Made by a program: the position numbers and the translations under genes. A DNA stretch of 64,000 nucleotides from Hemiscyllium ocellatum (taxonomy: Eukaryota), in assembly GCF_020745735.1 (NCBI RefSeq), contig NC_083419.1, forward strand, positions 27,116,085-27,180,084. The letters run 5' to 3'. The notes under the pieces were generated by a model, which was given only the letters and a program-made list of their open reading frames with translations, did not search any database and was not told the origin of the DNA. Within the stretch, counting starts at the first letter, position 1; every line of letters starts with the position of its first letter. This document shows, one piece after another, positions 1-64,000 of this stretch.

Positions 1-339
1 CATACTAAACCTCTAACTTTTGCCAGGTGTAATGAGAGATTATCACCGTGAAACATGAACTATGCAGCTGTTGCTGGGCCTGGTGGGGATTTCCAGCATT
101 TTCGTTTCACTAGACTAGTTCCGAGAAGACTGAATCTATAAGGAGTGGCTAGGTAGACTAGCTTTATATTGCCTGAAGTTTAGCAGAATTAAAAGAAGAG
201 CACATAAAATTATTGAGTTACTTGGCAAGAGGGCGCAGTTTCAGAGTAAGAGATCAGTTATTTAGGACTGATTCTGAGAGATTTCTCCACTCAAACTTGT
301 GAATCATTAGAATTCTCTAACCCAGAAAATGTTTGTTGC

Positions 340-1330
340 CTCTGACTTGGCTATTGCAATACTCTCCTAACTGTCTTCACACCTTTTACTCTCTATACAG
401 TGCAACTCATCCAAACCCTGTTGCCCAGAACTTAACTGAAATATTAACGGAATCTTCCTGTACAGAGATGGAATTGCATTCCCACCTTTACCTTTAAAGG
501 GTTGAAGATCCTGGCACCATATTTAAAGAAGGACATTCAATTATTGCAAACCTGGAGTATGACTTATGTCCTGAGTGGATGCCAGCAGTTAAACTTTCTG
601 GATCTTCCACATTTCCACAGTCAGTCAGCCTCTCTTGGCCAGCAGATTTACACCCTTAGCCAGCCTCCTTGATCCATGATCATTACACTCCAATCTCGAT
701 CAACCTCTGAGCTTTATGTAACGTGACAGCTACCATCCAAACTCAATCATTGCAAGACATGAATGAACATTCACCAGAGAAGACAAAACTCATTTCAAAG
801 TATAGCAAGTACTGCATCTTGTCTGCTGCATGCCCCGTATCTGCAGTCAGTGATTTGAAGGCACATGTTAGTCGCTCATAAAGAACTTTATTGCGAAGTG
901 GAATTTAGTTCTGGCAAACTGACCTTTTAATGATTATGCACGACATGTAAATGGTCACTCTCCAATGTTTGCTGTAAGGAAGCTCGCCTTCCATTAAAAC
1001 TCCAAGATATTAATTGCAAACATTCATCCTGCTGGCAGAATATGACTTTTCACCACTCGCACAATTCCTCCACCTAGCTTGTTACCCTCTTCCAATGGCA
1101 GGACAGAATCTTGTGACAAGATTCTGTTCCATGTCTAGTTCACCCATTATCCCCTCCTCTGTGTTTGCTCACTTGGATTGGCTTCTGATTTGGCTACAAC
1201 TTAATTTCGAATTCTCATTTTGCTTTTCAAATATTTCTTTCATCTCAGCACTCCATATTTTTTAAGATTCTCCAGAATTAAAACCTTCCAGGATCTTTGC
1301 ACTCCTTCAATCCTGGCCTCTTACTTCTGT
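340..1330 (+). mobile_element. Decayed L2-clade LINE 3' fragments, interrupted by other sequence
   Basis: Degenerate ..LDY.N.LL..L...LQLIQN.. (340-435) and SPI.PV...L.WL....F.IL (1140-1230). Confidence 0.45.
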
Positions 1331-4056
1331 CCTTTAATTCAAGTCATTAATCTAGATTGCAAATAGTTGAGCCCCAAGCACTGATCCTTGTGTACTCTAT
1401 TAATTACATATTGCAAGCATGAAAGTTACCTAATTATCACTACTCCCCATTTCTTGGTGAAAATCAATTCACTACCATACTCTTATTGTGTTTAATAACA
1501 TTTTGATATTGTACCCTGTCAAATGTTTTTACATCACATTGTTCCCCCTTCTTCAAGTTGCATGCTATTTCTTAAAAGTTTTGAAATAAATTAGTAAAAC
1601 ATTATTTCCCTTTTATAAAATCATGTTAACTTTGTCTGATTACATTAAGATTGTCTAAGTGCTTTGCTACAACCTTCTTAATAATGGATTCTAGCAGTTT
1701 CACTATGAAAAATGTTTGGCTTTTCCTTTGATCGTTTCTAGGATTTTATTTGTATTTCAACAGTGGAAATAGCTTTAAATGCTTGCTTTAAATTTGCCCT
1801 CCTTACTTTGTCATTCTTTGTTGCTTTTTATGGTCTGTCCAACCTTTGACCTGTAACTAATCTTTACAGAATTGTATGCTCTTTCTTTCAATTTGATACT
1901 ACCTTTTGACTTCATTCATTGGGTGTCCTAGTGCACTTTATTCTCATGGAATGTATCTCTGCTGAACATTATGAAATATCTCATCTAAGTTCTTACATAA
2001 TCAGACCAGCCAAAAATCTTGTCAATTGATGAAGCAGGCTGTAAGAGCCTGTACCCACACCAAATTTGCATGTTCATCTTCACAAAACTGAATAATAAAT
2101 CTAATTGCATTCAACAAGCTCACTTGACACTATGTGATGTGAAAATAGGAAAAGCTTTCACATTGGGTAAAATATTATTATATAGTTAATTTACAGGCAT
2201 TTTATAATAATCACCCATAGTCTCCCATCTGCTATCTGAGATAATGCTTAAGTCCAACCAGCTTTTCCTATAAAATGCACTTTTGGCCCTGACTCAGTAC
2301 ATTCCCAAAAAAGACAACTGAGATAAATAGCTCACTTACTGAGAACTTACCAAAGCACTTTTCTCATTCATTGACTCTGTATATTGGTGGTCTAACATAT
2401 GACAGTGTTTCCCTATCCTTGAATAATGCTTTGAAGGACTTCTAGAGAAGTGAAGTGATTTGGAATTTGCTAATGCTTTACAGTATTCAAGGCCACTGAA
2501 TTGCTAGTTTTTTTATATAAGTAACTACCTTTCCTGATGTTTATATGAATGTACAAATCGTAGCAAAGATGCTTATTCAATGAAAAAAGGGGTAATTCCC
2601 ACAGAACACAGCACAGCTAGCATAAAAACAGCACTCAGAATACTCAGCATGATGTAGTCTCAACCGTGTTTCTACCCAGTTGGCTGCATGCCATCTTCCT
2701 TTGTGTGGATCAGCAGTCAAATTCATGGTGGTGTGCACCAGGGATATATTATCCCTGAGGCAGCCTTTGAGTGTTAGCATTTTAGGAGCTGATGTGCTGA
2801 TGTGCAAGTTCTTACTATCACGCTGACACAGACCCAACAAAGATTTATAGGACTGGAGGAAACCTTAACTGTGCATGACCAGTGAATTACTGAGCAGGGG
2901 GCCACGATGGAATATCTTGCTGAGGAGGAAAAGCTAGAGTAGCTGCTAAATTGAATGAATTGGGAAAAGGAGAGAATAAAAATGCAGGTTATTCAGAATG
3001 ACAGAGGTCATAATGCCAACTTTTTCAGGAAACTATTTTAAGAACTTATCAACCAAGTTATGGCCCTTAACATTTGAAAAGAACAGATTTTTACTTCAGG
3101 GACCTAAATCATATTACATCATTATTTTTAGGACATTTCACTTCAGAATGTAGGAACCATTTAATCAATGAGCCAGGTCCAAAGGTATTTCAAAGACTTT
3201 CAAATCATCTGGGATTTCCAACAGTAATAAATCATCATAAAGTGTGTAATGACATTAAGGTAGTAAAAATAGATACAAGATTACCATATAAGTGCGGCAC
3301 TGCTTAACTCTTGGTTAAAATATTCAAATTTTAACTGTTGGAATTAATTGTAAATTTTAACTTTGTGATTGACAGATTTTAGTGACCTAAATGTCTTCAG
3401 GGATAAGGGACACAGGCAGGTGTGTGAAGTTAAGTTACAATGTGAAATACTGATAACAAATCTTATTGAATGTTGGACCAAGTCCCAATAGCTAAATGGC
3501 TTACTCTTGTTCACAAGTCTGTATTTAAACCATTTTATATTACAGCAAAATAAGAATATTGTACTGATTTCTTTAATCTGCTGGTGTTCCTTGCAGAATG
3601 ATACAAAATAAAGATCATTCAATGTCAGCCTTTATCCAGTTAGCTAGCTGACCTGATTTTAGGATGACTTTTAATTATCCTTCAGTATATATTTTGCCGC
3701 AATGAAACACTCAGAACTTTCCCTTTCGACAAAGATTTTGCAGATCTTCCCTGCCTAGATCATAGGTGCTCTTTTTTCTTATGTCATCTTTCAAGCCCAT
3801 TCTCACACCCATGCCCCAGTTTTCTATTGGTTTAAAAGCTCTAGCACTTCTATTTTTTTTTGGTTATGATAAGAAAGGCCTTCTGCTGGACTCCCAGGAC
3901 TGGGGATACAGTTAGTGATATATGCATTATTTACTACGGGACGTTAATTCATTAGCATCTTAACTTCTTTTCTGCTTCAAACCCCTTTTCTTCCTAATTT
4001 AATGAATATTCTATGCTGTAATATATAATATTTAAAGGAATTATTTTTGAATCTGT

Positions 4057-4402
4057 AGGGTGGCACGGTGGCTCAGCAGTTAGCACTGCTGCCTCACAGT
4101 ACCAGGGACCCAGGTGTGATTCCAGCCTCAGGTGACTGTCAGTGTGGTGTTTGCACACTCTACCCAGCGGGGGTTTCCTCCAGCTGCTCCGGTTTCCTCC
4201 CACAATCCAAAGATGTGCAGGTTAGGTGAAATAGCCATGCTAAATTGCCCATAATGTTCAGGGATGTGTAGGTTAGGTGCATTAGTTAGGGGTAAATAGA
4301 GGATAATAGGGTAGGAGATTGGGTCTGGTTGGGTTACTCTTTGGAGGATCAGTGTGGACTTGTTGGGACAAATGGCCTGTTTCCACACTGTAGGGGTTCT
4401 AT
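4057..4402 (+). mobile_element. HE1/V-SINE-type tRNA-derived SINE (older copy)
   Basis: A box TGGCTCAGCAG, B-box-like GGTGTGATTCC, central GGTTTCCTCC..GCTCCGGTTTCCTCCCACA core. Confidence 0.8.
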
Positions 4403-4447
4403 GAAAGAGTGGACCAACTCTCATGACAACTCTATATTGTTCGCATA

Positions 4448-4730
4448 TATGGTAGCTCAGTGCTTTAGCACTGTTACCTCACAGTACCAGGGTTCAATTC
4501 CAGCCTTAAGTGCATCTGAGAGGAGTTTGTATGTGCTCCCCATTTGTGTGGGTTTCTGTTTAATGCTCTGGCTTCCTACCACAGTCAAACGATGTGCAGG
4601 TCAGGTGAAGGTGGTCATGCTAGATTGTCTGTTCTATCCAGGAATGAGCCAGGTAAATGCAGGGATAGGTGGGATGCTGTTCAGAGGGTTGGTGGGAGCT
4701 GAATGGCCTCTTCCCATGCTTTAGGAATTC
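4448..4730 (+). mobile_element. Second, more degraded HE1/V-SINE-type SINE
   Basis: TAGCTCAGTG..GGTTCAATTCC and a degenerate V-SINE core. Confidence 0.65.
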
Positions 4731-4825
4731 TATAATTAATGGAAACCTCTGTACTGTCAAAGAATATAAACTGTTGAGATTCTATAATTAATGGAAATCT
4801 CCAGGCTGTCAAAGTAATATACCAG

Positions 4826-5028
4826 GTGAAAGTGAGTACTGCAGATGTTGGAGATTAGAGTCAAGTGTAGTGCTGGAAAAGCACAACAGTTCATGCAGCA
4901 TCCGAGGAGCAGGAAAATCGACGTTTGGACAAAAGCACTTCTGATGAAGGACTTTTGCCCAAAACGTGGATTTTCCTGCTCCTCAGATGCTGCCTGACCT
5001 GCTGTGCTTTTCCAGCATCACACTCTTG
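4826..5028. mobile_element. Penelope-derived short inverted-repeat element with 15-bp TSD
   Basis: Inverted arms (GCTGGAAAAGCAC.../...GTGCTTTTCCAGC), degenerate hammerhead CTGATGA..AAAACGT; TSD aaagtaatataccag at 4811-4825 and 5029-5043. Confidence 0.8.
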
Positions 5029-6067
5029 AAAGTAATATACCAGTTTGTTTAAAACACTTTTGAACCTATATTCTAGTTACAGGCAGAATGAGTTCTGATC
5101 AGGCAGATTATTATCTATTTTGTTAAATTTTTTTCAATTTTTATATGATTAAAAAGGTAGTGCAAAATACATGATTACATTATTTATATAGATTATTTTC
5201 AGAATCTAATATATCAGAATCTCATGTTCGATTATAAAACCACACTTTATTTTAACATATTTTTATGTTACTTTTTCCATTATAAATTTGTGTCCTAATT
5301 TATAGTGCAACTGTCTACATAAACTTGTCACTCTGTAATTACATCCCTCCCCCAACCTCCAATGAGAGTTGTGCAGCAACTGAATCTTCCAATTCCCGAG
5401 CTGGATTGCAGAAAAAAATCTTATGCCCAATCAACGCCATTTCTCTGTTGAATAAATTCTTGTAATTCACTTAATTGTAAATGTCAAATCAAAGCATAAT
5501 ACAGAAATAAAGACAGAATGAATAACTTAAACCATTTGATTGAATTATGGCAGTATAGTCGGTCTAAATGGTAGGCAGCTCCCAAACTGCATTTCAACTG
5601 GTGACGAAGACTTGGCTTCTCTCCCCACACTCAATCAACTCAAAGGATTTAAATTCTAGTAATGGCATTTAGAAGCACCAAGGCCTGAGTACAATGAAGG
5701 CACTCTCTAAATGAGGTAGGAATACACTCCTTTGAGTTTTCTTTCCCCCTCAAGTATAAGTAAGGAATTTTATTGCTGATCAGTAAGTTACAATTTTAAC
5801 TCACATTTTCATTTTTCTAAATGTAAAACAAATACACATAATGCTGCGATACATTTCAGTTGTCTCTTTTTATGAGACTGGTCAGCTGTTGGTTCATGAT
5901 CTGTACTAACAATTGGGATCTCATGACTTATTAGGCCAATGTATTTTATTGTTGCATGATTCCAAGACTGTGAAGGTACAACTTTTGGAAAGGCTTATGC
6001 CAGTCAAACAGAGAACTTTTGATAAATTAGCGAAGTGGTTTTTAGAATAGGAAAGGCTTTCTACTTA

Positions 6068-6905
6068 TTAGTACATAGAAGGTGAGAGGAGGAGGCCATT
6101 CAGCCCTTCGAGCCTGTTCTGCCATTCATCATGATCATGGCTAATTGTCCAACTCAATAGCCAAATCCTGCTTTCTCTCCATAACCTTTGATTCCATTCG
6201 CTCCAAAATGCTACAACTAGCTGCCTTTTGAATATATTCAAAATTTTGGCATCAACTACATAGTGTGGTAATGGATTCCATAGGCTCACCACTCTTTGGG
6301 TGAAGAAATGACTCCTCATCTCTCCTAAATGGTTGACCCCGAATACTCAACTGTGACTTCCCACCACTAGGAATATCCTTCCTGCATCTGCCCTATCTAG
6401 TCCTGTTAGAATTTTATAAGTCTCTATGAGCTTCCCCCCAACTCTCCCCACCCCCCCCCCATCTCTCCCCCCCCCATCTCTCCCCACCACCCTCAGACTC
6501 TTCTGAACTCCAACAAAAGTAATCCTAATCTAGTCAATCTCTCCTAATATGTCAGCCATCCCTGGAGTCAGCCTGGTAAACCTTTGATGCACTCCCTTGA
6601 GAGCACAAACATCTATCCTCAGAAAAGGAGAGTAAAACTGCACACAACATTCTAGGTGTGGCCTCACAAAGGCCCAGTATAACTGCAATAACACATCCTT
6701 GCTCCTGTACAGAAAACTTCTCGCAATGAAGGCCAACATACCATTTCCCTTTTTTACTGCCTGCTGGACCTGCATGTTTACCTTCAACAACTGATGCACA
6801 AGGACACCCAGGTCCCACTACACACACCCCTCTCCCAATTTACAGCCATTCATGTAATAATCTGCTTTCTTGTCTTTGCTTCCAAAGTGAATAACCTGAC
6901 ATTTA
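6068..6905 (-). mobile_element. CR1 LINE 3' fragment (RT C-terminus + 3'UTR), degraded
   Basis: ORFs 6068-6319 and 6530-6799: VQQAVKK.NGMLAFI, LVRPHLE, FFTQRVV.LWN.LP. Confidence 0.85.
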
Positions 6906-6914
6906 TATATAATA

Positions 6915-7430
6915 AATAGGAGATAATTCTAACAGAATTAGACAAGGTTGATGCAGGAAGGATGTTCCTAATGATGAGGGTGTCCAGAATCAGGAATATT
7001 GTGTGCAGTTTTGCTCTCCTTTTCTGAGGAAGGATGCTTGTGCTCTCGTGTGAGTGCAGTGAAGGTTTACCAGGCTGATCCCGGGAATGGCGGGACTGAC
7101 GTATGAGGAGGGATTGACTAGGTTAGGTTTGCTTTTGCTGGAGTTCAGACAATTAAGAGGTAATCTCACAGAGATCCTTAGAATAGTCGAAGGATATTGG
7201 GTAATTCATTTAAGACTGAGATAAGGAGAAATTTCTTCATCAAGAGAGTGGTGAGTCACTGGAATTTGTTATCTTGGAAAACAGTGGGGGCCAAAACAGT
7301 GTATGATTTTAAGAAGGAGTTGGATACGACAATTAGGGCAAAACATACCAAAGGATATGAGGGAAAAGCCATGATCCTAAGAATGGTGAATAGCATATTC
7401 TTGCATCCAATTTTCTGTTTTATGTTCACT
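6915..7430 (+). mobile_element. CR1 LINE 3' fragments, rearranged
   Basis: EYCVQF.SPFLRKD and RRNFF..RVV..WN motifs. Confidence 0.75.
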
Positions 7431-7777
7431 TTCTAGTCATTAATGTTATTCTTGAAGGCAAAGAAGGATTAGACATTGTATATTCTGGAATATGATGTTG
7501 AAAAATGTTATGGACATTTTTCTTTGGAATCTTGGTAAGCTTTGCTTAATAGTAAATACAATATTTTGAAGCTCCTTCAACCACTCTTTTAGAAGACCAA
7601 ATGAGTTTCACCCTGAATTCAACAAGAGGGGTTTCTCTTCAGAAATAGGAGCGATCAGCTGGGCAGCCCTTCCTCATAAGTGTCCTCTTTTCCCAATTAA
7701 TTCTAAATGCCAATAGATATCCTATCACAATTCAAACAACAGGGATCTACTTCAGAATAAACAATGATCACCAATTA

Positions 7778-8061
7778 CAAAAACAGAAGCTGCTGGAAAA
7801 GCTCATCAGGTCTGGCAGCATCTGTCAAGAGAAATCAGAGTTAACATTTTGGATCCGGTGACCCTTCCGCAGAACTCCCTCATAAGTCTTTGATACATTT
7901 TGCCCAAGTATTGTATCCAACTCTTTCCTCCAGTGAGGAAGGGTCACCAGACCAGAAATGTAAACTCTGATCTTTCTTCACAGATGCTGCCAGACCTGCT
8001 GAACTTTTCCAGAAACTCCTGTTTTTGTTTCTGATTTATAGCATCTGCAGTTCTTTCAATT
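7778..8061. mobile_element. Penelope-derived inverted-repeat element (second family) with 11-bp TSD
   Basis: Inverted arms with TGAGGAAGGGTCACC...GAAATGT hammerhead remnant; TSD atcaccaatta at 7767-7777 and 8062-8072. Confidence 0.75.
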
Positions 8062-8879
8062 ATCACCAATTATCTGATTTCTAAAAAGCCTTGTTTAAAA
8101 AAACATCTCAAATAGTGACAGTGACTTTACAACTCCAACTTTTAAAGAAATCAGCCAGGTATTTCCACAAAACCTGATATATAAATTTTATTTTCTGCAA
8201 TCCTTGAAACCTAACACTTCAGTTACATTTACTTTCCTAACTACCTTCTCTGCCACTCAAATAGCCTAACCTTGGTTATTCTTTGCAAATCATTCAGGGA
8301 TAAATTTTCCACCTCCACAAAAGTTGTAGCAACAGACAATGCCATCTTAATATCATAATGCACAAGAAACATGGTGTGTTCTTTCAGATTATTATTACCC
8401 ACTTCCAATTAAGCATTTGCATTGAATATTTCATTAGAGACTCCACTTCTTTATTATAACCAAGCCTGGAGAAGTACTGTTGCTCTAGTCCTATAGGTCA
8501 CTGCACAAAGTAAAAATACGTTTCACAGTTTCCAAAAAGCAAATTAAGTGTCTCATCTATATTAAGAATTACTTTAAAAATTCCTTTAAATACAATTATT
8601 GGTTTATTATCAAAATAGAACTTAGTTAATGAGGATGCAATAATTGATTAACATATAATGGTGGTAATATGGAAGTAAACATCCACACCTCTAAAGAACC
8701 CCAAAACACATGCACATACTTCTGAATAAAAAGAAAAAGACTTCTCCCAGCAGGGATTCTTTTTTGAGAAAAAGGGGAATAAAATACCTTCTGGCCATTA
8801 GGATTATTCTTGAAAGGCAAAAAGGATAGATGTAGAGTGTCTGAAGTCCTATTCTGATATTCTGGCATGTGGTCAAGTC

Positions 8880-9000
8880 AGGGCTTATGCTCGAAACGTC
8901 GAATTCTCTATTCCTGAGATGCTGCCTAACCTGCTGTGCTTTGACCAGCAACACATTTGCAGCTGTGATCTCCAGCATCTGCAGACCTCATTTTTTACTC
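8880..9000 (+). mobile_element. Solo 3'-terminal fragment of the young Penelope family
   Basis: Matches the reverse complement of 24278-24359 plus an extra tail; TSD tcaagtcag at 8873-8881 and 8999-9007. Confidence 0.85.
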
Positions 9001-9409
9001 AAGTCAGTATTCATGCACAGTTTTCTTTGGAGTAGAGTAATGTTATTTGTCGTTTCTACCATATACAGCTGGTGCAGAAAAAAAATGAAACAGCATTCCC
9101 CCAGGACCAAGGTGCTATGAACACATTGACTACACGAGAGTACAGTCATACCCAGGGCAGCATTACGTGCATAGAAAAGTGCAAAGCATGCAAGACATCA
9201 CAGTCATTCCTGACAAGAGGCACAGTGGTGGACAAATTACAACGTAACAATGAATGATCATTAATAAAACATTGTTTGAGCAACAATTCAAACTATGGTC
9301 CAAAAATTGCACAGTCAAGATTAGATTGTGCTGGAAATGCACAGCAGATCAGACAACATCTAAGCTGCAGGAAAATCGACGTTTCAGGCAGGAACTCTTC
9401 ATTAGGATT

Positions 9410-9905
9410 ACGGAGCCTGATGGCTTGGGGAAGAAACTATTGCAGTCTGACCATGAGAGACTGAAGCCACATGGCAGGAGGGAGAAGAATTTGAATGAAG
9501 GATGTGTGGGTCATCCACAATGCTCTCAGCCTTGAGGATGCAGCATGTGGTGTAAATGTCTGCAATGGAGTAAAGTGAGACCCTGATGATCTTCTCAACT
9601 GTCCTCACTATCCGTTGTAGGGTCTTATGATGCGAGACAGTATAATTCCCGAACCAGGCAGTGATGCAGCTGCTCAGGGTACTCTCAGCGATGCCTCTGT
9701 CAAATGTGGTGAGAATGGGGGATGGGCTTTCCCCAACCTATGCAGAAAGTAGAGATGCTGCTGGGCTTTCTTGGCTATAGAGCTTGTGTTGAGGGACCAG
9801 GTGGACACCAAGACAATTCGTGCTCTTCATGGGGGAGCTGTCGATGTCAGCAGAGAGTGATTGCTCTATGCCCTCCTGAAGTCAAAAACCATCTCTTTCA
9901 TCTGC
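9410..9905 (-). mobile_element. Rex1/Babar-like non-LTR retrotransposon 3' fragment
   Basis: Minus-strand translation ES.LSSCITAWFGN....K.LQRIVRTVEKII.VSL.SI.DIY, typical of the Rex1 RT C-terminus. Confidence 0.7.
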
Positions 9906-10529
9906 GGTCTTGGGAGACAGCTTATTCAGCAAATTACAATATTGAGAAGTTACTTTCACCCCAAAACAAGTTTCACCCCAAACTCAAGAGGTTTTTTTCT
10001 AAAATAGGAAAGATCAACTGGGGGTAGCTTTTCATCATAGGATTATTGTTCCCCAACAAGTTTTTCAGATATCCAAGCACTCTCCAACCAATTACTATTC
10101 AAACAGCCTCAGCAGGGCTCTGTGGCAGAATAAACAGTTATCTCTAATTCTGTGATTTCTAGGAAGCTTTGTTAAATAAATCTTTAATATCCACAACAAC
10201 CTTTCAACAACAACCTAAGAAAACAATTTCAAATATTAACTTAAAATATATCTATTTTGCACGTTTTTTAATATTCACTAGTCAGGAGTGGGCATCACTT
10301 GCTAGACAGCATTCATTGCTGGTTCCGAAGTTTCCCTTGAAAAGATTGTGGTGAACTACCTTCCTGAATCACTGTAGTCTACATGTTGAAAATAGACCTA
10401 CAACGTCCTAAGGGAAGGGAAGAAATGATGAAAGACTGTGGTTTTTGATGAAGTCATGGCAGGTGCCAAAGTCAATGTCAGATGGTCCATCTAGATTAAT
10501 TTCTTTGTTGAGACTTTGTAACGATTAAT

Positions 10530-10812
10530 TCAATTGAGTGGCTTCCAAGACCATTTCAAAGGGTAGTTGAGAGTCAACCACATTACTGTGGGTCTGGTGT
10601 CACCTAGAGGCCTGACCAGCTGAGGATGGCAAATTTCCTTCCCTGGAGGGCATAAGTGAGCCAGGTGGATTTTTCTGACAATCAACATGGTTTCATGGTC
10701 ATCAGGAGATTCTTAATGCCAGATTTTTAAAAAAATTGAATTCATATTCCACCATCTACCATAAGAATTTCTGGATTAACAGTCTTTTAATAATACCACT
10801 AGGCCATTGCCT
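10530..10812 (-). mobile_element. tRNA-derived SINE (same family as 43075-43425)
   Basis: Reverse-complement similarity to 43075-43425, including the TGGCCTAGTGGTATTAT head. Confidence 0.7.
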
Positions 10813-11005
10813 TCTCTGTACCGTACTTCACCCGGCAGGCTGGTCAAAAAAATGAAAGCCCATGGGATACATGAGAATGTGGCAAGTTAGATCAAAATTT
10901 GATCAATCTTTTGTTTCTTGTCACCTAGCCAATGTTTTGTGAATGAAAAGTAGTTTCCAGCTATGTTCCACAAGGCTAATTGTTGTGGCCTTTGCTGTTT
11001 GTTGT

Positions 11006-14000
11006 ACATAGAACATAGAACATAGAAAAATACAGCGCAGTACAGGCCCTTCAGCCCTCGATGTTGCGCCGATCCAAGCCCACCTAACCTACACTAGCCC
11101 ACTTTCCTCCATATGCCGATCCAATGCCCGTTTAAATGCCCATAAAGAGGGAGAGTCCACCACTGTTACTGGCAGGGCATTCCATGAACTCACGACTCGT
11201 TGAGTAAAGAATCTACCCCTAACATCTGTCCTATACCTACCACCCCTTAATTTAAAGCTATGCCCCCTTGTAATATCTGAGTCCATACGTGGAAAAAGGT
11301 TCTCATGGTCAACCCTATCTAAACCCCTAATCATCTTGTACACCTCTATCAAGTCACCCCTAAACCTTCTTTTCTCCAATGAAAACAGTTCCAAGTGCCT
11401 CAGCCTTTCCTCATACGATCTTCCTACCATACCAGGCAACATCCTGGTAAACCTCCTCTGCACCCGTTCCAGTGTCTCCACATCCTTCCTATAGTATGGC
11501 GACCAAAACTGCACACAATACTCCAGATGCGGCCACACCAGAGTCTTATACAACTGCAACATGACCTCAGGACTCCGGAACTCAATTCCTCTACCAATAA
11601 AAGCCAGTACACCATATGCCTTCTTCACAGCACTATTTACCTGGGTAGCAACTTTCAGAGATCTTTGTAAATGGACACCAAGATCCCTCTGCTCATCCAC
11701 ACTACCAAGTATCCGACCATTAGCCCAGTACTCCATCTTCTTGTTACTCTTACCAAAGTGAATCACTTCACACTTAGCTACATTGAATTCCATTTGCCAC
11801 CTATCTGCCCAGCTCTGCAGCTTATCTATATCCCGCTATAACCTGCCACATCCTTCCTCACTGTCAACAACTCCACCGACTTTCGTATCATCCGCAAACT
11901 TGCTCACCCAACCTTCTAGCCCCTCCTCCAGGTCATTTATAAAAATGACAAACAGCAATGGTCCCAAAACAGATCCTTGCGGAACACTGCTGGTAACTGC
12001 ACTCCAAGATGAACCTTTCCCATCAACTACTACCCTCTGTCTTCTTCCAGCCAGCCAATTCCTAATCCAAACCTCCAACTCACCCTCAATGCCATACCTC
12101 CGTATTTTTTGCAGTAGCCTACCATGGGGAACCTTATCAAACGCCTTACTAAATTCCATATACACCACATCAACCGCTTTACCCTCGTCCACCTCCTTAG
12201 TCACCTTCTCAAAGAATTCAATAAGGTTTGTGAGGCACGACTTGCCCTTCACAAAACCATGCTGACTATCCTTGATCACATTATTCCTATCCAGATGTTC
12301 ATAAATCCTATCCCTTACAATTCTCTCTAAGACTTTGCCCACAACAGAGGTAAGACTCACCGGCCTATAGTTACTAGGGTTATCCCTACTCCCCTTCTTG
12401 AACAAGGGAATTACATTTGCTATCCTCCAGTCTTCTGGCACTATTCCTGTAGACAACGAGGACATAAAAATCAAGGCCAATGGCTCTGCAATCTCCTCCC
12501 TTGCTTCCCAGAGAATCCTAGGATAAATGCCATCAGGCCCAGGGGACTTATCTACATTCACCCTTTCCAGAATTTCCAACACCTCTTCCCTACCTACCTC
12601 AAAGCCATCCATTCTAATTAATTGTGACTCAATATTCACATCAGCAACAATGTCCAGTTCCTGAGTGAATACTGACGAAAAGTATTCATTCAGTGTCTCC
12701 CCAATTTCTTCAGCCTCCACACGCAACTTCCCACTACTATCCTTGACGAGACCTATTCCTACCCTAGTCATCCTTTTATTCTTGACATACCTATAGAAAG
12801 CCTTTGAGTTTTTCCTAATCCTATCAACCAAGGACTTTTCATGTCCCCTCCTTGCTGCTCTTAGCTCTCTCTTTATATCCTTCCTGGCTACCTTATAACT
12901 CTCAATCGCCCCAATTAAACGTTCACGCCTCATCTTTACATAGGCCGCCCTCTTCCCTTTAACAAGGGATTCCAATTCCTTATTAAACCACGGCTCCCTC
13001 ACACATACTCTTTCCTCCCTGCCTGACAGATACATACTTATCAAGGACACTCCGTAGTTGTTCCTTGAACAAGCTCCACATTTCGATTGCACCCTTCCCT
13101 TGAAGCCTACTTTTCCAAGCCATGCATCCTAAGTCATGCCTCACCGCATCATAATTTCCCTGCCCCAGCTATAACTCTTGCCCTGTAGTGTACACTTATC
13201 CCTCTCCATCACTAGAGTAAAAGTCACCGAATTGTGCTCACTGTCCCCAAAGTGCTCACCTACCTCCAATTCTAACACCTGGCCTGGTTCGTTACCCAGA
13301 ACCAAATCCAGTATGGCCTCACCTCTTGTTGGCCTGTCTACATATTGTGTCAGGAAACTCTCCTGCACACATTGGACAAACACCGACCCATCTAACGTAC
13401 TCGAGCTATAGCTTTCCCAGTCAATACCTGGAAAGTTAAAGTCCCCCATAACAACCACCCTATTACTTTCACTCTTCTCCTGAATCATCCTCGCAATCCT
13501 TTCTTCTACGTTTATAGGACTATTAGGAGGCCTGTAGAAAACTCCTAACAGGGTGACCTCACCTTTCCTATTTCTAAGCTCAGCCCAAACGACCTCAGAT
13601 GGCGAGTCTTCATCCATCGTCCTTTCCACTGCTGTAATATTATCTTTGACAAGCAATGCCACATCTCCCCCTCTTTTACCCCCACCTCTGACCCTACTAA
13701 AACATTTAAACCCTGGAACCTGCAACAACCAATCTTGTCCCTGTTCTACCCATGTCTCCGTAATAGCCACAACATCGAACTCCCAAGTACCAACCCACGC
13801 TGCAAGTTCACCTACCTTATTTCGTATACTTCTCGCATTGAAGTACACACACTTCAAGCCACCTTCCTGTTTACAGGCACCCTCCTTAGAGATTGCTGCC
13901 ATGTTCCTAACCTCTCTACACTCCAGGTCCTGCACTCTAAAACTACAGTCTAGGTTCCCATGCCCCTGCAGAGTTAGTTTAAACCCCCCCGAAAGAGCAC

Positions 14001-14532
14001 TAGCAAACCTCTCCCCAAGGATACTGGTGCCCCTCAGGTTCAGGTTTAGACCATCATGTTTATAGAGGTCCCACCTTTCCCAGAAAGAACCCCAGTTATC
14101 CAGAAACTGGAATCCCTCCCTCCTGCACCATCCCTGTAGCCACGCATTTAACTGCTCTCTCTCCCTATTTCTCGACTCTCTATCACGTGGCACGGGTAAC
14201 AAACCAGAGACAACAACTCTATTTGTTCTAACTCTGAGCTTCCAACCTAGCTCCCTGAAAGCCTGCCTAACATCCTCATCCCTCTTCCTACCTATGTCGT
14301 TGGTGCCAATCTGGACCACGACTTTGGGCTGTTCCCCCTCCCCCTCCCCCTTAAGGATCCAGAAAACACGATCAGAGACATCATGTACCCTTGCACCTGG
14401 GAGGCAACATACCAAACGTGAGTCTCTCTCGCCCCCACAAAACCGCCTATCTGTGCCCCGAACTATCGAGTCTCCAATAACTATTGCTCTGCTCTTCTCC
14501 ACCCTTCCCTTCTGAGCAATGGGGATAGGCTC
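11006..14532 (-). mobile_element. Young 5'-truncated CR1 LINE: ORF1 SGNH esterase, ORF2 APE endonuclease + RT, (TATGTTC)n tail; ORF2 broken by a few frameshifts
   Basis: ORFs 13141-14697 (IVIGDSIVRG, IGTNDI, YFNARS, ITETW, GDFN, LDLVL), 11836-13092 ([24 protein letters not shown]) and 11089-11793; tail catagaacatagaacatagaa at about 11007-11027. Confidence 0.97.
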
Positions 14533-15487
14533 ATTTATTGTTTTGGACTTAAATGGAGGAAGTATGAATTGAGAAATTTGCAGATGACAAAAATTGGCCG
14601 GGTAGTTAGTTGACCCCAGAACGATATAAATGGTTTGATTGAGAGGGCAGAAAAGTGGCAAATGAAATTCAATCTGGAAAACTATGAGGTGGTGCATTGG
14701 GAAGGAAAAATCAAAGCTATAGAATATACAATGAACAGCAGGACATTGAGAGGGGTGGGAAAATTAGAGTGCATGTCCATGCAGTCCATACGTAAGGCAG
14801 ATAGACAAGGTGGTAAAGAAAATATATTGTGACAATACTATGGTTTTAAGAGGTGTATTTTGTCCTTTTTTAAATGAAGAAAGTTTGAGACAGAGGTAGT
14901 AAGCAATCTGTTCCAAGCCAATATGGTGAACACCTGGTGAGGCCTATGGTTTTGTTTTAAAGTAGGAACATTGACTAGTATGAATGGGTGGAGTCAGGCT
15001 CTCTGAGAACCAAGGACTTAGTTTAGCTTTCAGTAGTTGTTACTGGTTTTTGGAAACTAGTTGAAAAAGATATCACATCTCTCTCTTTGCTACAGTTAAA
15101 AGCTGGAGTTTTCTCTTTTACCAGAATTGCATGTGAGACAGTCTGTTTATTGAAGCCATGATTTGGAGACGCCGTTGTTGGACTGGGGTGTACTAAGTTT
15201 AAAATCACAACACCAGGTGATAGACCAACAGATTTATTTGGAAGCATTAGCTTTCGGAGCGCTGCTCCTTAATCAGGTGGTTTTAGAGAATAAGATTGTA
15301 AGACACAGAACTTATAGCAAAAGTTTACAGTGTGATGTAACTGAAATTACATATCGAAAAAGACCTGGATTGTTTGTTAAGTCTCTCATCTTTTACAATG
15401 ACCATGTTGGTTTCAGTTCTTTCATCAGTAAATCGCAAAACATTTTTTTAAAGTTACATTCTCAAGAGAATTTTAATAATTGGTGTG

Positions 15488-15601
15488 ATGCTCGAAACGT
15501 CGAATTCTCTATTCCTGAGATGCTGCCTAACCTGCTGTGCTTTGACCAGCAACACATTTGCAGCTGTGATCTCCAGCATCTGCAGACCTCATTTTTTACT
15601 C
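15488..15601 (+). mobile_element. Solo 3'-terminal fragment of the young Penelope family, nested in the older Penelope
   Basis: Matches 8887-9000; TSD gtgat at 15485-15489 and 15602-15606. Confidence 0.85.
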
Positions 15602-16302
15602 GTGATATCAGCGCAGATAATATATTAAAAGTGTTAGATTCCCTGTGTGAGGCTGTCTATGCCACAATGGTCAGACTGATTCTAATCTAATACATGCATT
15701 TACAGAATCCTGCAAATATTCATGCAGTTTTTGAGCAAAAAAAATGTAATTCTGCAAGTACAAATTCACCCCACAAACTTATGTATATGTGTGAAGGGGG
15801 TTATTATGAGTGTCTGTGAGAGAGTGTGTGTATGTGTGAGTGTAAAGGGGTATAAGTCTGTGAGAGGGTTGTGTGGGAGTGTATATGTGAGAGTATGAGA
15901 AAGGCTGTGTGTGTGTGTGTCTGTGTCTGTCTGTCTGTATGTGTCTATAGTGCAATGGGGTCACCTGTAATGGTGGCATGTACTCATGTGACTCACCCAA
16001 TGTCGTCTATCTCATACACTGCAGACAAGAATGCCCTAAGGATCGGTACATTGGCAAGACCAAACAGAGACATCGCACACAATCAACAGACAGGAACGTT
16101 CCCTACCAGTCGGAGAACACTTCAGCAGTCCAGGACATTCGAACTCGGACTTTCAGGTGACCGTCCTCCAAGGCGGACTTCGGGACAGGCAACAACAAAA
16201 AGTGGCCAAGCAGAGGCTGATAGCCAAGTTCGGTACCCATGGGGATGGCCTCAACCAGGATCTTGGGTTCATGTCACACTACAGGTGATCCCATTGCACT
16301 AT

Positions 16303-16318
16303 ACATACACACACACAC

Positions 16319-16361
<43 letters not shown>

Positions 16362-16386
16362 CACAGACACAGACAGACACACACAC
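16303..16386 (+). repeat. (CA)n microsatellite
   Basis: Direct observation. Confidence 0.95.
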
Positions 16387-17717
16387 TCAAACCCTCTCTC
16401 ATATACCCATACATACACTCCTACACACACCCTCTCACACACTTATACTCCTTTACACTTGCACATATACACTTTCTCACAGACACTCATACCACCCCCA
16501 AAACACATATACCCCCCCACACACATACACATATAAGTTTGTGGGGTGATGTGTACTTGCAGAATTACATTTTACTTTGCTCAAAAACTGTATGAATCCA
16601 TGTAAGATTCTGTAAATCCATTTTTTTAGATTGGAATGCCAGTCCAACCCCGGCATCTCCAAATCATGCCTATTAAGTCACCTCTAAACCTTTTTCTCTC
16701 TAACAATACAATGTCGGACAACCACCTGGTGAAGGAGCAGTGCTCCAAAAGCCAGTGCTTCCAAATAAACCTGTTAGACTATAACCTGGTGTTGTGTGAA
16801 TTTTAACTTTGTTTTATTGAATGTGTCTTTGTCAAGTGGGTGTTTATGAAATGTTATTATATTGAAACAGTTGCCGTTTAGTTGTTAAATAATGTATTAT
16901 TCTGCTACATTTTCAAATAGAGTTAAGTTATTCCAATTCTTCTTTATTTTGTTTGGATTTTAGCGATAAGGTAAGAAGAAAGTGGAACACAGCAACTTAC
17001 ACTTGCCTTTAAATAAGAAAACGTTAGGATCTAGGTTAGCTCCTTGATATGTTGGAAGGGATTTGGTCTGGTCCACAACAATAGGGATTTTCTTCCTTTA
17101 TTGGAGATCTAGCATACAAAAGCAGGCATCTAATGCTGGAACTGTACGATAGTGCAGTGTCTCCACCTGCCACCTTCTTTCCTGACTAAATAACCCCACA
17201 AAAAGAAACCTGCCACGGGGAAGGACAATAATTTCCACTTGTTGGTTAGAGGAAGTTGGCTGGAAGGAGATTAATTTTGAACATAAATACCAGCATAGAT
17301 TTAGTGGACTAAATGGCATGTATCTATGCAGTAAAATCTAATTCTATGTGCAGCAAAAAATGATAAACAAACCAATAAACCTGAATAAATATTTAGATAT
17401 ATCCTGTAAGATCTTCCTGCATGCATCCTCTTGTTCCCCATCATCAGTAATTAATAACTGGGGCGCCTCATAACTTTCAAATAACCCTGAGTGGAACTTG
17501 GAGTCGTGCAAGCAGTAATATATCCCAAGATGATGATGGGCCTTTTGAAATGTTGCTCACAAATCACATAACCTGATAATCCCCTATAGCCCACCCAACG
17601 TCAAATTGCTCCTTTCTTTGAAAACAATGACTCACACTAGTATCATGCATTAACTGTGTTTTACATTGTCAATGCAGATATACCAACTGTTGGCCATTCT
17701 CTGATCCCTGTAATTCA

Positions 17718-18045
17718 TTAGATTAGATTAACTGATTAGATTAGATTAACAGTGTGGAAACAGGCCCTTCGGCCCAACAAGTCCACACCGACCCGCCGAA
17801 GCGAAACCCACCCATACCCCTACATTACCCCTTACCTAACACTATGGGCAAATTTAGCATGGCCAATTCACCTGACCCGCACATCTTTGGACTGTGGGAG
17901 GAAACCGGAGCACCCGGAGGAAACCCACGCAGACACGGGGAGAACGTGCAAACTCCACACAGTCAGTCGCCTGAGTCCGGAATTGAACCCGGGTCTTCAG
18001 GCGCTGTGAGGCAGCAGTGCTAACCACTGTGCCACCATGCCGCCC
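17718..18045 (-). mobile_element. Young HE1/V-SINE-type SINE with (CTAAT)n tail
   Basis: CpG-rich, near reverse complement of 42410-42729; A box TGGCACAGTGG, B box GGTTCAATTCC. Confidence 0.92.
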
Positions 18046-19957
18046 ATGCGGCAATCATATGTGTTTTATTGGTGGACCTCGAGTGAATTTTCTTTATATC
18101 TTATGGATTTGTTCTGTAGTCATTGGATAAACTTCAGTTTTAAATCAAAGATGGTTCCTTTATTTAACTGATACTCACACATGAGTATTTTCTAGTAAAC
18201 CAAATGTATAGTAAGCAGAAGCCATGGCTGTAACTAGTATAGGGGAAGAGAGTCCAACTATAATGTCCTTTGCTAACCTTGATCAAGATCAGGAAATTAG
18301 AAACGTAGAAACAGAAGGCCATTCAGCTCATCAAGCATGTTTACGACTCCAATTAAGAATGTGAAAATGACCTCCAAAATAAATATTTTGATTTAAATCT
18401 GTTGGTAATAACTTAAAACCACAAAAGGTGATTTATTTAAAAAGGACGTTATTTGTTTTGATTACATTCAATGTGGTAATAAATGAAACTCAGGAGCTGC
18501 ATAATTACTGAGTTTAACAAATTGAATACCCAAGCATCACCCTGCATCCAATGTAATGTTTGTTTATATTACTATACATCTTGATAAAGCATTTCATATG
18601 ATTCAATAACATGCTTCATTTCAGTCTTTATTGGATTTATGTGGCTTTTAGAACATGTTCTATTCCCATGCAAGTTAGACCACACTGAGGCATGCAAAAT
18701 CTCTCTTTTCTACACAAAGGCATGTTTAGTTAGATTGTGAATAAACGATCAAAAATTTCCCGATTCAAAAGTGGACTGGCATGAAATTAGGGGAATTGTG
18801 CATCTCATTAGATAAACTGCACTGACTGACATAACAGACATGTTTTATAGGGATTTGAAATGCACACATCTTATTTGAGCAAGCAAGGGGCTTATGGAAG
18901 TAAAATTAGATATCAGTGATAAATGGCATATCTAAACTATGTCACTTGTGACCCAGAGCTTAATAATCTACCTCACAAAACTTTTCACTTCCTATTTGCA
19001 TTCCTGCTCATTATTTTGTCATCTTTGAAATTCTGAGATGTGTAGGTTTAGAATCATATTTACAAATAAATTCTTAGTCTGAGCACTAGATTTCACCAGT
19101 TTTGACAGTTTCAGATATAATCATATCAATGGGAACATTCATTCAATGAATTGTACCCACATGCCTTCAGGATAGATCTCTAAACATTCCACTTGATCCA
19201 AATATTGCCACAAACTTTGTCTGAAGTAAAAAAAAAGTACACACACATTTTCAAACACAAATATACATAAGAAAACAAGTAAAATCTCACATAATTAACC
19301 TCCAATCCTTTGGTTTACTTGTATATAATTTCAATACACAAATATATTGTTGAAAGATCCAGCTTTGCAACAAATATAGTGCCACAATCTGGCAATTTTA
19401 ATTCAAAAACCATTGTAAAAATAGTTATTCTTATGGCTGTTTAGTTTTACACCAGGAGTATGTAGATGATTCTAACAGGTGATCTGTTTTGTGACGACAG
19501 CATCAGTAAATTCAAACCCTCAAATGTTCAAACATTGTTTTTCATGTAGTGCACCTGTGGAATGAGAAATATATTGTAAAATATCACACACACATAAAGG
19601 CATTTTACCTGAAGCAAACATTATTTACGTACAGAAATAGTCCCATAACTGCCGTTCAACTTTAATGCCATACAAAATGATTGCTAAGCATGTCCAACCT
19701 TGGCAATTGTGTTGCCAAACAATTGGGTCAATTGAGCTTAATTCTGATTTCATCTGACATTCAGACAAACACATCCAGCAAAAGAAGGTGGCAGGCTGAC
19801 AGACTAACATCCAGTTTCTGGGGAAATTGCCACCCATGGTCCTTGGAGGTTCATGCCCTGGAAACAAGGCCTATAGGGAATATAGACCTCAACTGACTTT
19901 TCCATCTTAATACAGAGATGCTAAAACCAATAGTAGCATCTCCTATTTCCTCCCAGT

Positions 19958-20512
19958 TATAGAATCATACAGTACAGAAACAGACTCTTTGGCCCAACTC
20001 GTCCGCAACAACCAGATATCCTAAACTAATCTGGTCCCATTTGCCTGTACTAAGCCCATATCCCCTAAACGCTTTCTATTCATCTACCCATCCAGATAAC
20101 TTTTAAATGTTGCAACTGTGTCCACTTCCACCATCTCCTCTGACAGCTCATTCCATGAATGCACCATGCTCTGTGTGAAAATGTTGCCCCTCAGGTCCCT
20201 TTTAAATATTTTCCCCTTCACTTTAATCCTATGTCCTCTAGTTTTGGACTCCCCAAAGCTGGGAAAAATACCTTGGTTATTCACCCTATCCATGCTCCTC
20301 ATGATTTTGTAAACCTCCAAGGTCACCCCTTCGATGCTCCAGGAAAACAGCCCCACCCTATTCAGCCTCTCCCTATAGCTCAATGCCTCCAATCCCAGCA
20401 ATGTCCTTGTAAATTTTTTCTGAACCGTTTCATGTTGAACAACATCTTTCCTATAGCAGGGAGACCAGAATTGAATACAGTATTCTAAACGCGACCTCAC
20501 CAATGTCCAGCA
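19958..20512 (-). mobile_element. CR1 LINE 3' fragment
   Basis: ORF 20084-20515 LVR.RLEYC.QFWSP.YRKD...TRGH..K; tail tatagaatcatac. Confidence 0.88.
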
Positions 20513-22117
20513 CAATTACAAAATCAATTATAGATAGCAGCTTGAAGATCTCTGCTACTCATTGGATTCACTCGCTGAGCCATTGAAAAAGTTGTAATTT
20601 AATCTTGTTATTAAATGAGAAAACCTTTTTTACTTTAGATGTGCCATATTCTGCAATATTCTGAAATATGTAAAACATAGACGTAAACAGAATCTAATAG
20701 CTTGATTAATCATCATAACAGCTTCAAACGACCCAGAAGATTAACCGAAGATGTCATCAGAATTAGTGTTTTCAAAAGCACCCACTTATTTTTATTATTG
20801 GTCAGTTAGATGACCATGTGTGCATAACCATAAACCAACTCTTTTTTTAAAACACTTCTTCACAGATCCAATTACATGGTATTAGACAACATTTTGTACT
20901 GAACAGAACACCAAATAAAATATTGGATTCTGGATTATCAATTCTAAAACTTCCTAAACTGAGACAATTCTGGAAAAAGCTCTCCGCAAAGGGTGGTTTT
21001 GTTTTAAACTTGCGTACACTCTATTCTGAAAGTGATGATTTATACAGGATTAAAGTTTTGCAGAATAGTTAATCCTCATGTATTATTCCAGACAATAGGT
21101 TATTACTGCTGTGCCAAATCTTGTTTTTTCCAGATATTCACATATGTGTACTATCCAGCAATGGCCATTTGACAATAACCAGATGCAAAAACCATGGCTG
21201 ATACATTCCCTCCCTAGACCTGGGAGTAAAACCAATGTTGTTGTTCTAATGCTACGCCAGCTGTGATCTTCAATTAAACCATAGTGGAATCTTACAAAAG
21301 GTGCTGGCAAAGATGCTAAAGCAGCTATACAGGTTGTAACAGAACATAGAGGTATACCAGTCGAAAAATAATCAGCTATGCACTGTACGTTTATTTTCCC
21401 AGTAATATACCACAGATTATGTATCAAAATAAGTGAGTGGTTTTTCTAAAAATTAATTGTAGGTCCATGAAGGTGAAGTTAAAGAAACAAAGAAACGGCA
21501 TTTATCGAGCACCTCAGGATGTCCCAAAGCAGTTTACAATGAATGAAGAAGCTCTGAAAAGTATAGTGTCATTACTAGAATGTGGATCATTAAGTTAAAT
21601 TGAACTCTAATACTGCATGACTGTTAGTCGACTGACATTATTGAACTTTCATTGTCACTCCTAAGATTTGTTGCTGTGTAGCTTTACACCAGTTCAATTA
21701 CAGCAGCAAGATGTGCATCATGTTAAAGATTACTTTTATTCTGCTGTCCATCCCTACCATAAAAATAAGAAAGGAGTTTCACTTTGAACTATTGCCAATT
21801 GACAGTCAAATCCTGGAATCACTCCACTTTAATCTACAAGCTCTGCTAAATATCCACCATCCTGTCAAATTTTACTTACTCGATTAATTCCTAGCCTCAA
21901 CCCACAGTATTACGGTGGTGTTCATCCAAATGCAAATTGGTTTTTTTTAGCCTCATTTAAACTGAGTCTCTGTGGGTTTATATTCCTCTATGCTTTGCAC
22001 ATCAGGGGGCAAAAGAATTGATTATTGAGGAGTCTTCTTGAGATTTCCTCAAGCTATTATTTTATTCTCACTAACTCCTTTATTAGGCGAGATGCAGTCA
22101 GGTAGCAACATTACCTG

Positions 22118-22333
22118 AAATAAAAACAAAGTGCTGGAGGTCTGACAGCTTCTGTGGAGAGAAGTAGAGTTAATGTTTCGCGTCCGATATAACCTTTTCA
22201 GAATTCAGTCATATCTAACTTGAAGCATTACTTTGTTTTTCTCTCTCCACAGAAGGTGCTAGCCCTGTTGAGTTTCTCCAGCACTTTGTTTTTATTTCAG
22301 ATTTCCAGCATCTGCAGCATTTTGCTTTTAGTA
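22118..22333. mobile_element. Penelope-derived inverted-repeat element (old)
   Basis: Arms AAATAAAAACAAAGTGCTGGAG / CTCCAGCACTTTGTTTTTATTT, end motif CCAGCATCTGCAG; flanks share attacct. Confidence 0.65.
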
Positions 22334-23329
22334 ATATTACCTTCTGTGTGTTGACATATGGGACATTTGGACTCTCAGAAGCAGAGAAATTCATCCATAT
22401 CCTCAACTACCAACCTGCCATTAAACCACAAGGTAAACTTCAATTTCATAGATATCAGTTTTAATTGGCACATCTAGCAACACAAGTTTTTTTTTAATAG
22501 CTGACATATTTCATATTGTGCACATTACTGTGCAATGAATGTGTAATCAGTGACTTCAGATTTTCCTGGATCCCAGTTTGCTAGATATTCCTTTGTTGAC
22601 AGAATCTCATCAGCTTTCCTTTCTCTCTCCCTTGGCTGCTACTTGCTTCCCACCATTTCCCCCCAACTCAGCCCGCTCAAGCTGCCTACTTCATGCCTAG
22701 CCTAGCAGACTCTTACTTATAGTGACCTCACCCAAGCAAACAGGAGGCTCCCACCCAAGCAAACTGGATGCTCTCACCCTTAGGCCTTGTCCAGCAGTAC
22801 ATTTCTCCAGGCCTTGACCCATCCACTCCTCACTCTTTCTCACTGGCTTTGCTCTGCTGTCTCAGCTCCCCAAGTTTCACCAGCCTTGTTCACCCCAATA
22901 CTTGTCCTCTTGCTGCTACTTCAGTACTGTCTGTTTCCCTCTTGCATTTGTACCAGTCTGTGATTGCAGCAACAGCAGCTCCTTTTAAAACTTTACCGTC
23001 TCTTGTATGGGAGGAAATTTTTCTGATGAATCACTTCCATTATTCAGTTTTTGGGCTGACTTGGCCACTTTCGGGAGAGAGTTTGACTGTACTCCTATAT
23101 ATTTTGAGCAATGCTGCACACCCAGTCAGCCTTTCCCTCCTTTTCCTTGCCAGTACTTAACAGCAAATCTTTAATTCTGTGAACCATCTGCTCTACTAAG
23201 CTTGATTTTGAAAGATTCCCTGCCTACGCTACATTTTCCAAATCTTGACTAGCTTGCCCCCAACTTTCCAAATTCCAAACCAAATGTCCCTCTGATTATA
23301 GCACCCCAGCCACTACCACCTCTCACTCG

Positions 23330-23830
23330 CTATGCTGACTTTCCCTTTTCTCTATTCTAGTCTTTCCCTGGTTTCTCCTACACTCCTCACTTCTTTTTCT
23401 CTCTTGCTTTGCAATCTTAGCTCATCTCTCTGCACTCCCTTTATATCTCTTATGTTTCTTCTCTATATCTTTCCTCTTCCACTTCCACTTACCCTCCCTT
23501 TCCCACTTTCTTCTTCTCTAACCATCCATTCAGTCACCCAACAAACATCCAGGTTTTTGTCCCTGCTCCTTCCAATCCCCTCTCCTCCCATTCCATCCTA
23601 TTCATTCTTATCTCCTCTACATCAGTTCCTTCCTCTTCTTTTTCTCTTTCCAAATTCACTTCCATAACTTTTCATTCATGTGGTTGTTTCTTGATTGTTT
23701 GTCTGAACTCTTCTCTTCCTATATTCCATGTTTTCTCTATTAATACCATTTCCTTTTTGTACAAACCTCCTATATTTTTCTCTGCTGGCATTTCCTGCCA
23801 TCCTAAATCTACTTTCTCACAGCTCCCCTT
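23330..23830. repeat. Pyrimidine-rich low-complexity tract
   Basis: Strong C/T bias; ORF 23332-23667 is a compositional artefact. Confidence 0.8.
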
Positions 23831-24335
23831 TTCAGGTCCATAAGAATCTAAAATGAACATCAGCAAGCAGCTGATTGGCAAATTTGTATCAATTAATAGC
23901 ACTATTGATAACACCATCAATTGGCTAATTATTAGGAGAGAATGATAAGATGGAGATTTGACAGTTCAGATTTGTTCTGTATTTTTGCAGGTACCTGAAT
24001 GATTTTCTGCATTATTGGGAAGATTCCAGCACCATAGTTGATTTGGAACAACTTGACCCAGGAGGGCCAAGTCAATAGCTCCTGCTTGAAGTGTCAGTAA
24101 TTCAATAATTTAATAATTGTATGAATTGCAACAAAGAGCACAAGATTTTCAAGTATTCCTAAGTATTAAGATACAGAGTGGTGGTAGAGGGTTGTTTTTT
24201 GGACTGGAGGCCTTTTACTAATGGTGTTCCACAGGGACTGGTGCTGGGTCCACTGTTGTTGGTCATTTAAATAAATGCTGCAAATGTGTTGCTGGTCAAA
24301 GCACAGCAGGTTAGGCAGCATCTCAGGAATAGAGA

Positions 24336-24371
24336 ATTCGACGTTTCGAGCATAAGCCCTTCATCAGGAAT
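24336..24371 (-). ncRNA. Minimal type I hammerhead ribozyme motif in Penelope pLTR
   Basis: attc-CTGATGA-a-gggc(ttat)gctc-GAAA-CG-TC/gaat: stem I attc/gaat, stem II, palindromic ACGT stem III, predicted cut after GUC (24340). PLE pLTRs are known to carry such motifs. Confidence 0.75.
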
Positions 24372-24504
24372 AAGAGAGAGAGAGCCAAGCCGGCTGAGAT
24401 AAAAGGTAGGGAGGAGGGACTAGGGGGAGGGGCGATGGAGGTGGGATAGGTGGAAGGAGGTCAAGGTGAGGGTGATAGGCCGGAGTGGGGTGGGGGCGGA
24501 GAGG

Positions 24505-26352
24505 TCAGGAAGAGGATTGCAGGTTAGGAGGGCGGTGCTGAGTTGAGGGAACCGACTGAGACAAGGTGGGGGGAGGGGAAATGAGGAAGCTGGAGAAATC
24601 TGAATTCATACCTTGTGGTTGGAGGGTTCCCAGGCGGAAGATGAGGCGCTCCTCCTCCAGCCGTCGTGTAGTTGTGTTCTGCCGGTGGAGGAGTCCAAGG
24701 ACCTGCATGTCCTCGGTGGAGTGGGAGGGGGAGTTAAAGTGTTGAGCCACGGGGTGATTGGGTTGGTTGGTTCGGGCGGCCCAGAGGTGTTCTCTGAAGC
24801 GTTCCGCAAGTAAGCGGCCTGTCTCACCAATATAGAGGAGGCCACATCGGGTGCAGCGGATGCAATAGATGATGTGTGTGGAGGTACAGGTGAACTTGTG
24901 GCGGATATGGAAGGATCCCTTGGGGCCTTGGAGGGAAGTGAGTGTGGAGGTGTGGGCGCAAGTTTTACATTTCCTGCGGTTGCAGGGGAAGGTGCCGGGG
25001 GTGGAGGTTGGGTTGGTGGGGGGTGTGGATCTGACAAGGGAGTCACGAAGGGAGTGGTCCTTGCGGAACGCTGATAGGGGAGGGGAGGGAAATATATCCT
25101 TGGTGGTGGGGTCCGTTTGGAGGTGGCGGAAATGGCGGCGGATAATACGTTGTATGCGCAGGTTGGTGGGGTGGTAGGTGAGAACCAGTGGGGTTCTGTC
25201 TTGGTGGCGGTTGGAGGAGCGGGGCTCAAGGGCGGAGGAGCGGGAAGTGGAGGAGATGCGGTGGAGGGCATCGTCGATCACGTCTGGGGGGAATCTGCGG
25301 TCCTTGAAGAAGGAGGCCATCTGGGTTGTGCGGTGTTGGAATTGGTCCTCCTGGGAGCAGATGCGGCGGAGACGAAGGAATTGGGAATATGGGATGGCGT
25401 TTTTACAGGGGGCAGGGTGGGAGGAGGTGTAGTCCAGGTAGCTGTGGGAGTCAGTCGGTTTATAATAGATGTCTGTGTTGAGTCGGTCGCCCGAGATAGA
25501 AATGGAAAGGTCTAGGAAGGGGAGGGAGGAGTCTGAGACAGTCCAGGTGAATTTCAGGTCGGGATGGAAGGTGTTAGTAAAGTTGATGAACTGTTCAACC
25601 TCCTCGTGGGAGCACGAGGCAGCGCCGATACAGTCATCGATGTAGCGGAGGAAAAGGTGGGGGGTGGTGCCAGTGTAGTTGCGGAAGATGGACTGTTCCA
25701 CATATCCTACGAAGAGGCAGGCATAGCTGGGGCCCATGCGGGTGCCCATGGCAACTCCTTTAGTTTGGAGGAAGTGGGAGGATTGAAAAGAGAAGTTATT
25801 CAGGGTGAGGACCAGTTCAGTCAGTCGAAGGAGGGTGTCAGTGGAAGGGTACTGGTTAGTGCGGCGGGAAAGGAAGAAGCGGAGGGCTTTGAGTCCTTCG
25901 TGATGGGGGATGGAGGTGTACAGGGACTGGATGTCCATAGTGAAAATAAGGCATTGGGGACCGGGGAAGCGAAAATCCTGGAGGAGGTGGAGGGCGTGGG
26001 TGGTGTCCCGAACGTAGGTGGGGAGTTCTTGGACTAAAGGGGACAGGACCGTGTCGAGGTATTGGGAGATGAGTTCGGTGGGGCAGGAGCAGGCTGAGAC
26101 AATGGGTCGGCCGGGGCAGGCAGGTTTGTGGATTTTGGGCAGGAGGTAGAAACGGGCGGTGCGGGGTTGTGGGACTATGAGGTTGGAGGCGGTGGATGGG
26201 AGATCCCCTGAGGTGATGAGGTCCTGGATGGTCTGGGAGATGATGGTTTGGTGGTGGGAGGTGGGGTCGTGGTCAAGGGGGCGATAAGAGGAGGCGTCCG
26301 CGAGCTGGCGTTTGGCTTCAGCGGTGTACAGGTCAGTGCGCCAAACTACCAC
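24505..26352 (-). CDS. Penelope-like element reverse transcriptase / GIY-YIG endonuclease (N-terminally truncated)
   Basis: 615-aa ORF with PLE RT motifs (YIDD) and C-terminal GIY-YIG domain. Confidence 0.92.
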   Translation of the reverse strand: MVVWRTDLYTAEAKRQLADASSYRPLDHDPTSHHQTIISQTIQDLITSGDLPSTASNLIVPQPRTARFYLLPKIHKPACPGRPIVSACSCPTELISQYLDTVLSPLVQELPTYVRDTTHALHLLQDFRFPGPQCLIFTMDIQSLYTSIPHHEGLKALRFFLSRRTNQYPSTDTLLRLTELVLTLNNFSFQSSHFLQTKGVAMGTRMGPSYACLFVGYVEQSIFRNYTGTTPHLFLRYIDDCIGAASCSHEEVEQFINFTNTFHPDLKFTWTVSDSSLPFLDLSISISGDRLNTDIYYKPTDSHSYLDYTSSHPAPCKNAIPYSQFLRLRRICSQEDQFQHRTTQMASFFKDRRFPPDVIDDALHRISSTSRSSALEPRSSNRHQDRTPLVLTYHPTNLRIQRIIRRHFRHLQTDPTTKDIFPSPPLSAFRKDHSLRDSLVRSTPPTNPTSTPGTFPCNRRKCKTCAHTSTLTSLQGPKGSFHIRHKFTCTSTHIIYCIRCTRCGLLYIGETGRLLAERFREHLWAARTNQPNHPVAQHFNSPSHSTEDMQVLGLLHRQNTTTRRLEEERLIFRLGTLQPQGMNSDFSSFLISPPPTLSQSVPSTQHRPPNLQSSS

Positions 26353-27142
26353 CGCGCCTCCCTTGTCTGCGGGTTTGATGGTGAGGTTGGGATTGGAGCG
26401 GAGGGAGTGGAGGGCTGCACGTTCTGAGGGTGAGATTAGATGAGAAAGCAGAAGGCATGGTTAGTAAGTTTATGGATCACACTATAATCGATGGTATAGT
26501 GGACAGTGAAGAAGGCTACCTAAGGTTACAAAAAGGTCTTGATTAGTAGGGTCAATGGGCTGAGGAGTGGCAAATGGAGTTTAATTTGGATAAATGCAAG
26601 ATATTGCATTTTGGTAAAACAAGCAAGGGCAGGACTTACAGAATTAAAAGTAGGGCCTTGGGCAGTATTATGGAACAGAGAGACCAAGGGGTTCAGGTAC
26701 ATAATCCTTCTTTGAAGTTTGCATCACATGTACATAGGGTGGTTAAGAAGGCATTTAGCATGTTTGCCTTCATTGCTCAGCTCTTTGAGTATAGGAGTTG
26801 GGAAGTTGTTGTACAGGATGTTGGTGTGCAGTCCTGGTCGTTCTGTGATGGGGTGGATGTTATTAAGATAGAGAGGGTTCAGAAAATAATTCACCACAAT
26901 GTTGCCGGGAATGGAAGGTTTCAGTTATAAGGAGAGGCTGGATAGACTGGGTCTTTTCTCACTAGAGCGTAGGAGATTAAGAGGTGACTTTATAGAGGTT
27001 TATAAAATTATGAGGTGCACCATGCCAAGCTACAAATCTTTACACAAACCATGCATTATGAAGGGTATAGATATGGTGAATAGCAGGTATTCATTTTCCC
27101 GAGGGAGGGGGAAATGCAAGACTAGGGGACATATTTTTAAGG

Positions 27143-27381
27143 AGAAAGTGAGGACTGCAGATGCTGGAGATCAGAGCTGAAAATGTGTTGCTGGAAAAGC
27201 ACAGCAGGTCAGGCAGCATCCAAGGAATAGGAGATTCGACGTTTCGGGCATAAGCCCTTCTTCAGGAATGAGGACACTTTCCTCATTCCTGAAGAAGGGC
27301 TTATGCCCAAAACGTCGAATCTCCTGTTCCTTGGATGCTGCCTGACTTGCTGTGCTTTTCCAGCAACACATTTTCAGCAGC
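27143..27381. mobile_element. Palindromic Penelope-derived element with hammerhead motifs on both strands, 15-bp TSD
   Basis: Near-perfect inverted arms around the loop acacttt; TSD gacatatttttaagg at 27128-27142 and 27382-27396. Confidence 0.9.
27234..27269 (-). ncRNA. Minimal hammerhead ribozyme motif (intact core)
   Basis: attc-CTGAAGA-a-gggc(ttat)gccc-GAAA-CG-TC/gaat; the plus-strand twin at 27285-27320 has GAAA changed to AAAA. Confidence 0.7.
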
Positions 27382-27731
27382 GACATATTTTTAAGGTCAG
27401 AGGAGAAAGAATTAAAAAAGACATGTGGGCAATTTTTGTTTTACACAGAGTGTGCTCCGTGTGTGGAATGAACTTCCAGGTGAAGTGGTGAACATAGGTA
27501 TAGTTACAATGTTTAAAAGACATTGGATAAGCACATGAATAAGAAATATTTGGACGGATACAGGCCAAGCACAGGCAGGTGGGACTAGTTTAGTTTGGGA
27601 TTACGGTTGGCATGAACTGGTTGGACTTAAGGGTCTGTTTCCATGCTGTATCACTCTATAACTTGAGGATACTTTTAGGCGATAAATTCAGAAACTTTGA
27701 TTCACCTGCATTTTGGTTACCAATATTTGGT

Positions 27732-27815
27732 TCAAAGCACACTGTCAGTATTGGAAGTGGAGACACGGCTATCATCCAGTCTGTTTGCTTTCTCATCTGA
27801 AGGTTCATGACCATC
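27732..27815 (-). CDS. Probable last coding exon of the SMIM29/C3orf18-like gene
   Basis: Strong acceptor tctttatttttgttttag|GAT, phase 0 as required, open for 27 codons to TGA. The peptide is not recognisably conserved, so this exon is less certain. Confidence 0.6.
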   Translation of the reverse strand, partial: DGHEPSDEKANRLDDSRVSTSNTDSVL

Positions 27816-30800
27816 CTAAAACAAAAATAAAGATTTTAGAAACTAAATAAAGTTGACAGACAAGATAGAAAAATTACTTTTAAAAATCGGGGAAGGAATA
27901 AGCTCAATAATGACCATTTTGGTAGAGATGGGATGCAAAACATTAAGGCTGATGTGGAAAATTTAAATTAATTTTTAAAAATTCACAGTTTTAAAACAGT
28001 TCAGGAGTCATAACACTGGTGAACGAACTACTGAGCTATTTAAAAACTGTGGGTGCGACTTCAAGGCTGTAAACTTATTTCAACATTTGTACAATAGCAA
28101 CAAATGTAAATTGTAAAATAACTCAGTACATCTATTGTTTCATTGTAGATTCGTTTTCCATGAGGAGAAAGGAATGGAAAGCAGGAACTGACATTTGTTG
28201 GTATGGCAAGCAGTGAAAACTAGTTCAAAGTGCATAGATATCTAAATGTTCTAGTGGAAGAATTACATAAAGATATTATACAGTAACAGCTATAAAATAA
28301 GTCGGCTAATGGAATGCAATGCTTTATTACAAGATGAATTGAATGTATATGCATGATATTACGCTTCACTTATCTAGGGCACTGATGAGAGCACATCTTG
28401 AATCCTGCAATTTTGGTCTCCTTTTTCAGGAAGGATGTCAATGTGTTGGAGATGGCTGAGAGCAAATTTACTAAATGTATTTCTGGAATAGGCAGGTTGT
28501 GTTATAGGGAAAGGTCCAACAAAGGGACTTGCATTTAAAAGAATGTGGAGTGGATTGAAGGAAATATACTGGATCTTGGATTGTGATGGAGTTTTACCCT
28601 TTGGCCTATCATGTCCAAGCTGGTCAGCAATCTCCTATTTATTCTAACCCCATTTTCTAGCACATGGCTCATAGCCTTGTATCATTTTAATACCTCTTAA
28701 ATGTTATGAGGGTTCTTGCCTCTAACACCCTTTCATGTGGTGAATTCCAGATACCTACTACACTATGGCATCTGGTTATTGTCCCCTCTGCTAAAGGGGA
28801 AGGTTGTTTTCTATCTATATCCCTCATAGTTCTGTCATAGCAAAAAAGTCTCCCCCTCTGCTCTAAGAAAAACAATACCAGTCTATCTAGTCTCTCTTTA
28901 TAGCTGAATAGTTCCTACCCTGACACCACTGCAGTTAATCTCCTCTATATTGTCTCTCGTGTAATCACGTCGTTGCGAAAGTGTGACAACCAGAACTGCA
29001 CAGCATAGCCGTGGCATAATTAATGTTTTAGACAGATCCATCATAACCTCATTGCTCTTGTATTCAATGCCTCAACTAACAAAGGCAAATATCTTGTATG
29101 CCTTCTAAACCACCTTAACCACATTGATTTTTCCAAAATGTATCACTTCACATTTTTCTGTATTAAATTCCATTTGCCACTATTCTGCCCATCTGACAAG
29201 GTCATCTATGTTGTCCTGCAGTGTAAGACATCCTTCTTGCTATTTATTGCACCAGGAATTTTTGTGGTATCTGCACACCTACTGTTCATGCCTTCTATAT
29301 TCATGCCCATATCATTAATGTACACTACAATCAACAAGAGACCCAGCACTGAACCGTGCAGAACACCCTGGACAAAAAACTTTCGTCACAAAACCCCTTC
29401 AATCATCATCCCCCGTCTCCTGCCACTACAGGCCAAAAATGACACGACACCAGGTTACAGTCCAATGGGTTCATTTGAATACACTAGCTTTCAGCGCGCA
29501 GGAACAGTGCTCCAAATTTCAAATAAACCCATTGGACTATAACCTGGTATCATGTGATTTTTGACCTTGTCCAACCCAGTCCAACACTGGCACCTCCACA
29601 TCATCCTGCCAGTCACTCAACTTTGGATCCAATTTGTCAAATTGCCATTGGCTCCTAGCTTCTTAATCTGTTTCCCAGGAGAGACCTTATCAAAAGTCTT
29701 ACTAAAGTTCATGTTGTCTACAACAACTGCAATACCCATCTATGCACCAAGTCACCTTCACAAAAAATTCAATCAAATTTGTTAGGTAATACCTGTTAGG
29801 CACTGACAAACTGGAAGTTTCTTCTAATTGGTTAGTTTAGAACTGGGCAACACTATTTTAAAAATTAGAGGTCAGTTTTGAAGAGCATAGGTCATGAGAG
29901 CTTTACTCAGAGCTGTGGAACTTTGGAATTTTCTGCCACAGAAAATGGTGAGGGTGGGATGATCGAATACTTAAGTCTATGGTAGATTGATTTCATTGCC
30001 TAACAAATAAAATAAGATTATCAGGAATAGATTAGAGTGTGAAACACATACAGGTCAGCCGTGACCATATTGAGCTTGCTCTGCCATTCAAGGGGCCAAA
30101 TGGCCTACTTCAGCTCCTAATTCATATGTCTGTATGACACAACATAGAGTGACAGATCCAGAATGAAGAATATGGGGAAGCTTACATAAAAAAGAACTTA
30201 AATTTATATATTGTCTTTCACAAACTCAGGGTATATCAAAATGTTGTGCTTGCAATGAAATATTCTTAAGTATAGCCACTGTAGTAATGTAGGAAATACA
30301 TCGCACTCATCAAACTCCTACAAGCAGCAAATATGATAACAACTGGGTAATCTGTTTTCATTGACATGCAAAGACAAATTGATGCACTAAATCACCAACC
30401 AACAAGCAAACATTTTAATGTTATAACAAATCATTATATTGTTAGATAATGGGTTGAAAACTAAGTCTTTCTTCATATTGTATTTATTTTACATTCATAG
30501 ACCAGCACAACAAAATACTAAGAAAGGCTTGAAATACTCAGTTCTGATGGAAAATCACACACCCGAAATGTCAACTCTGTTTCTCTCTCCACAGATATTG
30601 CCAGATTGTTGCCTGTAGTTGAGGAGTTAAGAATGAGGGGCCACATACCCAAGATTAAATATAATAGATTTAGAACAAAGGGCAGGAGAAACTTCTGACA
30701 CTGAAAGTTGAGCTGGTGGAATTTACTTGTAGGGTCAGTAGTTGAGACAGAAACTATGTCAACATTTAAGATTAGATTGAATAGTTTGTTGAAGGAAAAG

Positions 30801-33800
30801 GGGTGATGGGATATGGGAACAGTGTGGGCAAATGTGATTAAAACTATTTGCTCACATGGAGGGTAAACAATGACAGGAACTATTTGGACCAACTAAACTT
30901 CTATGTTTATAGACAAATTTGGGTATAGCTCAATTTAAGGCATGTCAGTGGCTAAGAGCCAGGGTGTGGGTGGGGTATATCTAACCATGATTCCTTATAT
31001 GTTGTTTCTAATCTGTAATGAAGTGATAAGGAGGCAGCAAGTACAGACTAGAAAGTTTCCCACGGAGTTGAAACTAGAAAGAGTCACCATATTTCCTAAT
31101 AACATTTACGAGAGTTATGAGAAGCAGCCTATAATCAAAGCACCTATTTGTCTGAAGAACAGTGCATGACACCAGGATACCAGCAGATGTAAAAGCGCAA
31201 GAAAACAATACAGTAGTTTTAATCATTAAGTCAATAACTATGGGGTAATAGCTATTTCATTTAATGAGCACAGATTACATAATTAAAGCATACATTAACC
31301 AAGCCATCCAGTAAAAGCCAGCATAAAAACCAGATCCATAAAAACTGGCATGGCATTGACATATTAAATTTCTCTACCCAATTCTAAATTATTGTGACAG
31401 GCAAATTGGGAAAATCGTGTTCACCTAAAAAGATGCTTTGACAAATGAATTTTGGATAAATCGTGAGAACATCAGAGCTAGTTAAATTTATCTTTGCTAG
31501 ATAAGGGAGAACAGAAAAAAAATCAGAACGAGACCCTGATAGATCCTTGACAGAAGTTAGGCAATAGAAGAAATGCACAAGAAGCAACTGTCATTCAAAA
31601 TGTTTCAGTCTTACTCTTATTTTAAACTTGTTTTTGCTTTCACCTGCTTAAACCTAACAGATTTCTAACTTAACCCGGTTCTGAAGAAAGGTGATTAACT
31701 GAAAAAGTTTACTCTGCTTTTGTCTCCACAGATGCTGCCAGACTTGTTTATTTCCAAACTTTTCTGTCTTTATTTCAGATTTCCAGCATTCAAAGTACTT
31801 CGCCTTTGTATTAGAATTTTCAGAGAGATTTACAAAAATGTAAAATGACAAAAAAAAATTGGAATTGAGGTACAGTAAAAGATTTGGTACCTCATGGAGA
31901 AAGTTATCAGTACTGACAATACAAAATAAATGGCTTATTTCAGTGTGCCACATTCTAATAATTCTCAATTATAGAATGTCAACATCTTCAAGTATTATTT
32001 GTGAAATATGTAAAGAAAAGAACGATAGAAAGATGGAATATGCTTACTGAGACTTGTTTTTCGTTGCTTTGTTTCTCTAATTTCCTGAAAATCCCTACTC
32101 TTTCTAGGATAGTTCCATTTGCAAGAACTGTTCTCTGTTACCATTTTTATTAGGCTATTCTGCAGGTGGAAGCCAAACCGCAGTGTTCATAGGCTAAGCA
32201 GTCTTGGAGGAGATCAAAGCTCAGCTTAATCTATCCCTGTCCAAGTTCATGCATGCACACTTTCCACCATAAACTGTTTGATAGCAATCAGAAGCAAGAA
32301 CCCTGGCTGACTTTTCATTTTCCTTGTTCACAGGGGAATGGGTCCAATTCGAGTAGCATAATTTCTCTGCTGCCTGAGAATAAGCTAAATTCAGAAACTG
32401 GAAACTGAGTCTGAGTTTTGTCCTCTTAGTAAATATTGCTTTTCCTCACTGGTGCTTTAAAATTAAAAACAAATTCTTTAGGGTTTTGACTGTTTTAGCC
32501 ATCAACCTCATCTTGGTAAAATATACATTCCCAGTAGATTTTTACTTACTTTCACTTCTCCACTGTGATCTAAAGATTCTTCTTCCACATCATTACGATC
32601 CTCACTGGGGTCATATGAGTAAATTGGCACTAGTTTGTTGCGTAGTTTTTCTAACCTTTGAAACAACATAAAGGCCTTTTAAGAAGGATTAATCTTCAAC
32701 AACTGAAGTTATAAAAAACTTTAATAAACATTCAATGAATATATAGCCTATCATTATTATAGCTCTCTTAGTTAAGATGCTGTCTTGAGCAAGACTACTG
32801 ACCTCTGGGTCGTCAATTCTTTCATGCTACCTTCACCATAGGAAACACCTTGCTACAGCAGTCAAAATACTTGGCTTCTGTGCACATTCAAATCATAGAG
32901 GAGAAATTGATTTCAATCTTCTCATTTTCAAATGGATTTATGTGGAACTTACGTTATTAGTTTTAAGACAGTTATTTAATAGGAGAATAGGTTTGGATTT
33001 AACATGTTAACAAACAATCTTTATTGGAGAAAATACATAATAATCACTATAAATAATCACTATTCTCTGAAGATTTTGGAAAGCATTACTTATTGGAAAT
33101 ATTTTTAAGGTAGCAGGAGAGCTGACAAGTTAGGTGGCTGAGTCAAGTAGCAATCATGTATCAAAATTACTAAAAACAGATAAGATTATCAAACTTATCA
33201 AATAAAGTTATTCATTTTTGTTCATGTAGAAATTATCTACTAGTCGACATATTTATCAGTGTTGGCTGCATTTTAGAAGGAATTCACTGGCTGTAAAACT
33301 CTGACATTCTGAGGATGTGATTAGGCAGTATATAAACACATATTTGCTCTGTATATTGAAAACACTGCATCTGCTAACTTTGCTCAAGCCATTTTCTATC
33401 TTTAAAGGAGATTAAAGGACAATAATCTTTACATTTTTCTACATTCAACCTTTAAATCACAGAATCTTACTGCTGTATTTCTCTCTTTTTTTCATTTACG
33501 AGATTGAAATGACAGAGCAGAAGCTCTACAAGAGTTGATTTTATTTTTGCACTTCCAGATCTAACATTCAGGGTAAGCAGACCTTTATATTATGCAATCC
33601 TCTCATTTCACTGTCAGCACAAGTTATGGCAGAGGAACAACCATCCTTTGTTAGTGAATTGAGACTACACAGTACAATATGTTCATTATTTTATTAGAAA
33701 TAAATTTATTTCCCAAGAAACGTTTATGGCCCTATACCACAAAATTTTTGTATACGTGATGAAAGCACACGACAGATGGCAGCAGTACAAAACTGTGACC

Positions 33801-36800
33801 CTCAAAATGTAAATGTAATGAAAACAGCAATATCAGCTCAACACTATAATTGGTTTTATCTTTTTCTGTGTCATTTTTCACTTTTCATAAACAATATTTA
33901 GCAAATGTGTTTAACTGTTTTTAGTAGAGGAGTCAGATCAGGACTCCTAACACGTTAACAAATCTGGGAACATACTACCTATACCGCTGACAACCAAGCA
34001 GCGATTGTCTTAAAGCTGGGTAATGGGAACTTGAATGAAGGAAGCAGCATCAAAAGGCAGATAAACTAATTCATGAATTAGCTCTGACATCCATAATCTG
34101 CAAGCTATGACAGAGCTGAAGTATTGAACAAAGTAGCAAAGGAACAACAACAGATAGTCCAAAACATAATACCACAGTCCTTGCCTTACAAGGTGTGGTG
34201 GACAGACACAGGAGTTCTAATCATAGTCAGTTGGTGATGATGGTGGTGATTTAGCTATAACGGAAAAACACAAGTGATGATAACAAACTTATCAGTTGGG
34301 AGACTGATGTAGTGAAGCAGCACTGTGTCATTTTAAATCACTCCTTTTCTTTTAAACAGTCTAGACACATTTAGCATCACAAATAATATATCAATATGTT
34401 GGTTAAAAGAAAACCTTGTATTTATCCAGCACATTTCATAACCAGCAGGTATTCCAAAACTTTTTACAGCCAACGATACCATTTTTTTCTGGTGTAGTCA
34501 CTTTTGTAGCATAGGAAAAGCTGCACCCTTTACATGCACAGCAACCTCTCACAAATAGGAATATAATAATGGCCAGACAATCAGTCAGCCACATTCCCTC
34601 ACAACAATTTGTTCTTTCACAATATGAAATTTAACAAATTCCTGCTCAAACTTTTATTTTCAGCTTCCTATGAATTGTACATTAGTTTCAAGGTGTTTAT
34701 CCTACTTATAGTACTTGTGCCTGTTTCAATGTTTGGATGTCTAAAACATTAATAAGGCTGCAGTGTGGATTAAGAAACCTATTACGATGGCAGAGAGACA
34801 AAGTCTTGGAGGAGTAAGGGCAGAGTGTATTTGGTTACAAGTAAGAAATAACTGAGGAACAGAGGTACCATTAAACTCTGAAATGTATCATAAAAAAATC
34901 ATCAACTATTGAGATACACAGGAACGTATTTACAGGAAAATTAGAGAAGTTCAAAAGAAAAGTAGTAATATGGTGGGAGTCAGCATTGTAAGCATGGAAA
35001 CAGACCCTTTGGCCAACTTGTTCATGCCAACCAGGTTTCCTAAACTGAACTTGTCACATTTGCCTGCATTTGGCTCTTATCCCACTACACCTTTTGTATC
35101 CATGTGCTTCTGTCTTTTCAAATGTTGTAAACGTACTTGCCTCTACTACTTCCTCTGGCAGCTTGTTCCATACACGCACCACGCTCCGGTCACTTTTAAA
35201 TCTTTCTCCCTTAATTATTCTAATATACTTTAATTGTTATAATATAAAATGGAATAGTAATAGTTCAGACAGCAGAGATGGGAAAAAATTATGAAGTGTG
35301 GTTCCAACTAATGAGGAAAACAATATGGGTAGAGTTGATTCTGTGGAATTAGACGTTCAAGAGGATCAAATGTCAATAAGGGAACATTTCAGAATCAGTG
35401 ATCATAGTATATGTTTTAGATTAACTACAGAAAAGGATAATGAGAGATCTGGAATACAAGTACCTAGCTGAAGAAGTGAATTGAGACTGGATAAATTCTA
35501 GATAAACTACTTTTAAATAGGAAATAGATCTACCACTGTTGAGATACGTTTCAATGAGGGGAAAAGATGGGGCAACCAAAACCAGACTTCCCTGACTGAC
35601 TGAAGAAATAAAGAGTGAGATTAAACAGAAAAAGAGAATGTAAGACAGATGTCAAGTTTATAATGCAAGTGAGAGTCATGCTAAAAATAGGAAGTTCAGA
35701 GGCTTCATTTAAAAAAGCATATGAGGGGAAAAAGAATGAGAAGAGACTAGCAACAAGATAAAAGGAATCTAACTGTCTTCTATAGGCATGCAAAAATTGG
35801 GGAGAATTTAATAGAGGCTATGGGAAATTGCCTGACAGTGACTCTGCATCACTTAATTTTTAGAAGACCAGCTGAATCAAGTCCAATCAGCCATCTGAAT
35901 TGCAAAAGGTAGGCCTTCCTCAAGGTAAAGGACCCCAGGAACAGATGTCTACCCAGCCAAGAGGGACTGGCCAACTCATCACCACGAGCTTTTCATTGCA
36001 TGACAGTACCACTGGAAAGGCAGTGGCTGCTGCTGTTACTACACCTACTCAAGGTGCCTCCACACCATTTCAAATAATAAAGCATGTTTCAGGAACAAAA
36101 CACATCCTAAAGAAATAATAGACAAGGGGAATGCAGTGGATGTGGTGCACATGGACAATCAAAGAGCCTTTAACTAGGTGACGTATTAATCTTAAAGATT
36201 ACAGCATGTGCAGAGTTGAAGAATAGGTTACACTTTGTGTTAAGCATACAGTTCTGGTCTCCATACGACATACAGAAACTTAAAACATTGGAAAAATATA
36301 GTAAAGATTTACAAGGATGTTACTGAGAAATGAGGATGCAATTATTTTTAACGATTGCATAGGTAAGGGTAGAAATTTCTTTTTCGAAACCAAGTTGTGG
36401 AGGTATACGAAAAAGCAGGAGAGTTATGCTCCGGGGCAGAGAAAGAGTGACATGCAATTATATTCTTATTTATTTTAGATTTATGAGAGAGTAAAATGCC
36501 AAGTTATTTGTTCTGCCACCATCCCCACAAGAACCGTAAAGGCTCCAAAATTCAGTTGAGAGATTTAAAAAAGGCACCCAGACAGCCTTTCACTCCCTGG
36601 AACCACAGGTCATCATCTCTACCCATTCCTGGAAATTTCAGAGCTCTGCTAGAAGACAGCCGCATGCTTTGGTGACACCTCCTTACAGGTCTTCTTGCAA
36701 GGCCAAATGTTTCCAAGGAATGGCAATAGGAAGCTATCCAGAGTGACTCAGGAACCCAATGGGAATCAAAGAAGGGAGTGGAGACACTGTGGACGAGGAC

Positions 36801-39800
36801 GAATGATCTGATGCATTACCAGGCTAAGTGTTATTGTTTCCTCAATGTTTAATACTGCTGAGAATGAGAGTGAGCATTGTTACATTACTCACGAATGCCA
36901 CATAGAAGACTGGGTGACAGACATCTCCATCAGATGACTAATGTGCAATCAACACCTTCCAATTCAATGCACCAACTCATGTTGCACCACTATCAGCAAA
37001 ATGCCACTGCATTTCACAGATCGGCAAGTTTCACACTTAAAACAGAAAAGGAACTCCAACACTTTATAGCTTACTGACCTTCAATCAGAACTTACCTACT
37101 TATCTGATAGCTTCTCACCAAAGGCTTGCGTGGGACAAGGACACAACCAGAAAAGATTTAGAATGAAATCTCACAGAAATATCAGGAATACACATCATGA
37201 AACTTTATGGTTTTCCATCAACTCCAGTTCTTTGACAACACTGAACTACCAATCAATCAGAACCTTTAAATTTCTAAATTCTTCCATACAATATTATGCT
37301 TACCAGTATTGCACATCGACAATTAGAGCTGAGAGAACTGACACATCTATCTGCATCCATCAATGCAGGAATAATGCTCATGTACGCATGCTAATATCTT
37401 TACATTGTTCTAAATGGCTCTCTTCTTCTGCACGGTGGAGTGCCAGTGCTGAATACCTAGCATAAGACTGCTCACCAACTTTGAGGAGAAGACTGCAGAG
37501 AATGCAGGCATGCGAAGGTAACATACCCGGGCTGAGGGTGAAGGGAGACTGGATATGTGCGGCATCTAGCCAGAAAGTCTCTATTTGCAGATCTCCCAGG
37601 TGCCCATCGAGCTTAATAATTAAACTTGGCAGCTCATAACACTAACAAACCTTTATGTTTTTCCACGCAATCGCTAGATCTAAAAAAAGATTCAGATGAA
37701 GAAAGAGTCTGCAGATAAAACTCTCAGTCTCATACAGTAAAACTGAGGAGGAACAGTTGGGAACCATTAGAGGAAACGTCATCAAGACGTTCCATCTCAC
37801 CCTGCACCAGCATTGAGACTTCCACCTTCCATCCAGAGTAGGCTCAGAACCATAGCCTGGTGAGCAGCGTATTGATATGAACCCAAACTGGAAGAAAAAA
37901 TAACAACTGACAATTCAGGACAGTTGGAAAACAAGCCCCAACATAACTCAGTACAAATAATGAACTTCTGCACTTAATTAATGATCTTACAGAGATATTG
38001 GGACAAGCAAAGAAATATCTGGTCGTAGTGACTAAGATCACGTGCAGGCTGGCGTGAAGAACAGCAGTCTGCTCAACTTTTGGTTGATATTGTTGCTCCA
38101 ACAAGTTAGTGCATAGTTATCTCTAAAGACATAGTAACGGCCACAGTGGAGAGCCAGGACCAGCAGAACAGTCGGTATCTGTTGGATATGTGCTCGGAGA
38201 TTCACTCTATTGCACATGCAATAGATGCTTTTGTTTACTGATCCGGATCCCTGAAAAGGGTGAGTAAGATGCCATTGTACACCAACAAGGTGGGGGTGGG
38301 GGTGGGGGCAGTTCTGGCTGCTGAGGTGACACCAAAAACTATTGGTAGGAAAAGAAAGATGAAAAAATACTGAAGTCACTTTGGGCATTATTCTTTTGTA
38401 CAGCATTTCATATCAGACTACACTCACGCAGTCTATTTCTGGTAAAAAATCTGATCAATGATGTTTTCCTTTATTGACTACCTTGAGAATGTTGATCATG
38501 CCAGACACTCATGTACATCATCTGAAGCAGTGAGGTTCTTTTTCACCGCTATGCTTTGGGACGAACATAATTCTGAGAAGTGAGAATTTAAGCAAGATGG
38601 ATGAGATTAGAAAGTCATTCAGCATACTGTTAGCCAATGAACATCTCTATGATCGAGGAATGATCTATGTGGACTAAGCCTGCAGAACTCTGTACTGATG
38701 CACTGGCCAAGACATTATTGCTGCAAAGAGAACAAAAATTATAACAAAGAGAGTATTTAAGTTTCACAGTTATAAGACAACAGTTCATTTGAGTACAGGA
38801 GTTCCTCAGCACAACAAATTGCCTGTTACTTCAGAGCCTCTACAAATGTTCATGCGAAGTCATTTGACCTTAATTCCAGCTGCTATCAGGTTCTTATGTG
38901 TTTGACTGTCTCATCTCACTACTACCTTGACTGCTTCAGCATCTTCATCATCAACTCTGGCATCCTCAGCATCTCCATCATATATTTCTTCTCCCTCTCC
39001 AAAGAGGTGTTTGGCTGGTCCGTCATCCCCTGTTCTAAGTTCCCAACCCATCTGAGAGCTAGGCTGTGCAGGGAACATCAACCAATCAATATTCTGGAGA
39101 CCCTATCTGGTGACTTCTGGAATGTGTCTTCGAAATGGTCTGGGCAATGGACGCACATCTTCAGAAGGCTAGCTGTTCAATAATGGTCACAAGTGGTGCA
39201 CTGTTTGCAATCAGTTTGAGCACTGGGGTTATTAGCTAAGCTTTCTGTGTGCTTGTGTGTCTATACGGCAAACATTCAAAATTGGGTGTGGCAGAATTTG
39301 AGTACTGTGACACTTCGCTAGATAATGTGTGCACACTGACAGGAATTGCTAGGTATGGTCACAAGCTAAGTGGAAATTGAGGAAATGAAACTCCTTTCTG
39401 CTCTAGAATCTGGTTGAATAATGGCATAGGGGTCCATATGTACATAGTTAATAGTCACTTGTACCTGAGGGAATCTTGTGCTGGATTAAACCTGACATCC
39501 CTGGCACCTTGATTCTCTGGGTCTACGATGATCTGGCCAAACTTAATTTCTGTAAGGGTCATTTGTGAACTCTGAAATGCACTTGTGAACTACCCATTGG
39601 GAGATACCATACATCCTCAGTTGTGGTCGGAACAAAGCCAACATTTTAGATGATGGCTTCTCTAATTAAACAAATTCCTCGTGTGAAAGTAAGAAGAAAG
39701 TGAATACTACTTTTCATGTAACAATTTCAGTAGACTAGTCAATGTCGCAGAAGGCCCGAACACTTCTCTTTATTTGCTGCTTGCTCATCTAATGCTGTAG

Positions 39801-42800
39801 CCTGCTGAGCCCATCTCTACTTGTTGTGATTGCTCTTTCTTCCTTTGCACCCTTATCAATGCTAACACAGCTATTGGATTAAGTAGGTCAAACCTGTGGC
39901 ATGGAAATAGTACCTGTGAAGAAATATTTGTAATGAAAGGTGAAGTTTCCATTTGAGTTGTTGATACAGTTACTATATCCTTTGGGCCCTTATCAGGCTG
40001 CTCATGTGGAGAGTGATAGTCATGGCTACAGGGCAGGTTATGTGATGAGGTAGATCCTCCATAACCAGTAATTGAAGATTACCCTTCTTAATGCTGTCAT
40101 GCAAAATATTAGTGTGTTTTATCTTTAATTTTTGATGCATGTGATAATTATCACAATGTCACTCTTGTCCTGCAAAATCCTGAGTGGTAGCCATACAATC
40201 TTGCAATGGACAACCTTGTAACGGTTCTTTGTCCATGTCCTTATCTTTCATTTGCGTCAGTCTCTGAATTGTCATCCATAGTTTAATTCAAAACACCACA
40301 CTCTCACCCTTCACAGTGTTCATTGTGGTTGTTAGGTGCCCTTCTTGTCAAAGATTAACGAACAACAGGGTATGGTAGGAGGTGGTTGTTTGCAGTTTAA
40401 ACACCTTATTTGCCTAATCTTGCAAAGTCTTTCCTTTCACTGCAAATGCCTTAACTGAGTGATCATGCAGTAAATTTTCTATCTTTCAGTTTCCATTGCC
40501 TCAGTTAGACGTGATTTTGGCATGCACTAACATGGGCAATCAGATCTGTAGCTCCTCTCCTTTGCACTGCACATTTTCAGAATTATTATTTTGGAAAATT
40601 GTGTTGCAAGATAAATTATTGTTGATTTTTCATTCAAGTCTTTCACTCTCCATCCTCCGCATTTTCCATCACCACTGATCATAGAATCAAACAGTACAGA
40701 AGAGACCCTTTAGCTCAGCAAGTCTGTACTGCCAAAAATACACTACCGCCAAAACTAGCCGTTGCCTTGAATGTTATGACACTTCAAGTGCTCATCTAAA
40801 TAGATTTTAAAGATTGGGAAGTTTCTTACCTCAATTACCCTCCCAGGTAGTGCATTCCAGATCCCCATCATCCTATGGGAACAAAAACATTTTTCCTAAA
40901 TGCCCTCTAAACCTCTTATTTTTCACGTGAAAATTGTACCCCCTATGACTAAGGGGAACAGCTGCTTTCTATTCACTCTGTCTATACCCATCATATTGTA
41001 TACCTCTATCAGGTTTCCCCTCTTCCATCTCTTCTGTCCTTTAATCTTTTCTGATAGTTGTCTCCTTGGATATTGCCCTTACATGAGCCCAATACTAATT
41101 TTTTTTTTAACTCGGGGATGTGGGCACTGCTGTCTGGGCCAGCATTTATTGCCCATCCCTAATTGCCTTTGAGAAGGTGATGGAACCGCTGGAATCCATT
41201 TGGTGCAAGTACATCTGCACTGTCATTAAAGAGGGAGTTCCAGGATTAAGACCCTGTGATACTAAAGGAAAGGTGAAATATTTCCAAAGTCAGGATGGCG
41301 TATGGCTTGCAGGGGAACTTGCAGGTGGTGGGGTCCCTATATATGCGCAGCCCTCGACTTTTTGCATGGTTTTAGTAAAAGAATTGGAATGTGCTGTTTA
41401 AGTAGCTTTGGTGAATTTCTGCAGTGTATCTTTTGGATGGTACACACTGCTACAGCTTTGGTGGTGGAGTGAGTGAAGTTTATGAATGTGGTGCTTCTCA
41501 AGCAGGCTCCTTTGTTATAAATGGAATCAAGTTTCCAGTTGGTGGAGCTGCCCTCATCCAGGCAAACAATTCTCATAGCCAAAGATCCACTTATCCTGAC
41601 TCTCTGCTTTCAGTTGATTAGCTAAACCTTTATAAACAAATAACTTACCCTTAACACCATATAATCTTACCTTGCATGTTAACCTTTTGTGCAACACCTT
41701 ATCAATTGCCTTCTGGAAATCCAGATATACTGCATCTATAGGATCCCCATTATCCATATTGCTGTTCCATCTTCAAAGAACTTGAGCAAGTTAGGCAAAC
41801 ATGATTTACGCCTCATAAAACGATATTGACTCTGGCGAAGCTAGCTGATATAGCTAGCGAGTTCAGTTTCTGGTCAGTAGTAACCCCCAGGATGTAGACA
41901 GTGGAGAATTCAGTGATAGTGTTGCCATTGAATGTCAAGGGGTAATGGTTAGATTGATGGGGTCAAAAGTGGATTGGTGATGTGGTAATTGGATTAGTCC
42001 TGCTTTGTGTAGCCTGGCAATCTTACACATTGTTGTGTAACTGTACAGAAACAATATGGCTAGGGATGAGGTAAATTCTGGAATACATGCCTACAGTACT
42101 ATTGCTGGAAATTGCTCGGGCCATAGCCTTTGTAGCATCCCCTGACTCCAACCGTTTTTTTGACATCATATGGAATGAATTAAATTTGCTGAAGACTGGC
42201 ACCTGTGATTCTGGGGATCTCTGGAGCAGGCCGAGATAGATCATCCACTGGGCACTTCTGGCTGACGACTGTTGCAAATTCTTCAGCCTTATGTGTTGTA
42301 CTTATATGCTGGCCTCCCCCATCCCTATCATTGAGAATGGGAATGATTGTGGAGCTTCCACCAGTGAGCTTCACCACCCTTCTCAACAAAATATTGCAGC
42401 ACTGCAGATGTGGGCGGCACGGTGGCACAGTGGTTAGCGCTGCTGCCTCACAGCGCCTGTAGACCCGGGTTCAATTCCCGACTCAGGCGACTGACTGTGT
42501 GGAGTTTGCACGTTCTCCCCGTGTCTGCGTGGGTTTCCTCCGGGTGCTCCGGTTTCCTTCCACGGTCACAAAGATGTGCGGGTCAGGTGAATTGGCCAAG
42601 CTAAATTGCCCGTAGTGTTAGGTAAGGGGTAAATGTAGGGGTATGGGTGGGTTGCGCTTCGGCGGGTCGGTGTGGACTTGTTGGGCCGAAGGGCCTGTTT
42701 CCACACTGTAAGTCTAATCTAATCTAATCCTAGGTCAGTTCTGCCTATCACTTGTTGATTAAGTAGTTTGCATGCAATTAGTTGTGTTTTTTTGGCAGGT

Positions 42801-45296
42801 TGACACATTGCACACTTGAATTGTGCCTTGTGGAAGATGGAAACTAAGGTAGCGAGTTACTCGCTCGAGAATACTTAGCTTCTGACCTGCTCTGGTAATC
42901 TCTGATTTTATGTAGGTGGCCTGGTTTAATTTCCAGTCAATGGTAAGCAATAAGATGATGATGGAAATCAGTGATGATGATGCAACAGCTCAACAATAAT
43001 TCTGCACTTTCCTTAGAAAATAATCTTTTGAAGTCTTATTACGCTTCTTTTTTTAAATAATTATTACTCAACCAGAGTCGATGGCCTAGTGGTATTATCA
43101 CTGGACTGTTAATCCAGAGACCCAGGTAAAGTTCTGGGGAGCTGGGTTCAAAATCAGCCATGGTAGCTGGCAGAATTTGACTCTAATAATTACGTGGAAT
43201 TAAGAATCTAATGACTTCTAAAAATCAATTGCCAAGTGCGGAAAAAACCCATCAAGTTCACTGATGTCCTTTATGGAGGGAAGCCCACCATCCTTACCCG
43301 GTCTGGCCTATATGTGACTCCAGACCCACGCCAATGTGGTTGATTTCAACTGTCTTCTGGGCAATTAGGGATGGGAAATAAACGCTGCCTAGCCAGTGAT
43401 GCCCTCATCCCATGAATAAAAAAAAGAACATCCAAAAATAAATTATATGCTGTATAAATTGAGTACAATAGCAATTATTTGGGAAAAAAATACCTAATCT
43501 GTTGAGAAATGATTTACGGTTAACCAGTTGAGCACCTTCTGACCTATGATGACTGCAGTTCATATGTTTAGTGTTTTGCTTATTTAAGATAGAGATATTT
43601 CAGGGTTGCCCTTATTTCTACAGTCAGATACTAATCATCACCTTACACCATCAGAAGTTGGAATCATAGACTTGACAACCAGACTGTTATTCAAAATGAC
43701 TTGACCTCAGAACATGATCATTTCTGCATTTACAATTTTAGATAAGGACCACTGTGAAAGAGCACAGCTCTCAAACGTGTACCACAATGAGGCCCTGATA
43801 ACCATCTTTAAACATACAATGAAGGATGGCCACCTCTCCAGCTGAAAAAAGCCATGGTAGCAATGCTTGAAGGAAATAGAAAATTGAACCAAAACCACAA
43901 TTTCTCACTCAAGTGTGCCACCTTTAGCTAACTTTGTGAATGAAGTCATACAGCTAGCTATTTTGAACTACGACTCTAAATTAAAAGAATTTCAGTTCAT
44001 AAAAACAGAGAAATATTGTACTGTCATTCTAAATATAGACCCTTAACAGGCCGTGAATATTTAAAATTGCTGTAGATAGTACACTGTTTCACATCTTTTG
44101 ACATTTGTATAAACAGTTTAGTTAATAACAGGATGCTCCACATCCTAAATGAAAATCACAGGCCATGTCTTCCCCTTTGTGCAATGTAATGACTCATGTG
44201 TGTCCAAATTGCTGATGAGATCTTTCCTGTTTCATTCATAAGGAAGTCATGTCCATAGAATTATTAGGCAGGAACATGAAAACATGTTACATCTAAAGAC
44301 AGAAGCCAGAACCAAGCCCATTAAAACATATAGCAATTTACCAAGGGTGATTAATTAAGAATAGAAAAGTATTAACTAACAATACAATACTTAAAGCTGT
44401 CTATTACTAGATCAATTTTAAGCTCATTGAATTTATTTGCACATATTTTTGAATTTTGTAAAAATTACTACTCTTCCAAATAAATGGAAAGTTGTCAAAA
44501 ATGCACCAAGGATTTTTTTTTATTCAAGACAAACAGTAACTTGGTCTTTGATGAATTAACTGCACGTTTAGCTCAATCACTTTTCATCAGGAAATCAGAG
44601 TTCCTCATATCCTGCAGGAAGGAAGTGCTGGCAGGAGCTGCTGTCAGCACTGCACCAGGCTCTTGACTCCCTCTACTTCCGACATGTGGTGATCACAGTC
44701 TCCATGCACCACAGTGATCTATTTAAAGGTTACCCCTCTCTCACCTATTACCATGTCAGTATCTTCCAACTGAAAAGTAGAATTAATATCGGCATATGAA
44801 AGCCTACAGGGCAGATGTAATAACAAAATACTATCAAATTCCTGCTGAAATATATAGGCTATTTCCATAATATGTGCAGAAACTATCCCAGGTTTCTTGA
44901 AAGATAAACAGAACTGCTCATCATTCACAAATAATTACTTTGAAGAGCTAAGGCCCTTACCTTCCCTCTACCTGCCCAGTGCTGCCATGACTGTCACCAA
45001 ATATTTACATTTTTAGTACTAATCTTCCCCTTTAAATTTCCCCTTTAAAATATTCTTACCTGCGTCTCTTTCGAACATACTTTATCTGGCAAAAAAAGCA
45101 ATAAAGATATATTAAAAGTACGATTATGGTAAACCCATAAATTGCAGAACATGTTGAAAAGAATTTTTTAAAAAAGTGTTACCACTACAACTGCAATGCC
45201 AATGACTGCTATGACTGTAACAGGAATCAGCATGAATCCTAAGATTGATGCACCGTGGTTACTGTCAGGGGGGCTGCTGGCTGTTTGATTGGGCAT
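27732..45296 (-). CDS. SMIM29/C3orf18-family small single-pass membrane protein, spliced CDS join(45296-45183, 45085-45060, 32655-32550, 27815-27732), 109 aa
   Basis: Hand splicing at GT/AG sites gives MPNQTASSPPDSNHGASILGFMLIPVTVIAVIGIAVVV|IKYVRKRR-R|LEKLRNKLVPIYSYDPSEDRNDVEEESLDHSGEVK|DGHEPSDEKANRLDDSRVSTSNTDSVL*. Phases are consistent (0,2,0). TM helix, basic stop-transfer patch and L..LR..L.P.Y.YDP.E motif resemble recalled SMIM29 ([28 protein letters not shown]) and C3orf18 ([23 protein letters not shown]). Orthology not resolved. Confidence 0.85.
28270..30130. mobile_element. Cluster of decayed CR1 fragments (+ 28270-28580, - 28590-29790, + 29810-30130) with a Penelope-derived insert at about 29430-29602
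   Basis: CR1 RT C-terminal motifs; Penelope arm CACCAGGTTA.AGTCCAA / TTGGACTATAACCTGG. Confidence 0.7.
30190..30360 (-). mobile_element. DeuSINE-like (SacSINE1/AmnSINE1-type) relic; further copies at 21488-21585 and 34410-34585
   Basis: Three mutually similar copies of the GAACTT.CATTTATA..GC..TT..C...CAGG....CCAAA...GTAG.CACT.T.GTAATGTAGGAAA motif. Confidence 0.5.
32550..32655 (-). CDS. SMIM29/C3orf18-like coding exon 3 (conserved cytoplasmic motif)
   Basis: gttgtttcaaag|G TTA GAA...GTG AAA|gtaagt; 106 nt; LEKLRNKLVPIYSYDPSEDRNDVEEESLDHSGEVK. Confidence 0.9.
35800..40480. mobile_element. Decayed PIF/Harbinger DNA transposon: transposase on - strand (about 38900-39900), Myb/SANT-like gene remnants on + strand; boundaries approximate
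   Basis: Minus-strand translations FPQVQVTINYVHM, SRKEFHFLNFHLACDH, IIEQ..LLKMCVHC.D....Q.SPDRVSRILIG*CSLHSLAL match HARBI1/DDE_Tnp_4 motifs (GFP.VQG.IDCTH, NRKGFHSLNVQLVCD, LKMRFRCLD...LQY.P.RV..I...CC.LHN). Confidence 0.7.
41100..42990 (-). mobile_element. Degraded non-LTR retrotransposon (APE/RT type, clade uncertain) with nested CR1 fragment (41577-41830) and SINE
   Basis: KAEEFAT..SQKC.VDD, KAM.P....; 3' end GGGCAATTAGGGATGGGCAATAAATGCTGG on - strand. Confidence 0.65.
42410..42729 (+). mobile_element. Young HE1/V-SINE-type SINE
   Basis: A box TGGCACAGTGG, B box GGTTCAATTCC, V-SINE core, (CTAAT)n tail, CpG intact. Confidence 0.92.
43075..43425 (+). mobile_element. tRNA-derived SINE whose tail matches the LINE 3' end at 41100-41170
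   Basis: TGGCCTAGTGG A box, GGTTCAAAATC B box, tail GGGCAATTAGGGATGGG.AATAAA.GCTG. Confidence 0.78.
45060..45085 (-). CDS. SMIM29/C3orf18-like 26-nt coding micro-exon (IKYVRKRR-R)
   Basis: ttttttgccag|ATAAAGTATGTTCGAAAGAGACGCAG|gtaaga; strong splice sites; basic juxtamembrane segment. Confidence 0.9.
45183..45296 (-). CDS. SMIM29/C3orf18-like coding exon 1 (start codon, N-glycosylation sequon NQT, transmembrane helix)
   Basis: ATG at 45296 (gtcATG), 38 codons ending in hydrophobic ILGFMLIPVTVIAVIGIAVVV, donor GTG|gtaaca. The exon probably starts at acceptor tcatttttag|C at 45550, so it includes 5'UTR. Confidence 0.85.
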
Positions 45297-46077
45297 GACA
45301 CTTTAGTTTGCTGATGTGTTGAAAGTAGGTTTTCTTTTATACTTGTGCTTGATTGGTGGTGTGTCTGAAAGTTTTTCTCAAAATTAAGTCCTGCAATCTT
45401 TTCATGGTGTATTGTTTGGAGTGTTGAGTACTGGAACATCCGTCATCTGGTCATCAGGAAAGATTCAAACAGAACATGAAGCGACTGAGATTCTTTGTTA
45501 TTCTGTTTCACCCATGATTTTGTTGTGATCAGTCAGCACCTTCAAATAGGCTAAAAATGAAAGATATAAATAATTTAAGACTTGTGCAAGATGTGAATTT
45601 TGGAAGAAAAACCTTATTAAACAAAGTTAAACTATCAAGCAAGGCTAAATCCATTTCAACCTTTTAAATGCCATCATATAAGTGGAGAGAAACTGTAAAT
45701 TTCAGTGACAGATCACATTCCGATGATATACGTTTGCACTTAAACAAGAAAGGAAAATGTATCAGCTGTCACATTGTTTATTGTTGTCTTGCAGGTAGGT
45801 TTAAAGTATGACATTTACTGTTCCTGTAGAGTTTAAACAAATATGTCAGTATTCTTATGGCTTTGATTGAGATAATATAGATAGATTAGCAATTATGACA
45901 TCTGGGGAAGGAGTGCTGCTGGAATGAAAAGAGAAACTACAGTGACCTGAAGATTCTAACTCTTTTTGTTATCAGATCAAGATTGCATGGTATTTATGGC
46001 TCAGATCCACAGATGATTCAATGAGTTTGAAATTATTCAGCCTGCTTATGTAGGAAAATACCCCAGGGTGCATCACA

Positions 46078-46650
46078 GATGTATTGTGCACAGTTTTGGG
46101 CCCCATTTCTCAGGAAGGATGTACTGGCTCTGGAGCGGGTTCAGAAGAGGATCATGAGAATGGTCCCACGAATAAAAAGCTTAACATATGAGGAATGTTT
46201 GAGGACTGTGGGTCTATACTCAATGGATTTTAGAAGGATGTGTGTGTGTGTATGTGTGTGTGTGTGTGTAATCTAATTGAAACTTATCAAATACTGAGTG
46301 GTCTGGACAAAATGGAAGTTGGCAAAATGTTTCCATTGGTAATAGAGACGAGGACCCGAGTGCACAGCCTTAGAGTATAGGGAACACCTTTTAGAATGGA
46401 GATAAGGAAAAACGTCAGCCAGAGAGTGGTGAATCTATGGAACTTATTGCCACATAAGGCTGTGGAGGCCAAGTCATTGAGTATAATTAAGATGGAAATA
46501 GACAGGTTCTTAATTGTTAAGGGGATCAAGGGTTATGGGGAGAAAGCGGACGAATGGAGTTGAGAAACTTATCAGCCACGATTGAATGGTGGAGCAGACT
46601 CAGAGAGCAGAATGACCTAATATCTGCTCCTACGTCTTATGGTCTTATAA
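46078..46650 (+). mobile_element. CR1 LINE 3' fragment with embedded (GT)n (46239-46269)
   Basis: YCAQFWAPFLRKDVLALERVQKR; tail cttatggtcttat. Confidence 0.85.
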
Positions 46651-49600
46651 AGAAGGATTTATGTGTTCAAAATTGAAATGAGGAGATATTTCTCCTTCCA
46701 GGGAATTTCTACCGTAGAAAGTTGTGGAGACTGAGTTATTAAATATTCATGGCTGAGTTAGACACGTATTTGAACCATAAAGAAGGAAGAGTTAGGGAAA
46801 AGATGGAGGTGAGGACAAGATCAGAACAGCCCTTGACCTTAGTGAATAGCAGAACAGGCTCGAAGGACAGTATGGCTTACTCCTGCTCCTTTCGGCCAAG
46901 AGGCTCAAGGTTTAATCATGAGACCTGTCCCCAGAAGAAACTAAATTAAAAACATAAAATTAATCTGAGCCTTTTGTAGTAGTGGATCTAGCTCCTGCCA
47001 ATATTGCATGATAGTAGGGGGTGACAGTGCCCAAAACTCCCAATCCTTAGCTTGCATGACACACTTGGTTCTGATGACATAATAAGACCCAATCTGCATT
47101 GCTAAATTAGTAGCCTTCAACCTGCCAATGGGTATCCTTCTCAATAGCTGAAAAGAGCAAGTTCACATAGGGACAAGAAAAAAACAGGATCAGAGTGGTA
47201 AGCAATTGTTACATTGATTTCCTGCTCCTTCACAAGTAATGCCTGACAAAGGTAGTAAAAGCCATATATTATAGATGAAGTAAAGCCTCTGATTTAAAAA
47301 AAATTAGTAGAACAATAACATGAAAACAAATGTTTTTTTTCTCTCTGGCAATGTTTTTTTAAGGTAAAGGGACTTGAGAAAAGTGGAAACCAATATCTGG
47401 CTATGAAAAGTAAATCTTCAAAGAGAAAATAATACATGCATGCACAAACAGAATAAAAACTCTATTTCATTCACCTCCTCACATCACTTCACGAAAGTAC
47501 TGAAATACAAAGCTGGGAGTCATTCTCTCCATCATCTTGACAGTCCTTACCATGCAGATATTGTAGTCCACTCATTTGGAATGTAAACACCAGTGTAGAC
47601 TAGTGGTCCAAATGGCTTAATTTTGTGCTGTAGACTTTATACAAATTCTCTGTAATTTACGTTTTGCTGGGAAATTATTCCAAGAATTCCAATCACGTTC
47701 CTGTACCTCTTTCAAGTGGTTTTTATTCCTGTGTGAACATTGATATTGATTCTCAGGTCAGTTTTCAATGTTTTGTTGTTATATATTACGAAACACTGCA
47801 AGTACGTTCTCATTGAAATCTGAACTCTTAAAATCAGTTGTAGAACCCAGCTCCTGTCTGACTGTGATAAACTAATGTGGCACATATCAAGACTGGAATT
47901 ATGAAACCTCCTGGTCTGGATGGTTAGCTATTTATTGCTTTATTTTCTTAAATAACCATGTTTCAATAAAGAAAATTTAGAGAATCTCATATTTATCCAG
48001 TTTTCTAAACTATCCTATCAACTTTGGCTATTCTTCTGTGATGTAAACTATATCTGATCCCTTTCTGGATATTGAATTTTAATTTGCTTTCTCTGCAATC
48101 CACATTTTAAAAAAGAACCAGTTGTCACGCTAATCTTAGAAACTCTGTGTATGTAACTACAGAGAAATAGATGCCTTCATGGTATGCTGGGTTGTGTGCA
48201 GAGTGTCCTCTACAGCAACATATTGCACCATCACAGGTTACTGTATTAATATTTCAGGCATGCACATTTATAACTGGTTAAAATTGCAATTTGAAACATT
48301 TCAACTGTGAGCTGCTTTTGTAAAATATGGCTGCACTCCTAATGTAAAGACAATGCCACAACATTAAACTTTAAACATAATTAGCTTGTTAATGTCAGAT
48401 ATTAAAGTAACCCATTTAATCTTGATGGCTTCAGTTCCAAGAGTAGTTCCAAGTAAGCAGAGAAAGATGTACTTTGATATTGCGCTAATTGGATATTAAA
48501 ATAGTTTATATTTCTACCAGCCCATTCTGCTCACATTTTCTTTGTACAATACAATTTATTATTCCAGCTGATGACCGCATGAACATTAATTTTAGTCTGA
48601 CTGAAAGGTTAGCATAAATTGGCTGAGGTAGCAATAGACATATCCTGTGTGCAAATGAGTGTTCCTGGCCTATTTGTCAGCCAGTGATGTCTCCTGTACA
48701 TAAGATAGATAAACTAGACCTTGTGGATCATCAGTTTTTAAAATCAAAATGGACCAGCTTTGTACCAGTCACCTCTGTTGAGATTGACCATGAATAACAG
48801 AAGGTCAGGTGAGAAACTTGAACATTTTTGACTTTTTGGATTGTTTATCTTTATACCTTATCTTTTTATCTAAATAACACTAAAAGTCCAAGGGGTGTAG
48901 GGCAAGCGAAAATGAAGGTTGTTTTAAAACTGAAAGAAGAAGAAAAAGTTCTCTACTTATCAGATGTGATGTTAATATTTATTTATCCAAGCTAAAGCAG
49001 CACTGAGTAATTGGAGGTCAATTTACTTTGATAAGGAATAGCAAATTCTAGACACAGATTTAATCTTGCAAATAATACTGTTACTATTTTTTGATAATTC
49101 CCATCTTCACATCTGCATTCAATATCAACCATTTTCATAATATTTTGTTCATCCCATAATCTGAATACAACATGTAAGTTGATAAAGGAGGACTTACTCA
49201 ATGATCTTGTAATGAGATACAGTTGAGCAAGATGTAAGATTTTGAAAAAAAATTACATAATTCACAATAGTTAGATGCTGCTGTATTTCAAATTATTTAA
49301 GATATATAATTTATTATAATAATTAAGATATAATGAATTGTAATAGTGTTCTCTCTTATAGGTCACTTCTTAGAAAAAATAATTATTAGTCTGTAATCAG
49401 AATAAATTTGCTAATATAATTAAAAGATTTTCAACTGACAGATTGTGTCATAATTCTCATATATAATTTAAGATCTACAAGAATTTCATTCAAGTTCAGT
49501 GACAATGTGTATAATGGATGCTAGTATATGTACAGTTTAGAAGTACTATTGTTGGAAAGCTTTGGGCTCATTACAGTCAGAAAAAAGCCAAAAGATAAAA

Positions 49601-50453
49601 TTTTCCATATGGAGCCTTAGTTTCGAAGCAGGTGTGGAAGTGTGTGTCACTTCTGCTCAGGGGTGGAGTTAATATATCTCACACACAAGTTTCAGTTCAT
49701 TACATATGCACATGAGTTTTTGCATGAGTGACATGGTAAATTTTATGAGGGAGAAGACAGGCAAGATGTCCTCATTTCTACCAGACCTTGCCAGGGTCTG
49801 AGCGCTATATTAGAAGGACACTTGGGCAGGCATTCACACACTCCAACCAGGAAGATGACTGATGCCTGTGTTGTTGCCCCAACCTTCCCTAGAAATGTCG
49901 CACAGCAATCAGAAATTAGTCCACAGGGCAACGATGCCTCGCTCAAGGCTCTCCTGCAGGGCCTTCCAGGAAAGGCAAGGGTTCTTCTTCCTCAGAAATG
50001 CAAACAGGAGGCCAATCCACCTGACCAATATGGACCAGACCATGGTGGTAGTGAAGGTCAGCGCCTGTGAGCCTCACAGAGGAACGTGAATCCAGTGCAG
50101 GAGGAATATGAATGATCTCCTGTGCTTTACAAGAGTACGTGGCACTATTTAGTCACTGTGAACATACACACGACATCTGTGCCGGGCAGAGGTACCTCAG
50201 ATAGGATGACTGTATGCAAGCCTTAGCACCAGTGGGAAGAATGACAGCATGAGATGGCTATCACACACGGTTCAATCAATCCATTGGCTTTTAATCACTT
50301 ACAGGGGAGGACTCAGAACGTGCCATGACAATGCACACTTACAAAGTGCTCATTCACTCGTTGCAATGATTCTCATTCCATCTTTTCATCTGTCTGAAGG
50401 ACAGGAACTCTGAAGAGAAAAAGGCTCCCAAATTGGTGGAGTACTAGATATCA

Positions 50454-50884
50454 TATAGGAACAAATTACTGCAGATGCTGGAATCTGTCCTGAAAACAAC
50501 AAATGCTGGAGGTCACAGTGGGTCAGATCCGTGGAGAAATAACAAGCTAAAATTTCAAATCTAGATCACTTCAGCTCTGATGAAAAGTCAAGTGTGGAGG
50601 GGCAGCATTTTTATGTTATAATTGTGGTGGGGGGGGGGGGAAATGTAGTGTGGTAGTGTGTAGAGTGCTGGTGGAGAAAAGATTACTTAATCTGAACTAT
50701 CAACACCTTTTCTCTACTGCCACAATCCTCCCCCACTCCCCTCTCCGCAACTCTAGCATAAATACTGGCCCCTCTACACTTCATTTCAACTCTGATGAAG
50801 AGTTATCTTGACTTGAAATTTTAGCTTGCTTTCTCTCCATGGATGCTGCCTGACTCACTGTGATTGCCAGCATTTGTTATTTTT
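50454..50884. mobile_element. Penelope-derived inverted-repeat element (third family)
   Basis: Inverted arms, CTGATGAAGAGTTATCT..ACTTGAAA; TSD agtactagatatca / agtaccagacatca at 50440-50453 and 50885-50898. Confidence 0.72.
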
Positions 50885-51457
50885 AGTACCAGACATCACC
50901 CTTTTTTGAAGAGATGCTGCGGAACTGGCAAGGGAAGGGTGGGATCTTGCCTATGCAATGGAGAGCTAGGACTCTCACAGAAACGGAGAAGGCTCCAAAA
51001 ACATTGTTGTCAGATATGCAAACAGTGTGAAGGATTATTTAGGTAGAGGAGTGTGCATGTTCACAAGCTAAATTTCTCCTCCTCATTCCAGGTACCAGTG
51101 ATCGAAGAGCAAAAGAGAGAAGAGTCACCCTCCCCCAAGTCCCCCTCTGCCCTCTGCAGCTCTTCCACCACCAATTCAGAAGATGAAATTTCCAAAACCT
51201 CAGAGCATGCACCAACTTGACGTTCATCTGTGCCCTTCAGCAGTACAGAGTCATTTACCTAGGTGAGTGCACTATTATTATAATTTAAAGTCCTAATCTG
51301 GTTGACTATCAATAGAGATTGGTTCACAGCCAACAATGGAAGCTATGGCCAATGTCTCTGACACTTGAAGGAATGCTGGAGTTGAGCCTCCTGCTCAGCC
51401 CAAAGCAGTTGTGGGTCTGGCATGGAAAGGATTGGAGGCATCTTGGAAACTCAGGTG

Positions 51458-51542
51458 ATTCTTGAAGAAGGGCTTATGCCCGAAACATTGATTCTCCTGC
51501 TCCTCGGATGCTGCCTGGCCTTTTTCCAGCACCACATTTTTC
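51458..51542 (+). mobile_element. Short Penelope pLTR fragment with 10-bp TSD
   Basis: TGAAGAAGGGCTTATGCCCGAAAC; TSD aactcaggtg at 51448-51457 and 51543-51552. Confidence 0.78.
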
Positions 51543-52320
51543 AACTCAGGTGCAGCAGACAGATATGCACCTGGATCTACAGTCCATTCCTGTAGTCATG
51601 GATGAGGTGCACCAATGATAAGATGAAAGGGAGCTAGGTGAAGCATCTCATCCTTCCTCCACTCATTCTCAAGATTTCCATAGAGATGTAGATTTGTCTC
51701 CTGACACACAAAAGGTGCTCTGCCCCTCCACTCTGCTGGCAGTGACCATCTGTCCAGACTCTTAGTAAGCTGAGACATTCTAGGCCTTCAACCCCAAGAA
51801 GATGCCTGCCAAGGTCACAGTCAACAGAGGCTCAGAACAAGCTGCCTGCACCTTTGTTATGGATATTGGGGCAGCACCTAGTAGTTGTGGTAGGTAAAGA
51901 AAGGAGATGATATTTTGAGGGCATATGTGGTATGGGTATTCATTCAATGTACATACTCTGCAATGCTATAAATATATCTTGACTGCCCCAGAGATCTTTC
52001 CATTCCTTGACTTATACTGCATGTGAGTTTCCTGTAGTTCTATTATGCCACTAGATGCTGACATGGTTGGTTAAAATGAAAGAAGTGAAGTATTCATCCC
52101 ATCAGAATGCAATGTTGTCATTCAGTAACAGTCCATTCTTTGTGTCACATCATCAACAAAGATGTGCCTAACATTGTTGTCATTACCTGGTGAAGGGTAA
52201 GCTATCTTTTGGGGATTGCAGCCATGCTCAAAAGATTGATTTCAGGGGCAATAGCCTTGTTAGGTGAGGAAACAGTGGAGAGAATAGCCCTGTGTTAACT
52301 ACCTTGTGGAAAATGCAAAC

Positions 52321-52353
52321 ACAGAGACAGAGACAGAGACAGAGACAGAGACA
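52321..52353 (+). repeat. (GAGACA)n hexanucleotide microsatellite
   Basis: Direct observation. Confidence 0.9.
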
Positions 52354-54265
52354 ATCTCAGTTATGAGTAGGGTGGGAAAAGGAAAGATCTTTCCCTTAGT
52401 TAAGTCTCTCCATAGTCAGGCAAAACATTTTCAGAATAGGAACTGGGGAATACACTATTGATATATAAAGGAGGGATGGTGGAAAGAAGTGTTTGGAACT
52501 GTTCTACCCATAGGGTGGTTGAGACACTGCCACTGAGGATGCTCAACTAATACAATGGTAAAGTCAAGGAATGGAAAGATCTCTGGGACAGTATAATATT
52601 GAGGATATAAAGTGACAATTCACATCAGCTATGATGTAGATGAACTGTGGAGCATAATCCATATTTGTGAAGTGGCATAACCTGACTTCACTTTGGAATC
52701 TTGGTATGTGCCTATGTCTACCTACAAAGTGTTCGGCAAAGCACAGTAAACATGTTGAGAACATGGTATGGTGACACCTCAGCAACTAGGCCAGCGTCAG
52801 TTGATGAAGGCTTTGCTCTGAAGTCATCAGAATACACAATAATGTGCATGGGTAGTTCTGTACAATGTGTGAAAAGACTAGATGGTTCTATGTCGTTAGA
52901 CACCTCAAAGGGTTCACAGTACCAGCATTTTAAGCTAAAAAATGGCCCTTTTTACAATGAAAGGTAGAAGTTAAACTTAGGTAATTGAGAGATGCATATC
53001 CAAAAACAGGTCATACCAGCTCTCAGGAGGCAGTTTTAAAACCGTTCAACAGGTCAAACTGTTGTCCGTAGCTCATTCAGCCTGAAGTTTGTTCTCAGTA
53101 AAGTCTTCCCATGCTTGTCAGTTTTCCTCTTGAATTATCCTGGTTCCTTCCTGATCATAAGTGACCTCCTTCATGACCATCATTTTCCCCTTCTTCAATT
53201 GCAGGTCTGAAGCTTATGGTTGCTGTTGCTGCTCTTCTGCACTGGTTCATCCTCAACTATGGAAGGGTCAGAAGGGCTGGGTTCATCTGTGCCCCGGCAC
53301 TGCCAGTTTCAGCAGATCTATAAATACAGCGCATTGATGCACAGTCAGCATTCTCTGAGGTTTGCCTTCCGAACCTGCTCAATGACAAGTACACTTCACC
53401 TTACATTTTTTCCTCTCCTGCCCTTTTCCTCATTCTGTGTGGTCCCAGATGACACCTCCTTGCAGCCAAACATCGATGTACATAAAGACATTGTGCATTG
53501 CCTCGGGTTCTTAAAGCATATTAGTACACCTTCCCATACACAAGCTTCAGCTTTGCTTCAGTGAAGTTGGAGCATAATTGATGATGCACTGGATGCTCAA
53601 TTCTCTGTGAAGTAACCTTCCCAGTCAACATCCTGAGCCAGGTGCAAACAGGACAGAAATGTGCTATGGTGCCAAGTCTTCTACCCGATTCTTCCACCCA
53701 ATTCTTCTCAATGGATAATGCCCCATCCTTAGCAGGCCACCATCCTTACCCTAGAGTCTGGTATCTGAAGGCATGTATTTCTGAAGTCATGAGAATCTAG
53801 TTGAGAGTGAGATGCAAACACATGCAGACAAGCTTCCCAACATCTACAGTCAGGAAGATTGACTCATCTTTCAAGATCAGAGAATTTAATTGCTAAAGTT
53901 CATCCCTTCGACAAGATTCTGAATTATTGACTCTTACTCAATTAAGTTCTTCCAGCTGCCTTTCTTCGTGCTTCCTCCAGGATCAGAAGATTCTTCCCAT
54001 GGTTAAGATTAGCTATATTAAAAGCTTAGGTTGTATTCTCCAGAACAAATTAGCTTGACATAAGATCTAAATGAATGCGAACTTTGAAAGACTTTAAGAT
54101 ATGAAACAAAAGATTTCCAGTGGTTGATTGATCAGTAATAGTGGATAATAAATATGGCATCTCAAACTTAAAAAATTTCTAGGCACATCATAAACAGGCA
54201 TAAGAAAATGGTGGAGAAAATGACTATTGAGAAGATACTTAAAGATGAAGTAGTTTATGAAAAGT

Positions 54266-54488
54266 ACATAAAGACATCGTGCATTGCCTCGAGTTTTGGA
54301 GACGCCAGTGTTGAACTAGGGTCTACAAAGTTAAAAATCACACAACATCAGGTTATAGTCCAACAGGTTTATTTGGAAGCACTTACTTTTGGAGTGCTGC
54401 TCCTTCATCAGGTGATTCAAGCACTCCGAAAGCTGGTGCTTCCAAATAAACCTGTTGGACTAGAACGTGGTGTTGTGTGATTTTTAAC
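54266..54488. mobile_element. Penelope-derived inverted-repeat element (family of 15155-16812)
   Basis: Arms AAAATCACACAAC..CAGGTTATAGTCCAACAGG / CCTGTTGGACTA...GTTGTGTGATTTT; TSD tttatgaaa(a/g)gt at 54254-54265 and 54489-54500. Confidence 0.8.
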
Positions 54489-57400
54489 TTTATGAAAGGT
54501 GGTATCAATAAGGGAGGAGATGATAAGCAAGTATAAGTTAGTGTAGGACAAGATGCGAGGAGCAGCATTATGGACAAGTTGTAATTCATGGTAAGTGGAA
54601 AAAAATGGGAAACAATCAAGGAAAGTATCAGAATAGCCATATTTGAGGCTGACAAAGCCTTACATAAGAATTTGGAGGAGGAATGGACACAGGTGATAGA
54701 GGTCAAAACTTATCATCAGTTGTGGACCTGTACAGGATTCCAAGACTGCCAACAATCTGGTTTAGCTTGATAATATGCCTGGGAAGACAAAGTTCAATAA
54801 CAAGGAAATGGAGATGGCCTTTGACAACAATTTTGATCATCCCGATCTTGAGCTGCAAACAGTGGCAACGCATTTGCGATTTGACACCAGAAAACCAGTT
54901 TAACAGCATCATTATGGGATCAAAAATGGGAGTGAAGATCAGTCAGGTATCTCAAGTATGCATAAAAGCTGACTCTGTAGGTAAGGATGAGGATACATTA
55001 AGGATAGATCATTCAGGGAACTTGATGCTGACAGCACCAGAGAGGTAAGATAAACTATTGCCACAGATGCTCTGTAAAACTGGAGTAATTTCCATCCTGA
55101 GTTCCTATATTTTATAGCTTCCCAGTTGGGGCTACTTTTAGGCCTGTCTTAGTAATTCTTATCTGCGCAAGCAAAGTCTTATCTGGCTACATTCAGTTGT
55201 ATATATCTTAGCTTAACATAAGGTTCACTTTTGGCATCCAATAAATTGTGCACACAGCTATAAGAATTTTAATGAGAACCAGTTTGAATTAGTCATAGAA
55301 CTTTAAGTTTTATTTTCAATGGTTACAATTACAGTTTGCAAATTGCTTCTATAGCTTCTTTCATGATATCAATCTCCAATAACATGACTGTGAATAAATT
55401 ATTGTCCTTGTTTTTCACATTAAGCAATTCTTTAAATTTCCATAACTTACAGGTAGTAAGATGGCAATTTAAAAAAACTTATGAGGGAGTAAAACAAAAA
55501 AAAATTGAGGAAGAGTGCACATCCTACGATCAGATGGTTTTGTAGAGTTTTGTGGATAAATATCCAGTGACCACCTACTCTGCAAATCTGTAAAGAAGTT
55601 CAAGCATCAGGCTATAACATCTGGCAAGTTCTTGTGGATTATAAATTTCTTTTGGAAGTGAAAACCATATCCTGCATCAGGTCTCAGTGGGGTTTAATGC
55701 TGTCAGAATACACTGGGTTTGTTTTGATCTGCATGCAGTAACACATATAGCATTCAGTTCTCACTAATAACATCCCAGTGTCTGGTGTGCACAAATCCAA
55801 AGACTTCTAATTAAAGGTTAGCTTTAACCAAATACAGATCCACAGTAAAACACATGCAAGTTATTAACTCTGTTAAGGAATTGCAAGTTCTGAGTGTGAA
55901 GGGTACTACAGAATACAGAAGCTTTGTAGTATTCATCAATCTGAAGATCAACAGCACATTTTAACTGAACTTCTGTGTCAGCACATGCTTTGTACGTACA
56001 GTGAATATAAACAATGTGTTCAAATGCGTAACAAATTGCAAGATTATTTGTTCTATTTTAGAATATTTTGTTCATTTGTCAATTACTTCTAATGAATGAT
56101 GAACAAGAATGCTACTAATGAATGCATTCCAATTTCATTTCTCCTCCTCCAAAAATCTCATTCAGAACTGCTAATGAGTCCAAGAGAGAGAAAAATGAAG
56201 CTACAATGTAATTGCTTGCAGAACAACTACATATTTGAAATAGTAAACATCTGAGTCCACGTGACAAAGCGCAAGTTCATGATGAAAACCAGTTCATCTA
56301 GTTCCGGATCTTTACTGCACAGAGGCAATGAAAGTTCCATTGTTTGGTCCTGCTTTTCGTTTCACTGAGTCTCTCCCACACATTTCCAATAACAAACTCC
56401 ATAAAACTGCTTGTGGAGGTGTAGAGAATGAGTGGGTTTGAAAATTCTGCAGGCACCAAGAAAAGCTACAACACTCTCCAAGTGTCTTAGAGAGGATTTG
56501 TATGGGGTAATTTCAGGGTGTGGCTGGATATCAAGTTGGTGAAGTTTATTGAGGAAAAACTTAAGAGATGACTTATGGATTAGTCAGCAATTTGCCTTAC
56601 TTTGATCTCCAGACTCTTCAATGACTAACTGCATATTAACCAACTTGGCAACATTTTTAACCTCTTTAGTACTCAAGTCATCTGAACAAAATGTCCAATA
56701 GGATATAGATCATGAAATTGTGATTGAATAAAATCCACTGTTATTGGCTGTCCTGTAGTCAATTTTCTCATTTGAAGAATCAGACTACAAGAAAAACAAA
56801 ACAGATTGATTGCAATCTTCCAAAAGTTTGATCAGCATTTAGTGGACTTGCCTATGTCTACTAATTTATTTTTCCCATGCTAAGTTATTACTCTTGCCCC
56901 TTTCACCCTTCTATTCAATGCACTAGAGAATCATGTGCTGTTCTATAGGTACAATACTCTGCTGCAATGTCTTGGTAGAAATTCTTCATCCTTGAGCCTA
57001 CTCAGATTATCCAATTATGACAGCCATCCCAAATTAGTTCAGCCTTGTCCTAGCCTAATGTAAACTAGAGTTTTCAAAAAAGGCTACCAACTAGTGAACA
57101 GAAATTTTGGGTGATCTGCCCCCTTCTTTCACAGTACCAAGATCCATAATGCAAAAATGAGCAGCACTCCCACAATTATTCTGGTGGAATGAGTTTATGT
57201 CAGTAAAAGAAATAGGGTCATTGAATCTCAGATTTTCCAATTTTAACACATGGTACATTTATTATTGAAACTCTTGACTGGTTTACATGAATTACTCCAC
57301 TGCATAAATCGATGAACATTGGTCAAGGAAACACAAAGCATTGTCTCCAATGCAGTATACTAAACAAAAGATTATAACATTTCCCAAAACATATCTTTAA

Positions 57401-57689
57401 TTATCTTACTCAAATGAAGCAAATCTACAGAATTTTCTATTTCAAAATTATACTTTATTCATAAACATATCTTTATGTACACACATAGTCACTAAAGCCA
57501 GTAAAGTTTTAAAAATTCCTTGGGAAACATAGTCTCAAATTAAAAGACTGACCATTTAAAATTGAAATGAGGAAAAAAATATCTAAATGAGAATTAGAGT
57601 AATGGAGAGCAAGAGTCCAGATATAGCAAAAGATTCTTGTCATAGAGCAGAGCAAAGTTTGGGCAAAATTTATGTACAAGGGTGAAAAG

Positions 57690-58304
57690 TTTGAAACGGT
57701 TTGCAATCTTGGACTCATTGGAGGTTGAGATGAACTTCCAGCTACACACATCCACTACTGCGACAGTCTATGTCCACAGAATTTGCCTTGCTCCACTCAC
57801 CCACTACTAAAAATTTCATTGATGGCTTCGCTACCTGTTCACTAGACCACTTGAATCAATTCCTGTTCAGCCTCTCATGTTCTACCCTCCATAAACATGT
57901 TGCCATCCAAAACTCATGCCCATGTTTTAATTTGCGCAAAAACATGTTCATCCATTATCCCTACTCTCAGTATCCTAAATTGGCTCCTAGCGAATCAAAC
58001 CTCAACTCTAAAATGCTCAGCCTTATTTTTAAATCCCTCAATAGTTTGATCCAGCCTCACACTTTCCAAGATGTAGATCTGATTCTCTAATTTTGATTGT
58101 GAGCATCTCCGATTTTAGTTGCTCCACCATGGTGACCATGTCTTCAGCTACCTAGGTCCTAAGCTCTGGAATTCCTTCCACCTCCCATTTCTCCACCTCC
58201 CTTTTCTATTTTCAGACATTCCTTAAGATTCAACTCATTGACCAAGTTTTTTGTCAACTGCTTTACTATCTCATTTGGATCAGAATCAAATTCTATTTAA
58301 TGCT
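57690..58304 (+). mobile_element. L2-clade LINE 3' fragment
   Basis: F.TCSLDHLN..L..L..STLHK....QNS...IFKSL and L2 3'UTR-like GGTCCTAAGCTCTGGAATTCC. Confidence 0.6.
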
Positions 58305-58413
58305 GTTGACAAAAAACTTGGTCAATGAGTTGAATCTTAAGGAATGTCTGAAAATAGAAAAGGGAGGTGGAGAAATGGGAGGTGGAAGGAATTCCAGAGC
58401 TTAGGACCTAGGT
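58150..58413. repeat. Perfect 109-bp inverted repeat (58150-58258 / 58305-58413)
   Basis: Base-by-base reverse complement, 46-nt spacer. Confidence 0.95.
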
Positions 58414-58484
58414 GGGCTTGGATCGGCGCAACATCGAGGGCCGAAGGGCCTGTACTGCACTGTATTTTTCTATGTTCTATGTTC
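58409..58484 (+). mobile_element. 76-nt extreme 3' end of the young CR1 family
   Basis: Nearly identical to the reverse complement of about 11012-11087; TATGTTC tail. Confidence 0.9.
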
Positions 58485-58639
58485 AGCCCAAAGATAGAAG
58501 TGCGTATAAATGTTTTTGATCAGGGAGCACGTAGTTCCAATACTTCATGACACATTTCTCTCATTTTCCTCAAGATGGCAGCAACTATCCTCTAGTGCAT
58601 CTATCCATGCGCATGGCAATCCTTAAATACTGGTAAGCA

Positions 58640-58865
58640 CCTACATAGAGTCATGGAGCCATAGAGATGTACAGCATGCAAACAGACCCTTCGGTCCAAC
58701 CTGTCCACGCCGACCAGATATCCCAACCCAATCTAGTCCCACTTGCCAGCACCCGGCCCATATCCCTCCAAAATCTTTCCTATTCATATACCCAACCAAA
58801 TGTCTCTTAAATGTTGCAACTGTACCAGCCTCCACCACATCCTCTGGCAGCTCATTCCATACACA
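58640..58865 (-). mobile_element. CR1 (HER1-like) 3' fragment
   Basis: WNELPEDVVEAGT..TFKRHL..YM plus 3'UTR. Confidence 0.85.
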
Positions 58866-60540
58866 TAACCTACACATTACATTTGATTGTAAAAATCAAG
58901 AGAAATTTCGAGTAAAAACTAATGTCATCATCTAATGGCATCTGGATGTCCTTTAGAGGTAGTAATCAGGAGCAGAAAGTGTGGTTGATTTTTCCTTTCC
59001 CTAAATAAGAATAATTACTGTTTAATTACTGTCCCAACTAATGTCAGATCATTCAGTACAATCCAGAGACAGAACAGACGTTTTGGTCTAGGTGACTCAG
59101 TACCACGTAAGCCAATTAGTCATCAAGAAAAACCAGTCGGATATTGTTCTTATATAACATAAATTTAAACAAGATTTCTAAAGAATTTAGTGTATCGTAA
59201 GAAATCAAAAGTCTTTGAAGTTGGCCACAATTATTAAATTCTTGCATTGAAAATAAGTTCGTTTTTAAAAAGAGCTTAGCAAAAAAATAGCATAATCTGT
59301 CTGTTTGCACACTAAATGCCAAAAATACTGTGTATCATTTCCTATAAGATCACTCATCCTTCCTCCCCTAGAAACGGAAGCTACTCCCCCAAACTTTAAC
59401 TTTGTCAAAGGGAAGGCATGATGGGATGAAGTTAAATACTTCACTGCAAAGAATGTAATTTTTATTTTCCAGAAACTGGTATTCTAATATCCACATAGCA
59501 ATTCATATATTCTTCAATATTTCCACACAAACGCATTTTATGTTAAGTATGTTCAAATGTCAGACTGCTTTTTAAAAACACATAATGAATTGCAATTACA
59601 AAATGTTTTCCTGAGACCTCATTCTATAGAATAAAAGGGGGACTAAATCAAAGTAAAATGACTCATACAACACCAAATTTAAACCAGATGGCCACAAATA
59701 TTAGCTAACAAAATCAGATAATTCAAAGGTCACCATAGGTTTTAACTAAATGAAGACACCCATCACAGAGTTACTGAAAAAATATATCTGGCTTTTAATC
59801 ATGAAGTGAGAGGAAAGCCAGAAGAAACAAGTATGAATGATATGCATTTATAAAAGTTTATGTGATTGTCATTAAAATCTGTACAAAACACATAATTTAT
59901 AATCTTTTTATGTTTCACCACCAGACAGCTCAATACAGATTTCACTATGGCAGACTTTATTTCTCAGGTAAACAGGATTTCTTTTTATTGCTCAGGGAAA
60001 AGGATTAGAGTGTTTTACTCTAGCTGCTTGCTACTCAAATATTTCTTGGGTAGCCCAGAGTTTCCCATTGAAGAGCGGCTCTGATTATAGACTCGTGTGG
60101 TACAGGATCCCCAAACCACAGCTTTGCGGCAGTATGCCAACTTGAACATTACTAAGCCAAAATAGCTAAGAAAAAAACTTATTTACCTAAAAAGGCTATC
60201 ATACAAAAAAATTATTTTTTTTAAAAAAATTCACTCTCAGGGCAGTAGGGAAACAGAAATTAAATGCTCATTCTAATCATTTCAAATTTATTTTCAAAAT
60301 AGATGTTAACACACTGAGTGATTTAAAAAAATTTTAAAAAAGGTCAACTGCGTATCTGCCATAATTATTAAATAACTCCTATCGCAGATAAACACTGCAA
60401 TTAATACTACCTTAAAGAATAGCACATCAGTATTATGTAATAGATTCAAAACAAGGGGTTGAATCTTGTGTTGTTTCATCAGAGTTTCATCCAGGTATTT
60501 TTTGGCAGATTTCTGCTGTAAAGCCTAGCTTTTTTTTAAG

Positions 60541-60870
60541 AACATACAACAATACAGCGCAGAACAGGCCCTTCGGCCCTCAATGTTGCACTGACCTGTG
60601 AACTAATCTAAGCCCATCCCCCGACACTATCCTATCATCCGTGTACTCATCCAAGGATTGTTTAAATATCCCTTATGTGGCCGAGTTAACTGTATTGGCA
60701 GTCAGGGCGTTCCACGCCCTTACTACTCTCTGAGTAAAGAACCTTCCTCTGACATCTGTCTTAAATCTATCAGCCCTCAATTTGTAGCTATGCCCCCTCA
60801 TACAAGCTGACGTCATCATCCTAGGAAAAAGACTTTCACTGTCTACCCTATCTAATCCTCTGGTCATCTT
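60541..60870 (-). mobile_element. CR1 3' fragment related to the young family
   Basis: ORF 60673-60867 RGLDRVD...RGH..KL..DVRGRFFTQRVV; possible ttaag TSD. Confidence 0.88.
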
Positions 60871-62650
60871 AAGGAAGGGAGAAAAGCCACCGATACAGCC
60901 AGGTAGATGGGTTACCTCCAGGAAAAGTAGGAAGGATAGGCAGGTTGAGCAGGAGTATTCTGTGGCTATCGCATTTCAAACAAGTACGCTGTTTTGGAAA
61001 ATGAAAGGGGTAATGGACTCTCAGGGGAATGTAGCATGAACAGCCAAGTTTCAGGTATCGAGACTGGCTCTAATGTAAAGGGGTGTGACAGGGGACTCTC
61101 TAGTCAGAGACACAGACAGATGTTTCTGCAGCCAGCAGTGAAATATCAAAATGATGTATTGCCTACCTGGTGACAGGATCAAGGATACCTCAGATTGGGT
61201 GCAGAATATTCTCAAAAGGGGAGAGGGGCCAGCAGTAGGTCATTGTACTGTAGCTCAACAAGTAATCCAGGTATTACTGACCTTGAGGACCTCCTTTTTA
61301 AATTTCTGCCTAACTTTTTATATTCTCTGTTCAGAATCTCATCCTTTTCCCTTCCTGTGTCATTGGTTCCAATGTGTACATAGAACATAGAACATAGAAC
61401 ATAGAAGGATACAGCGCAGTACAGGCCCTTCGGCCCTCGATGTTGCGCCGACCGAATCCTACCTAACCTATACTAGCCCAATAACTTCCAAATGCCTATC
61501 CAATGCCCGCTTAAATGACCATAAAGAAGGAGAGTTCACCACTGATACGGGCAGGGCATTCCATGAACTCACAACCCGCTGTGTGAAGAATCTACCCCTA
61601 ACATCTGTCCTATACCTACCACCCCTTAATTTAAAGCTATGACCGCTAATGGAGTCAGGTGTTACTAGGGGACATAGCTTTAAATTAAGGGGTGGTAGGT
61701 ATAGGACAGATGTTAGGGGTAGATTCTTCACACAGCGGGTTGTGAGTTCATGGAATGCCCTGCCCGTATCAGTGGTGAACTCTCCTTCTTTATGGTCATT
61801 TAAGCGGGCATTGGATAGGCATTTGGAAGTTATTGGGCTAGTATAGGTTAGGTAGGATTCGGTCGGCGCAACATCGAGGGCCGAAGGGCCTGTACTGCGC
61901 TGTATCCTTCTATGTTCTATGTTCTATGTTCTATGTACACATTGGAACCAATGACACAGGAAGGGAAAAGGATGAGATTCTGAACAGAGAATATAAAAAG
62001 TTAGGCAGAAATTTAAAAAGGAGGTCCTCAAGGTCAGTAATACCTGGATTACTTGTTGAGCTACAGGATAGTGAGGATAGGATAGATCAGATGAATGTGT
62101 GGCTGAGGAGTTGATGCAGGGGAGAAGAGTTCACAATTTTGGATCATTGGAATGTCTTCTGTGATAGAAGTGACCTGTAAAAGAAGGACAGATTGCACCT
62201 GAATTGGAAGGGGACTAAAATACTGGCAGGGAGATTTGCTAGAGTTGCTTGGGAGAATTTAAACTAGTAAGATGGGAGAGTGGGACCCAGGGAAAGAGTG
62301 AGGAAAGAGATTAATTTGAGACTGGTACAGTTGGGAAAAGGAGCAAGTTGAACAGTCAGGGCAGGAAGGAACAAAGCAGAGAACACAATAGGAATGATAA
62401 ATTAAACTGCATTTACTTCAATGCAAGAGGCCTAACAGGGAAGGCAGATGAACTCAAGGCATGGTTAGGAACATGTGACTGGGATATCACAGCAATTCCA
62501 TAAATGTGGCTCAGGGATAGATAGGACTGGTAGCTTAATGTTCCAGGATACAAATACTACAGGAAGAATAGAAAGGGAGGCAAGAGAGAAAGGGGAGTGA
62601 TGTTTTTGATAAGGAATAGTATTACTGCTGTATTTAGGGAGGATTCTTAC
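60871..62650 (+). mobile_element. Older CR1 5' region (ORF1 esterase into ORF2 APE endonuclease), interrupted by a fold-back insertion
   Basis: WVTSRK, SNKYAVLEN, CLPG.RIKD, HIGTND, DRLHLN, then LNCIYFNARGL, WDITAI. Confidence 0.88.
61248..62066. repeat. Perfect 394-bp-arm palindrome (61248-61641 / 61673-62066) made of a young CR1 3' end plus about 130 bp of flank
   Basis: Arms checked as reverse complements; the ORFs at 61468-61731(-) and 61649-61846(+) end in identical peptides. Confidence 0.95.
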
Positions 62651-62764
62651 CATATGTTACCAAATCCAACTAATTGAATATCTAAATGGCTCATGTAGCA
62701 TTCTTCTTGTCCAATTCTGACCCCAACTTAGCATTCACTGTTCCTGGAACGACTTACTCAAAGT

Positions 62765-63385
62765 CTTATGGATGTACAGCACCAAAACAGACCCTTTGAT
62801 GCAACTCGTCCATGCTGACCAGATATCCTAACCTAATCTTGTCCTATTGCCAGCATTTGGCCCATATCTTTCTTATCTTATTCAGATGCCTTTTAAATGT
62901 TGTAATTGTACCAGCCTTCACCACTTCCTCTGGCAGCTCATTTCATGTACGCACTACCCTCTGTGTGAAAACGTTGCCTCTTAGGAGCCTTTTAAATTTT
63001 TCCCTTCTCATCCTAAACCTATGCCCGCCCCAGACCTTGTCTATTTATCCTATCCATGCTCCTCATGATGTTAAAAACCACTATAAGGTCACCCTTCGTC
63101 CTCCGACGCTCCAGGGAAAACAGCCTCAGCCTATTAAGCCTCTCCCTAGAGAGCTCGAATTCTCTAACCCTGGCAATATCTATGCAAATCTTTTCTGAAC
63201 CCTTTCAAGTTTCACAACATCCTTCTGGAGACCAGAATTGCAGGCAAAATTCCAAAACTGGCCTAATCAATGTCCTGTACAGCTGCAACATGACCTCCCA
63301 ATTCGTATACTCAATGCTCTGACCAATAAAGGAAACCTTACCAAGTGCGTTCTTCATTATCCTATCTACCTACGACTCTACTTTC
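62765..63385 (-). mobile_element. CR1 3' fragment
   Basis: Similar to 19958-20512; CR1 RT C-terminus and 3'UTR. Confidence 0.82.
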
Positions 63386-64000
63386 GATGGACCGAATGGC
63401 CTTACTTTCACTCCTATGTTTAATGGTCTTACTTTCATCGAGCTATGAACCTGCACTCCAATTCATCTTGCCATTCATGTGCTCAAATTCTGGTATTCTT
63501 TGCAACCATGTCATCTTTGAAAGGCTGCAGTCCAATCAAACAAGCACTGGTAATATGGCATTGCCACTTACTGGCAATGTCATGATAGGGTAACGGTGAA
63601 GTCATGCTGCCCAGAGCACATACCTGTTATGGCTCACACTCCCTTGCACAAACCAGCTATTCTCTCACACTAGTGGCTGGTTAACTGACAGAACTACATA
63701 GTTTGCATTTTTATCTGTCTATATGTACATCCCATCTGAACACCATCTAAGTCAGCACTATCCTGTCCCAATACCCATTGCATATCTGCAATTTGTCATT
63801 GTCCAGTGGGAATCATCACATACATGCAAGCAATCAGTCAAATCCAAACATGAGCTTTTATTTACAGACAGCAAGGACAAATACAAACAAACCTATAGAG
63901 ACTGCAGTTCAACAATGCATACTGGATTCTGGCATCAAGACCAATGAATATTTTACAGTCCATGTTAGTCTACTGCAACCAGCTATTACCTATTGGACAT

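Follow-up and report, generated by a model that had tools for sequence, protein, structure and literature searches.

A perfect 819-bp palindrome at a young CR1-like insertion in Hemiscyllium ocellatum, probably formed by snap-back synthesis during retrotransposition

Introduction

How could the insertion of a 5'-truncated LINE leave behind a perfect palindrome that takes in both the element and the host DNA beside it? This question is raised by positions 61248-62066 of a 64,000-nucleotide stretch of the Hemiscyllium ocellatum genome (contig NC_083419.1), which was analysed as a whole and which we call the window; all coordinates refer to it. Second-strand synthesis and 5' joining are the least understood part of the LINE cycle, and snap-back junctions have so far come mainly from engineered R2 systems and from L1-expressing or cancer cells. 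A preliminary description of the window proposed that the cDNA of a CR1 insertion had snapped back, copied itself and continued into the attached genomic DNA before joining the upstream target end. We consider here which features of the locus bear on this proposal, and how it compares with a later DNA-level event, an assembly artefact, twin priming and two independent insertions.

Results

The palindrome is 819 bp long and comprises two perfect 394-nt arms around a 31-nt loop, just as had been described. An inverted-repeat finder places the arms at 61240-61648 and 61666-62074 (409 nt, 99% complementary), and base-by-base comparison about the symmetry centre gives 0 mismatches between 61248-61641 and 61673-62066 (394 nt per arm), leaving at the centre a 31-nt loop (61642-61672) that is mostly unpaired. 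Folded as single-stranded DNA, the palindrome forms a single hairpin with an energy of -521 kcal/mol, compared to -95 +/- 5 for shuffled sequences (z = -84), and this fold is not attributable to chance. Rfam searches of the whole window gave no match at gathering thresholds, and a ribozyme or structured RNA was therefore rejected as an explanation for this palindrome and for the others in the window.

Direct reading upholds the order of parts given in the preliminary description, namely TGTAC, inverted flank, inverted CR1 3' end, loop, CR1 with its TATGTTC tail, TGTAC, and flank. The upstream host DNA (60900-61243, plus strand), which would be the "reciprocal" target end, corresponds on the basis of its translation and of paralogous contigs to the ORF1 esterase region of a decayed older CR1-like LINE. 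It ends in the left copy of a target-site duplication (TSD), TGTAC at 61244-61248, which was read directly and is present as a single pentamer in paralogs. The left arm that follows repeats the flank, TGTAC, the tail and the CR1 segment without a change, in reverse-complement orientation. Of this arm, 61249-61380 (minus strand) holds the downstream flank (61939-62065) in inverted form together with an inverted TSD (61376-61380) and matches the reverse complement of 61934-62066 at 100% identity, and 61381-61641 (minus strand) is the inverted CR1 3' end including tail repeats, with 0 mismatches to the reverse complement of 61673-61933. Position 61248 also pairs with 62066, so that the left junction may contain a 1-nt overlap. 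The forward, 5'-truncated CR1 3' end occupies 61642-61933 (plus strand, 292 nt) and carries the ORF2 C-terminus, the 3' UTR and a (CTATGTT)n tail; its 5'-most 31 nt constitute the loop (61642-61672, plus strand), as judged from other family copies and from alignment to a related copy elsewhere in the window. Direct reading places the right TSD, TGTAC, at 61934-61938, and next to it, at 61939-62066, comes the downstream host flank in its original place, about 128 nt on the plus strand, from which the inverted copy was taken. A host-frame ORF (61926-62114) crosses the arm end at 62066 without interruption, and because the host ORF1 reading thus runs on past this point we take the right arm to be the original, in place, and the left arm to be the copy.

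The host of the insertion is, from its translation, an older, decayed CR1-like element. Translated across the empty site it reads ...CLPGDRIKD...(V)IVHIGTND, which is of the esterase type found in ORF1, and an endonuclease start lies further on, at about 62402. In Pfam searches the host ORF1 piece gave a sub-threshold match only, to Lipase_GDSL_2 (E 0.14), and the 33-aa start of the host APE gave no match.

This anatomy bears directly on twin priming and on two independent head-to-head CR1 insertions, either of which would also place an inverted beside a forward LINE segment with TSDs around them. The inverted segment is the identical CR1 stretch, not a more 5' part of the RNA, and both arms end at the same base. 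Moreover, the inverted part carries 128 nt of the flank of this particular host copy at 100% identity, and this flank is in no RNA template. Both explanations were rejected on these grounds, the chance that either is correct being negligible, and the contrast with L1 twin priming drawn in the preliminary description is correct.

The inserted family is best read as a CR1-like LINE on the basis of domain content, C-terminal motif and tail. The insert retains the C-terminus of ORF2 in an ORF at 61649-61846 (...RGHSFKLRGGRYRTDVRGRFFTQRVVSSWNALP... / ...SGVTRGHSFKLRGGRYRTDVRGRFFTQRVVSSWNALP...), for which Pfam gave no match to the 65-aa segment. Its tail consists of three to four CTATGTT units from about 61908 to 61933 and is microsatellite-like, not poly(A); the same type of tail is present in window copies at 11006 and 58484. 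A related near-full-length copy lies at 11000-14800 on the minus strand. Its 3' end is 89.3% identical to the 3' 281 nt of the insert, and the inverted CR1 arm (61381-61641) is 89.7% identical to this copy. ORFs in the 11000-14800 copy match Exo_endo_phos (1.5e-17) and RVT_1 (3.9e-28), and the copy also gives a Lipase_GDSL_2 match (E 9.2e-12), the truncated insert itself being without ORF1. An esterase-bearing ORF1 is not unusual in this group, since Kapitonov and Jurka reportedly noted in 2003 an SGNH/GDSL esterase domain in ORF1 of many CR1-group elements. The 11000-14800 copy is CR1-like in layout, with ORFs of 518, 418 and 234 aa in which a GDSL esterase is fused to APE and followed by RT, and it continues with the conserved C-terminus and a (CTATGTT)n tail. 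There are only a few interruptions in this copy, and the family therefore looks recently active.

The insertion and the duplication both appear to be very recent, because the arms are undiverged and the insert has approximately the majority sequence of its relatives. The arms differ at 0 of 394 nt, 9 CpGs included, and there is one listed position (61471) at which the insert departs from the majority letter of contigs that are at least 95% alike. Gene conversion could account for part of the zero divergence between the arms.

We next consider the target site, for which Logan contigs of the source organism were compared with the locus at 95% likeness. The hallmarks of TPRT are present at the insert: a TSD, an intact tail, 5' truncation at 61642, and an empty site represented by at least three paralogous host copies. 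In a contig from run X22 the insert is skipped and 61220 is joined to 61934 (...AGTAAGTCAT before TGTACACATT); a contig from run X1 has the same joint (...GATGGTTGT before TGTACACATT), and a further contig joins 61220 to 61959 (...GTCGTTATACACATT). In the 20-30 nt next to the joint all of these contigs depart from the sequence of the locus, and they are therefore assigned to paralogs; no exact empty allele or orthologous empty site is present among the joints of the contigs compared. The paralogous host copies without insert carry TGTAC, or a close variant, once, which shows that TGTAC is a true target-site duplication. Its size is at least AC and at most TGTAC, given that TGT could equally belong to the tail repeat. 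We infer the empty-site sequence of the locus from these paralogs, and the single TGTAC, or close variant, in each of them confirms the earlier proposal that the host originally read gtcattgtac-acattgg (...GTCATTGTACACATTGG).

Could the palindrome be an artefact, introduced when a chimeric fold-back long read was taken up in assembly? Such reads are known to give palindromes, and the inner junction (61641|61642) is known from the assembly alone: none of the contigs listed at 95% or 100% likeness bridges it, because high-copy CR1 words, with depths of hundreds of thousands, dominate 61600-61700. The outer junctions were followed in contigs, not raw reads, of runs from two studies, P1 (sample S1) and P10 (samples S10-S13, which may be from non-independent individuals). 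An exact 80-nt unitig of run X19 (S10), 61198-61277, bridges the left junction between host and inverted flank. In addition, a 61-nt query over this junction finds 3/3 sampled words in 8 runs of the two studies, comprising four runs of S1, X19 and X25 (S10), X20 (S11) and X24 (S13); among the runs listed, the words occur in no other organism. The preliminary description had allowed that chimeric fold-back reads might be the sole source of the structure, a concern that is answered by the presence of the left outer junction in contigs of two studies and at least four samples. Among 84-87% of the contigs of X1 and X22 there is no exact contig over 61226-61243; other runs of S1 hold the junction words.

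The way in which unitigs break at the two arm ends also speaks against an artefact. In 4/4 runs compared (X1, X19, X20, X22) the arm unitig 61248-61309, whose sequence is also that of 62005-62066, ends precisely where the arm does, and the unitigs that leave the arm begin exactly k-1 inside it (62037; 61277). Exact unitigs spanning 62037-62108/110 in X1, X19 and X20 carry the right flank past the arm end. Depth in the arm is about twice that of neighbouring single-copy sequence in X1 (88 vs 35), X19 (12.3 vs 5-8) and X20 (12.1 vs 4-8), and the palindrome lies mid-contig with its TSD and an exact host continuation. The two-way branch at the arm ends, together with the left junction in independent runs, therefore indicates that the structure is no long-read chimera. 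An assembly artefact is essentially excluded for the outer junction, and we regard it as very improbable for the palindrome as a whole.

Two further observations were made in these contigs. In X22 (S12) the arm unitig 61248-61309 has a depth of 40.6 compared to about 30 in single-copy neighbours, and sample S12 might be heterozygous for the palindrome, contig depths being noisy. Some contigs of other copies in X19 and X20 turn back inside the CR1 3' region (61567-61737), for example from 61737 to 61586 with AGTA between and from 61728 to 61567 with T between; their depth is about 27, compared to about 6 for single copy. These turning contigs hint that further CR1-internal inverted junctions, whose apex lies on the 3' side, exist elsewhere in the genome.

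The position of the turn can be read from other members of the family. Contigs of other copies match the window from 61642, 61643 or 61645 on, and diverge upstream of this point into ...GAACCTTTT; the copy at 11000-14800 agrees with a forward CR1 identity of the loop. Because the other copies match from there and diverge upstream, the whole loop is RNA-templated forward CR1 truncated at 61642, and because the loop is forward CR1 up to 61642, the turn falls at the exact truncation point. The first seven nucleotides, 61642-61648, which form the putative snap-back primer, pair at 5/7 positions with 61666-61672, so that 17 nt at the apex stay unpaired. Read on the bottom strand, the 3' end of the cDNA, 5'-TAGCGGT-3', faces 3'-ATCCCCT-5' seventeen nt back. 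Three pairs come first, followed by a C:C mismatch, two G:C pairs and T:T at the very end (the mismatches being at 61642 and 61645), and the perfect arm starts right beyond. The binomial chance of at least 5/7 pairs is about 0.013, for a 7-nt frame that was chosen after the fact. In addition, the terminal T:T mismatch makes the proposed primer less than ideal for priming.

A second CR1-associated palindrome is present in the window, as the preliminary description had pointed out. Its perfect 109-nt arms (58150-58258 and 58305-58413) are separated by a 46-nt spacer and make it the second-best palindrome of the window; it adjoins the 5' end of a young CR1 tail of 76 nt (97% identical to the 11000-14800 copy) via a TAGGT microhomology. 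The inverted duplication is real. Here it is the upstream (reciprocal) target end, not the downstream one, that is folded back, and no clear TSD was seen at 58150-58484. In the apex (58259-58304), TAATGCT lies on TGCTTTA with 5/7 inner nucleotides paired, in the form of 3 pairs, a T:T mismatch, 2 G:C pairs and a terminal T:T mismatch. The order of pairs and mismatches is therefore the same in both apexes (61642-61672 and 58259-58304), with three pairs before the inner mismatch, two G/C pairs after it and T:T at the end. This common pattern may be a coincidence, or it may be the signature of an enzyme that extends folded-back ends.

The window has other palindromes as well (27176-27378, 54327-54491 and others), but these represent copies of hairpin repeats of a dispersed kind, and they are unattached to CR1 ends. 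The hairpin element at 27143-27381 is 239 nt long, its 99-nt arms (97% complementary) being 5 nt apart; it gives no Rfam match and sits in the ORF2 C-terminal region of another CR1-like copy; it is bordered by a 15-bp direct repeat, GACATATTTTTAAGG (27128-27142 and 27382-27396). The palindrome at 54327-54491 is of the dispersed type, with 72-nt arms (90%) and a 21-nt spacer. CTGATGA...GAAA-like motifs occur on one of its strands, there is no Rfam match at gathering score, and a hammerhead in this repeat is not established.

The two CR1-associated cases together bear on the possibility that a normal CR1 insertion was followed by a separate DNA-level event that duplicated CR1 and flank in inverted orientation, either a template switch in replication or the repair, by fold-back, of a break unconnected with the insertion. 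Ordinary breaks are a well-known source of such duplications (PMC11724301; see also work on DSB-end remodelling, 10.1101/2024.12.14.628481), and a template switch back to the adjacent base would likewise lose no nucleotides. A later event must, however, have departed exactly from the first CR1 base, 61642, and the same coincidence with a CR1 5' end is seen at 58413/58414 in the second palindrome. The 64 kb contain 3 young CR1 5' ends, and on that basis the probability that both coincidences arose by chance is roughly estimated at <1e-5. Moreover, the near-undiverged insert leaves little time between the insertion and a later duplication. We therefore consider a later event to be distinctly unlikely, if less so than an artefact.

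Discussion

The reading that we prefer, with a probability of roughly 0.75, is that self-primed snap-back synthesis took place at a TPRT intermediate and ran 128 nt into the flank before 5' joining. A young CR1-like LINE would thus have retrotransposed once, and the error that gave the palindrome would have arisen at the second-strand or 5'-joining step. In outline, a nick in the bottom strand of the old CR1 copy would provide the 3' OH from which RT is primed on the (UAUGUUC)n tail of the RNA, and the cDNA would stop at 61642 after 292 nt. Its free 3' end would fold back via the imperfect 7-nt microhomology, leaving the 17-nt apex, and would be extended with the cDNA as its own template, so that the CR1 sense strand and tail are remade. 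Because the cDNA hangs covalently from the downstream target strand, synthesis could then continue into the genomic flank; extension over about 128 nt of the bottom strand with which the cDNA is continuous would copy the TSD as well, and would need either strand displacement or a resected top strand. Finally, the 3' end of the fold-back strand would be end-joined to the upstream target with an overlap of 0-1 nt (the C at 61248 being assignable to either side) and the gap filled, yielding L-TGTAC-[flank' - tail' - CR1' - loop - CR1 - tail]-TGTAC-flank, where L is the upstream host.

The fold-back mechanism of the preliminary description fits every junction, including the original right arm, the forward-CR1 loop, the turn at a microhomology and the TSD. 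What does not stand is its novelty, as discussed below. We infer that the fold-back happened during integration rather than just after it from its exact coincidence with the CR1 5' end. The same product would also be expected if a hairpin-capped end had been ligated and then opened 394 nt off-centre, giving a giant tract similar to P nucleotides.

As to the polymerase that made the fold-back strand, the sequence fits the CR1 RT and a host repair polymerase alike; we slightly favour the CR1 RT, since LINE RTs copy DNA and displace strands. On a DNA template the R2 RT, for example, can displace a strand of either DNA or RNA (PMC4117753), and a route through host resection would fit the DSB-end remodelling model proposed for L1 (10.1101/2024.12.14.628481).

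The class of mechanism is already described for both R2 and L1. A "snap-back" category of 5' junction has been defined for TPRT by avian R2 proteins in human cells (PRINT; PMC11371274), in which, as here, the upstream target ends up joined to antisense insert sequence. At the present locus the sequence of 61673-62065 recurs, reverse-complemented, as the left arm (61249-61641), and the upstream host is joined to inverted flank. The R2 junctions were observed as sequencing reads from cultured human cells, with engineered avian R2 proteins and templates and rDNA as target (PMC11371274), whereas the palindrome studied here is a natural CR1-clade insertion in a genome, has 394-nt arms, includes 128 nt of copied flank, and retains its TSD.

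For L1, insertions with inverted duplications of the flank have been attributed to a resected 3' end that self-anneals at a 2-bp microhomology (Mendez-Dorantes et al., 10.1101/2024.12.14.628481), and inversions of L1 plus flank on the primary RT end, as well as foldbacks that carry TPRT insertions, are reported in the same work. These cases resemble ours in that a 3' overhang generated by TPRT self-anneals at a short microhomology and primes synthesis. The L1 inverted duplications, however, are on the reciprocal end (10.1101/2024.12.14.628481), which is like the palindrome at 58150 and unlike that at 61248-62066. The L1 foldbacks of the primary RT end are chromosome-scale rearrangements in cancer or cell clones (10.1101/2024.12.14.628481); at 61248-62066, by contrast, the primary RT end would have folded and been locally re-joined; the palindrome is small and clean, and the genome that carries it is a normal one.

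Twin priming of L1 resembles our locus in that an inverted segment lies 5' of a 5'-truncated LINE, with a single pair of TSDs enclosing both. It differs in that a different, more 5' part of the RNA is copied from the second target end, with no long duplication of the same segment and no flank; overlaps at the inversion points of twin-primed insertions were reportedly found by Ostertag and Kazazian in 2001 to be short only.

Within the L2/CR1 clade, the available part of a study of zebrafish ZfL2 elements describes TSDs of about 5 bp, 5' joining of an annealing type, and extra 5' nucleotides derived from the flank (PMC4245944). The 5-bp TSD seen here matches that measured for ZfL2-1 in this part of the study. 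The extra nucleotides of ZfL2 are described there as short filler (PMC4245944), whereas those at our locus amount to 128 nt, are inverted, and are continuous with an inverted copy of the element. A limited literature search, which returned only papers on Penelope and on parvoviruses, gave no report of natural germline LINE palindromes formed by self-priming, and hairpins or inverted duplications are unmentioned in PMC13526784 and PMC2912911.

What is added here is a natural, very young, contig-supported case from the CR1 clade, in which the primary RT end appears to have been folded back and cleanly re-joined, and in which the turn-back point, the microhomology, the TSD and the 128 nt of copied flank are all legible at the locus. 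Inverted duplication is seen on 2/3 young CR1 copies in the 64-kb window, and the suggestion of the preliminary description that the family may routinely seed palindromes draws on these two cases. It is conceivable, if doubtful in our estimation, that this young CR1 family snaps back unusually often and with a stereotyped apex, and that self-priming by the CR1 RT is a regular and major source of palindromes. As a single case, the palindrome is a well-documented instance of a known process, and it suggests that the same accident occurs in nature and leaves heritable perfect palindromes. Were such events frequent in the family, cruciform-prone DNA and 400-bp dsRNA hairpins would regularly arise from them in introns and in other repeats.

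Follow-up and report, generated by a model that had tools for sequence, protein, structure and literature searches.

Several ways are known in which a retroelement can express its polymerase from an RNA that also encodes an upstream protein. The standard one in retroviruses and LTR retrotransposons is gag-pol -1 programmed frameshifting, in which the upstream structural or accessory ORF ends shortly after a heptanucleotide tandem-slip site and the polymerase ORF lies in the -1 frame without a start codon of its own (PMC5009743). The expected product is a minority fusion protein. Coronaviruses use the heptamer U_UUA_AAC, together with a complex pseudoknot a few nucleotides downstream, at the junction of ORF1a and ORF1b (PMC8499926).

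Among non-LTR elements, the Dictyostelium retrotransposons TRE5-A and TRE3-A are said to require a -1 frameshift (PMC5911963). Mammalian L1 is thought instead to begin ORF2 by an unconventional, AUG-independent initiation, and SART1 uses UAAUG stop-start coupling (PMC3708506, PMC5009743). How LINEs translate their second ORF from a bicistronic RNA is a long-standing question, described as "not clear" in PMC3708506 and, for L1, as an unknown type of initiation in PMC5009743.

A candidate for a further case is found in CR1 elements of the shark Hemiscyllium ocellatum. The window analyzed is a stretch of 64,000 nucleotides (assembly GCF_020745735.1, contig NC_083419.1, positions 27,116,085 to 27,180,084 of the forward strand), and it contains two CR1 copies that include the junction between ORF1 and ORF2. 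The initial annotation proposed that a slippery heptamer at this junction links ORF1 to an ORF2 without an ATG. Its coordinates are all correct, and its interpretation is supported by the comparisons described below, although two of its details need correction.

The older copy lies on the + strand and is decayed. A tblastn search with the ORF of the younger copy recovers the first part of its ORF1 esterase region at 61085-61237 (residues 73-126, 50% identity), upstream of a palindromic insertion. The last part of ORF1, at 61935-62267 (residues 128-232), carries the esterase C-terminus ..LAGRFARVAWENLN up to and including the stop. The esterase frame reads ..GAG AAT TTA AAC TAG, such that T_TTA_AAC occupies 62258-62264 in X_XXY_YYZ phase and the stop codon TAG abuts it at 62265-62267. 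The -1 frame, FKLVRWESG.., forms a linker from the heptamer to the endonuclease (62258-62401) with one in-frame stop (TAA, 62312-62314) and no Met. It reaches the start of the endonuclease domain, LNCIYFNAR, which is decayed and is detected at 62402-62647 (residues 281-365, 47% identity). The element is cut off soon after.

The younger copy lies on the - strand at about 14540-11007 and is truncated at its 5' end inside ORF1. It contains the esterase, the endonuclease, the reverse transcriptase, a C-terminal region and a (TTCTATG)3 tail at about 11027-11007. Its ORFs match Pfam PF13472, PF03372/PF14529 and PF00078, in agreement with the description of canonical CR1 in PMC13343379. The short microsatellite tail in place of poly(A) is likewise of a type that probably marks CR1. 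This copy has TTTAAACTA at 13983-13975, with the heptamer TTTAAAC at 13983-13977, a TAA directly after it at 13976-13974, and a G-rich block GGGGCATGGGA at 13966-13956.

The initial annotation cited the younger copy as keeping the same sequence at the same position, but it is not a second example of the two-ORF arrangement. Its esterase (PF13472) and endonuclease (PF03372) domains sit in one uninterrupted 518-aa frame (14697-13141), in which the heptamer is out of slippery phase and is read as F-K-L. A run of 7 G (13990-13984) precedes the heptamer. The closest comparable relative, a shark-type copy on a short contig (L023), has 6 G and ends ORF1 with GGG GGT TTA AAC TAA. The length difference lies in this run or nearby and puts both domains in one frame, while TAA remains in the phase where relatives have the ORF1 stop. 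It is therefore a copy, or an assembly, with a 1-nt length difference in a homopolymer, and not evidence for a single-ORF family.

The bare heptamer is not rare, since the window contains 25 copies against 16 expected. The signal lies in its position, phase and conservation. A search of genome contigs for more copies gave only 2 irrelevant bacterial hits, and a search of metagenome contigs gave 9 distant hits of 27-32% identity and no vertebrate CR1. A word search with the ORF of the younger copy and a second search with an alignment of ORF1 proteins returned esterase ORF1 proteins from sharks, rays, skates, an eel and frogs. Of the 73 that reach the C-terminal region, 62 end in L-N, and the 11 exceptions are L2-like teleost proteins or damaged copies. 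A third search, seeded with a bird-type ORF1, gave 117 amniote proteins, of which 80 end in L-N, typically ..RALN. They come from birds of more than a dozen genera, a turtle (Chelydra) and a snake (Erythrolamprus). In total 142 proteins end in this way. The residue before L-N varies (G, Y, T, C, D, S, A, I, L, F, H, V), but it is never K, E, Q, M or W, the five residues that lack an NNU codon.

The DNA around twelve such ORF1 genes was then compared. The sources are Mustelus, Leucoraja, Hyla, Hemitrygon, the bird Limosa (L005), the eel Synaphobranchus, a bird-type copy in a metagenome contig, an unnamed organism, a divergent Scyliorhinus family, and three shark-type copies on short contigs (L021, L022 and L023), one of which is filed as Pseudomonas aeruginosa. 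Many of the copies compared are decayed genomic insertions rather than proven active elements. All twelve junctions read NNT TTA AAC TAR at the end of ORF1 and have ORF2 in the -1 frame. In the decayed copy L005, a frameshift mutation further upstream means that the ORF1 tail, ..HRALN-stop, was read in a separate frame.

When these junctions and the two window copies are anchored on the heptamer without gaps, TTTAAACTA is identical in 14 of 14, drawn from at least nine deep lineages. The following base is always a purine, giving UAG in 9, UAA in 5 and UGA in none. By contrast, the 30 nt on either side have only 30-50% pairwise identity, and only 4 of 180 flanking columns are invariant among nine deep lineages. 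Positions that are silent for ORF1p are fixed as well. The codon before Leu always ends in T, under eight different amino acids, although T is 21% of third positions in the same ORF1 tails. Leu is always TTA (19% of Leu codons there), and Asn is always AAC (42% of Asn codons).

The ORF2 frame opens only 3-15 nt before the heptamer in nine of the twelve two-ORF junctions and 42 and 111 nt before it in two, and could not be scored in L005. Together with the abutting stop, this leaves a window of a few codons in which a frame change must occur. Between the heptamer and the endonuclease motif, a distance of 37-78 codons, the ORF2 frame has no stop in 10 of 10 lineages in which the motif is recognizable, while the other two frames have 2-10 stops. 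No start codon is conserved before the endonuclease: four lineages have no Met in the linker, and elsewhere the Met is at different places. In three apparently intact elements, L021, L022 and L023, the ORF2 frame runs for 671-873 aa to the end of the fetched DNA, with the first in-frame Met at residue 169, 36 and 203 of that frame. A natural contrast is provided by a distant esterase-ORF1 LINE from a metagenome (L009), which lacks the heptamer. It has UGAccAUG instead, and its endonuclease ORF starts at that AUG. No AUG lies at the stop in any of the 14 junctions.

No conserved downstream hairpin or pseudoknot partner was found. RNAfold z-scores for the 90 nt after the heptamer scatter around 0 in the 14 junctions, and quadruplexes are predicted in only three lineages. 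RNAalifold on the five alignable shark-family copies gave -1.96 kcal/mol with no compensatory pairs. These programs do not predict pseudoknots, so a non-nested fold is not excluded. What is conserved is a G-rich block, GGGG-N3-GGGA, at fixed spacing 10 nt after the heptamer. G occupies +17..+20 and +24..+26 from the heptamer start in 10-13 of 14 junctions (13 at most positions), and A occupies +27 in 11 of 14. The version of this block in the older copy is GGGAGAGTGGGA, at 62274-62285. In the ORF2 frame the block reads G-x-G, but the constraint looks nucleotide-level, since the Gly codons are nearly all GGG and the G at +17 is a third codon position under Q, L, W, G and K. A duplex search found no better-than-shuffled partner for it downstream. 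A tandem site G_GGG_GGU just upstream of the heptamer is present only in L023-like copies and so is not general.

Taken together, this anatomy makes it probable that the junction is a programmed -1 ribosomal frameshift site of the CR1 clade of LINEs, although the slip itself, its efficiency and any role of the G-rich block are inferred from sequence and not from experiment. In the proposed mechanism, ribosomes translating ORF1 reach U_UUA_AAC with Leu-tRNA in the P site and Asn-tRNA in the A site. Most go on to the UAR stop and release ORF1p. A minority slip back one base to UUU_AAA, then read CUA and continue through the linker into the endonuclease and reverse transcriptase. The product would be an ORF1p-ORF2p fusion, made in small amounts relative to ORF1p. 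Because the A-site Asn is decoded before the slip, the predicted junction is ..x-L-N-L.. and not F-K-L, with which the initial annotation began the -1 frame. For the older window copy it is ..ENLN-LVRW... The absence of a detected fold tells against this model, since a heptamer without a stimulator would usually be expected to shift only weakly. Conservation also extends beyond the heptamer, to CUA and the abutting UAR, so slipperiness is not the only constraint acting, and overlapping coding in two frames could hold some of these bases.

The main alternative, considered unlikely, is that ORF2 is translated separately, by termination-dependent reinitiation or by an AUG-independent initiation like that proposed for L1. 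In this model the conserved 10-mer and the G-rich block with its GGGA core would hold or re-engage the ribosome after it stops at UAR, which would suit both the abutting stop in 14 of 14 junctions and the constraint beyond the heptamer. However, no AUG or conserved near-cognate codon lies at or near the stop, and the model does not explain why the conserved bases form a perfect X_XXY_YYZ heptamer in ORF1 phase or why the ORF1-silent positions are fixed. The G block also lies downstream of the stop, while tethering motifs in viral reinitiation appear to lie upstream of it. It is more doubtful still that the motif is held only by protein constraints, namely a needed C-terminal x-L-N on ORF1p and a needed F-K-L at the start of ORF2p. 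Most single changes in the heptamer would indeed alter one of the two peptides, and L-N is near-universal at the ORF1p end. Yet a change of the last C to T would be silent in both frames, and UGA would keep both the stop and Leu (CUG), and neither is seen in 14 junctions. The rest of the linker and the ORF1 tail are poorly conserved, and F-K-L would have no way of being translated without a start codon upstream.

An equally doubtful possibility is an RNA or DNA element with a non-translational role, such as an ORF1p or ORF2p binding or packaging site or an internal regulatory site, whose resemblance to a shift site is coincidental. The nucleotide-level constraint on the G block and the lack of a structure typical of shift sites could be read in this way, but not the exact phase with ORF1, the abutting stop, the -1 relation of ORF2, the short overlap window or the lack of a start codon. 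Finally, the family might normally have one continuous esterase-endonuclease frame, as in the younger copy, with the older copy having merely lost one base to create a chance heptamer and stop. L005 also reads through. This reading is contradicted by the comparative data, since in eleven of the 12 outside junctions and the older copy ORF1 reads straight into the abutting stop with ORF2 in the -1 frame, and the tail of the twelfth, L005, still shows that arrangement in a separate frame. Splicing across the junction, suggested by the resemblance of CTAAC to a branch point, was rejected because a spliced retrotransposon RNA would lose the segment in its progeny.

No mention of frameshifting in CR1 was found in the literature searched, which included a 2026 survey of CR1-group elements (PMC13343379), a survey of ORF1 in the Jockey superfamily (PMC4120745) and the ORF1 esterase structure paper (PMC3905857), although an early remark on the frame relation in Haas 1997/2001, Kajikawa 1997 or Kapitonov and Jurka 2003 cannot be excluded. 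If the frameshift holds, it sets the ORF1p:ORF2p ratio and predicts that the enzyme carries the esterase domain at its N-terminus. It also gives a rule for annotating intact CR1 elements, since ORF2 should not be started at the first ATG, and adds a deeply conserved cellular-genome example to the eukaryotic -1 frameshift signals. A bolder and only tentative extension is that CR1 LINEs, the dominant LINE clade of non-mammalian vertebrates, make their reverse transcriptase only as this fusion, with the slip stimulated by the linear G-rich element, perhaps through a bound protein or the ribosome itself, rather than by an RNA fold. That would be a new type of eukaryotic frameshift stimulator, kept since before sharks and bony vertebrates diverged. 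A minority of known stimulators begin 12-15 nt downstream and can be linear RNA acting with trans factors (PMC5009743), and the G block could be of that sort.

Compared with retroviral and LTR-retrotransposon gag-pol, the CR1 junction has a tandem-slip heptamer and a -1 polymerase ORF without a conserved start codon, but the host is a non-LTR LINE with no protease to separate the fusion, no stem-loop or pseudoknot was detected with the methods used, and the overlap is minimal, with the stop directly after the heptamer. The coronavirus element shares the identical heptamer in identical phase, but in place of its pseudoknot only a G-rich block starting 10 nt downstream is conserved in CR1. TRE5-A and TRE3-A belong to a different clade and host kingdom. 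With them, frameshift-dependent ORF2 expression in a LINE-like element is not without precedent. The CR1 signal is conserved across jawed vertebrates. L1 and SART1 face the same problem of a bicistronic LINE RNA whose second ORF must be made in small amounts. L1 has an inter-ORF spacer and SART1 an overlapping stop-start with an AUG, while CR1 has a slippery heptamer, a -1 frame relation and no conserved AUG.

The ORF1 of the old CR1 copy is interrupted by an inverted repeat of 409 nt, whose arms occupy window positions 61240-61648 and 61666-62074. The two arms are 99% complementary and are separated by 17 nt. The repeat contains a CR1 3' end, together with about 130 nt of the old copy's ORF1 copied in reverse.

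In the young CR1 copy, a homopolymer of 7 G (13984-13990, - strand) puts the esterase and the endonuclease in one frame. Relatives have one base fewer in this stretch. The difference could represent a real mutation, or may be a homopolymer assembly error. A different feature is found in L023, one of the shark-type copies on short contigs, where the codons before the heptamer read CAG GGG GGT (1127-1136 of that locus). These form a second formal slippery pattern, G_GGG_GGU, which is in phase. This pattern is lineage-specific and probably of no consequence.

Downstream of the heptamer, a conserved GGGG-N3-GGGA block lies at a fixed distance. It is found in the window at 62274-62285 and 13956-13966, and in the junctions from other genomes (L001-L005 and L017-L023) at +17..+27 from the heptamer. 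G is kept at silent codon positions within the block, and no pairing partner was found for it.

Vertebrate CR1 sequences sit in bacterial assemblies, where they are named “SGNH/GDSL hydrolase family protein” of P. aeruginosa and Klebsiella pneumoniae (protein records P0008 and P0330, and locus L022, a record filed under Pseudomonas aeruginosa). Since L022 carries a complete shark-type ORF1 plus 841 aa of ORF2, this is host or sample contamination. Gene models in ray and shark genomes that are named after host genes (hydroxyacid oxidase 2, ribosomal protein S24, MINPP1, and UBE2G2; protein records P0001, P0021, P0053, and P0088) consist wholly or partly of CR1 ORF1 or ORF2 sequence. These are likely annotation chimeras.

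Judging from the protein sequences alone, the signal seems to be limited to the canonical CR1 clade. The more distant, L2-like esterase ORF1 proteins of teleosts (Lates, Cirrhinus, and unnamed; protein records P0185, P0188, P0193, P0195, P0202, and P0207) do not end in L-N. A different solution from the CR1 heptamer can be found in distant esterase-ORF1 LINEs in metagenome contigs. These join their ORFs as UGAccAUG (about 555-565 in locus L009, and about 1937-1947 in loci L012 and L015), so that ORF2 has its own AUG two bases after the stop.
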